Below, one piece after another: positions 1 to 64,000 of a DNA stretch of 64,000 nt. The DNA is from Monocercomonoides exilis PA203 (taxonomy: Eukaryota; Protista; Preaxostyla), in contig LSRY02000033.1 in NCBI GenBank assembly GCA_001643675.2, positions 806,001 through 870,000 of the forward strand, in the 5' to 3' direction. The position numbers and the translations under genes are program-made. Numbering within the stretch: the first letter of the stretch is position 1; each line of letters starts with the position of its first letter. Below the pieces are notes generated by a model. That model saw nothing but the letters and a program-made list of their open reading frames with translations, did not search any database and was not told where the DNA came from.

Positions 1-1826
1 GCAAAGAAAGAGCGATTTGAAGAAGCGAGTACTGGATGATCTGCGGAAGGAGGTGAAGAACGAGCTGAAGACAGTTCAGAACATCAAAAAGAAGAAGGAG
101 ACACAAGAAATGGACTTGGCAGAGATGGAGAAGAGGATAGAAGCACTGCAAATAGTTGAGATACCAGCGAAGGAGAAGGAGATTGAGGCGATCCAGAAGA
201 AGCTGGAGGAAGAGCTGATTCCGCAGAGGGAGAAGAGAAAGAGAGAGAACGAGAGGCTGAAGGAGAAGGAAAAAGAGGTGAAAGGAGTGAAAGAAGAGGT
301 GGAGAGGAGGAAGAGACAGATGAAAGATTTGGAAGAGGAGGAGAGGCAGAGCGAGGTTAGGCTCACACAACTGAGGATTGTGCTGAAGAAGGCGATTGAC
401 GAGGCAAAAGCAGTGAAAAACGAAGTCGATCACAGAAGAAGAAGAAGCCCTTGGCTTTCTCAAATTGAAAGGTGTGATATTATTCACTTTTGATTCCCAT
501 ACTTTCAATGTATTTTTTAATTTGCTCAATCAATTTTTTTTTCATTATGGATTATTATTACTCATATTCATAAATAAATATATTAATATTAATATTTCCC
601 CATTAATTGACCTCTTGTTCTATTTATTTGCAGGCAATTTGATGTTCCAGGGAGCGACTTTGACTTCCGCGAGAGAGAGATGCCAGCGCTGGACGAGATG
701 AAGAAAGAGCTGGTCACAAAACGAGAGGAGCTGAGGCGTCTGTCAGAGAGAGTGAACAAAAAGGGGATTGGAGTGCTGGAGAGGACAGAGAAGGAGTTCA
801 AAGACTTGACAGAGAAGAGGAAGAAAGTGGTGGAAGACAAAGAGAAGATATCGAAGGTGATTGAAGAGCTCGACAAGAAGAAGATAGAAACACTCCACAC
901 AACATGGAAGCAGGTCAACACGTTTGCTTTGCTCTTTTGTTATTATTATCACATTTTCTCATTCAATTTAATGTAAAAATTATTCATTTTTTTTTCCTGT
1001 TTATTTTCACTTCCTTTTTTGTATGCCCCAGTGATTTTGGAGCGATATTTTCAGAGCTTCTGCCAGGAGCCTTTGCGAAACTAGAACCTCCATCACAATG
1101 GAGCGATGATACAGCAACAGCATCTTCATCAACCACACCCAGCGGAAGAGGCGGAGGAGGAGAAGAAGAAGAGAAGATGTTATCTCTGTCTGAAACTGGC
1201 CTTGAAGTCAAAGTGGCGTTTGGCGATGTGTGGAAGGAGTCACTTGCTGAGCTGAGTGGTGGGCAAAGGTATTTTAATTGTATTTATTCTGATTTGTCAT
1301 CATCATCATTTATTTATTTATTTTTATTTGATATAACTAACCTATTTGTTTCAGATCACTTCTTGCATTATCGCTTGTTCTCTCTCTTCTTGTGTTCCAC
1401 CCAGCGCCTCTGTACATTCTGGATGAGATTGATGCTGCACTCGATCTTTCCCACACAGAAAACATTGGAAGGCTGCTCAAGACGAAATTTGGCAAAGAAG
1501 CATCGCTCAAAGCTGGGCGGCCGCCTGCGCAGTTTCTTGTTGTTTCGCTGAAGGAAGGAATGTTTTCGAATGCGAATGTGCTGTTTCAGGTGCGCTTTGT
1601 TGATGGCACTTCAACCGTCACACGGATATCTGACTCAAGCAAAGAAGGAGGAAGAGGAGGAAAGAAAATGATCACTGGCGGGCGTTCAAGTGGATCTGAT
1701 TCGCGACATTCAACAGAAGAGAAACAAAGAGACAAGAAAAAACGCGACCAAGAGGAAGAAGACGAAATTCAATTTGTTGATGATGAGGCCATCTCAGGTC
1801 CAAAGAAAAGACCAAGACTCATCTAA
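1..1826 (+). CDS. SMC2: Condensin subunit SMC2, C-terminal part (5' truncated); exons ~<1-471, 634-921, 1032-1268, 1355-1826
   Basis: Coiled coil followed by WKQVN|[37 protein letters not shown] (ABC signature), [19 protein letters not shown] (Walker B/D-loop) and [19 protein letters not shown]. The GT-AG introns join the exons in frame. Confidence 0.96.
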
Positions 1827-2017
1827 CATTACACTTCTACACTTTTTCACAGTTCGCATTTCACTTTTATGCTTGTATTTTGCGTTTTCTAGTTATATTT
1901 TTGTTGAAGTTTTTTATTTGTTGAATTAATTGAAAGACAATTACAATCGTTTTTTTTTCTTGTTAAACCGTTTAATTAATTTTTGTAGTGGGAAACAGAT
2001 CAATAATTATTCCTTTT

Positions 2018-3793
2018 ATGGATAAAGACGAATCCTTAAATCAAGAAGATATTATTCAATCCGAGCAAAATGAAGAGCTACAAGAAATAGAGGAAGAAGA
2101 GCAACCATCTGAACCCCTCGAAGATCATGATGAAGGAAATGATAATCAAGGGGAGATTTCACAACAACATGAAGATAACGAAGAGCAACTTCAGGAGGAA
2201 CAAGAAGAATTAAATGAAATAGATAATCAAGGAGAAAATGAGGAAATAACCGAGGATAATAATATTTCAGAATATAATGGAAATGAACAGGTGAGTGGAA
2301 ATGAAGAAACTGAAAATACTGAAGTTGTAGAACCTGCTCCGGAAACTGGAGCGACTGACAGTGAAATTTCAGCTTCGGAAAAATCTTTAAATAATTCTCC
2401 TTCAACTTCCAATCCATTAAGAAAATCCATTGAACAAGTTGCAAGCTTAATTCACACACAAAATGATGAATTTATTCAGCAGCAAGCAAATCAAAAGCCT
2501 TCTATTTACGATTCTTCAGCATCATCTTTGTATTATTTCACTCAAAGGGCAATGCCTCCACCAATTAATATTATTAACGAAACAAGATTTCGGCAAATGA
2601 TGAAGCAACCTCTTCGTCCTATTTTTACTATGGATACACTGAGCTGTGCATCGCTCGAAGAAATTTGTGCAAATGTGTTGCAACCAAGCCAAGGAGAGGG
2701 AGATTCATTGCTATCAATGCTGCGTGATCTGAAAATCAGAAAGAGCGAACGTTTGGAGGAATTCAGACGAAGGTCTGAGCAAAGAGAAGAACAAGCCAAA
2801 CAAGAAGCAGAGAAAGAACGGCAAAGAGAAAAAGAAAGGATGAACGAGCGGATGAAGCAATTGGCGAAAGAAAAAGAAGCCGAAGCAAAAGCCAATGTTG
2901 AATCTCCAACCAAAAAGCTCAATCCAGTTATCAATCCACAGCGCCGCTCTCTGACACCTCCAATACGCATTCACGCTCCACAGGGCTCTTCATCTGCGTC
3001 TGGCATATCCAAAAAGCCATTGCCTCCTGTTCGCGATGCCCCGAACAGCGCTGAGTCACGTGGAAGGCCAGGAGTCAGAAGTGTTGGGGCGGTTGGCTCT
3101 TATCGAGGCTATGCTGCTGGCGTCGGAGGAAATCCAAGTGCCAAAAGCGGAGCCAGCAATGCCAGTGGAGCTATGCCAGTTAGGCGGCATCCAGCTTCTG
3201 CCTCGCCTGTTCGCGGTGGAGCAGCAGCAAATCCAAGTAACTTTGCGAATCAGTCAAATGCGGCAGCAGCACAAGCAGGAGGTAAAGGAGGTAAAGGCGA
3301 ACAAACTCGGTTTGGGTTTATCAAATCAAAGGGGAAAAGCGAGGCAGCACCACACACTGGAAAAGGAGCAGATTCGTCAGCGTTTGGGCGGGACAACCTC
3401 GCTCCGCTGAAAGGACCGCTCCCTTCGTCTTCTTCGATGATGTCAAATGTTGGTGTGACAACAGGAAAAGGAGAAATGGCAGTGCCTTTGTCTGCGCTGC
3501 AGTCAGGGGCAATTCCTGTGACAGGCACATTTATGCATCCGTCTGGTGTAAGATATGCTGTTATTCCGATTAGCAGCGGGCCGCCAAGTGGAGAAGGAAG
3601 CAAAGCTGCGCGTGGAGGAGCGAAAGGAGTCGGAAGAGGAGGACCGAGCGCTCCTTTGCCTTCGCAGCAAAGTTCTCATCAAATCACACAAAAAGCACCT
3701 TCTGGACACGCAGCCAGCGGAGCAGCTGCTTCAAAGGTGCAGCCTCAGAGACAAGGCTCATATGCAGCGCAGGCCAGACACAAGAAATCTTAG
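2018..3793 (+). CDS. Hypothetical protein: acidic N-terminus, central coiled coil, basic Gly/Ala/Ser-rich disordered tail
   Basis: Uninterrupted ORF 1988-3793 with first ATG at 2018. Coding-like composition between AT-rich flanks. No recognisable family. Confidence 0.75.
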   Translation: MDKDESLNQEDIIQSEQNEELQEIEEEEQPSEPLEDHDEGNDNQGEISQQHEDNEEQLQEEQEELNEIDNQGENEEITEDNNISEYNGNEQVSGNEETENTEVVEPAPETGATDSEISASEKSLNNSPSTSNPLRKSIEQVASLIHTQNDEFIQQQANQKPSIYDSSASSLYYFTQRAMPPPINIINETRFRQMMKQPLRPIFTMDTLSCASLEEICANVLQPSQGEGDSLLSMLRDLKIRKSERLEEFRRRSEQREEQAKQEAEKERQREKERMNERMKQLAKEKEAEAKANVESPTKKLNPVINPQRRSLTPPIRIHAPQGSSSASGISKKPLPPVRDAPNSAESRGRPGVRSVGAVGSYRGYAAGVGGNPSAKSGASNASGAMPVRRHPASASPVRGGAAANPSNFANQSNAAAAQAGGKGGKGEQTRFGFIKSKGKSEAAPHTGKGADSSAFGRDNLAPLKGPLPSSSSMMSNVGVTTGKGEMAVPLSALQSGAIPVTGTFMHPSGVRYAVIPISSGPPSGEGSKAARGGAKGVGRGGPSAPLPSQQSSHQITQKAPSGHAASGAAASKVQPQRQGSYAAQARHKKS

Positions 3794-4429
3794 CGCCTCT
3801 TCTGTTGAAGGCAATTCCACTTCAAATATTTCATTTCTTTCAATTTTGAATTCTTTTCTTTCGTTTCCGTTTTCCTTATTTTTATATTTTTCATGTTTTC
3901 ATTTAAAAAAGAAAATAGTAATCTTTTGAAATAGCCTTTGCTAACCAGTTTTCTTGTGCATCTTTTCTTCGATTGAATTGAGTTGCTGGATCAAAGAAAA
4001 AGAGGAGTTAGTTGAAAGTGAAACGAAATGTCAAGAAAAAAGGGTTAGTTGTTTTCTCACAAGTACAAATTCGAAAACAACGCACAACAGGACAACAGCA
4101 CAAATGGTTATCAGCTTGGCGACAAAGCTTCACATTCATAAATGAAGAAGTGGAATGACATTGCTTGGCGTATTTGAAAACTAACAAGAAAAGACAGATG
4201 AAATTGACTTAAACAAACCAAATACACATTTTCTCTTTAAAAAAACGGGGGATAAAAAAAGCAACATGAGTATACACAGTCACAAGAATAGATACTTAAT
4301 TCAAATAAATAAAACCAAATCAAATAAAAAGAGTAAGTTTTAATGAAGGATATACAAAACAATGTGCTATTGAATAAATATGTACATATGAGAAAAGGAA
4401 ACATGACCCAAAGATATGAAACAGTCGCA

Positions 4430-6586
4430 TCATATACACATTTTTATGTCTGAATGAAAGAAAGATTGATTCTGGGGCTGATTTTCTTTAAGCCACGTGA
4501 ACAGCCATTAACTTTTGGCATTCCTCCTAAAGAGTATATAGCAGGAAAAGAATCAATATATGCATATATCATGATTAGAAATAAGTGTATATGCGAATAA
4601 GACAGAATATCCGATTGCAAAAATAATCAATCAATAATATGAAAAGAACAAACCCAATTTCAACAAGAACGATCTTCCCTGATCTTTCATTGCCTTCTCA
4701 AAGAGTGGAATGTTCTGCACAATACCCTCGGCATCGATATCTGAATCAGTCGAGTGGATGTCCAGCTCACTAATAATCGGACACCCATCAACCAGATAGC
4801 GCAGGGCGTTGTTCGACAGACGTATTTTCCCAATGAGAAGGGTCTCTAATGAATGGCAGCCATATTCGCGTGTGGGAGTGAAGCCATGTGGAGTCACCTG
4901 AGACGTGGGGGGGGCAAACATGCTGTGCGACCCAGTGGGTGAAGAGGAGGAGTCAGGCGTGGCAGAAGAAGGGGTGGTGGAGGAAGAGGCAGAGGCAGAG
5001 GAAGAAGAGGAAGATGAGGCAGAGGCGGATGAAGGAACAGAAGAGGAAGAAGCTTGCATTGGAGAGGAAGATGCAATGCCTCCAGCACCAACAGTTGTGG
5101 GAGGCAGAATTTTGGGGCCAGAGCTGAGGATTGGAGAGGAGATGTGTGGTGGTGTTCGGATGGGAGAAGGCGATTTGGTCTATTTGGAATAGAAACGAAT
5201 GAAAGCATAAAATAAATGAAAGTTAAAACACAATTTAAATCAATAAAATATATCAACATTTAACTTTTAAAAGATAAATTCATTCAGAAGGCCTTCACTT
5301 TTTCGTATTTCTTTTTGTCTGCTTGCAAACCTTTGAAAGTGTTTTTGGTGCAGTTCTTGCCAAAGTAGTTGTTTTCGCCTTGGTTTTAGGTGATGTGGAA
5401 ACAGGAACTCCTTCAACCTTCGCAAAGAGCAGCTGATACGCTCTATCTTCTTTTGGATCATCAACTTTCAGTCCAGCCAAGAACTTGCATGCAGTGTCAG
5501 TCAACCTTTCGCATCCTGTCACATCTAAATACTTCAAGTGCCTGCATTGACGGGCGATACATGAAATCCCTCCATTTGATATCGACTTGCAGTTCCACAC
5601 GATGAGCGTTTCCAATCCTGGGCAGCTCAAAGCAACTGCAGCCATTGAAATGTCCGTCAATTGAACTGAAGAACATTCAATAAGCAAATCATTGTAATTA
5701 AAGCAAAAACGTTAACCATAAAGATATATCAATACAATTATGAAAAATAAAATTGCGACAAATAACAGTTGCTGATATTTTATGAAAGAAAATGAATGCT
5801 AAACAAACTGCATCCTGTCAAATCAAGTTTTGTTAAAACAGCTGAATAAGTTGGTGCAAGTGAATGGAAAAGATAGATTGTCATTTTATCAGAAAAATCC
5901 AAGCAATTTGCAAATGACATGGATGTGGCTAGAAATACAGATGGCCTCTTTGGATCGCGAGCAAATGGTGCACTTTTCTTTGGATAAATTAAATTTGGAC
6001 ATCGTTTTGCTTCCAATTTCAAACGAGCAGGAACCGTTCGTGTAGATGAGACTGGAGTTGCAGCAATTGTCGTCAAAAACATTTCTGTAATTGGCGTATC
6101 AGAAAAATCAAAAGACTCCAATTTTGTTTGTGAAGTAAAGATGGGGCGAAATGACATAGAAAGTTCATCGGTTATACGACAACCGACAAATGAAATGTGC
6201 TTTAAGGATGGGATGTGCATTGTAAGAATATGAAGAGCCGAATTTGTTACGCTTGTATAGCTCATATCAATCGATTCAAGTTGTTTCCACTTTGGTGCAA
6301 ATTTTGCTATTGAATTCAAAATGAAGAAAATTTTAAACAATCAAATTCAAACGTATATGAAAAATAGTAGAATTTGAATGGATTATATCTTAAAAATAAT
6401 TTGTTTTTCTTTTTGCAAACTAAGATAATCATCATTTAACTTTGTTCGTGAGAAATTAAAACTCACAAATTTTTCACGTGCAATTGTCTTTGCCAATTTG
6501 GAGATTAAACACATTTTTAAATATAGCTGGTGATCACTTAAATGAGATGCCAGTATTTCAAGTACATTGTAGAATTGTTCTGCCAT
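4430..6586 (-). CDS. F-box/leucine-rich-repeat (FBXL/AMN1-type) protein; exons ~6586-6421, 6306-5809, 5665-5331, 5179-4654, ~4526-4430
   Basis: F-box-like LEILASHLSDHQLYLKMCLISK, then cysteine-containing LRRs (CPGLETLIVWNCKSISNGGI, CRHLKYLDVTGCERLTD, GCPIISELDI). Introns restore the frame. The start codon is uncertain (6586, 6640 or nearby). Confidence 0.8.
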
Positions 6587-6683
6587 CTTTTCCGCAAAAT
6601 GGGTGCAAAAGTTGATCATTGCCATAAATAAATATCCCATTTTGATTTTGGGATTTTTAAGATCGAATATCTTTTTCAACAAC

Positions 6684-7140
6684 ATGCCTTGCCGTCTTCA
6701 CGTCCCTGGAAAAATTCTTGGTTTCAGAAGGTTTGCTATTTATTATTTTTTTCATAGTGTTTGGAATTCATGAATTTCTTTTCTTTTATCATTGTACAGA
6801 GGAAAACATACACAACATCCTAACATTTCCCTGTTGGAAATTCAAGGATGCACATCCACTCATGGAGCTCGCTACTATCTTGGAAAAACCGTGTACTATA
6901 TTTACAAAGTGAAAAAAGTATGCAAATGAAATAACAGTTGTTAAAATATTCAATATTCTTTTGACCAACTTTTTGTATATTTAATAGTGCAAGTCAAACA
7001 AAAAAGGCATTAAAGTCATAAGAGGAAAAGTTGTTAAAACTCACGGAAACAGCGGCGTTGTTCGTGCACGCTTCACACACAACATTCCACCAAAAGCTTT
7101 TGGTGCATCCGTTCGTGTGATGCTTTATCCACAACACTAA
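6684..7140 (+). CDS. RPL35A: 60S ribosomal protein L35a (eL33); exons 6684-6730, 6800-6917, 6988-7140
   Basis: Hand-spliced product [32 protein letters not shown]...[13 protein letters not shown]...[49 protein letters not shown] and VRVMLYP are eL33 hallmarks. Not called in the ORF track. Confidence 0.97.
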
Positions 7141-7571
7141 ATGTTTTCAAAATTACTTTAAGTGAAAACTTTTAACAAACACTTTTTTACACGTTCCAGG
7201 GAAAACAGATTAGCATACATAAATACTTTTATGTTTTTAATTTTTATTTCTCTTGCTTTTGATGGAAAAAAGTTAAAAAAAACATAATCTCGTATTTGCA
7301 GTTCGAAAAAAATTCGTTTAGGATCGGCTTATTATTATTAATTGAGAAGAAATATTGAAATAAATCCATATTCGAGACAACATGGATGCAAAATATATCT
7401 TTGGATAATTTACGTTCTTTCAAAATAATGTTGTTTTCATAAGACTTATTGCTTAATAAATACTAAAATTATGAGAGAGTTTACAAGAATTAATGACTAT
7501 TAATTCAATTGAAGTTGCGATAGATCTGATATATATTTTTTAACTGATAGAAACTCAAAGCTGGCTGTTTC

Positions 7572-10500
7572 ATGGCCTCTACGTCAAGTGAGAGGTCAAA
7601 TCTTTTTTCAGGCAGTGGCTTCGATGGATCTATTATTATGAAATTCAATCCAATGGACCAAACGTACACTTTATTTTATATCGACTTTTTTCTTCAATAT
7701 TTATATTTTATTTCTTTCTGCTCTTCTAGGCTATTTACATGGATGTTTGGAATTTCAAAAGTTTGCATTTTTATCTATCTATCTATTTTATTTTTATTTT
7801 TTTTATCGTAACGAACATTTCCTTTGAATTACGAAAAATGATTTTTTTTCTAAAACATGATTTTCTCTTCAATTATTTGAAGATGCGAGACACTAATTTC
7901 ATATACGAGTGGTTTTGCATTTTATATGAATTTATTCTTGTGGTTGGACTCTGCTTTCAAAATATTATCTGGCCAATTGCGGAACCACAACAACTTAACG
8001 ATTTTGCAAGATATGCTACGATATGGGGTGTAATTAAGGGAAATCCTTGGCACACTTACTTGTCATTCAGCGCCACATATTTGGCCGTTGTTTTTATGTT
8101 TTTTGTTTCAATTATCTTGGCTTTTTTCACTGCGAAAAAAAAAGCTATGAATGAATCAGTTCGATCATCACTTCGATATTGTGTCATCACATTAGGGCAA
8201 CCCCTTTACGTTCAAATGCTGACCGTTCTCTCATCTCCTCTAATGTGCACTTCAGACAACTCACTGTACAATTTTCGCAATATTGTGTGCTTTGGGGGCT
8301 ATCATACAATAGCTTTTACCTTTTCTGTGATTGGAGTTTTGAGCTATTGCGCGCACAGCATTTTGCTCAGCCTGTTTACGTTTTGTCCTGTTATGAAGCA
8401 CAAAGGCAACTTTGCATTGCATTCTGGAACATTTCCCTTTTTGTTTCGCTGTGAAATAACAGTCATGACTTTTCTGTGCGCAGTCTTTCCCGATACACAT
8501 TTGGCGCAAGCTCTTTGTGCCTTTCTCGGATTTCTTCTTCTAGCACTTATTTGTGTCATCCACCAGCCATATTACACGCTCGTCGGGAACTGCACATGGA
8601 GCGTCATATGCACCGTCCTCGCCTCTATTGGGCTTTTCTCAGTGATTGCTGCCTGCAACTGCGATCTCCACCAGCCGACATCTGCCTTATCCACCGCGTC
8701 TCCTTACTCGTCCACGATTGCAGCGGGCGGGGCGAGAGCAGGCTTCTGGATCGGGTTCTTTGTGCTGACGATTGGCGGTGGGGTGGGTGCAGGGCTGGTC
8801 AGCTGGAAACTGGGGAGGCACCGGTGGGCAGTGGACGAGTCGCAGGTGATCCCCATTGTGGGCAAAAAGAGGAGCAAGAAGAAAGGCAAAGGGTATCTGA
8901 GCAACGGGACAGATGCTGCTGAGGACGAAGTGGAGCTGTCGCGCAAGAGCGACGGCCTGTTTGCGACTCAGCATCTTTCACTCCACCGAAAAGAAAGTGC
9001 CAACCGCAGCAGCCAAGCTGCCCCTCAGAAGAGGCTGCTGCTCAACTCCCACTCCACAGACATCGCACTCATGTCACCCACATCGCCTGCCCCATACACA
9101 ACACCCGATTCCCTCGCACTGCGCTCTCTTCCTCAGTCATTTCGTATGGCCTCTTCAAACAACCTCGTCCAATTCATTTCACCTCCTTCGTCTCCTCCTC
9201 TTTCTCCCTCTCAAGCATTTCCCGCATCTTCACTTCGCTCACTTCACGCAGCCCATTCTTCCTCTCTTCTGATGCAGAAGCCGTCACCAACACCCACCTC
9301 ACCCACATCACCATCCACCTCATCACACAACACAGCCCCTCGCTATCTCTCCAAATACTCCTCTCCCTCAGACGTCGAGCCTGCCACACGCTTTCTCCAA
9401 GTGCCTTCCATCAGAAGAAACGAAGAAGTCGTCACTTTTGTGGACGACTTGTACACTTTCTATGAAAGGCAGTTCCCTTCTGACCCGTCTCTTCTCCTGC
9501 AACATGCCATCTTCTGCCGTTCTTTCACGCATAACAACACAAAAGCCCTCGAGCTGATCAAGCGAGCCAGCAAGCTCTTCCCCTTTCTGATGGACAAGTG
9601 GCTCATCTTTTCACAGGGAGGCGAGGTGCAGCAGCTGCTGGCAGACGAAGGGAACGGGCAAGCACTGATGCTCGGCAGCGAGGCAGGGTTCCAACAGACG
9701 CTGCAGGAAGCGAAGCTTGAGTATGACAGAGCGATGGCATCAGTCATCTTCATGTGGAGGCAGCTGACGAAGGCTACAGCATCATCCATGGTGGACGTGG
9801 AGAAGGTGCACCATTATGCTGTGATGGGTGTGAAGCATGCACAGAAGTGCCAGGACATGCTGGTGAAGGCGCTGAAGGGCCATCTCGATTCTTCTCTTGT
9901 GCTGAGGCTGTATGGCTCTCTGCTGCTGAATGTGTTCAGAGATGTAGAGTCTGCGCAGCTGCTGTTTGACGAGGCAGACATCGTCGAAGAGAACACAGCG
10001 CTGCTTGCAGCGAAGATGGAAGAGGAAGGGCTGAACGAGGAAGAAGAGGAGGAGGCACTCCACAGAGACATCATTGAGAGAGAGAAGAAGCAGTGGATTC
10101 AGCAGAAAGAGAGAGCCAGGAAGAGGAAAGCAGAGGCGGAAGGGTTGGAATACAGGCCGATGGGAAAGGAGGAGCTGGCGGCGGAGGAAAAGCGGTTCTT
10201 TCTGTCGCGAAGGCTGATGCGTAACAGAAGCAGGATGTCTGGTTATCATATGCTCCCTGAATGGCCACTCGTCAGACGCCAAAGCACGATGATGAGTCAC
10301 ATGGCAAACAGAGACGGAGATAAAGAGAAGGAAAAAGAGAGAGAAAGGGAAAGAGAGAGAAGAAAGAAGGCATTCCGTGATGAAGCAGAAGGGATAGCGT
10401 CCAGTGCGAGTGATGAGGCATTTGGGATGCTGAGCAGCAGAAGTCGGAGTGGGACGAGTCTGTTTGGCGGACGAAGAGAGCTGTCGATGAGAGACTTGGC

Positions 10501-13500
10501 ACAGGCAGATTCGCCGTATCGCCCGGCCTTCACGCCGAAGAGCCCTCTCTTTGTGCAGATGAAGTCGATGGCACCGATGTCGCCAATGGGGATGCCAGCA
10601 GGAGGGATGGGGTGGATGCAGGAGGAGAGAGAGGATGAAGGGATTGATGAAGGATTGTCAGAGGCGAGTGAAGATGCTGACAAGGCGAAGAAGAAGACGC
10701 GCCCACAGAAAAGTGCAGAGATGCTGCTGCGGTCGGTGAAGTCGCTGCGGAATGTGCAGCATCCGACGCTGTTCAGAGTGCTGATTGTGATTCTTGTGGT
10801 GGCGACGCTTGTGCTGCTCTCCATCTGCTTTGGAGTGACACTGAAGCAGGCATCGAACACTTCCCATTCAATCACCAACATCAACGACATGGGGTTCATT
10901 GCCTTCCACGTGAACTCCCTTGCCATTGCTGCGCATGACCTGCTCGAATACACACTGCACCCAGACATCTCCAACAGCACCGCCTACATCCAAACACTAC
11001 CACAGGTGAAGGAGCACATGAAGACAGCTGCCTCTGCCATCAACTTCTATCTGAAGTCAGCCTACGATGAGACACCGCTCGAGTTCGACTTGTGGTCGGA
11101 GCCTGTCTTTGTGGACTGGCAGCCCATCCGCTACCAGAACTCGTCGAAGCACCAGGTGTACCGGCGGATGATGGGCCTGCTGGACATCCTCGGCCGCATC
11201 GCTGACTGCGCACACACCTCGCACGACAGAGGCATCCTCCCCAATTACGATCTCCAGCAGCCCCTCGTGTCCATCCTGCTGAATGCGCCGGTCGCCATCA
11301 CAGAGGCGCTGAAGCACGCGATGCTGGCGATTGTGCGGGAGGAGGAGGTGAGCAACGTGACGACGCTGATTGTGACGGTGATTCTGTGTGGTGCAGACAT
11401 TGTCATCTGCATCGTCATTGTCATCATCGCCATCTTCAACATGGCACAAAGAGTGAAAGTGCAGAGGAGCAGAAACATGTTCAAGCTTTGCAGTTTGCCA
11501 ACGGAGGACTCGATGCAGCTGCTGAATGCAGTTGTGGAGGCGAAACGGCAGGAGGAAGGGCTCGACGACGAGAACGAGGAGCTGCTGGAGAAGGAAAAAA
11601 TAGACAACTTCCACAGGCTCACGTCGCTCCACCGCACGAAGACGATTGTGGAGGAGGTGGAGACAGAAGACGGACAACCGAAACAGCCTTCGGGTGAAGA
11701 GTCGCTTGTGCCAAACAACGAGGCAAAAGCAGACACTCAAAACAGCAACAAGGAGACAGGCCCGCAACATTCTGATTCGAAGGACAAAAGCAAAAACAAA
11801 AACAAAGAGGAAATCAAAATGGAAGGTGTAGGCGAAGATGACTACGATGAGCGGCAGACGCAGGTCTCTCTGCAGAAGCACTCGACAGTTTATTCGTCGA
11901 ATTCACGGTCGTCGCGGATGAAGCAATCGAGTGAGCACCCGAGTGGCTCTGGGCGATCAACAACACGCACAGGCTCTTCTCTGAACTCAGTGACAGTCTC
12001 TCCACTCAACATCGAAGACAACAATGCTGGTCTCAACAGACACTACACTTCTCTCTTTCCTTCTGCTTCGAACACATCCATCAACTCTGCACTGAAGGCA
12101 GCAGCAGCTCAAGCAGCTGATGGAGGAAATGGAAGCAGAGAGAATGGCGATGTGTATGACGAGGAGTCTGAGCCACTGGGATTCACACCCAACAGCTCAA
12201 AGGGCACATTCGACCAGATGAGCAACACGCAAGCACAACCAGCTGAACAAGGACAGACATCCACTCAGCTCTTCATCCACCCGCCGCAGCAGGCGATGCC
12301 TGTGGACCAGCCGCTGCCTCAGTTTTCGCTGCAGAACATGACACTGACGATGCCTGATGGGACAGTGCAACCTTTGCTCATCTCGTTAGACGATGCGCAG
12401 TTCTTCCTGCTGATGCCACCTCTTCAGAGGCAGACGTTTCTCCAACAGCAGCAGATGATGCTGGCTATTCAGCAGGCGCAGTATTTTCAGGAATTCCAGA
12501 TGCTCTCACCGGAACAGCAGCAGCAGATTGAGCCTTTTATTGTGCAGGACATGGAACTGAAGCAAATTCAGTTTGCACAGCTCGCTCAACTTCACCAGAT
12601 AATCGTCATGCAACAGCAGATGCTGCAGATGAGAATGCAACAACCACAACAACAGCAACAACAACAGATGAATGCAAATGATCAGAATGGCAAAGATGGG
12701 AGTGGAGCAGGCAATGCTCACCGGGCGAATGGGAGTGGCACATGGAGATCGGCTGCCAATGGGCAAGAAGGCTCAATTAGGAGTGCAGTTCCTGATGTGG
12801 CCAGGCCGTTTGGAGAAGGTGCGAATGGAAGAGGGCAGTGGAATGGGAAGCACCGCGATGACTTGGCGAGGCAGCTGGAGGAAGAGGACAAGATGGAGGA
12901 TCTGTCGTATCTGAAGGACAAATGCAAGCACATCGACAACATCATCCCCACACGCTTCACAGTCTGCGCTGGCTTTGGCATCATTGTGTGTGTGCTGATG
13001 ACATCGATGGTGATCATCAGCCTGATTGTTGCTGTGTTCTCACTGCAGGGCTTCTCTAACCTCGCCATCTTTGCAACGTTGCGCTCTTCACTTGTGATGC
13101 AGCTGGGACTGCTGGCACAGATGCTTGTCTTCAACGACGCACCTGATCTGTCTGTTGGTTCTTCAAATGGAGCGATGCTTTTTGAGTCATCAAGTGCGTG
13201 TGATGATCAACATGGTTCTCTTTCTCGTTCATCATCAACTTCTTATTCGTCTTCTCTGTTGCAGGAGGATGGTAATTCTATTTCTTCACCTCCTTCTTTT
13301 GGTGATATTTCCTCTAATAACACTTCATCGTTACCTTCCTCTTTGACGTGCATGCACCCAAACAACAAAACACCTCATGCCATTTCTGACTTCTCCTTTC
13401 CGCGTCCATCCAATTTGCACTCGCACAGCCTCTCTTCTTCTTCTTCTCGCCTGCTCTCCTCCACCGATCTTTCTCCATCCATCCCCATCGCATCCAACCC

Positions 13501-14689
13501 TGTGTGGAATAATCTCTCTCACTTCAGCCACGACTCGACAATGCTGACAGCGCTGCTGTCGAGGCAGCTGGAGTATCTGGAGGCTGTCTCAGCTGTGGTG
13601 ATGTACGGATCTGTTGACCACAACGGCGCACGGGTGGTGTCTGGAGACACGCCTTTGGATAAGCTGAGTGTGCGGCGGACAAAAGGGAACTGGACGCAGA
13701 TGGAGGCATTCACAGGGCATCGGAAGGACTGTTACATGATCGAAACGGCGAAGTGCGTGGGCGACAGGCTGATTGGAGATGTGCCGAATTTTGTGGGGTT
13801 TGACAATCTGCTGGCTACGATACAGACACACGCAATGAAACTGTCGAAAATCAGAGCAAGCACAACACAAACAGCAGATGCTGATGAGCTTATAAAAGAT
13901 ATTTCTGCGAATGAAAACGAAAGTACAAATTTGGTTTCTGATCCCTCACATCATTTGTCTCATGCAACTCCTCTTCCACTTCATTCCTTGTCATATTTGA
14001 GCGACCCTTTGAGCATAAATTCCACTTCAAATGAATTGTCTCCATCTACCTCTTCTGAATCATCAACAGTTTCTGACAACTCTAATTCTTCATTGCCTCA
14101 ACACATCAGCACAAGCGCCTCTGATGCGCTTCAACAGAATTTGAGCCATTACACTTCCACTAACTCTCTTTCCTTTTCTTCTAATTCAAACATTTTGAAC
14201 AATCCACGAATTCTTTCAGCAACTCCGCTGTCTGCCGACTACGGGGCACTTTACACGCTTCTTGTGTATGATGGACACGACGGGCTGATGACATACCAGA
14301 CGCTGCTGATCAGCTTGATACAGGGCAACATCACCACACTTGTACACACTGTGATTGCGTTGTTTGCGGTTGGGATGAGTATGATGGTGCTGGTTGCGAT
14401 GACTGTTCTGTTTCCGCTGGGGAGCAATCTGTCGGAGGAGAACACGATTAACGTGATGATTGAGCAGCTGTACAAGACAGAAAAAAGCGATGAGAGAGAC
14501 GAGATAAAAGACGAATACGGTGAAGACTCAGAAGAAGAAGGGACGCTTCGAGGAAAAAATGCAACACCGCTAAAGCGCACCACTAAAACAGGAGAGAAGG
14601 AGCTATCAGCATTCATAAAGAAGAAAGTTAAAGATGATGATGTTGATGATACGACAAAACTGTATAATGGCTATGGCAGAGAAGCATGA
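7572..14689 (+). CDS. Giant multi-pass membrane protein, TmcB/TmcC (tiny macrocysts)-like; probable exons 7572-7663, 7730-7760, 7883-14689
   Basis: 2316-aa ORF. N-terminal cluster of about 8 TM helices with a C-x(10-14)-C loop (LMCTSDNSLYNFRNIVC), TPR-like segments (LLLQHAIFCRSF, VLRLYGSLLLNVFRD), then two further TM pairs enclosing extracellular loops. The family call rests on architecture only. Confidence 0.65.
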
Positions 14690-16140
14690 AAGGATTAATG
14701 ATGAATGTTTCATGGGACTTCTATTAATAACACTCTGGCAAATGGATTGTGCCTTTTCATTCACATTGTTTTAAGTTCAATTGAAGATTCATAATTTATT
14801 TATGAATGAAATTAAACTTTTTTTAATTTTCATCAAAAAAGTCTATTTTATGAAGATATGTGTGCTTCTTTCAACTTGTAATCCTACAGAAACAAATTAA
14901 TGAGCATTTCCTTTTAAGAGAAATAAAAATGTTTCGCTGGTTGCTTTTTTTCTTATCATTTTGGTATTCTTTTGTTTTGTTTGCCTTTATAAGATTTGTA
15001 ATTCCGCTATGTATTCGTTTGACAGTTCTTTAAGAGTCCAAATGAAATTCATTGTCTTATGTGCCATTTCATATCTTTACACATTGTTTTCTTCATCGAT
15101 AGAAACAAAATTTTCAACATCATTTAAGTTCTTTTTAAATTGTTTCGTTCGTTTTTCAGTTTAGTATTTGCAACGATTTTGTTGCTTCATCAATTTTTCT
15201 TCAAGTGATGTGTTTTTATGTTGACGATTACAAGCTGTTTAATTTTCATGCAAGAATCTTAGCAGCCGAGTAAAATAACTTCATTTTTAATTTGAATAAT
15301 CACTTCAGATATTTTTTATATGTAGTTTTTGTGTTACAATAACTGATTTATAGATATTCAATTTTTATGCCATGTTCAATTTCTTTCTTTTTTTTACGCA
15401 TCGGCTGCTGAAATGATGAATTGTTTAATTTTCATTAACATCAAAATTTTGTTTTGACAAGTTAAGTGTTCGAAGACTAGACAAAATATTAGCCATTGAA
15501 AAAGAAAAACTAAATGGAAATAATAAATAACATCAAAATAACAATTATTATTATGAGAAATACACAGATCCAAAACAGGAATTTCAATAACAGGTTTCGA
15601 GAAAATGATAAAACCCTCACAAGGAAAACAACATCGATGCAAAAGATTGGATGAAATAAAAACATGCAAATTGAAAATAAAAAGAAGTGAAAAGCTCAAA
15701 GCAAAAACAAGAGTTAAAGAGCAAAGAATAAAAGAACAAAGAACAAAGAACAAAGAAAACGATTAATGAAGCACAGCTATAACAATAATGAATGAATTGA
15801 ATCATCAACAGCCCGCTTCATAGAATCTTACAATCAGATTAATAATTGGAAAATAAAACACATCATCGAGCATCGACTCCACGCAATTTCATTTAGAACA
15901 GTTCGTCTTTCTTTCAAACGAATTAGCAACAGGTTTATTTTATATTATAACTATTTTATACTGAAAGAGCAATTTCTATACAAAACAATCGACTTACAAG
16001 AATAAAGAAAGACTCCATTCTCTTCTCTTCCTTTTTTCCCCTTCCTTTCATCAAATAATCAACAAAACTCAAAATGTACCTATCCCTCATCCAGCATTCA
16101 TTCATTCACGCAAAAGCACTTCAAAGCACATCCTTCATCT

Positions 16141-19100
16141 TTACTCCAACTCTCTTGATTTGGCCTCAATATCGTCCATCTTCATCGCCTGGATTGTGCT
16201 CAAGCTTTCCCACAGCTCGGGAATGCCATGCACTGCAAACGGGATCTGCCCTGACTTCTTAATTGCAAATGTCACATCTGAAATTCTCTGTGCCTTCTCC
16301 CAGTTGACCATGTCGTTGACGACTGTGGGGCTCTCGTCGACATACACCAGGTCTGTCAGATATGTCGAGAAGAACGGCAGAAACGGCGGCTTTGTTGTCT
16401 TCGCGAGGTGCCGCAGCTGGGCGCTCTTCCCAGCCGTGTCTGTCACCTCCCGCAGCTTCGTCAGCGTCTCCATCTTCTTCGCAGACACAAACGCCCACGA
16501 CTTCTTCAGACGCTTCACCGCAAAGCCGTTCAGCGCCAGCATCACCTCCATCACCCCGTTGAAGTTGCTCAGCTGCAGCATCTCCTCTGCCATCTGGATG
16601 AAAAACTCAATCATCTTCCCTCGCTCTGCTGGCTGCTCCTTCGACACAATGCACGACGCCACCCACAGCGTCACCTGGTTGAACCGTTCTGTCATCCTCC
16701 TCACATTCGGCGCGATTTCCTGTGCATTCTCCTTCATCCACGCCTTCGACACGAACTCCACTGGCTGCATCTTGATGTACAGCTCAGCCTCAATCAGCGT
16801 CATCTGCCTGGCAATCTCTCTCGGATCGAACTCATCCAGCGACAGCACCAGAGGGGAGGTGAGGGTGCAGCTCCAGACAGCACCTGCAGGCGACGAAGAG
16901 ATCGAAGACGACGTCAGCACTGGAGAAGACACACCAGACTGGACAGAAGGCAAAGTTGCAGCAGACGCACTCAGGTGATTCGACGAAGATGACAACAAGC
17001 TGGCTGTTGAGGAGGACGAGCTGAGTGAGCTGCTTGGCCCTCCTGTGTTCGCGCCATACACCATGTGCTTCTTCAGTCTGTCTGGGAAGAACGGCAGCGG
17101 GGCGTTGTGAGGTGTCCATGGGTGCACAGGTGCCTGTGCTGCAGCCACAACACCATTCAGAGACTGCATAATCATCTTCGCATAGACAGGTGTGCCGTCA
17201 GCGATGCTCTGCTTCAAGAGAGCGATTAAGAGCGACTCCATCGCAGGGGAGGAGAAGTCTGTTGGGTGGGACTTGATCCACGTCTGGATAGACGCCAGGA
17301 CGCTGTGCCGCACCCGCTCTGGTATCTCTGGCAGCTGCAGAGAGAGGGCGTGTGGCTGAGAGGGTTGGGGCACTGGAGACGCAGAGGGAGGCGGTGGGAC
17401 AGGTGGTGGGGCATTCTGTGCTTGTTGCTGCTCGTCTTCAGACTTCTTCCTCTCTTTGTCTCTGTCTATTTTGGGTGTGAAGAGCTGCACGCGGAGTGTG
17501 GATTTTGGCTGAGGCAGTGTGGCTGTTGATGTCTGTTCCTGCTCTTTCTTGTTCTGTTTTCCAGCTGCTCCTTCGTCTTCTTCTTTGCCTTCCTCTTTCT
17601 CACCCTCTCCTTCCCCAGGTGATGCGTCCTTCTCCACTCTGATGGGCGATGCCACCACATCTGACACGAAGTCGAGTGGAGGAGGAATGCTGTCACAGGA
17701 AGAGTTCTGTCTCTGCTGCATCTGCATCTGCTGCTGATGCTGCTGTTGCTGTTGCTGCTGAGCAGAAGGAGAAGAACTGGGCAGAGGGACAGGTGTGCTG
17801 AAGGAGAGGGTGGTGGAGAGGTGCTTGTTGGGAGAGGAAAGAGATAGATTTTGGGTGCTGGCTGTTGGGTGAGATGGCTGTGGAGGAGGAGAGGAGGAAG
17901 GGCTGGGGGAAGCTGTTGACGGAGAAGAGGGAGAAGAAGAAGAAGAAGAAGATGTTGATGATGTTGTTCCTGATGCTGGTGGGGGTGGAGGAGGCGGTGG
18001 AGGAGGAGGGGGAGGTGGTGGAGGTGGAGGTGGAGCAGAAGAAGGAGATGATGAGGGGGATGAAGCAGAGGCAGGTGGAGGGGGTGTTGGTGGTGGTGAG
18101 TGCCTGTTGGCTGGACATGAGGGTGACTGAGACATGCGTTTGACTAAAAAATAGATGAGCAAAAAGGAGAAGAAAAACAAAGAAAGAAATAATGAAACAA
18201 TTTAAATTAATTTATTCTCAAAAAAGAAGAAGAAATGCTTTAAATTTTTCTAAGATTCCTTTCAAAAAAAGCTTCAAAAGCAGAAATTTCATATCACAAT
18301 TTCTCTTTCTCTTTCTCTCTTTCTTTCTCTCTCTCTTCTATTAGTATCACAGCATACCCTGATTCTCCCACTCCTTGTATCTGTCATTGATCAGCTCATA
18401 TCTCACAATCAGCAGCCTCATCAAGTCCTCTGGGGTCATCCATGTTCTGTAGCTTAACAAGAACACGCCCCACATCTTCAGTGCCAGCGGGTCTGTCCCT
18501 GTGCACTTCTCCACCAGCTTCACCACCGTCGCCTGCGAAATCCGCCGCTTGTTCGCATTCCGAAGGAGCGTGTTGGAATTCACAGACTGCGAATCGGCTC
18601 CTTTCTCTCTCTCTCTTTCTTTCTCTCTTTCTCTCTCTCTGTCTTTCTCTCTCTCTTTCTCCTTCTCCTTCTCCTTCTCTCCCGTCTCCTCTGTCTTCTC
18701 CTGTTGATAGACAATATTCTCTGGTGTATCCACCAGGCCGAAGATGATGTTGTCTCGGGAGACAGGAAAGGAAGGCAGCTGCACTTTGCTCACAGCCGGC
18801 GGGCGAGGAATGAGAATGCCGTTTGTTGAGGCAGAGGCAGACGAGGAGGACGAGAGCATCTCACGCAGAGTGAGAAGAGAGGCCGAGATGGACTCCAGCT
18901 CGGGTGTATGCGGAAAGAGGGTGGGTACATTAGAAGAAGAAGAGGAAGAGGAAGAAAGAGAGGGAGAAGAAGAAGCTGTTTGGGTGGTGGTAGATGAAGA
19001 TAGTGAGGAAGGAGAGGTGCAGTTTGTTTGAGAGAGATTAGGAGAAGACGAAGATGTCGAAGAAGGAAGAGCAGAAGTGGAAGCAGAAGAAGACAGAGGC

Positions 19101-20634
19101 GATGGTGAAACGGAGGGAGCAGGCGAAGAAGAAGGAAGGAGAGGGGATGATGTGTCTATGGATGGGGTTTTAGAGTGCATTGGAGAAGTCAAAACAGCAC
19201 AAGAAGCAGACGATGATAAAGAAGGAATCGCAGAGAAAGAGCCAAGCTGCAGAGAAGAAGGTCTCAATGGCTTGACAACCAGAAGAAGAGGATTGACAGC
19301 GAGTGGCTGTGAGGGTGGAGGAACAAGAGGAGAAGAAGTGGCAGAGAGAGACCGCTTGGTCTTAGTTGGTGTGGCTGAATGAGAATCAGCAGAGGATGAG
19401 CCAGCAGGGCTGTCGGGGGATGTGGTTGATGAGCTGAGCGCAGAGGGAGAGGAAGGTGTCGAGAAGTACGAAGAAGATGGAGGAGGTGGTGGAGAAGGAG
19501 ATGCAGAGGGAAGTCCCTGCACATCTGCTGTGCTTAATGAAGGTGACTGCAATTGGCCACCAGCTGTGTCAGATGCCTCCTTCTCGCTGCCAAGCTCCTT
19601 GTTTGTGGAGGTCGAGCGCCTCGAGGTGGTGTTGCTGCGGCGGATGGTGAATGTGACAGAGGGCAGCGGCGAGTGAGTCAGCGATGTATTCACCACAGGT
19701 GACGAGATGGGAGAGGCTGCGGGTGATATCGCGGCTGAGCTGGTGCGGGACTTAGTGGATGGCGTGAAAGAGCAGGTGGGAAGTGACTGAGGACTCGGTT
19801 GGCTAGCGCTTGATGGTGACAGTGGCTCAAGTGGATTGCGAGTTGTGCTTTGCGAAAAAATAAGAGAAGGTTGAACTTCGTCTTTTGGGCTTTCTGCAGC
19901 CTCTTTATCTGAACTGACATCTTCAGGCTTGGCTTCTGCTTCATCATTCGGTTTGGATGGTGTGCTCTCTTCTTGGGTGTTTTGATCAATTGTCTCATCG
20001 ACTTCTGTTTTAGTCTTTAACTCTGAAGTTGATTGACAGCGTTCTTTATCCTTAAAAGAATGAAATGATAGTTTCTGTTCTTGGTGTTTGTGATCGGAAA
20101 CAGATTCAGGAGACTTACTATGAGAATGACGAGAATTGCGCTGAGAATTTTTCACAAAATTTGCAGAATTCTTTGGTGGTGGAGTCGTTGCACGAGGTTT
20201 TGGATTCTGTTGTTGTTGTGATTTGATCATCGAAGGAAGCTTTAACGTTTCTGGAATTATATCGAAAGAAATCTGCTTTTCAGAATTACTTGTTTCACTT
20301 AATGGTGTTGTTGGTGGTGGAGATTCGCTGTTACGGCTTGAAGTCTTGGCGGACTGAGTTACGATCTTTGTCGGTTTTGAACTTGGTAACCTGGGTGCAG
20401 TCGCAGTTGATGTCGCTTTTTCTTGATACAGTGATATAAGTTCTTTGACTGAATTTACTGAGTTTTGAATAACTGCATCGCTCTGGATATTCTAATACAA
20501 AATTTAACCAAGATTGAAAAAAAAGTAAGAAACGCAAAAGAATAAAATTCTCCAAGTTTCGCATTCCAACGATAAAAAATATTTCATACTGTTGATTTCA
20601 CATCTTGTTCATCTCCAGAGCGCTGTTCGCTCAT
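16141..20634 (-). CDS. Ras guanine-nucleotide exchange factor (REM + CDC25 domains); exons ~20634-20590, 20491-18358, 18143-16141
   Basis: REM motifs ATVVKLVE...FLLSYRTWMTPEDLMRLL and VLASIQTWIKSHPTDF. CDC25 motifs DPREIARQMTLIE, FNQVTLWVASCI, NFNGVMEV and PPFLPFFSTYLTDLVYVDE. Confidence 0.93.
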
Positions 20635-20875
20635 TGATGAGATAATTGAGAATTCAAAATATGGGGATGAGTTTGATTTTCACAATAAAAGAATTATTAT
20701 AACTATAGCAATTAAATGGATGCTGCTAATGTTTCTTTTTCATAAATGAAAATCAATCAACCATTAATTTTTGATATTTTGAAAAATAAAAATTTGGCAA
20801 TTATTGTTTTAGCAAACAAATGTGTGAAATTATTATTTCGTATATCTCCTTTTTTAAGTAATTAATGATTTTAGG

Positions 20876-23307
20876 ATGCAAAATTCTGATGAGGTAAAAA
20901 AAGAAAACTCCGCATCAGGTTTTAACTTCTTTTTTTTGCATTTAAAATAGAAAGTTACGAATTTTTATGCGTTAAAATGAATTTGCATCGATGATAAGAA
21001 TCGTTATTTCTTCTTTCTTCAGACAAAAGCGATAATGCAACCTCGTCATTTGCAGATTTGCCATATTTTCCTCCTGAACTTGATGAAGATGATGAACTAC
21101 TAATTGCATTCCAGCAAACAAATGACGTTTTTGGAAAAGATTTTAATGACTTATTGGCAGAAAAGCACAATCAACTGAAACTTAATACACAACTTCATTT
21201 TTTAAAACATCAATCAACAATAAGATTAAGAGATGTTCCTCTGATAGGGACAAAAAGTGACTACGTTGACAATCCACGAGTAAATCAAACGGTAGGTGTC
21301 GACGGGTTTTATACTAAATTTATTGAAATGGATCGAGATCATTCCGTTTGGGATGCTCCAAGGAGAGTTTTTGGAGTGTCTTTGGTTGAATTTAACCAAT
21401 TTGATGCAAACGTTGTTGGTGTTGTTTATCGCTCAATGCTTTGGAAGCAACCAAAGTGCAATTTTCCATTGATAGCATCTCCTTTGAGTTATGATTCTGG
21501 TCAAACACTTTTAAATGCTGAAAAACGAAGTGACATGACAGAATCTTTGGAGGGTGCTAAAAAAGTTAGAACAGATAACGAGAAAGAAGAAACAGTGGGG
21601 CAAGCATACATACCGCCTTATTATCTTTTCCCATCCTCAAATGAGCAAGACATTGAGCAATTGTCAAAAGTGGAGATGGCTCAAGCATCGCACTCTGCTT
21701 CTGCTCTGTTCATCCCAACATTAATACGCCTCTCATTGCCCTCTTCATCTCCTTCACCCACAACACAGACAGAGCTGAGCGACGAATGGAACAGTGTAAT
21801 TATGCTCTGGTCTTTGCGAAGCCTCACAACTCAACCACAATTTTCTTCGTCTTCTTCATCTTCTTCAGCACCAGCAGACTCTTCAGCTACCCGCACGCCA
21901 ACTCCACTTGCAGTGTTTTCTCTCCCAGCGACTGTCACTTCACTCTCCTTCTGCCCCAACAAATCGTCTGTGCTGTATGCTGGCTGTGCAGACGGCTCAG
22001 TCCATCTTCTTCAGGCTGAGCCATTGGCAAGCGCCATAAGCGAGTCTAACGCCTCTCTTCATTCATCATCCACCCCAAACATTCCCCTCGGTGCCCGCTC
22101 CTCCGTCCACACCATCGTCGATCCGTCGACGTGCGAGGCGAGTGTGATCGCGCTGACAGGCAGTGCTGCTTCGCCTGGGTGGGGCAGAGCGTCTCCTCAC
22201 CCAGCTGCGCCTGGCGGGATGATGGCACTGCGCAGTGCAGAAGGCAAGGTCATCTGTGTCGATGGCCTCGGCACAACCACCCGGTGGAGCGACGACCTCA
22301 GCAAGCAGATCTCATTCAGCTCGTTCATCTCAATGAGCAGCAGCTTGTCTTCGCCTTCCTCTTCTCCTGCCTCTTCTCCTACTTCTTCTTTCTTTTCTGC
22401 CTCATCTGCCCCTATTCACTTCACCACTCACGCCTTCACCACACCCTTTTCTGACTATGCGCTTCTGGGCGCTGAAAACGGCGGGCTGTTCTGTGCGAAG
22501 GAGTCGCGATTCGCCCGCTTTGTCGACTTTGCCGGCACAATTGATGCAATCATGGGTGCCGGCAGTGAAGAGATTGATGTGAAGTTCCCAATTTCTGCGC
22601 TGAAAGTGCACCCGATGTGTGTCTCTCTGCTTTCCACACCCGAAGGAATAGCTGCTTATTCACAGAGAACAGAAGCATCTGCCTTCAGCATGTCAACTGG
22701 GATGTCTGCTCGTTCTCATTCTGCTATGTCATCATCATCTTCTTCTTCTTCTTCCTCTTCCTCTTCTTCTCCTTCTCCTTCTCCTTCTTCACTGGACTTC
22801 TTATCTTCTGCCGATGCTGTGTTTTGTGGGGAGCATCGCCTTGTCTTTGCAGTCAGCTCGTTCAGCGGCTCTGTCTTCGTGTTCTCAACAGCCCCGCTGT
22901 CTGAGTCTTCCCTGCAGCCAAGCACTCGCCCTTCCCTTTTCAATCAGTTCGCAGCAGCATCTTCTCCTTCCTCATTCATGAAATCTCTTCTTCTTCCTCC
23001 ACTTCATTTCTCTTCTCCTGTGAATTCAATAGCTTTTTCTCCCTCCAACCCTGCTTTGCTCGCTGTTGCAACAAACGATGGCACACTGTCATTGTTTGAT
23101 TTATCTACAAAACATACCACTCCATTTGTAGCTGTTAAGCCTCGGTCTTTTCCGCTTGTTTCAATTGCCTGGAGCGGTGATGGATCAAATGTTGTTGCTG
23201 GAAATGTCATTGGAGAACTTTTTGTATTTAATGTTGGAAAGGATTTAATTATTGAAACGGAAAAAGAAAGAGTTGAAATTTTCTTTGATTTATGCAAAAT
23301 AAAATAA
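20876..23307 (+). CDS. WD40 protein, dynein intermediate chain family (DYNC1I/WDR34-like); short first exon ~20876-20918
   Basis: WD40 blades VTSLSFCPNKSSVLYAGCADGSV, ALLGAENGGLF, VNSIAFSPSNPALLAVATNDGTLSLFDL and LVSIAWSGDGSNVVAGNVIGELFVFNV match the C-terminal pattern of dynein intermediate chains. Confidence 0.7.
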
Positions 23308-23396
23308 TAATTTCAAATATTAATTGCGATCTTTCTTAAACTGAAATCATGGGTTAGATCATATATTGCATCTGATCGAACTGTATTTATTAAAGA

Positions 23397-23663
23397 ATGC
23401 TGCTACTTTATTGCGAACACTGCAAAGAATATACTCTTAAAAAGAAATGTAATTGCGGATGCACCCCTAGACCAGCCCATCCAGGTTATTCTTTTTGAAG
23501 TTACAAAAGATATTTGATTATTTGTTTTTTTGATGTTTAATGCACATTTTAACTTATAATTTTAGCACGATTTTCACCAGACGATAAATTTTCAGCTGAA
23601 AGGGTTACACTTAAACGCAGACATAATTTATTACTCACGCAGCAACCGCCACAAAAATACTAA
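23397..23663 (+). CDS. NOP10: H/ACA RNP subunit NOP10 (61 aa); exons 23397-23484, 23566-23663
   Basis: Hand-spliced [77 protein letters not shown] and LLTQQP are Nop10 signatures. Not called in the ORF track. Confidence 0.96.
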
Positions 23664-24230
23664 TTTGATTCTTATCAATCATTTCATCTGATTTTCTTTA
23701 ATTTGTTTTGCATACTGTTTTCAAAACTTTATGTAAACTCTTATTTCCATTTTGTTGAACTTAAAAGCTCAAGTTTCCTTTGATTGCACTTCTTCAGTTT
23801 ATATCTTTAAAAATTATAAAATGCTTTATCAAGCAGTAATTTCCAAATTTTCGAAAGTGCAACAAACGTTATTCCAAATGATCTCGTTACATGTTTAATA
23901 TCATTTTTGATTTTAAAAAAAAGAAAAATATCCTCCGCTTGGGATGCTTGTTTTGTTGGTCAAAATACATTTAAAAGTTTCGAAATTCGTTAAAAAAAAA
24001 TGGAAAAAATGTAAAAAATAAAAAGAATGCATGAAGAAATAAAATAATTGATTTGATTGGATAAATATTTTGCAACTCTTTTTTCTGTAATTATTTTTGT
24101 ATAAGTTTTTGAGGATAGAAACGGATTTGAATGGATGATACGCAGCTGATGCACGACGATAAATAGATGTGATGTGTGAAGCTCTTCTTGCCTTCAAAAA
24201 TCTAACATCTATGTTACGATGACAATGACT

Positions 24231-26726
24231 TTATTTGCTATCTTCTTCCTTTGTGACATGTTTCTCTTCACTAACTGGCGAAGCAGAAGAGGCGGGTATT
24301 GCGGATGGAGCTGAAGAAGATGCTCCAGACGCTTTTCGTTCTTCTGCCATTTTTCTTACAATTGAGACCATTGAAACAGGGTTAGGCTCTGCAACTTCAC
24401 CTTCGCTTGTTTCTTTTTTCTCTTTTTCTTCTTTATCATCCTTCTTATACCTGTTTCCTTCTATTCCAAATTCTTTCATCACTGCCACTGTAGATTCAGG
24501 AAGAATGCATTTCTTTCCTGCCTCTTCCAACTGACAGCAGACAGATAAGATTGCATCCTTTGAATATTCCTTATAAGCATGATCGTATCCGGCTTTAATG
24601 GGAAGCTCTGGGAAGTCGTCCATTAACAGCTTAAATCCGCCATTATTCATCATAGAATCAAAGTTCATGCCCATCGTCATTCCCATCTCATTAGCCAACG
24701 AGTCGAGTGCATCGTCTCTTCCTCTTCCTCTACCGCCACGACCTCCTCGGCCACCCCTTCCTCTCGAGCTCTTTCCACCTCTTCTTCGACTGCTATCAAC
24801 TGCTTCTGACTCTTTCTCCTTTTCGGCTGCTTTCCCTTTACCTTTACCTTTCTTTCCTTTTCCTGATGTGCTTGAGCCAGAAGTGTAATTGTATTGATCT
24901 GATGAGGAATAAGAAAACTGAGTTTTTTCTCCAGCTTTCCCTTTTCCTTTTCCTCCCTCTTTTCCATCAGCATTTTCAGCACCTTCCTCATCCTCTTTTT
25001 TATCTTCTCTCGAATAATAAAATCTTGATGTCTTACTACTGCTTGCAGGAGCTGATGTCTGTCCATGTTCATTATCTCCTCTTCCGCTAGCACCTCCTCT
25101 TCCGCCAGATCCCCTTCCGCCTCTTCCTCTCCCTCTCCCTCCTCCTCTCCTTCCTCTACCATATCCATATCCATCATGTCCTTCTCCATATCCATTTTCC
25201 ATCATCATCATCATCTGCACCATCATCTGCATAGACAGTGGGTCCATGGGCATACCCATTGGCATCCCAAATCCCATTCCGCCAGGTGCTCCCATTCCAC
25301 CTGCTCCCATCATTCCTACTGCTCCGTCAGCCATTCCTGCTCCTTCTCCAAATTCTCCCTCTAATCATATTGCAACAATGGTGATACGTTCAGGAAATGA
25401 ATTTAAAGATATTAGTTATTTATAATTAAAGTCTAATAAGAAGATTTCCAAACCAGGTGGCATCATTCCAAATGAAGGTTTTCCAAATGAAGAGTGCTAA
25501 ATAGCATATTTACAGTGTGAATGAAGTTAAATAAATTTAGAAATTTATTCAAAATAAACAAATTGAGTTATTAAAAAAAATGCAAATATTTGATTATTAA
25601 GTTCAATTTTTAAAAAAATGGCTTCAAACCTGATGTCTATAAAAGCCTGAAGGTGCTCCAAGTGGAGTTCCTTCCATTCCAAAAGCATCTGAACCGCTTG
25701 CTTTTCCTTCCATGCCAAATGCATCTGTATCCTTGTCTTCTTCGCTTGTCTCTCTTAACAATTAAAATATACATATTTTTTTTTATGTTTTAAACCATTA
25801 GTGAATATACAGTACATAAAAGAAATTGATTATAATTTATCAATTCAAAAGCAGTACAGAAAAGCAAATTAAAATCGAATCAATCAATAACTTTAATTAC
25901 AAACAATAATGTTCTTATATGTTCTGCTTTCAATCTTGCAGAAACGCTTTTTCCATCAATTTTCTTTGTTCTACATCTTTCCAACGCTTTTAAAGCAATT
26001 TCCTCGCTATCAAATGTTATCATCCAGGTGTCAGCAACATCAGGTTTGATTGTTTCGATAGATCCTCCAATTTGTTCAAGATCAAATAAATTACGAATTG
26101 TCTATAATTCCAATTAAAAGCATTTGTAAAACAAAAGATAATAAAGCAAAAAACTGACAAACATCTTCTGGAGTAGAAGAAGGAAGATCACGCAAAATTA
26201 CAGTCTTTCTTCGTATTGGTTGAAGATTGGGCTTCACTTTCGTTTTTTCTTCATTCAGCTGCAATTTCTTTGAAGTGCTAAGTGCTTCAACAATTAATTC
26301 TTTATCTGTAGTTATTCTTGAAAGTTCTTTGAATGATGCAAGTACATCCAATGGAACAAATAATTGAGAATCCATTTGCGAAACAAGATAAGCATCTCGT
26401 GCTAAATTCGTTTTCGAAAGATAATATTCAATTTGTGAACGAATTTGCTGGAGTATCACTTCGCGCTCTTTACACGAAAAAGAATTAAAAACAAGAATTT
26501 GAAGAATTATAAAATATAAAAATAAATAAATAATGATGCCAATCAGATTAAAAATATAATGTAAATGAAATTAAATGAAATAAATATTGCATAAATATAA
26601 ATAGCATTCATTTGACAATAGCACGAAAATCAATAAACAAAATGATGAATTAAAAAAAAAATTCACACCACTTTCAGTTGAAGGTATTTGATCTTGGGTT
26701 TCAGGCTGAGTGTCAGAGGGTTGCAT
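24231..26726 (-). CDS. La-related RNA-binding protein (La HTH + RRM, LARP4-like) with Gly/Met and RGG-rich tail; multi-exon
   Basis: La motif IRSQIEYYLSKTNLARDAYLVSQMDSQLFVPL. RRM TVILRDLPSSTPED...DTWMITFDSEEIALKA matches the LARP4 type. The last exon (24231-25334) carries RGRGG repeats. Confidence 0.85.
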
Positions 26727-27321
26727 TTTAGAAAAATAAAACAATAAAAATCTTTAATTGACCAAGCGGTGGAAGAATTATACAAAATGTCTGATCTTAA
26801 CAGGAAAAAGTGGAATAAAAATTTTGCCCATTATTCTAAAAATTCATCTTTCTTCTCAAAAAATTATTTAAAAGTGCAATTATCTTTATTATATTCATAG
26901 CCTCAATAGCTTTATGTTAAAAACAAAGTCATACATATAATGTACATTAAATATTATTTATTGAATGATAAATTAAGAACAAGCATTCATTCATAAAACA
27001 GTTCACTTCGCAATTGCAAAGATTGAATTTCTGAAACAAAACAAAATAGCTTATCAACGTGGAATGGATAACTATCTTGTGACAGCATAATGTTTGAAAC
27101 AGATGAAAAATGCAAAAAAGAAAGAAATGTTCATACCCATATAATAAATGAAGATATTTATAAATAAACAGGCATAATCAAAACTTAGGATTTGCTGCAG
27201 TTAAAAAGGAGACACAACAAAACTTAAAAGGAAAAAGGAAAAAGGAAAAGGCTGAACAATAAAACAGCACAATCCAATTTAATATTGTATAAAGGCGTTG
27301 AGATAAATTATAAATGGTAAT

Positions 27322-28903
27322 CTATTCACAAAATGGATGGAACGGGGCAGCAGATCCTCCAAAACGCATAGCAAAAGACTGAAGTTTCTCCGGATGAAGA
27401 GAATGATATGCCCGGCAAGCAGACAGCCAGGAGAGCCTGTGATAGAGCCTCTCTTCCCGGCGGATCGTATACGGTTCCTGCGCTGTGGCCGAAGAAGGCG
27501 CAGCTGTCTGCGATTTTTCTTTGTCTTTTTCGCTTTCTTTTGATTTCTCACTGGAAGAAGAAGAAGATGATGATGATGATGATGAAGCTGAAGGTTCACT
27601 TGCAATTTTTGCTTGCTCGGTTGATGAAGAAGAGCCAGATGACTTTGACGAAGGCGAAGTAGCAGAGGCTGAAGAAGGCAAAGGTGCAGATTGTGTTTGG
27701 GCAGAGTTGTGGGAATGTGCATGGGAAGAAGACTGAGGCGTTGCCGAGGAAGAAGAAGATGGTGCAGGAGGTGCTGCTGGCAATTGCACTTTCGTCTCGA
27801 TGATTACTCGTGTTATTCCCACAACTGGGCAGCGGTTAAGTATTGAGAAAAATTCTGTCTCATCAACAGTCGGGAAGATGTTGTGCAGCATAATAAGGCT
27901 GTACTCCTCCGCTGTGATTGTTGGAAGAGTCAGAGAGGCCGACGAAGATGTGGCTGAAGAAGATGACATTGATGCAGATGTTGGTAAAAATGGTGTGAGT
28001 GGGGTTGTCGAATAAGAAATTGTTGAGGATGACGGTGATGAAATGGTATACATTGCTCGTCGTGCTTTATTTCCAAATACCCTTGCTTCCAAATTCATTA
28101 AAGCTCTGAAAAATGGCTATATCATTAAATGAATTCAAAATAAACGAGAAATTAAATCATTTTTCAATTTATAAAAATGCAAACAACAATCGGAGATGCA
28201 ATCGGATGACGCGAAGAAAGACGAGTCCAAGCTTCACGCAAAGTCATTTTATGATATTCTATCATATGTGCTAATACAATAGTTGAAGAGCGAGACATTC
28301 CTGCGCGACAATGAACTAAAGCTGTTCCTCCTTTATCCATGCATTCTTTAAGGTACTGAGAATTATTTGTGAACGCATTGATAAAAGCAATAAAATAATG
28401 AATAAATTAAAGTTAACAAACTTTGAGTGGTTCTGGCCATGCTTTTTCAAATCCATCTACAGCAGCTGCAGAGTCAACGATCGGAATCTTTTGGGTAAGC
28501 ATTGAAAAAAAGTTGAATGTAAAAGATATTCATATTAAACTTTATCAAACCCACATCCGTTGCATTGGAGGTGGTAGTGGTTCTGTTTGACGTGTTTTAA
28601 TTACAGATAAAACATGAGTAATTCCAAGTTCCTAAAAAGCATAATAATTGTCAAAACATTGAAAATTATTGTATTAAATTTTTCGCGTAATTAAAGCAAC
28701 ATCACTTTTAAGTGTTTGACATCTGCAGTTCCTTCAATGTTTGAAATCCATAATTTTCCTGGAATAATCTCTGAAACAATCGGTTTGCAAGGTATAGTTT
28801 GTGTTAAACTATGCCTGGACCATGGAACTGCTTGAGCTTTTGGGGCAGGCTCTCGTGAAATTGTGTCTTCGTGAGAGCGACGTTTTTTAACTTCTGTTGC
28901 CAT
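27322..28903 (-). CDS. Dual-specificity protein phosphatase with Ser-rich C-terminal extension; multi-exon
   Basis: SEIIPGKLWIS and LGITHVLSV, plus the catalytic loop LVHCRAGMSRSSTIVLAHMI read on the minus strand at ~28260-28320. Confidence 0.9.
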
Positions 28904-28980
28904 AAAGGAAAAAACACGTCACAAAAAATGGCTATTTGATCTGAAGATCACTTATTCTTTTTTTCAACCTCGTCTTCCTC

Positions 28981-31900
28981 ATGCAATTAGTCTTTCATTT
29001 CACTTTACTTATTGTCATCAATATTTTATCAAAAGATACTGATCCACAGGATAAGAAACTTCTCACAGGTTTTGGAAAAAGCCCGGCAGGAGGATCACCT
29101 CCTTCTCCTCGTCAAAATGCAGTTCTAATTCGACCAACTTTTGCTGGAAGTCCCAGTAATTTATTTTATTGTTTTTCTGGTCTTGATGCAAAAAAGCAAT
29201 ATTTACAAGATGTTATGAGCTTTTTCTATACTACAGGCTCAATGGATTGGCGCCCCGTTGAAATAAACGGTATTCACCATACACCACAAAGAGTGGAATA
29301 CTGTTATTACATTGACAATACAGATTTTGTAATTTGGGGCGGAATGGGTCCAGATGGGTTTTATGACGACATGTGGGCTTTTAACATGCAAACAAAAGTT
29401 TGGTCCGAGGTTTTCCAAAGTCATGAACGACCTTCTGCTCGACAAGCAGCTCATTTTTGTCAAGATGGTGAATTCTTTTATATTTTTGGAGGAAGAACAA
29501 ATGACGGAAAAACAAATGATGCATGGAAGTTTCATATTCCAACTCGTGTTTGGACGAAATTACTTGATGAAGTGGATATAAAAGCACATAAAAATGCACC
29601 AGCTACAAGATCAGGTGGAGGAGCTTTTGCGTCAGGAGCATATTTGTACATCTTTGGGGGATATACCTCAAAATCCGATCAGTCGCAGAATGTTTATAGA
29701 CTTCCTGTAAATAGTCCTACGGAAAACGATTGGAAGGAACTTCCTCTTGTAAAGAGAGGAACTTCTGAAAAAGCTGATATTGTGCCACGAACTGAAGCAG
29801 GAATTTGTTGGATTGGAAAGCAGGTATATCTTTATGGAGGTCTTCATGAAGAAACTACATGGTCAGAAATGGCCAATGACGTAATCGTATTAGACTTCAC
29901 TAAAAATGTGGATAATGCAGGATTAACAACTGTCGACGTCGTTTCGTATCCTTTCCCTGAGAAAAAATATCAAGTGAGAGCTTGTGGATTTGTTGTTTGT
30001 GACGAAGAAGAGAAGAGTAAAAGTGGTGCAAATGCCATCGTCTCTCGAAGAGGTTTTGCGTTTGGAGGAACGTGCAATGGGGATATGCTTGGAGGAATGA
30101 TTCGAATTACTTTGGATGCGAACGATGTTGCAGACAAAGTGACAGAATGGGTGCAGGTTTCAAAGGCCGTCGATAATATTCCATCACCTCGTGCACTTCA
30201 TGGAGTTGTTGGTGCTTTGGGAAAATTATGGGTTTATGGAGGTCAAGGAACTGGGGGTACTGTACTCAATGACTTGTACTCATACGATATTTCAAGTGGA
30301 GAATGGAAGCGAGAAGAGGCAACCGCAAAAGATACTGAAAAGCCTCCGGCATTGTACGATTTTGGCATGTGCGAGCATTCAGGAAGACTGTTTATTTTTG
30401 GTGGAGTTGGCGTTGATCTGGAATCTGGTCAGCGAGAAGTGAAAAATGATCTGTGGCAATATTCAATTGCTCAACATAAATGGTCAAAGATGAAACCTTT
30501 ATCAGCCTTGAAGCCTTTGGGAAGATCAGGCTGCTTCACAAAAATTTTACACAAGAACCTATTTGTCTTTGGAGGCAGAATGAGCGACACTTCGGTGACA
30601 AATGAAATTTGGGTATTTTCTTTGATGACAATGCGCTGGCGTTGTGTCAGCACTCGCTACAGAGCACAGCTCCACACGGATATCAACAAAATATTTGAGA
30701 AGGGAGAATTTGATAAATCAGAGTGGCAGAGTGTTGAGATGATGAAGACCAGAGAAAGAATGGGTGAGTACATCAAAAAACAGAGCGAGCCTGGAAATGT
30801 TATTAAGTCGAACATGGAAAGGCTATCGGCTGAGTCGGGTGCGTCGGTTAATGAATTTGGCGGAGTGCCGCCATACATTCTTGAGAAAAGGGAATTGATG
30901 GCCATTCATTCAAAGGAAATAAAATTTGATAGAGACGGAAAACATTACGAGGTTGATCAAGTGATTATTGGTGGAGGTGTTTATGAGTCACGAGAATCAA
31001 GTGTCACATTAGACTATTTGATTCTCCCATCTGTCGATGATATGAAAGAGCTGGGTGCAAGGCAGATCAATCCGGATACTGGTGCTGTTTTGAATGGTGG
31101 TGCTGAAGCTGGTGAGATGTCTAATTCCATTTCTGTTCGAAGACAGCCAATTGGAATCAAGAAAATGCCTCGAACATCATCTGACGTTGTGAACGATAAT
31201 GAGAAGCTTGAGTTTCTGATGTTTTATGGTGATCCATTACCTCGTGTCCCTTATCCAGGCACCAAGCAGGATCAGTACGACAACTTGCCAATATACTATC
31301 GTTCATACACTGTTGCTGTAGAGGACGGATTTCTGTCGTATTCTGGACTGGATATTGACAATGCCAAGAACAGAGTGAATCATTGGATGATTACAAATCT
31401 AAGTGGACCTGTTTTCGAATTTCACGAAGCTAAAAAGGATCTTCTGTCGATGAGCGGAGGAGGCGCCGCATATTACAAGAGTAATGTGTATTGCTTCGGT
31501 GGAAATATCATTGGGAATAAGCTCCCGTGTGACAACCAGTACCACAACCAGCTGTTTATTCTCAATATGATTAAAAACTTTTCTTGCTCTCCTGGAACCA
31601 AAAAAATTCAAACTCTGACAGCGAACAAAGGAAGTATTGTGAATGGTGCTTTATCTGTTGACAGTCACAAAGCTCCTTCCAAGATCTCATCGCTCGTTGA
31701 GCGAGAGTATCTTTATAGACAGCTTCATAATTCTGACAAGCGCGTATTATCTTCCTTGTGGGTATGGGACAGTACACGCCGTTACACAAAATATTCTGAC
31801 TTTGCGGAAATTCCTCCTCACTTGGCTTTTTCTACTTCTTCTGATTCTTCTTCCACTTCGCACGGAAATGTCGATCTTCACTGGGATAATGCCGAAACAG

Positions 31901-33588
31901 AATTTTGTGTTTTCTGTGATGTTGGAATGTTTGCAAAGAAATATAATTCACCTGAATGCACAGGATGCAATCCTGGATCTTACAATGCATACAAAGGAGG
32001 GTTATCTGGATATCATTGCGTCGCGTGTCCAGCTAATACCTATAACGATAAAAGTGCTCAGCCTGGCTGTACAGCATGTCCCGAAGGCAGCTATTGCCCT
32101 GTTGGTTCAATGACTACAACGACGGTCAAACAAGAAACTGAAGGACTGAAAGACGATCAGCCTCCGATGTATGAGACAAATGACAAATACTCCACCTTTA
32201 TTACACTTGGATGTTATTTGGGTGGTGCTATTGTTGGAAGTACAATTGCTATCATTTGCGTGTGCCTGCCAACAAAGAGTTATTTACATAAGGCAGATCT
32301 GTTTTCTGATAGACATTCAAATAAGCTTGATCCAATTACGAACACAGCACCAAAAGTACTGAAAAAGAGTCGAATTGGAGGATTTGTTGCCATCATGTTC
32401 CTTGGATTTGCCGTATGTGCTGCAGTGTCTGTCGTGGTCGAGTTCTTCTGGAATAATGTGACTGAAACCAAATCTGTAATTGCAGCAGCAATGGAGCCGA
32501 ATTTGGATCTAACTTCTATAACTGTGAGATCCTTTGCTGCTGAGATTGAGTTGAAAGACTATTGCGGTGAGTGTGTTGCTGGTATTGCACTGGAGGATGT
32601 GAATGTGACAACAGGGTGGGGAGATTGTCATCAAAAGTTTTCCACTTCAACTCAGAATTTGGATTCTGTAGGTATGTTAATATGTGTAATAATCATTATT
32701 TTTGTCTAATATTTTCGAAATGTATATTAAACGTTTTTTTATTTATTGATTAATTTATTTGATTCATATTTTTCTTGATTTTGATTTTATATATTTTCTA
32801 TTTTCTCAGTGATTGACCAAAAAACAAAAGCTAAAACACGCCATAAGCTGGTGACTAAGTGCATGCAGAAGCCGTCGGTGAATCAATTTCTCAACCCAGT
32901 TAAAAGTTGCATTGTTCGTGTCGAAGGTAAAAATGTGGAGTTTGCATTCGATAAAAGTGGAGGAAAGCCAACACTCAGCATATCAACTTATACAGAAAAA
33001 GCCCATTCATACTCTATTGTTGCAAAGGCATCTGTAGATACGGGCATTGGGTTTGGATGGAAAGGAAAGAAAGCTGACGAGCCAAAGCGAATGTCTGCGC
33101 GTACTCTTGTTGCTTTGTCTCCTGAAAAGCATCCATTTAAAGGAGCAGAGAGTACTGTATTCTCCTATGAAGTGATGCCTTCGTTGTTTACCTTCCCAAA
33201 TGACACAAGGACAGAGGGATATCAAATTGTTGCCTCAACCATAAAAAGAGGAACAACTGCTGCTGAAGATGAAATGAACGTGAAGTATGGACTTAGTGCT
33301 TCAATACAATTTACTCAAGATATGTCTGTACTGCTCACTAACTGGGTGGATCGAATGAAAATTGGAACTTTCTTCGCAAACTTAATGTCAACAGTTACAG
33401 GATTTATGGGTATTTTCGGTTCTATTGTCATGGTATTAGAAGTTGTCTCAACAATGAAATTGCCATGTGCAAACAAGGTTAAAGAAAGCATGTTTGGAAA
33501 ATTAAAAGACGATGATGAAGAGACGGTTATGCGAAGACATGGAATGTATGCCCCTGTGAAAGAGCCTATTTCAAATGCTGAAGAATAG
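28981..33588 (+). CDS. Membrane protein with signal peptide, Kelch beta-propellers, Cys-rich (GCC2/GCC3, ephrin-receptor-like) repeats and 3 TM helices; exons 28981-32671, 32810-33588
   Basis: Hydrophobic N-terminus, many Kelch motifs (YIFGG, VYGG, FVFGG, NDLWQY), Cys repeats (CVACPANTYND, CTACPEGSYC) and TM segments. The GTATGT...CAG intron joins the two ORFs in frame. Confidence 0.85.
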
Positions 33589-34194
33589 TTATTCATCTCA
33601 AGTGATCACAGAATTTACAAGTCATCATCATATCTTTAATTTAAACTTCTAGTCCGAGATTTATTACACAACACATTAAACCTACTTCTTTCTGTAAAAC
33701 TCATTTGTCTTGTGCACTTCCACCAATCTGAATTGAGAATGGTTGCACTTCTTTTTAATTTTATGATATTTATTTTTCGAAATATTTAACAAAAAAATTT
33801 TTTTCGAATTTCTTTCTGTATATGAAAGTGTGAGAATTTTTCAACTTTATTTTATTTACAATACATTCTTTGAAAACATTTTATTAATTTTTATTAAATA
33901 TAATGTGTTATTAAAGAGATATGGAAATTTAAAATTTTTTGTCTTTCTTTGATTAAATTGCAAACTTTTTGATCTTTTCAAAGATCGGGAAACAAGATTT
34001 TTTCAATCATTGCACAAAAGTATTTTCTCTGCAAATAGGAACAGCTTTTTTTTTTAATGCAAAATAAGTTAAAATTAGTTTTTATAATTAAACAAGAAGT
34101 CTGTGGCCTTAAAACAAATATTTGCAAAAACCCTAAGGTTGTCTAATAAACTGTGTTATAATTTTTGAAATCTAGCAAATGTTCAGTTTTCATA

Positions 34195-34616
34195 TGGGTA
34201 ATTCTTTTTGAAAAGTCGCAAATGTTTAATTTTCAAATAAATCAAAAATTTAATATTTTGTTCAATTTTCTGTTCACACTCACGAATCTTCTTTAGAATG
34301 AATGAAATGGCATTATCAAGCTATGGATTCCATATGGGGCAAAATTTTAGCAATAATGAAAAAAACTGAGAATTGTTCCAAACTTTTTCTGCAATCATTT
34401 CATTATAAATCAATCGATACAATGCAAATAATTACAGAAAAATTCAAAAATTGAGAAAAATATTTGAAAGAGAAGAATGGAACAAAATTCATAAAGCAAA
34501 AAATTTTGCCCCATATTAGTGAAGTTTAGTTTGTGTTAATAAAAATCTTAGCAATATGTTAAATTTTTGATTTATTTGAAAATATTACATTTGCGACTTT
34601 TCAAAAAGAATAATTT
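34195..34616. mobile_element. Degenerate MITE-like element with ~56-bp inverted repeats (34201-34256 / 34555-34610), containing a nested element
   Basis: ATTCTTTTTGAAAAGTCGCAAATGT...TTTTCAAATAAATCAAAAATTTAA is mirrored by its reverse complement at 34555-34610. The left end begins TGGGTAATTCTTTTTGAAA. Confidence 0.6.
34335..34513. mobile_element. MITE-like family B, copy 1 (~180 bp)
   Basis: Perfect 17-bp inverted repeat ATATGGGGCAAAATTTT / AAAATTTTGCCCCATAT. A homologous copy lies at 58999-59179. Confidence 0.7.
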
Positions 34617-34690
34617 ATTTATGAATATTCAAGCAAATGAAAAACCAGAAATTTTGTCGGATAAAATTAGACTTCGAAAATAATCACCTA

Positions 34691-34814
34691 TATTTTGATC
34701 GAAATTATGTTCTCGCTCATGAAATTTCACTGAAATGGAAATAAAAGTATCATTGAGAACTTATTTCCAATTCTTTGAAATTTCACGAGTGAGAACGAAA
34801 ATCTGATCAAAATA
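34691..34814. repeat. Imperfect ~125-bp palindrome/hairpin
   Basis: TATTTTGATC..GTTCTCGCTCATGAAATTTCA pairs with TGAAATTTCACGAGTGAGAAC..GATCAAAATA, and there is an inner TGGAAATAA/TTATTTCCA pair. Confidence 0.7.
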
Positions 34815-34823
34815 CGAAATTTT

Positions 34824-34825
<2 letters not shown>

Positions 34826-34866
<41 letters not shown>
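34826..34866. repeat. Poly(T) tract, 41 nt
   Basis: Directly visible homopolymer. Confidence 0.95.
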
Positions 34867-34868
<2 letters not shown>

Positions 34869-34986
34869 TGACCGACAGCAACAAAAAATGGCAAGTCGTG
34901 TCGCACAGATCTAAATTATTATTAATAGAAATATTTTCACTTCTGGAAATTTTAAAAAAAAAGAAAAATTTTTTGGTAAATAAACA

Positions 34987-35260
34987 TTTGGGAGAAAATA
35001 CTAATTTTCAAGCTTTTTTTGCACAAGGCATTGAAAAATTGCTTCACTCATAACTTTATTTATCTTTCTCAAATTTCTATATTTATTTGATTTTCATATC
35101 CGTAAACAGGCGTCGTTGAAATCAAATCATAAAGTGTGGTGGCATTTCACGAATGTCAAAAAAAGAACACATTTTTATTGTGTTTTTTACACTCAAAAAG
35201 TCAATGAAAAATGCATAATTTTTCAATAAAAATGCCTGAAGTGAAATATTTCACCCCAAA
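34987..35260. mobile_element. MITE-like family A, copy 1 (~275 bp)
   Basis: Termini TTTGGGAGAAAATA...TATTTCACCCCAAA. It aligns end to end with 57898-58169, including an identical ATTTGATTTTCATATCCGTAAACA. Confidence 0.72.
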
Positions 35261-35963
35261 TCATCACTTTTAAAAATTTCAAAAATAAGAATCAGAAAAA
35301 CAATTTTTTTTTCGATTTTCATATTATTTTTGTACCAAAATTGAAAAAATTTGTTAATAAAAAGACACTTATCGGTAGTTCCAAAATATCAAATTTCTCA
35401 TGATTATGAATTGCTATTCCATTTCTCTAATAAAAATTGCCAAGAACAGCGCGATAATCTCAAAGAAATTCAAAAGAGCCTTTTCAAAACACTCTGTTTA
35501 TCGACGTTTGAAGAAATAATTCAATATACATATTAAAGAGATACAAATATAGAAAATTAAACTGGAAAACGTTTAGACTAACAAAAACAAAAAATTGAAG
35601 TATATTTTGTTTAGAAAAAAAAATTAAATTAAAAAAATAAAAACAGCTGAAAGAAAAATTAACACATCGCAAATACATTTTCAAAATTTATATCACAAAA
35701 AAGACAAATGAACTTAAACAAAGAAGAAAAAGAATCTTACATAAAGATGAATACATGCAAATATAATTATTTGCGTTGCTGATAAAATCACTGTTAAATC
35801 ACGAATGCCATTGGAATAAACATTAACTCATCACTTGTGTGTTGTCCATCGCAAACAAAATGGTGCTCAAATAATAAAAAATATTTAATATGATAATAAA
35901 AATAATAAAAACATTGATAATAATGAAATATAAATCTAACTCCTATGTGCTGTTGTCACAAAT

Positions 35964-38900
35964 CTACACATTCCTTTTCGCTTCCACAGCAACCTGCTGC
36001 TTAACAGAAGCATTCTTCATCCGCAGCGGGGGAAGTCTTCCTTTTGGCTGAGAAAGAGAAGAAATAGTGCAACGTGAAGCAGGAAAATGAGAAGAATGAG
36101 TCGATGAATGGGAAGACGGTGAAGTAGCCGGACTCGACGTGCTTGCTGCTGCCATCGCAGCTGTTGAGGAAGACAAAGACACGCCCTGAGGAGAGGTGAA
36201 TGAAATAGAAGAACGCAAGGAAGGAGAAGTGCATTGGCTATGCTGCTTTCCCAAGGAAGGCAGAATCGCCGGTGGGAGCCCAAGAGTCGTCGAAGATGAC
36301 GTAGCAGACGGTGAGAGAGATGGCAGCGTCGACTGCTTCACCTTTTGAGATGGAGGTGTCTGAGTCAGAGAAGGTGTCAAGGAGTTATTTGGTGGTGTTG
36401 GTGGGTGTTTGTGTGTTGAAGTGGAATGCAACGGCGGACGAGTTATCGGCTTCTCTGTGTTCAGCCTGTCTGCCCCTGGCTTGTCTGTGGTGCTTCCTGC
36501 CAAGTTCAAGAAAAAGGAAGAGGACGACTGCTGAATAGATGGAAGTGCCTTGTGTGTGCTTGAAACAGGGAAAGTGGCTGTTGATTGATACAAAGTGGAT
36601 GAGGCTGACGAGTGGAGCGATGCAGTTGATGATTTTTGCTTTGCTTTGGTCTTTGACCTGCGCTTTGGAGCAGATGGGGTGTCTGGTGAAGATGGCGATG
36701 TTGAGGATGGAGAAGAAGCATGGTGTCCAGTTGTATTGCTTTGTGCCTTTCCAATCCCACTTGGCATCGGAACAAAGCCAAGAGACGAATGAGAAGCCGA
36801 AGGAGTTGACATTTGCCAAGCAGCTGTCTTTGCCGGAGAAGCTGTTTTAGATTTGGGTCTCAAATATTTCTTGTGGTTTGCGGAAAGCTGCATATTTTTT
36901 GCAGGCGGGGAAGGAGACAATGCTGGTGTGGTTGGGGCAGACGAGTTTGTGGGGCTCAGATTGAGATGCATAATCAAGGGAGTCGTGGTAGGGGCACAGC
37001 CAGAGGCAGAAATCGGATACACAGCAGTGTCTGTGACTGATGTAGTCATTGACGATGTTGCTATGTCAGTGGGAGACGCAATTGTTCTAACCATTGGCTT
37101 TCGTGTGTTATTGCTTTGTTTGGCCTTCCACGATGTGGAAGAGTTTAAAGAATTCAATGAATCCTTCTTTTTGCTGATGTGCAGTTGTTCTAAGCTCTCT
37201 GTCACTGTTTCTGGTTTGTGCTCATTCATTGTTGCATTTCTGCTCTTGTTAAATGAATCTTCCTGATTCTTTGCTTTGATGCGCTTTCCACTGGTGTTTC
37301 CTTTGTCTTCTGCTTTTTCTCTGCTCTTTGTGGGCTTTCGTGTGATTGTCTTTGACATGTTCTTACTCTCCTTTTGTTGAACCTCTTTTGCAGCTTTTTC
37401 CTTCTCTTCTTTGCATTCCTGCCTCCACTTTCTGAATAAACTGAGCTGCTCTTCAATTGGAATCTTTGAAAAAATGCATTGGAAATCAGAAGCATTTGAA
37501 CTTGATGTAGCTTCTGCCGTGTTGCCAGAAGAATAAGAGCACATCTGAACTTGATTGTTCTGCTTCATATTGATTTTGGCAAAAAGACAGTTTGCGGCTG
37601 TTGTTGGTTCACAAGAGTGTGTTGCATGATTGTCAGCATTATTCTCTTTTGCATACTTCTGCAGCATTTCCTTCCTCCAGCTGAGCATCTTCTTCATCAT
37701 CTGCATTTTGTCCTTTCTTTCATTCGCCCCACTCTTCTTGTCACTTCCAGCTCCACTTTCAGAACAAGTCTGCTTCGAACTCTGTTGTGTTTCTGTGCAG
37801 TTGCTGTTATTCTCGCTGTGCTTGTGATGGTTTCTGGATGTGGCTGGGCTGGAGAAGGAGCCAACAGACGACAAGCACAGTGCAGACGGGTATTGTGCAG
37901 AAGGAGAGTGGAGTGTGGCTGCCATGTCGTCGTCAAACAGCATCGATCTCGACTCAGACGGAGGCAGATGCATCAGAAAATGGTTGGGCGACAAGGGTGT
38001 TGGAGGCAGATCTTCTGAATGAGGGTTTGAATATCCATCAGACGAATGGTCGTCCTGCGAGTGGGCAGCAGAAGGGACAGTGGAAAGAGAAGTGGGCGTG
38101 GCAGAGGACGAGTGTGGGAGCGATGTGGGTGTGCGGATGGAAAAACCAGGTGACTGGGGAGAATCCAGATGGGGTGTGAGGGAGAGTGTGGGAGTGGTGA
38201 AAGAATGCTGCGAAGTGCAAGGTGTCATCAGAGGCGTTGGGAGCAGGTCAAATGGCGACGAGGCATCGCTTCTGTCGCTCCTCTGGCCATTTGGCGAGAT
38301 CAGAGACTTGCCCTGTTTGTGTGTGGGAGTGCGCCTCCCTTCATTCTGCCTTGGCGACTGTGCAGCAGACGACTTCTCTGAATGCTGTGTGGATTCTGCC
38401 TCATTCACATCACTTGTATTACTCTTGCTGGCTGTTGATGGTTTCATTTCATCACATTCGCTGCTGATTGACCCAAAGCCACTTATTCGCAGGAGTTCTT
38501 CGTCGAGTGGCTCGGAATAGGATTTGGTGAGCCACGGGTGCACAATGGCCTCTTCCAGTGTCATTCGGGTGTCTGGATTCTTGTCTAGCAAAAGAGAAAG
38601 GAAATCGATGAGAAGAGGAGATGTTGGGTGAAGTGTAGTGGAAGCTTCAGTTGCATCTGTTGGAGACGAAGAGGGTGGAGGAGAGGAAGATGAAGATTTC
38701 GAAGAAGATAAATGATTTGTTTCATCTGAGTGTGTGCTGGCTTCAGTATTGGATTGACCTTCTGCTTTACCTTCTTCAACCCACTCGTCGTTCTCTATCA
38801 TCTGAGGAAACGAGACAGGCTTCTTCATAATGTCATCAAACAGCCCCACATCGCTCTCATTCTCAAAGGGCACACAGCCAAAGCAGAAGCAGTAGAGCGT

Positions 38901-41416
38901 CACGCCCACTGCCCATACGTCTGCCTTTGCCCCATCAAACTCGCTGCCTCCACACACCTCAGGCGCGAGGAAGGCGAATGTGCCCTGTGTGTCGCCCAGC
39001 TTCTCGCCTGGCGAGTTCAGTTTGACGGCACAGCCAAAGTCAGCCACTTTCAAGGCGCCGCTGCGGGTGACGAGGAGGTTGTCGGGTTTGATGTCTCTGT
39101 GGACGATGTGGGCGGTGTGAATGAAGTGGAGGGCAGGCACCAGCTGGCGGATGTAGCTGCGGGAGAGAGAGTGCGGAAGAGGGGGGAAGGTGATGTGGAA
39201 GGAGGAGAGGGAGGAGCGCGAGGCGGTTGGCACTTCAATTTGGATGCAGTTGGCGTTGGAGGAGGTGAGTGGATCTGCAACACCCAGAGGAGAAGGAGAA
39301 GCAGAAGAGATTGAGAAGGTCGAGGAGTTGCGACGTGCAATGTGTGGAGTGCCACTGAAGCCGACGATTGGCAGAGCATTCTCAGGAGAAGGCAAAGAGG
39401 GGTGAGGGGAATAATTTGCTGTCAGCCCAGAGGAATGAGATAGAGAAGAGGAGTTCTTCACTTGAGAAGAGGAAGAAGTTGGAGAACAAGGCACATGAGA
39501 CTTGTGAAGAGGCACCAGCTTTGCCAAAGAGAGGGTGGAAGACGAATTGTTGAAGCAGATGGCGTGTGAGGAGTAATTCGAAGTGGAGGCGAACATGGAA
39601 GCGAAGGAAGGAGAAGAGAAGAGGGTCTTGATACGTGCCTGTGAGTCCATCCCAGAGAATGAGAACGGGGCAGCACCTGTGGGCGATGTGAGGGGTCCGA
39701 ATGACTGCTCGTCTGGATGACCAGGATGATCTGAATGGTCTGAATGGTCTGAATGATCAGAAGGAGAGAAGGGAGGGTGGGGCAGCTGATGGTCCATGAG
39801 GGGTGTCTGTGAAGGAGGGAGGGTGTTTGCGAGGGGCGGAGAGGAGAGAGAGGAGATGGTGGAGTTTGAAGTCACTGGGTCAACTGCCATGTGGCTGTGT
39901 CCAAAGGAGGTGAATGGAGAGTCAGAAGCAAAAGTGTCTGACTCGTTGTCTGAGGTGTCTGTGTGGATGATTGTGAAGGTCTGCTCCTGATTCACATCAG
40001 AAATGGAGTTCGCGATAGTCGTGTCGTTTGTGCTGTTGCATTCGTCGTTGTCTGTGTCTTCTTCAAAATCTCTCTTTTTCCCTGTCGATCGACTCAGCTT
40101 GCGCTGCGGCAGCTCCTCTTGCTGTTCCTTTGCTGAATCCTTTTTCACTTTGGAGTTCTTTTTGCGAAGCTGCGGGAAGAAGATGCTTTCTTCGATATCT
40201 TCGTCCTTGTTGTCTTCGCTTTCATTGTTAGACAAAGCACCTTCGTCGACTGGCTTTGCGCCTGCCCCATCGATCTCTGCCTCTTCTGTGTCTTCTCCTA
40301 GCTCCAGCGAAACGATCTCATCCAAATCATCTCCAACAACACTGGCAACCATCTGCAGCATCTGCTCTTTTATCATCCGTTCCTCTTCGTCTGCAAGTGC
40401 TTGCTCATCCAACTCGACGTTCTCTTCGTCGTTGTTCTTCGCACTTAACACCTCTTCTCCATCGAAATCTTCATTTTCACAGAGCGTTGACTCGAACAAT
40501 GGAGACTTTTCGTGCAATTTCTTGCATTCAACTTCTTGATCATGCTCGGGCTTTGTTGCTTCGTCACCTGACTGAGATAGAAACGAAGATAAATCAAATC
40601 CAAATACATTTTCTATTTCTTCTTCCTTTTCAATTAACTCTTCATTAACGTCTTTTCTATGAAATTTGTCTTTATTTCCTTCTTCAATGCGAACTTGGTT
40701 GGCGTCCATTACCGATCCTCCTTCGGCAAGTTCTTCAACCAGATACAATTTTGACTTTTGAGGGTCATCTATCACTTCTAAAAGTCGAATAATATTTGGA
40801 TGCTTTAGTTGGCTCATAATTGATATTTCTCGTTGTAAGCTTTCCATTGCAGTTGTCATTCCAGTCCGTTTTTTCTTCAACGAATCTTTATTCAGTATTT
40901 TCATTGCCTATTTTTGTGAAATCAAATAACATATATAGGCAAATTGAAAACAGCATAAATGAAATAGAAAAACAAGAATATACACACGTATCTACGTTGC
41001 GACTTTGCATCTTCAACAAGCACAGATTTTCCAAAAGAACCAGAACCAATTGTCTTTTTCACAATATATTGGTTTATCATTTTCATTCCATTAGCCAAAT
41101 AACTTTTTTTCACTGCATTGGTAAATTGTGTTTCGTGCTGATAACTTGCATCTCCTGAAATAGAATAATCCATCTCAGAAGATGCGAGTTCACTTGTGAA
41201 TCCAGAAAAAGTCAAGTCTCCATCATCTTCAATTGTATCAACATCCACCATTTCAGTAAATTCGTTTTTAACGAGCGGTGCAAACATAACCAAGGTAGAA
41301 TATTTTTTTAACGTTGGTTGTTGCAAAGAATATTCATCGCTTGATGCATTTGTTATAATCTGCTGTTTATCAATTTCCGCAGGTGCATAAGACTGACTTT
41401 CATTAAGTTCAGTCAT
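35964..41416 (-). CDS. CaMKK/SAK1/GRIK-family Ser/Thr kinase with large intra-domain insertion; exons 41416-40988, 40907-35964
   Basis: INQYIVKKTIGSGSFGK, Y|AMKILNK, REISIMSQLKHPNIIRLLEVIDDPQKSKLYLVEE, HRDIKPDNLL, DFG, GTFAFLAPE and DVWAVGVTLYCFCFGCVPF. EVIDDP and GVTLYCF are typical of CaMKK. Confidence 0.9.
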
Positions 41417-41624
41417 ATATCGTAAGTGAGTTCAAAACGAAAAAAAATATTATCAAAGAAAAGAAGAATTCTTTAGGTCAAGATCAATTTCACCTTAATA
41501 TGTTTCAGAATCCTTAATTCATTTTCAAATATTTTTGTCTATTATTCATCATTACTATTATTTAAAAATTATTCGAAAATTCTTGTTTTTTCGTTCCTAT
41601 CCCATATGTAAGTTTACAAGTCAG

Positions 41625-42006
41625 ATGGCAACTCAAAAATGTGCAATCGCAACAGCAATTGTGCTTATGGTGATATCTTTTGTACCACTTGGATTTACGA
41701 TTTACCAATGTGCTTCAGTGAAACCGACAGATCAGAATATTCCAGCTTGGGGATTCCGTCAGTTTTTGCATAATTTTACTGAGCAAAACTCATTTATGAT
41801 ATTTGCATTTATGTTTACAGTATCTTCTGTGATACTATCATTCATGTTTGACAAAAATAATAAGAAATTTGTTTTTCATATTCATGATAATTTGCATTAA
41901 TATTTTTTGAAATAGGTGCCTTTTGCCGAAAGCAGTTGATAGAAGACCCAGAAAAAAAAGAGTTGTAACAAAAAAGCCTCTTCCAAGGAGGCAGCTTTCG
42001 AGATAG
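41625..42006 (+). CDS. Small 2-TM hypothetical protein with basic tail; exons 41625-41845, 41916-42006
   Basis: MATQKCAIATAIVLMVISFVPLGF...FMIFAFMFTVSSVILSFM|CLLPKAVDRRPRKKRVVTKKPLPRRQLSR*. A GTTTGA...TAG intron restores the frame. Confidence 0.55.
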
Positions 42007-43107
42007 ATTTTCGTTTTCTTTGAATCAAAATTTAACAATTATAAGATGTGAATGGACAATATTCTTTTTCAATCATATCACATTTATATATTCTGATATT
42101 TTCCTATTTTTTTTTGTGAATGTTTTATTTCATTTCACTGAATTTAGTATCATGTTTTTGATTTCCTTTAAAATAAAAAAAAATTTTTTTCCCCCAATGA
42201 TTTGTTTGAATCGAAAGAAAAACACTTTCCGATTTATTATAGCCATTCATTTACGTTTTTTTGTGACTGAGAAATATTGCGTTATAATTAATAATGTTAA
42301 AATTCCAATATATGGTGTAGATCAATTATGACATTTGAAAACTTATGACCTCTTTATAAATAAACAGATCTTTAAATACGAATTTAAAAAATTTTTAATA
42401 TGAATTTTCAATACTCATTATTTTACAGATATTATAGTTAATAATGAAAAGTTTCATTGAAAAAAAATCATTTTGTTTTTGTTTTTTTTGTTTTTTTGTG
42501 TTTAAACCGTTGTTTGTCTTGTATGCTATTATTGCTGCATCATATACTAGATTGTGCAGTTGGCTTTTTTCCACAACCATTTTGATGAAAATACAAGTTA
42601 TTTCATCAATGGAAAAAGCCAAAATTGAATTTCTGGGGACTCCACGGAAGAGCTTAGCTTTATTATGAGTATCTTTCCACTAAATCACCTCACACATTCA
42701 TTAAATTCGAGTTATATCTGTGAAATTGGTTGTGTAAAATGTTTTTATAAATAAATATTTATTGTGCTTTGAATTTTCATTCAGCTTTTTGAATAATTCA
42801 ATTTGAAAGAATGGAAAGCCCATTGCTATATTCTTATTTTTTTTTCGGATAGCACTTGAAAAAATTCAAACTGTTGAAAGTTGTTATGCGATCAGTGAAA
42901 TGTATTAGAAGAAAGCACATAATGGATGAGATCGTATCTTTTTATTTGATTAATAATTGTCCACTGAAGGAATCGTAATAAGTATATTGAATTTTATTAA
43001 ATTTGTAGCATTTTAGTATACATTTGTTGGAGCAGGGCAATTTTGCTTTCATTTGCGTTCTATTCTTTCATTTTCATAAAATTGTTCTTTCGGCTTTAAC
43101 GTCTGCT

Positions 43108-46537
<3,430 letters not shown>

Positions 46538-47440
46538 AAAGAAATGAGATTGCATTCATCGGTTTCTTTTCAATTGAAAGGAGAGGGGTTTATGACTTTG
46601 CGTATCGCACTTCGTTATAATATCTGAATTATTGATACTTTGAGATTTTAATACAAAACGCAAGTTCACTTCGTTTTTTTTAATCAATCTCAATTTCTTT
46701 GATTTTTTTTATTATTATTCTTTTTCTTTTATTTTTTTATATATTTTTACAATTTGTTATCTTCGTCTGAAATGTTGTTTAGTTCATCATCAACTGTTGT
46801 ATCTGTTGAGCGATTGTTTCCTGTGAGCTTTTGAGGGAGTTCCATCTGTATTTTTAGTGTCTGTAAATGCTTTGTATCTTTTGAGTGGTTTAAGCAATGA
46901 TGAAATTATTTTGATCTTTTTCATTTCTTTTTTCATTTCTTTTTTTGATATCTTTTTGTTTGCAATTTTTTGAGCTCATTTCGTTCACTTTTTGTTACCA
47001 TTTGTTTGATAAGGTTATTCTTTTTCTTTTTCTTTATTTTTATTTTTTGACAATTCTTTTTATCTTTCTGAAGAGGATATCGCTCTCGTTCTCATTTGCA
47101 CTTACATAATGCACAAAAACATATGCTTGTTTTCTTAGTTGTATTATCTTTCTTTGCGTGTTTGTAGTTTGACTTGTTTTCTGTCAGTAGCTTTGGCATT
47201 GCTGTTTACTCGTTGTTTATTCTAAAGAAACGTTTGTATTCATTTCATTCACCTTTTGTTGTTATTGTTTGTTGCTATTCTAAGCTTGTTTCTTTCTCTT
47301 TCTCTCTTTCTTTTTCTCTTCGTACAATCTTCCCTGTGGTGGGAAAATGTTCTGTTTCTCTTATCAGGAAAATGAGGATGAACAAAATATAAAAAAAACA
47401 CATTTAAAAGATTGAAAGTTTATTTTTTTAACCAAAATGT

Positions 47441-48641
47441 TCAAATCTTTGGTTGGCGAAGAGAAGCCAGTATTTTTGCATTTGAAACGAATGATGAAAT
47501 AATTGACTCATATTTGTTTGGTTGTTTGTTTTTGAATAGAGCATATTCTTTTTTTAATTCAGACATTGGAGTTATTTCTATTTCTATTTCAAAACTTTGC
47601 TCAAATTCTGGTAAATCTGTAGGTAACACTTCAGTTGTTTCCCAATCTCTAAATTTCGAAAGGCATCGATGCTAATTCCAAATGAAATTTTATAAGCAAT
47701 TCTTGTACAGATTCCAATAGAATAATGAAAATACAAACGTGTGTTTGAGTTGCATCTATTCTCATGTTTGGAAGAAAGAATGAGTCTCGAATTTTTCCTC
47801 TTTCATACTCTATAGGCGTTGTGATAACGATGTTTGGATCCTCTGGAAGGGTATTTGATGTTAAAAATTATTCATATATATATAATGAAATTTTTCATTT
47901 AAAATGTTCATAAAAATACTTTTCACACTTTCAACTTCAAATGCTGCTGAAAACCTAATATCAAATGGAAGTGCATGACAAGTCATATCAATATTGTTTT
48001 TATTATCTTTTGAGATACAGGCAAGTGTCTGTGTATTGGAAATTACAGATTTGTTCAAGACAGTTATAAAAAAATTATCAAACTTGTGGATTATCATCAT
48101 TACTTAATGTTATTCGGCCTCCTCGATGTATCATATCTCTCGTAACACTTTTAACATGATTTTCTGATGGAATCTGAAGTGACAATATAAAACGATTGTA
48201 ATTTGAAAAAATTATTGTTCACACTTTCGAAGAAAGAAAATAAACAATATTCTTAAATTGACCTTCTGTAAGGGTTGATAAAAAATTGGAAGGATAAGAT
48301 TTAGAAATTATAGCTTCTGTAGTAATTGGCAATGAAACGCGCTGTTGTGTTTCTCTCGAAACAATCGTTCCAATGCGTGCTTCAATCTTTTAGAGAAAAT
48401 AACATGATAAGCACGACAGGAAAAAATCACGAAAATTCTCAACCTCCAATGATGCATCTTCTTTATCTTTATCTAAATATGATCCAAAAAACATCATTAG
48501 ATGTTCGAGAGAAGAAGATATTGGCATTTCTTCACTTAGCTAAACAATTAAAAAAGTAAAATCAAAAATATAATTATATGAAATAATAAAACGAACAATT
48601 GCAGATTGAGAAACAGGAAATAACCTAAATTGCTTCGCCAT
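47441..48641 (-). CDS. CET1: Stand-alone triphosphate-tunnel metalloenzyme, Cet1/Pct1-type mRNA 5'-triphosphatase; ~7 short exons
   Basis: Hand-spliced: motif A SLE|IEARIGTIVSRETQQRVSLPITTEAII, then TRD..GRITL, FDIRFSAAFE, ERGKIRDSF..MRIDATQT, and motif C FEIEIEI. Confidence 0.82.
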
Positions 48642-48765
48642 AATAACAGAAAACAAAATATGAAAAATAATGAATAAAAGTAAGGGTCAATATTATTGAA
48701 ATAATCATTTCTTTTAAAGTTTAAACTTGACTCGGAAATACACACATCTACGAACACATAAAATT

Positions 48766-51700
48766 ATGAGTGTATTTAACTTTATACGTTCGCGAGTATC
48801 CGGATCACGTGTTCGTCTTCAAGATGAGAAATATGATTTGGACCTCACGTACATCACGAATAACATTATTGGTATAAAATTATATGTGCTTAATTTTTTA
48901 CTTGTAATATTGCAATCAAATATTTAATATTAGCGATGGGACTGCCTTCTGTTGGGTTTGAAGGCATTTACAGAAACAGACAAGAAGATGTTGCTGCTCT
49001 CTTAAATGAAAGGCATCGAAATCACTATATGGTTATCAACCTTTCTCAAATGAATTACGACTATAAATTATTCAACAATATGGTGCAAGATTTTGGCTTC
49101 CCTGATCATCACCCACCTGAACTTGATAAATTATTTATTATTTGCAGAGTGATGAAGAACTTTTTGGATAGTGACAAAGATAATGTTGTCGCGGTGCATT
49201 GCAAGGTATTAATTTTAGATCTTTTAAAAAATTTTATCTGTATTGAATATTTTTTATGTGCATGGAAATTAATACAGGCTGGAAAAGGAAGAACTGGAGT
49301 AGTTATTTGCTGCTATTTACTTTTTACTGGAATTTTTGTTGATGCAGAAATGGCTTTGGAATTTTTTGCAATGAAAAGAGCAAATAAAATTACAGGTGGG
49401 GTAGCAGTGCCGTCACAAAGAAGATATGTCAATTATTTTTCTCGAATTCTGCATCGTGACGTGACTCCATCACTTCATCCGATTAAGGTTTATTGTTGTT
49501 GATTTCAGTGTTATATTCATTTGAAGAATCGTTTTCTTTTTTTTTTTTTTTTTTTGTATTATTTATATTTCTTCTGATTATTATTGCTTATCAGCTATCG
49601 TACATCCTTTTTCGTTCAATTCCCCAGTGCCAGCACGAAGACGGAATATGTCCATACCTTCTGATATTCATGCAAAACAAGCTTGTTTTTGACTCCCGTA
49701 TTGATCCTAAGACAAAGAAGCCATATCCAACACCTCCTGTCCCCTCCAAAAGAGGCGACGGGGCGCGCAGTTTTAAGATCAATCTTGTTTTGTATGGAGA
49801 CATTTTAGTTGTTTTTTATCATTACCCAAAGGTTTGCTCGCTCCCATCAATCAGAGTACTCTTTGAATCATTCATCTATTTCATGTTCATATTTATTTCA
49901 TTCAATTCTTCTGGTTAAATATGTATTGCATTTATTTATTTCTTTATTTATTTTATTGACGATATGTACGAAAGATGCACACACCACAGCAGCAGGCAGA
50001 GGCGAGTCTTCCGCTGGAAGCATCTTCTGTTGCCTTTTCACAACACCAATTTTCCCGCTCGCTATCTCCACTGTCTCACACATCAACCCCATTCGCTGCC
50101 ACTTCATCCACTTCATTAACCAACACCCAAAACCCCTCTTCTTCTTCTTCCTCTTCCTCTTCCCATCCTCCATCCAGTTCATTTGCCTCTTCCACCTCAT
50201 CATCATCATCATCATCTTCTTCTTCTTCTTCTTCTTCTTCTTCTTCTTCTTCTTCTTCCTCATCTTCTCCATATGGTGATCAAAGACCCCCCTACATGCG
50301 GCGCAAGGGCACCCGGCTCTTTCGCTTTGCCTTCCACACAGGAATGCACCCGCCTAACACTCAGCTCTCACTCGAGCCACGCGATTTAGACGGCCCCAAG
50401 CACATCAAGTTCAGCAAGGACTTTGTGTTGGATGCGATGTTTGTCCATCCTGAGCCAGATGATCCAATCCCCTTTTTCGAAGTCAAAGACTGGGATGTAT
50501 GCTTCTCAATCATTTTTATTGCATTTTCGAATCATTTTTTAAATATCTGCATGTGTTTTATCTTTCCATCCATTTTTCTGCTTGAATGTAGGCACTTGTC
50601 CCGTCCTCTGCGATCATGAAGCAGTCGTCTGCCAGTTCTGCTGTCTCTTCCTCTGCCCCTGCGATGCCCTATCCTCTCTCCACCACACTCACCCGGCTGT
50701 CCCCGTGTGTCTCTCTTCCACTTTGTCGCTCCCTCTCTTTCTACACGTTTGATGCACTGCCCATATCCCGCTTCACTTCCTTGTCTATGTGTGGCAGGCT
50801 ACTGTGTGTGGGGACAGCAAGAGGCGATTCCTATGTGATTGACACGCTGATAGACGAGATGGTGGCACAGACAACGCGCTCTGAGAGTGTTGGGGTGGGT
50901 GTCGGGGTGAGCAGCACTTGCTGGCTGGAGAAGGCGATTGAAGGAGATGGCAGAGAAGGAGGAGAAGGAAAGGAGGGCGAGGGCAATGAAAGCGGATCGG
51001 ATGATGAGTCAGAAGAAGAGGAGGAAGAAGAAGAGGAAGATGATGAAGATGATGCTAATGATAGGGCTTTGAAACAATTGGAAGATGCTCGCAAAGATGA
51101 AGAAAAGAATGAGATGTGTTTGAACTTAGCAAATTCCGAAAAGAAAACGAGTGATTTGGACAGCTGTGGAAAGGGGACGACATCTGAGAAGCATCGAGAG
51201 AAGCAAAAGAAAGGCGATATAAGAGAAGAAGAGCTGAGGAAAGAGAAAGAGAGAGTTGAAAGAGAATTGAAAGAAATCGAAGAGAAGATGAATGAAGAAG
51301 AAAGCAAAGAACAATCAAAGAAAATTGATGCTGCACTTTCAAACGATGTGTGTGAAATGGATGTTCCTGAGCCTCTTTCTCAAACAGACACGCAAACACC
51401 CTCTGAAAATGCAGCAGTCACAACAACAATAACAACATCGCCTGCAACATATTCTAACCCGTCGTCTCCTCATCGCACTCCTCTTTCTCCATCGTCTCAT
51501 AAACACATTTCTCCCTTTGAGGATTCACCTGTTCTGTCGCTGAGTGCTTCTCCACTTTCTCTCTCGCCTTGCTCGCTCGTCCGCTCCTCTTCCAAACAAA
51601 AAACTGAGTCGCCGCCTCCTCCTCCACCTTGTTTGGTTCCTCTTTCAAATCAATCAAAAGGTGAACACGAACAATCTTCATTCCCATCACACCCAACTTC

Positions 51701-54700
51701 CCTCAGTCCAAGCTCTATTTCTGCACATTCTGCTACTCCGCCTAATTCATACTTGTCTCTATCTCCTCACATGGGCATCACTTCTTTCTCTCCAGTGAAG
51801 CAGTCGATGCCTTGTTCTCCTCCTCCTCCTCCTGTCTCGCCCACTTCATCTGCCAAGCCCTTCTCCAGCACTTCTTCTCCAGTCAGAAGTGGATCCCAAT
51901 CATTGGGCTACTCCTCTTCTTTCAAGCCTCCTTCGTTTCTGCCATCGTCTGCTCCGAATGAGTCGAAGAAGCCTCGTCCGCCTTCTTCGCTTCCTCAGAA
52001 CATTGTGCCACCTGTTCAGCACATCGACAAGCAGAACACACAAAACACACAAAACACACAAAACACACCTCATCAGTCATCTTCATCATCATCTGCTGCT
52101 GCTCCTTTGCTGCTCAGTCAGGGTGACTCACAAACAGTTCAATCATCTTCACTGTCCAACAGAAGTAACAAGGCAGACTCACCTGATTGTTCACAGACAG
52201 AAGGGAAGGCTTCATCCCATCAGCCATCTCCACCTCTTCCTCTTCTCCTCTCTCGCAATGCACTGCATGCCAAGACCAAAACTGAGATTCGCTTCAAAAA
52301 GCCCTCGTTGCAGTCGATTAAGTTTGCAAAGCCGGCTGTTGAGCCGCATTTGCTGTTTGTTGGGATGACATCGGGTGTGGTGTGTGTGTTTGAGTGTGTG
52401 TCTTTCTCTCTCATTCACAAAGTGACTATCTCGTCCTCAGCGATATGTGTGATGAGGCTGGTGCAGGAAAAGAGAATAATCAAGAGAATGAAAGTGAGAA
52501 AGGGAAAAGAGGGGAAAGATCAAAGTGGAAGTGCTGATAAAGAGGAGCATCTGCAAAAAAACAGGTCAGACACTCAAATAACTGGAAGTGAAACATCAGA
52601 TTCTGTTATTTCAGAGCAAGACATCAGCAAAACAGAAGAAGATGCCAACAAATCAAATGAAAACTCAGAAACAGAAGAGAAAGTCATTCAAAATGAAAAG
52701 AATAAAGAAAGTGCAGAAGAGACTGAATATGAACAAGAAGAGATTGTTGATGATGTGTTAGTTGCTGGTTGTGAGAATGGAGAGCTTGTTTTGTGGAATT
52801 TGCGCCGCGGAGAAATACGAAGGCTGAAAGGCCACACGCAGCAGGTGACGTCTGTGGAGGTGATACAATTTCCTCTATCACTTGCAGAGGAGGAAGAGAA
52901 AGAGCGTTTGAAGGAGATGATTATGAAGCGGAAGGCGAAAGAGGAGTCGGAGCTGGTTGAAAGAGAAAGAGAGAGGCTGAAAAGAGAAGAGCTGCTCAAA
53001 CAGGCCACACTTCCCATTCACATGGAGTCATTTGTGATGGTTGAGACACAAGCAGAGGAGAAAGGAGGAGCAGAGAAAGAGAACGGTGACTTGTCTAAAC
53101 ATGCTGTTGGAAGTGCTGAAAGAGAGAATTCTACTGACGATGCCGTGTTGGTTGAGCTTGACGAAGGCAATGCAGATGCCAATGAGCTCGACATTGAGAC
53201 TGAATATTCGCTGATTGAGAAGCAGTCGTCATATGTGCTGCCTGTCCCGCCGATGTCGAGGAAGGAGTCTGTCACTCGAAGAGACCTTTTAGTTGGGAAT
53301 GGAAACAGTGGAACAAACATCAATAGCATCAATACCAACAATATAAGCAATGTTAGTGAGAATCCAATGATCACCCAGGCACAAATGATTGAATCACCAG
53401 AAACAGATGGAAAAGGCAAATCTCAAATAGCTGAAAAAACTGATGTTATAACGTCTTCATCAATGGAGAATGGGAAAGACACTGAAAAGTCTGAATGTTT
53501 GAATACAGTTGCAGATGATAGTCAGAAGCAAGTGATGCATGAGAGTGGGTATATGTCGTTGATGAGGAAAGATTTGGAGGCAGAGCAGCAGCTGCAGAGG
53601 AAAGAAAGAGAGGAGAGGAGAGAAGCCCACAAGCGACGGATGATAATGCTGAGAGAGATGAAGAAGCAGAAGATTGAGGAGCAGCAGACGCAGCAAAAGG
53701 AAGAAGGGAAGAGAGATTCTGGCTGCTCTACAAATGAGGATGAGGATGATGATGATGAAGACGATGAAGACTTCTTCAATGAAAATGTCTTTGAAGAAGA
53801 AGAAGAAACTGCTGTACATCAAAACGAGGATGGGTGTTCTGAAGAGCATAAATATGATTATTCGAATGGAAGGATTGAAGATATTGTGCCTTTGCACTCA
53901 AGAAACGGGACAACACAGCAGCAGACTCAGACACAGTTTCAGCAGATGCTGCAAAACACACAAGGAATGCTACTAATCAAACCTCCACCTCTGCCAAATC
54001 ATCCTCCTCCGCCTCCTCCTCATTCTGCACTACGTTCAAAGAATGTTAATTCTCCTTCTCCTTCTCCTTCTCCTTCTCCTTCAGTGAACAGTGCAATTTC
54101 TTCAAATGAAGCTCATTCAGCGCCAATTGCACCTCCTCCTATTGTTGCACAGAACAAAAGCAATCAATCAAATGATACTGACATGTCTGGCCCATCATCC
54201 ACACAACCAACTCCTTCACCTTTGTCTTCTCCATTGCCTCTTCCTGTTCCTCTCCCTCTCCCTCCTTCTCCTCCTCCATCCCAAAAGCCGCCAGAGCCTC
54301 CTCTTCCCTTCCAGCCAGAAACGCCTCTTCCTCCGCCTTCTCTGCGCCCAGACGCCGACACTGCATCGACTGCATCTTCGACAATCTTATCTGCTCAGTC
54401 TGTGCTGTCTTCCTCGTCTCTTTCTGCTTCTTCTGCTGAATCATCTGATCAATCAACTTCGCAATTGCATGGTGCAAAAGCTGGTCGCCGCTCTTTGTAT
54501 TCTTTTTCTTCGTTTCCAACACTCCGCCAAATCCCATCCATCACACCATCCACTTCTGTCATTCCTTCTTCCTCCAATTTTTCTTCCTCCAATTCTTCTT
54601 CAGAGTCAACTGATGACTTATCCTCAGCACTTGCACAGACAGAAGAAACACTCATATTCCCATCGCTATATGTGCTGTCATCTTCACTGGATGGGCGGAT

Positions 54701-56069
54701 CAACCATTGGAACCTCCATCCTCAGCTGAATGGTGATTTGGCATCTTCTTCTGTAGGTGCAGATGGCCTTGTCTTCACTTACTCCATCCACAACCGCCCT
54801 TCGTTGACTTCTCTTCTGTTGTCTTCCAACAGACTTGTTGTTGGCTCTGCAGAAGGAGACATGAAGATGTTCTATGCACCGCAGGTGAGAAGAATGGAGC
54901 TACTTTCGCAGACACAGGAAGAGGACAAGGAAGAAATCAATGCCATGTGTTGGATTGAAGTGAAAAGGCGCAAAAAACCAAAGAACACAAAGAAATTCGG
55001 TGAGGAGCCAAAAATAACAGAAGTTGGAAATGGAAATGAAAAGAGTGAAAATGTTGTTATTGAGCCAGATGCATCTGATAAAGAGATGTCTCCTCTGCCT
55101 CTGCAAGAACAGTCAGAACTGAGTAAAGATTCCAATGTCAAGTTCACAGATTTATCAGAAAAAGAAGGCATCACTCAACAATCAAAAAAAGATGAAAATG
55201 AAAATGAATACAAAACATTGGATGGTGTGGAGTCATCTATTCATAAAGAAGAGGAGTTATCATCTTCTTCATCTGCTTCGTCTTTAACACCCCAAAATAC
55301 AAACAACACCGAGAAATGTCCTGTTGAAGATTTGAATAAAAATGATTCTTTTTCTCAGCTTCCGTTATCATTTCGTTCATCGCAGCAGTCTGCTGAAGAT
55401 GAAACCCAGCAAAATTCAGCTTCTTCTTCTTCTTCTTCTTCTTCTTCAAAAGACATTTCTTCATTCACATCGCTTATTTATTCTCAATCCCTATCTCATT
55501 CTCCTTTCACTGACTCGCCTGCGTCGTCTCCCCATTTATCACGTGCAGTCTGCATAACTCCTCCTTCTTCTCCTCCTTCTTCATTCCTCGCTCAGCCTCC
55601 TCACCCGCCGCCCCCTCTTCCCTTGGGCGCCTCAGACCCAACAAGAGAATTTCTTCGCCTGCCTCCCTTCTCCACCCACACGCTCTCTGCCTTCAGTGGA
55701 GCTGATCAGATCAACATTTCTGTTCCAAGCACATCCACACTCACAGCAGCCAAGCCGCGCTATTTGATAAGCATTTCATCTGTTGTGCCCAGTCTGTCTA
55801 TTGGATCAGGCCAAGTTGCCTCGCAGTTCATGCCACATGGCCTGACATCGCTTTCTGTGTGGGATGCGATTGGAGGGATCCTCATCTGCTCATTCACTTT
55901 CAGCTGCTCTGTGGGCTGTGCTACTTCTGCTGGCGCAATTATATTTCTTGGAGAGAAAAGAGGGCGCGTGCATGTGATTGACTTCACGAGGTTCTTTGAG
56001 CGGTTGGATTCGGAGAGAGAAAAGGAGACGAAAAGGATAGCTGATTCAATTAAATCGATGGGGATTTGA
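48766..56069 (+). CDS. PTEN: PTEN-family phosphatase + C2 domain fused to a ~1800-aa low-complexity/WD40 C-terminus; exons ~48766-48871, 48934-49205, 49278-49487, 49595-49831, 49975-50496, 50592-56069
   Basis: DLDLTYIT, AMGLPS..EGIYRN, FPDHHPP, VHCK|AGKGRTG and PSQRRYVNY, then C2 motifs LYGDILVVFYH and LFRFAFHT. The phase-0 intron 50497-50591 links to ORF 50616-56069 in frame. Confidence 0.88.
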
Positions 56070-57310
56070 TAAATGAATGTCAAATTGATAACTGTGACTA
56101 AAACCAGAATTTGAAATTTTAATATTTTTAAGCAAACGATTACAATAGTTGAGCAAGATTACATCAGGTTTCCAAATTTCAAAATGAAATGCTACAAATT
56201 ATGAATTGAATAAAAAGAGTTAAAATAAGCAGTTGTGATTTGAAGTTATTTTATTTCGATTAAATAATAATTCTGTTTATGTATTTAGAAATAGTTTTCG
56301 TACAATATGACTTTTATGTTTTTGAAATTTGTTTATGTTTTTCATGCTGTTGACAAATATCATTAATGTTTCTGTTTTGTGTGTCTCAGTGCGAAATATC
56401 TTATTTTTTTTCCAAATATTTTAATATTAGTTGTTTGGTTATGTGTAATTTTTCTTTTCTTCAAAACCGAATGCTTGGGATACAAATGAGATTAAGGAGA
56501 TTGTTGAGCATCATTCAATTCTGTGGTTCAATGATTCCATTTTCTCGCGGTTATTCTGTGTCATTCCTTCTTTTTAATGATGCTTCTTTGTTTATGAGTT
56601 ACCAATGTTATGGTTTGAGCTGAAGTTATCTGACTTATGAAATGTTTTGTTCCTCTGTTGATTACATCTACATAGTCAGAAAAATGATTTGTGTTTTTAT
56701 TTTGGATAATTTTTATGATTAAGTTATGAAGAGAAAACAAAAATAAAAATTTAACTTTAATTAAGTGAATATTTTATTTTTTCTGCAGGAAATGAAACAA
56801 ATTATGATATATTCGACTTTTTTAGGCAAACTGTTGAAAATGACTTCAATCAGAAAATGATATAATCACATCGATTTTTTCAGTTATATTGTGACAGAAT
56901 GAGATATTGTTTTTCACATAAAAAACAGTTGTAAATTATTGAAATTGAATATTGGTGAATTATTATTTCGATTAATGAATTTTTGGTGGAATCTATTAAA
57001 AATTCATTTTTGTCTTTCAGAAGAAAATTATGATTAGAGTGTAATTTGAGACACATTTGCAATGAAAACAGCTTGTCGAAAAGTGTGTGAAACTGAATAA
57101 AAATATTTATTGTTATTAAAAAAAATTGTAATAACAATAATTATTTTTTTTAATTCATTTCTTTTGTCAGCAAAATAATTTTCGTTTCGAACACTCAGAT
57201 TTCAAAACGAATGGATTCTTTAATAATGACTTATTTTTCGAGTAGAAACTTATGCATTTTTAGAAATTCCTATTTGGTGATTATTTTTTTATGTCTTATA
57301 TTTTTTCGAG

Positions 57311-57352
57311 GTGTGTGTGTGTGTGTGTGTGTATGGATGTATGTATGTATGT
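57311..57352. repeat. (GT)n/(GTAT)n microsatellite
   Basis: Directly visible. Confidence 0.9.
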
Positions 57353-57897
57353 CTAATATTTTCTTTTTCACAGTTATTTGAGGAAAGTGTATTCAAAAAA
57401 GTTTCACATGCTTGTTTTTTTTATTGACTGTTAAAAACTTGTTATCATAGAAACACAGAGAAGCACATTTATGATTTCAATGCAAACATTTGATTTATTT
57501 CTAAGTATTTGCGACAAATTATAGATTCAAAATTTCGGAAAGAAAAAATTTCGTGGATCAAAAAAAAAAAAATTCACGTGCATAGTAATCCGTCTGTCAA
57601 AAGGGAAAACAGATTTTATTGTTTATGAATATCATCAAATCTTTTTCAATCATTTTTAAAAATACTGTCAAAACCGGATATAATCACATCGAATTTAATC
57701 TCATTCGTTTATTATCACGTTTTCCTGTGCATGGACATTTTTTGCTTGTTTTTCATTCTTTTTCAAACGTATATTGCGATTTGGCAAACTGTTTATTTTC
57801 ACATTTGATTATGACGCGTGTGATCTTTTTTTTGAAAAATCGATTTTCTGATCAAAAATATGACTTTTTCGATTTTTCAGAAATTTGAGAGAATAAA

Positions 57898-58169
57898 TGG
57901 GGGAAAATACTGACTTTCAAGCTTTTTATGCACAAAGCAAGAAAATATTGTTTCGCTCATAACTTTATTTCGCTTTCTCAGATTTCTTTAAAAATTTGAT
58001 TTTCATATCCGTAAACAAGGACCGTTGAAATCAAAACATGAAGTTTTCCAACATTTCACGAATATCAAAAAATGGATCAATTTTTATTGTGTTTTTTGAT
58101 GTGAAAAAGTCAATGAAAAGTGCATAATTTTTCAATGAAAATGCTTGAAGCAAAATATTTTGCCCCAAA
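57898..58169. mobile_element. MITE-like family A, copy 2
   Basis: Termini TGGGGGAAAATA...TATTTTGCCCCAAA. Collinear with 34987-35260. Confidence 0.72.
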
Positions 58170-58489
58170 TGAATATTATTTTGAATAATAAATGAAGAAT
58201 AAAGAACAAAAAAAGTTTGTTTTTGAAAAAATTTTTTAAAGAGAAATAATGAGGGCTTAATTCTTCCATCAATAAAAACAACAATTTATTGCAAAATGTT
58301 TCCGCTATAAAGTTAAAATAAGTCTCAAATTCCAGTGTCAAAAACTGACACGAAAAATTTAAAAAATAGAGAAAATTTGAATAAAATGTTGTGTGAAGAT
58401 ATATTGATGAGGCAGAAAATATGTATGATTATTTTTGAAATCATATTTTTTCATACAAAAATTTAGGTGCTAAAATATTTCCAGAATAC

Positions 58490-58535
58490 AAAAAAAAAAA
58501 AAAAAAATAAAAATAAAAATAAAAATAAAAATAAA

Positions 58536-58631
<96 letters not shown>
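58490..58631. repeat. Compound poly(A)-(AAAAAT)n-(AAT)n microsatellite
   Basis: Directly visible. Confidence 0.95.
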
Positions 58632-58668
58632 CTCACAATATATTTTGAATTTTTATTCATTTAATAGG

Positions 58669-58930
58669 TGGGTGATTATTTTTGAAATCATATTTCTTCC
58701 ATCGAAATTTTCGGATTAAGAATTCACTTCAAGTGCTGATAAATGAGCACAAAAAAGAAATAATTCCATTTAAAAATTTTTTTTCATGAATATTATCTGA
58801 AGCATTGTCATTTTTAACAATTGCATTGCATATAACTTATTAATGAATAATTCCTCTCAAAAAAAAAAAAATTAAACATTTGAAAAATTGACACTCCGAA
58901 AAAAGTTATGATTTCAAAAATAATCACCCA
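58669..58930. mobile_element. MITE-like family C (~260 bp) with perfect 24-bp terminal inverted repeats
   Basis: TGGGTGATTATTTTTGAAATCATA (58669-58692) and TATGATTTCAAAAATAATCACCCA (58907-58930). An orphan partial copy of the left end lies at ~58426-58448. Confidence 0.72.
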
Positions 58931-58998
58931 TATAAATAGAAGTTGGTATTTATCATTTTTTTGAAGTTTAATAAAATTATATATTGACTTTAAATAAT

Positions 58999-59179
58999 TG
59001 GGACAAAATTCTTGCTTTTATAAAAAAAACAACGATTTGTTCCAAACTTTTTCTCCAGCTTTATCATTATAAGTCTTTCATTTCCATGTCAAAAAAATAC
59101 AGAAAAATTAAAAAAAATGAGAAATAGGTTCGAATATTCAGGATGGAACAAAATTCATAAAGCAAAAAATATCATCCCA
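58999..59179. mobile_element. MITE-like family B, copy 2
   Basis: TGGGACAAAATT...ATCCCA. Shares 28 identical nt (ATGGAACAAAATTCATAAAGCAAAAAAT) and overall collinearity with 34335-34513. Confidence 0.68.
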
Positions 59180-59380
59180 ATAATAAAAATTTTTTATATT
59201 TTTTTTCATTTTTTTTTTCCATTATCATTCCATTTCTTTTTTCGTAAATATAAAACGAAATTGATTTGTAAGATTTTTAAAAGAAATCATAGAAACAAAA
59301 TATTCAATTCATATAAAATAAGATGAGATAAAAAGGAAATGTAGATAAAATTCGAATTAACAATTTTAAACATCAAAAGT

Positions 59381-62263
59381 TCATCTCAGTGAATCCATCC
59401 AATTTGTTGAAGCATTACGAACATCCTGATCTTTATCTTTAGAGAGTTTCAACAAAGATGCTAACAATGTGTCTTTCATTGATTCATCGCGCGTAATTTG
59501 TATGAGATGAGCTAATGTTGCAGCACAGTTCAAGCGCACATTCGGAACAGAATCATCTGCAAGTGACAGAGCAATTGGTGCAAACAACATCCGAAGCAGT
59601 CTTTCTCTTTCTTCTTTGACTTCATCATCATCTTCTAATGACGTAGCGTCTGAAGAAAATCCACCCGCTCTCTCGAACCCTTCTTGCTTCCTCTCTTTTT
59701 CTATTTCTTTTCGCTTTGCCTCTTCTAAACTCTTTTCCTTTTCGTAATTGAGCGGCATCCTTTCATCTTTAACCTTCACCTTGCCCAGAATCATCACATC
59801 ACTCATTTCTCTGACTGCGCGGAGAGAGGTCTGTCTCAGAGTATATCGCTCTTCCTCTGATAGTTGCTTTATCACCGTCAAAGCTTCTTTCTCTGCCCAT
59901 TTCATTCCGAGTGAATCTCTCTTCTGAATGAAAAGTTCTTTTGGTGTCTTTTTCTCATTCGCGGCGGAGTTGTCCGTCTTTTCTTCTGTTTGCGTTTCTT
60001 TTAGAAATTCATCCTCATCATCTTCATCAGAATTGGCTCTATCATCTTTTTCTTCTTCGACCTCAACATAATTCATCTTTGCAAGATCAGCCCATCCAAT
60101 GCTTGTTATGCCGACAAGTGCATCAATTGCTGCATCCCGCACAGACACTGCATCGTCTTTCAGGCAATCTACAAGAAACGGGAAAAGAGTTGATGTGAAT
60201 GAGCTGAGAGGCGATGTGGATGCAGCAGATGAAGTGATTGGAGCTGCTGAAAAGCGTACGCGACGAGAAGATGAGGCGGATGAAGTGTTAGTTTGCGGAG
60301 GAAGAGAAGACAAGATTTTGGCTGCAACTGGGAAGGAATGAAGGACATCGCAACGACAGCGCCAGAAGATAGTTTCTCGCAGTGAAGACAGTGCAGATAC
60401 ACATTCAGATAAAAGAGAAGGAATTTGGAGACACTATCAAAATAAATAGAAAGAATAAAGAGATACAAATTTAATAATGATATTTTTGAAATAGCAAAAC
60501 AACAAAATGCATGCAAATTTCCAAATGAAATAACAATCAAGTTTTCGAAAAATCAAAAAAAAAAATAGTTGAAACGAAATTATCAAACTTTCTTTATCCT
60601 CAAGATTGTTGCAATTGTGGTTGATTTGACATCGAGATTAGTTATTGGCTTCAGAAGCGTAAACAGAATAGGCTGAATAATTGTGCTGAATTCATCCTTC
60701 ACACGAGCACCAACAATAATAGCAGATTCAGCGAATTCTATTGCACATAAAGAAAAAAAAATCAAAACCAGTTAACATTTTCAGTGAAATTCCTCCCAAA
60801 CATTGTCAAAAACAGATAATATGAAATTCTCTTTCTCTGCAACAGCCACACAAATTTCTTTCATCAAACCACTTTTCATAACACTTTCATTTATTCACAC
60901 CTTTCATTGAAAAATTTGGGTCTGTTAACAGAGGTTTTAAGGAGTCAAAGACTGGATGCACCAGTGTTTGTCTTCCAACAAGAGAGCACACGTCAGGCAA
61001 TGTTAAAGACACTGAAAGGCACACATCATACTCCGAGTCCTGGAAAATAAACAATGAAGCAGTTAATTGAGGATTTGATATGAAAAAATGGTATAATAAA
61101 TGTAATATCAAACAAGAAGCATGTTCAGATATTCGTTCAATAATTCTTCGCGAACAACATAAATAGGAAGATTTTTAGCCATCTGAAAGAAAATGATAGA
61201 TACAAGAAAAAGAAATTATCGTAACAACGAAAATATAAAGTATCAAAATTGCATTTGGAGCAACTGCAAACGGGAAGAAAAGCATTCACCATCTTGTTTC
61301 TGATACGCCAACTTATATCGTTGAAAAAATTTATTATATTGTTCACAATTCGTTGAACAAGTTCATCATCCAACAGTAGTGAGAGTTTACTTGCTGTTTC
61401 AACAAATGAAAGGAGTGCACTTACAGCTACATGACGAACAGAATCTTGCTCATCAGAACACATCTGTTCAATTAATGGAAATATCTGTTCTGTTAACTGT
61501 TTTGGCTGGAATATTGGAATAAAATACTTAAAAATTTGATAAAATGAAACAATAACGAATCTCAAGTATAGCTGATTTATAATAAACCTGAAGTACTTGA
61601 GTTACTCCATGTCGAATCATATGAACTTCATCATTTGCAAGTTCAAAAAATAACTTTAAGATTTCATCCTTTTCATTTGGCTCAGATAGCTTGTAAACAA
61701 AAGGACACAAGCATGCAGCTGAACATTTTTTTGTGTACCAATCACCGTCTCCCATCCTTTTAACAAGTCCGACAACATGCTCTTTAAAATTATCTTTTGG
61801 AACAAGAGGTATTAAATCTACCAAAGAAGCAAGTGCCTTGAAGTAATTCCATTAATATTCGAGAAACACAAGGAAAAAAAAAAAAAAAAAAAAACATACT
61901 CTATCTCGAACTGATGCATCTTCGAAAGAAGAAAGCTGCTCGAGAAGAGGAAATATATGATGTACATGCTCAAATCCTCCAACATGAGGGGCAAGTTTAC
62001 CCAACTCATCAGCATAAGCAATAAGAATATCAGTGTCATCATTAAAACACTCTAAAAGATAAGCCTTTAAAATTAACAAATCAATCTGTGAAATAAACGA
62101 AAATACCTGGCAAAAAAGGAAGAAGTTCTTCTCTTGTTCTCTCTGGCCCAAGTGTCTTCGCAATAAGGCTTAAATGATGTATGGACTTAAGTTTTTGTGA
62201 TCTATCATCTGATTTTAAACCATCAATAAATATTGCGGTCAACACAAATGTTTCCTCTTGCAT
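59381..62263 (-). CDS. PPP2R1A: PP2A scaffold (A/PR65) subunit, HEAT repeats; multi-exon
   Basis: IFIDGLKSDD..KLKSIHHLSLIAKTLGPERTREELLPFL, DELGKL..HVGG, DWYTKKCSAACL, DEQDSVR, DISWRIR, DSVPNVRLNCA and DKDQDVR. Confidence 0.93.
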
Positions 62264-62435
62264 TTTAATTTAAAACATACCTTAATTTTTTAATTTGATT
62301 CAAAATTTTCAAAACTTTTTCTTTCACAAATAAATTTACAACCACTTCAAACATGGAACAAGTCGAAACTACTTCATCAATAATTGACCCATTATATTGT
62401 ACTTCATATTTTCTATTATCGAAATACTTTGATAA

Positions 62436-63135
62436 ATGGAAAGAATTCCAGAAATTCGAAAATTAACTAATTTACTTGGGCATATCACGCAACAAGCTCA
62501 GTGGATTAAGCTTATTCAAGCAGTAATGAATCAACACCGAAATGTCAAGAATTTCAATGCTGATATGCTTCACTCTGTTCGTTCAGAAACAGGTCTCAGT
62601 GAAGAAGTGTTCAATAGTATATATACTGGTCTTTATTGCATGCTTGCACAGCTTATTCGAGATCATTGCCGAAAGCCAGATGAAAATCTTGAACAATTTG
62701 TGATGGAGGACTTAAGCCCTCTTGGACTTCCAGAAAAATATGTCCAAATATTTGGCTCGGCATTTAAAACTTAGTTTGCTAAATTTTGGATTTGATAAAC
62801 TTTTATTGAAATATTCATTTGAAAAATTTAGCGTAAAATCTTTACACCAATCTGCTCGGGATCGTGTTCCTAGACATCCATCTTTGAAGCTTTTTAGATG
62901 GAGAACTGAAGTAGCTATTTCTACAAGCTCGTTAAATCGTCTTTTGCGTCCCTCTATACTTATTGAATTTACACTTTCAGACAAGCGAAAGCAGCTTTTA
63001 CAGATGGATTTGAAAATGTTTCATACTCTTCGTTTTGGGGTTGCATGTATGCTAAAAGAAATGAATGATATCGAACATGACCCACAAATTCAAAGAGATG
63101 TGAAAATTCTACCAGGAGTAACAGCAATGTACTGA
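62436..63135 (+). CDS. COMMD5: COMM-domain protein 5 (Commander/CCC complex); true start uncertain (possibly 62353)
   Basis: LKLFRWRTEVAISTSSLNRLLRPSILIEFTLSD...FHTLRFGVACMLKEM is the COMMD5 COMM signature. An intron at ~62774-62830 joins the two ORFs. Confidence 0.87.
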
Positions 63136-63489
63136 GTATTATTGATTTTTTTTAAAGCTCAATCTCTCTTTTCAGTTAACTTCTAAACTTAAAATATGAA
63201 AATTCATCTCACAAACTCCTTTTATTCACAGAGAGCAATTATTTTCCTTTCAATAATATGTTTTATTCTCATTAGCTTGCTTTTTTTTTTGCTTTCAACG
63301 TTAAAAAGAAAATTATTGATTATTTATCCAAAAAAATAACATTTAAATATAAGAAACATCACAAATTGAGCATTAATAACTGTTATTTAGTTGAAAACGA
63401 ATCAACTTAGTTTTAACCATAATATAAATAATCCATATGAAGTTTTTTACATAAAGGTTCGATCTGTACAAGGATCGAAAAAAAGTAAA

Positions 63490-64000
63490 ATGATCGGTGA
63501 ACAACCACATCAAATAATAGATGTGTGGGCATCCAACGTTGATGAGGAATTTGAGAAAATCCAAAAATTATTACCGTTATATCCTATTGTCGCAATGGTA
63601 TAACTAGATTTTTTACTCTATGTATTGTGTTGATAATTTATGTTTTTTTTGTTGTTTTTCACAAAAAATTTCAATTTTTTAGGACACAGAGTTCCCTGGA
63701 GAAGTCTACAGACCTATGCCATCGGGTGGAAGGAATTTAAATTACGAAAAGCTGAAAAAGAACGTGAATCAATTGAAGTTGATCCAACTTGGCCTCACAC
63801 TTGGAAATGAACGCGGAGAATTACCTGAAGGAGCATCGACATGGCAGTTTAATTTTAAGTTCAATCCAACCGAAGATCGGGGTGCTGAGAATTCAATTTC
63901 GATGCTGATTAAAGCTGGAATAAATTTTGATCAATTTGCAAAGGATGGTATTGATGTTCATTATTTTGCGCAGATGTTGACGACTTCCGGGTTGGTGTTG
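63490..64000 (+). CDS. CAF1: CCR4-NOT deadenylase CAF1/POP2 (CNOT7/8), 3' truncated; exons 63490-63597, 63683->64000
   Basis: IIDVWASNVDEEF..YPIVAM|DTEFPG, LKKNVNQLKLIQLGLTL, TWQFNFKF, GIDVHYFA and SGLVL. Confidence 0.95.

What the first reader, a model, noticed from the sequence alone, without database searches (positions are those of the whole stretch)
23397..23663. Eukaryotic NOP10 retaining an archaeal-type Cys4 zinc ribbon
Seen: the N-terminus reads [17 protein letters not shown], while the C-terminus ([11 protein letters not shown]...LLTQQP) is eukaryotic in type and the gene has a spliceosomal intron. Established: archaeal Nop10 binds zinc through CxxC-xxYTLK-CxxCG, whereas yeast and human Nop10 lack these cysteines. 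Inference: this lineage keeps, or regained, the ancestral metal-binding ribbon, giving a possible intermediate between archaeal and eukaryotic H/ACA RNPs. The gene is short enough to be missed by automated annotation.
Basis: partly seen in the sequence, partly recalled or inferred. Interest (0 to 1): 0.75.

Follow-up and report, generated by a model that had tools for sequence, protein, structure and literature searches.

The report
Protist NOP10 keeps archaeal zinc ribbon
This is a real, spliced gene for NOP10, a small subunit of the H/ACA RNA-modifying machine, whose four conserved cysteines likely bind zinc as in archaea; similar cysteine sets occur in Trichomonas, Barthelona, a red alga and many unnamed eukaryotes, so it is likely an old eukaryotic trait that reviews overlooked and not a peculiarity of this lineage.

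Summary
The gene has two exons (23397-23484, 23566-23663) and encodes a 61-residue NOP10; RNA contigs confirm the 81-nt GT-AG intron. C6, C9, C18 and C20 line up with the archaeal zinc ligands, but the second pair is CxC, not CxxC, and C22 is not conserved. The C-terminal part is about 70% identical to eukaryotic and under 30% to archaeal Nop10. The claim of a special lineage fails. A Cys-weighted search gave 19 Cys-type eukaryotic Nop10 among its best 120: Trichomonas, Tritrichomonas, Barthelona, Cyanidioschyzon (one Cys replaced by His) and unnamed eukaryotes. Seven other records share the CxC form. All 72 Asgard proteins examined keep both ligand pairs. Best reading: a structural zinc site inherited from the archaeal ancestor through LECA and replaced by a zinc-free hairpin in most sampled eukaryotes. 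Zinc binding is untested, and trees cannot count the losses. Two reviews call the ribbon archaea-only, and ten literature searches showed no report in protists, but the primary structure papers could not be read. This scan noted the trait before in Giardia. Verdict: a new variant of a known protein, widespread, modest interest.

The parts
23397..23484 (+). NOP10 exon 1: codons 1-29 plus one base; holds the whole Cys ribbon and the AHP start of the linker
   Evidence: Pfam PF04135 positions 4-32; best PDB sequence hits are archaeal Nop10, weak E 0.9-1.5; RNA contigs
23412..23423 (+). First knuckle C6-x2-C9, two residues before YTLK as in archaea
   Evidence: Sequence; C6 invariant, C9 in 22 of 23 rows
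23448..23456 (+). Second knuckle C18-x-C20, one residue shorter than the archaeal CxxC
   Evidence: One-residue gap against archaeal chains; same CxC form in P0182, P0275, P0278, P0279, P0281, L001, L006
23460..23462 (+). Fifth cysteine C22, not conserved, likely not a ligand
   Evidence: Only the window has Cys in this column among 23 rows
23485..23565 (+). Spliceosomal intron, 81 nt, GT..AG, phase 1 inside the Ala codon after AHP
   Evidence: Joints; read-through proteins P0122, P0123, P0183, P0231 of ordinary eukaryotic type have an insertion beginning with Gly at the same place
23566..23663 (+). NOP10 exon 2: RFSPDDK linker and basic C-terminal helix of eukaryotic type, stop TAA
   Evidence: Pfam PF04135 positions 34-51; best PDB hits human 7bgb (E 1.7e-7), insect, yeast
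23325..23829 (+). Stretch covered by the spliced NOP10 RNA contigs (ends of the RNA not shown by contigs)
   Evidence: Table 8

Best explanation
This gene encodes the organism's NOP10, whose N-terminal ribbon likely binds one structural zinc ion through C6, C9, C18 and C20, a site likely inherited from the archaeal ancestor through the last eukaryotic common ancestor. Shown: the gene, the splice, family membership, conservation and alignment of the four Cys. From established knowledge (PMC1865073, PMC7991803, passages): Nop10 lies behind the Cbf5 active site, its linker braces the catalytic domain, and in archaea the zinc ribbon is the stably folded part of the free protein. Inferred: here zinc would pre-fold the N-terminal ribbon in the same way and have no catalytic role; a one-residue deletion tightened the second knuckle to CxC; most sampled eukaryotes replaced the ribbon by a zinc-free hairpin whose first loop is three residues longer.
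For: Four Cys conserved across 23 Cys-type rows. Loop lengths match archaea: Tyr-to-Arg distance is 20 in 94 of 95 archaeal proteins measured and in 26 Cys-type eukaryotic proteins, against 18-19 in 316 ordinary ones; the window has 19. Both ligand pairs are kept in 72 of 72 Asgard proteins examined, and 6 of them use CxC in the first knuckle, so the family tolerates CxC. Cys type in Parabasalia, Barthelona and a red alga. The exon-1 model (pLDDT 84.3) fits archaeal Nop10 best: Foldseek ranks 1-4, rmsd 1.5-1.9, against 3.1-3.2 for yeast and human; VIA rank 1 is 2hvy_C, Z 3.1. Vertical descent: C-part identity 70% to ordinary eukaryotes, 26-29% to archaea; all 47 eukaryotic rows lie on one side of a branch with and without the ribbon columns; intron positions are shared between Cys-type and ordinary genes.
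Against: No metal was measured or modelled. The fold matches are not significant by themselves (E 0.5-1.0; Z 3.1) and follow partly from loop length. The zinc-free hairpin is shared by animals, fungi, Acanthamoeba, green algae and Plasmodiophora while a red alga has the Cys type, so simple retention needs several convergent losses, hidden paralogues or a regain in the alga. Without the ribbon columns the tree is unresolved inside eukaryotes (2 of 71 branches starred). The window's own lineage and those of the unnamed Cys-type records were not identified. An earlier unchecked note of this scan reads a Cys-rich animal NOP10 as secondary.
Confidence: 0.68

Rival explanations
1. The cysteines are old and conserved but the shortened CxC knuckle no longer binds zinc stably, or binds iron, or uses C22 or H8 as a ligand.
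For: CxC departs from the second-knuckle CxxC of all 72 Asgard proteins examined; extra C22 and H8 offer other ligand sets; P0303 keeps a single Cys, which shows that the site can decay.
Against: CxC in the second knuckle recurs with all four Cys intact in 7 other records; CxC occurs in the first knuckle of 6 of 72 Asgard proteins; C22 is not conserved.
Confidence: 0.12
2. LECA had two NOP10 paralogues, one with the zinc ribbon and one with the zinc-free hairpin, and lineages kept one or the other.
For: With all columns the 24 ordinary rows, from both Amorphea and green algae/Rhizaria, form one side of a branch (98/95), which cuts across the species tree given that C. merolae is Cys-type.
Against: That branch rests on the trait's own columns and vanishes without them (9 changes). 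No genome holding both types was seen, though this was not searched for systematically. Shared intron positions fit one gene equally well.
Confidence: 0.1
3. This lineage regained cysteines on a zinc-free eukaryotic hairpin.
For: The second loop has the ordinary eukaryotic length (19); an earlier unchecked note proposes such a regain in an animal.
Against: It needs four Cys gains plus an exact three-residue deletion back to the archaeal first loop (Met-to-Tyr 11 against 14), repeated in Parabasalia, Barthelona and many unnamed lineages; N-part identity is 49% to other Cys-type eukaryotes and 34% to ordinary ones.
Confidence: 0.07
4. The gene, or its first exon, came from an archaeon by transfer, or the contig is contaminated.
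For: Exon 1 is best matched by archaeal chains in the PDB; AU test on 35 columns does not reject the window branching next to archaea (p 0.37), a test without power here.
Against: Spliced intron at a position shared with ordinary eukaryotic NOP10; eukaryotic neighbours (kinases, RasGEF, La, Kelch); exon 1 is closer to Cys-type eukaryotes (49%) than to archaea (37-41%).
Confidence: 0.02

Closest known systems
Archaeal Nop10 (Pyrococcus furiosus PDB 2hvy_C, 3lwq_B, 2ey4_E; P. abyssi 2aus; M. jannaschii 2apo_B)
   Same: CxxC two residues before YTLK, second Cys pair, first-loop length; predicted ribbon fits at rmsd 1.5-1.9.
   Different: Second pair CxC, loop one residue shorter; C-part only 26-29% identical; gene has an intron.
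Ordinary eukaryotic NOP10/Nop10p (human PDB 7bgb, insect 9yfl, yeast 1y2y and 3u28, Acanthamoeba P0009)
   Same: [11 protein letters not shown] linker and C-terminal helix, about 70% identical; second-loop length; intron position.
   Different: These have no Cys pairs (0 of 120) and a first loop three residues longer.
Cys-type eukaryotic Nop10 of Trichomonas vaginalis (XP_001322835.1), Tritrichomonas foetus (OHT17676.1), T. musculus (KAK8894134.1), Barthelona sp. PAP020 (EP00792 P006187), Cyanidioschyzon merolae (XP_005536141.1)
   Same: Cys ribbon joined to a eukaryotic C-part; annotated public proteins.
   Different: They keep CxxC in the second knuckle (C. merolae has C-x5-H in the first); the window has CxC and a fifth Cys, a form seen only in unnamed records.

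Membership tests
Nop10p family (PF04135) | Match to the Pfam profile over ribbon/hairpin, linker and helix | tested here: met
   Exon 1 23.8 bits (positions 4-32), exon 2 28.2 bits (34-51, over the 27.2 cut-off alone); no other family
Eukaryotic NOP10 | [11 protein letters not shown] linker and eukaryotic C-terminal helix; grouping with eukaryotes | tested here: met
Eukaryotic NOP10 | Expressed and spliced transcript | tested here: met
   RNA contigs skip 23485-23565
Eukaryotic NOP10 as described in reviews | Zinc-free N-terminal beta-hairpin | tested here: not met
   Four aligned Cys and archaeal first-loop length; reviews' statement read
Eukaryotic NOP10 | Binds Cbf5/dyskerin, Nhp2 and H/ACA RNA | not tested
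   No genome is held for the window, so the partner genes were not in hand; no complex job was run
Archaeal-type Nop10 zinc ribbon | First knuckle CxxC two residues before YTL | tested here: met
Archaeal-type Nop10 zinc ribbon | Second knuckle CxxC with archaeal loop length | tested here: not met
   CxC, Tyr-to-Arg distance 19 against 20; met by Trichomonas, Tritrichomonas and Barthelona
Archaeal-type Nop10 zinc ribbon | Ribbon fold | tested here: inconclusive
   Top matches are archaeal Nop10 but E 0.5-1.0 and Z 3.1 on a 30-residue model
Archaeal-type Nop10 zinc ribbon | Bound zinc | not testable with these tools
   Needs metal analysis

The most novel reading that the evidence does not exclude
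The switch from zinc ribbon to zinc-free hairpin happened once, after metamonads and some unnamed lineages had branched off, so NOP10 carries a rare marker for the root of eukaryotes; the window's CxC form would preserve a step on that path (second loop already shortened to the modern length, first loop still archaeal), and C. merolae would be a separate regain or paralogue.
Probability: 0.15. Interest if true: 0.65.

Novelty: new variant of a known kind. Interest (0 to 1): 0.33.

Why it matters
It corrects a statement repeated in reviews that the Nop10 zinc ribbon is unique to archaea. LECA's H/ACA particle likely had a zinc-bound Nop10, and living protists offer natural chimeras of an archaeal N-terminus and a eukaryotic C-terminus for testing what the ribbon adds. 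The ribbon/hairpin state could be mapped as a rare character on the eukaryote tree. The biochemical change is small and structural, and no new function follows, so the payoff is evolutionary. The gene model also seems to be missing from public protein sets.

Tried and rejected
No whole genome is held, so copy number and partner genes were not examined. The first homologue search with the unspliced window gave 1 candidate. Viral contigs: 48 pattern matches, none a relative. ESM Atlas gave only Nop10p clusters, archaeal where taxa are recorded, and no eukaryotic lineage. Neighbours of L001, L006 and L023 did not reveal their lineage. Trees without the ribbon columns are unresolved inside eukaryotes. 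AU tests on 74 rows did not finish; on 27 of the 74 rows they rejected nothing (p 0.37, 0.37, 0.62). The archaeal set was selected for four Cys and says nothing about their frequency; 4 of its 111 translated matches look like PolD large subunit and were dropped, with long ones, before counting. Three rows flagged Cys-rich (P0213, P0223, P0229) are intron read-throughs and were not counted. Two primary structure papers were not held. Giardia, Discoba, Malawimonas, CRuMs and other red algae were not seen among listed hits: only the best 120 of 3154 and 150 of 1161 were listed, so their state is open. No complex prediction was run, since Nop10-Cbf5 is a textbook pair and zinc would not be scored.

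Full report
Observation. The window has an ATG at 23397, a GT donor at 23485, an AG acceptor ending at 23565 and a TAA ending at 23663. Unspliced, the frame has three internal stops; spliced it gives 61 residues. Each exon hits Pfam Nop10p and nothing else. RNA contigs skip exactly these 81 bases in X1, X2, X3 and X1, X4, all of one study. X5, of a second study, joins the same exons with three other letters that I read as two synonymous changes. The N-terminus has five Cys (6, 9, 18, 20, 22). Against archaeal chains in the PDB, C6, C9, C18 and C20 align with the archaeal ligands with a one-residue gap in the second knuckle (E 0.9-1.5). Exon 2 is best matched by human, insect and yeast Nop10. 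The neighbours are eukaryotic genes: a WD40 protein upstream, a spliced La-domain gene downstream, kinases, RasGEF and Kelch proteins.

How rare is it? A search centred on an ordinary fungal Nop10 gave 2004 hits; none of the 120 listed has more than one Cys before AHP. A profile search of 50%-identity representatives gave 1161 hits, and 2 of the 150 listed are Cys-type eukaryotic proteins, P0247 and P0182. A profile of these two and the window gave 3154 hits; 19 of the 120 listed have ligand pairs in both knuckles, among them the first 14 rows, and one more (P0303) keeps a single Cys. Cluster look-up named T. vaginalis (two copies), Tritrichomonas musculus, T. foetus and Barthelona sp. PAP020, all CxxC/CxxC, and Cyanidioschyzon merolae with C-x5-H/CxxC. 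Among 80 metagenome loci kept from 551, 6 are Cys-type: L001, L006, L023 and three copies of the C. merolae protein. The window's CxxC/CxC form recurs in P0182, P0275, P0278, P0279, P0281, L001 and L006, all unnamed. These counts are lower bounds from ranked, biased lists and not frequencies.

Conservation. In 23 aligned Cys-type rows (the window's exon 1 and 22 proteins), C6, Y12 and C18 are invariant and C9 and C20 at least 90% conserved; C22 is in the window only. Loop lengths over 366 held proteins and the archaeal set: Met-to-Tyr is 11 in CxxC-type proteins and in the window, and 14 in most ordinary ones. Tyr-to-Arg is 20 in 94 of 95 archaeal proteins measured and in 26 Cys-type eukaryotic ones, 19 in the window and two other CxC proteins, and 19 or 18 in 266 and 50 ordinary ones. 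So the window has an archaeal first loop and a second loop of the common eukaryotic length. In the phylum of G001 (its locus L194 is titled Ca. Jordarchaeum, an Asgard archaeon), 148 of 151 genomes have a PF04135 match. I read 72 of them: two, the 30 best, and 40 picked from the weak and middle ranks. All 72 keep ligands in both knuckles: 64 CxxC/CxxC (two of them assigned by eye), 6 CxC/CxxC, one Cx4C and one Cx3H in the first knuckle.

Descent. The part from AHP onward is on average 70% identical to 24 ordinary eukaryotic rows, 69% to 22 Cys-type rows, 26% to 15 Asgard and 29% to 12 other archaeal rows; the N-part gives 34, 49, 37 and 41%. In a 74-row tree all 47 eukaryotic rows lie on one side of a branch (97/89), and so do the 24 ordinary rows (98/95), but this includes the trait's own columns. 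Without them eukaryotes still need one change, while Cys-type and ordinary rows mix (9 changes, 2 of 71 branches starred), and AU tests on 27 rows reject nothing. Introns link the two types. Four read-through proteins of ordinary type carry an insertion beginning with Gly right after AHP, where the window's intron lies (inferred from protein only). Two Cys-type read-throughs carry an insertion after YTLK, where ordinary loci such as L033, L041, L048 and L050 have a phase-0 GT-AG intron. This fits one eukaryotic gene descended from LECA and speaks against transfer or contamination.

Structure. Exon 1 (30 residues) folded on the 23-row alignment gave mean pLDDT 84.3, pTM 0.42. Foldseek ranks four archaeal Nop10 chains first (rmsd 1.5-1.9, TMq 0.72-0.79, E 0.5-1.0) and yeast and human lower (rmsd 3.1-3.2). 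VIA-align ranks 2hvy_C first at Z 3.1. The scores are low and no metal was modelled, so this is consistent with the ribbon, not proof. The archaeal NCBIfam model PRK13130 scores Barthelona 68.6 bits (cut-off 68), T. vaginalis 64.6 and Acanthamoeba 39.3.

Mechanism. From two reviews (passages read): Nop10 sits behind the Cbf5 active site and its conserved linker contacts motif I; the archaeal N-terminal zinc ribbon is stable in the free protein, and eukaryotes are said to have replaced it by a simple, partly stable hairpin (PMC1865073; PMC7991803, which calls the ribbon 'unique to archaeal Nop10'). I infer that the window's protein does the same job, with zinc on C6, C9, C18 and C20 pre-folding the N-terminus. 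Binding to Cbf5 and to zinc is inferred, not shown.

History. Retention from an Asgard-like ancestor is the simplest source of the motif. The difficulty is the zinc-free hairpin, shared by Amorphea, green algae and Plasmodiophora while a red alga has the Cys type: that needs repeated loss, two paralogues in LECA, or a regain in C. merolae, whose first knuckle is atypical. Nop10 is too short to decide.

Annotation. The window's protein was not among the candidates (48-154 residues) nor the best 120 (34-172 residues), although its exons were in the query; a gene at 2018-3790 is in NCBI, UniRef and EukProt. The gene is therefore likely missing from public protein sets. Longer, mis-joined models were not searched.

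Literature. Ten searches, read as listings, showed no paper on a Cys-type eukaryotic Nop10. Passages of PMC6461891, PMC11427974, PMC8096250 and PMC12745780 say nothing on it. No supplement was opened. Two primary structure papers were not held and two more were not tried; their alignments could show protist sequences. The T. vaginalis and C. merolae proteins are long-annotated public records. This scan's earlier notes report the trait in Giardia (e1-598775) and a likely secondary Cys set in an animal (e1-9554861); I saw them after reaching my reading, confirmed the spread among protists, and checked neither gene.

Verdict. Real gene and real motif, likely a structural zinc site of ancient origin. 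It is not unique to this lineage, whose only distinctive marks are the CxC knuckle, shared with unnamed eukaryotes, and an unconserved fifth Cys. New variant of a known kind; interest 0.33.

Noticed in passing
window 23349-23357 (+): A two-codon upstream frame (ATG GGT TAG), in frame with NOP10, lies inside the stretch covered by the spliced RNA contigs of X1 and X2.
   Followed up: no
window 23307-23341: The upstream WD40 gene stops at 23307; an RNA contig over its end reaches 23341 (X3) while NOP10 contigs begin at 23325, so the two transcripts may overlap.
   Followed up: no
window 23992-26669 (-): A La-domain gene with an RGG-rich C-terminal exon faces NOP10 tail to tail; RNA contigs show five introns.
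   Followed up: partly
P0366, P0310, L002-L004: Cyanidioschyzon merolae Nop10 has C-x5-H in the first knuckle and CxxC in the second, with a first loop between the archaeal and ordinary eukaryotic lengths.
   Followed up: partly
L238-L240, L242, L243, L253: An Asgard subgroup has CxC in the first knuckle with a longer middle loop, the mirror image of the window; another subgroup (e.g. L246, L249, L256) has YGL-like letters in place of YTL.
   Followed up: partly
P0303: An unnamed eukaryotic Nop10 with the short first loop but a single Cys left, a possible independent loss of the site.
   Followed up: no
L006:9-215 and 238-1104: Cys-type Nop10 with four extra residues after YTLK, at the shared intron site, followed closely by a 288-codon frame that resembles an ADP-ribosyltransferase (resemblance recalled, untested).
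   Followed up: no
L110, L145, L170, L177: The Cys pattern also caught what look like PolD large-subunit zinc motifs (label recalled; weak cross-hit); L145 and L170 lie in records titled as bacteria, possibly mis-binned archaeal contigs.
   Followed up: no
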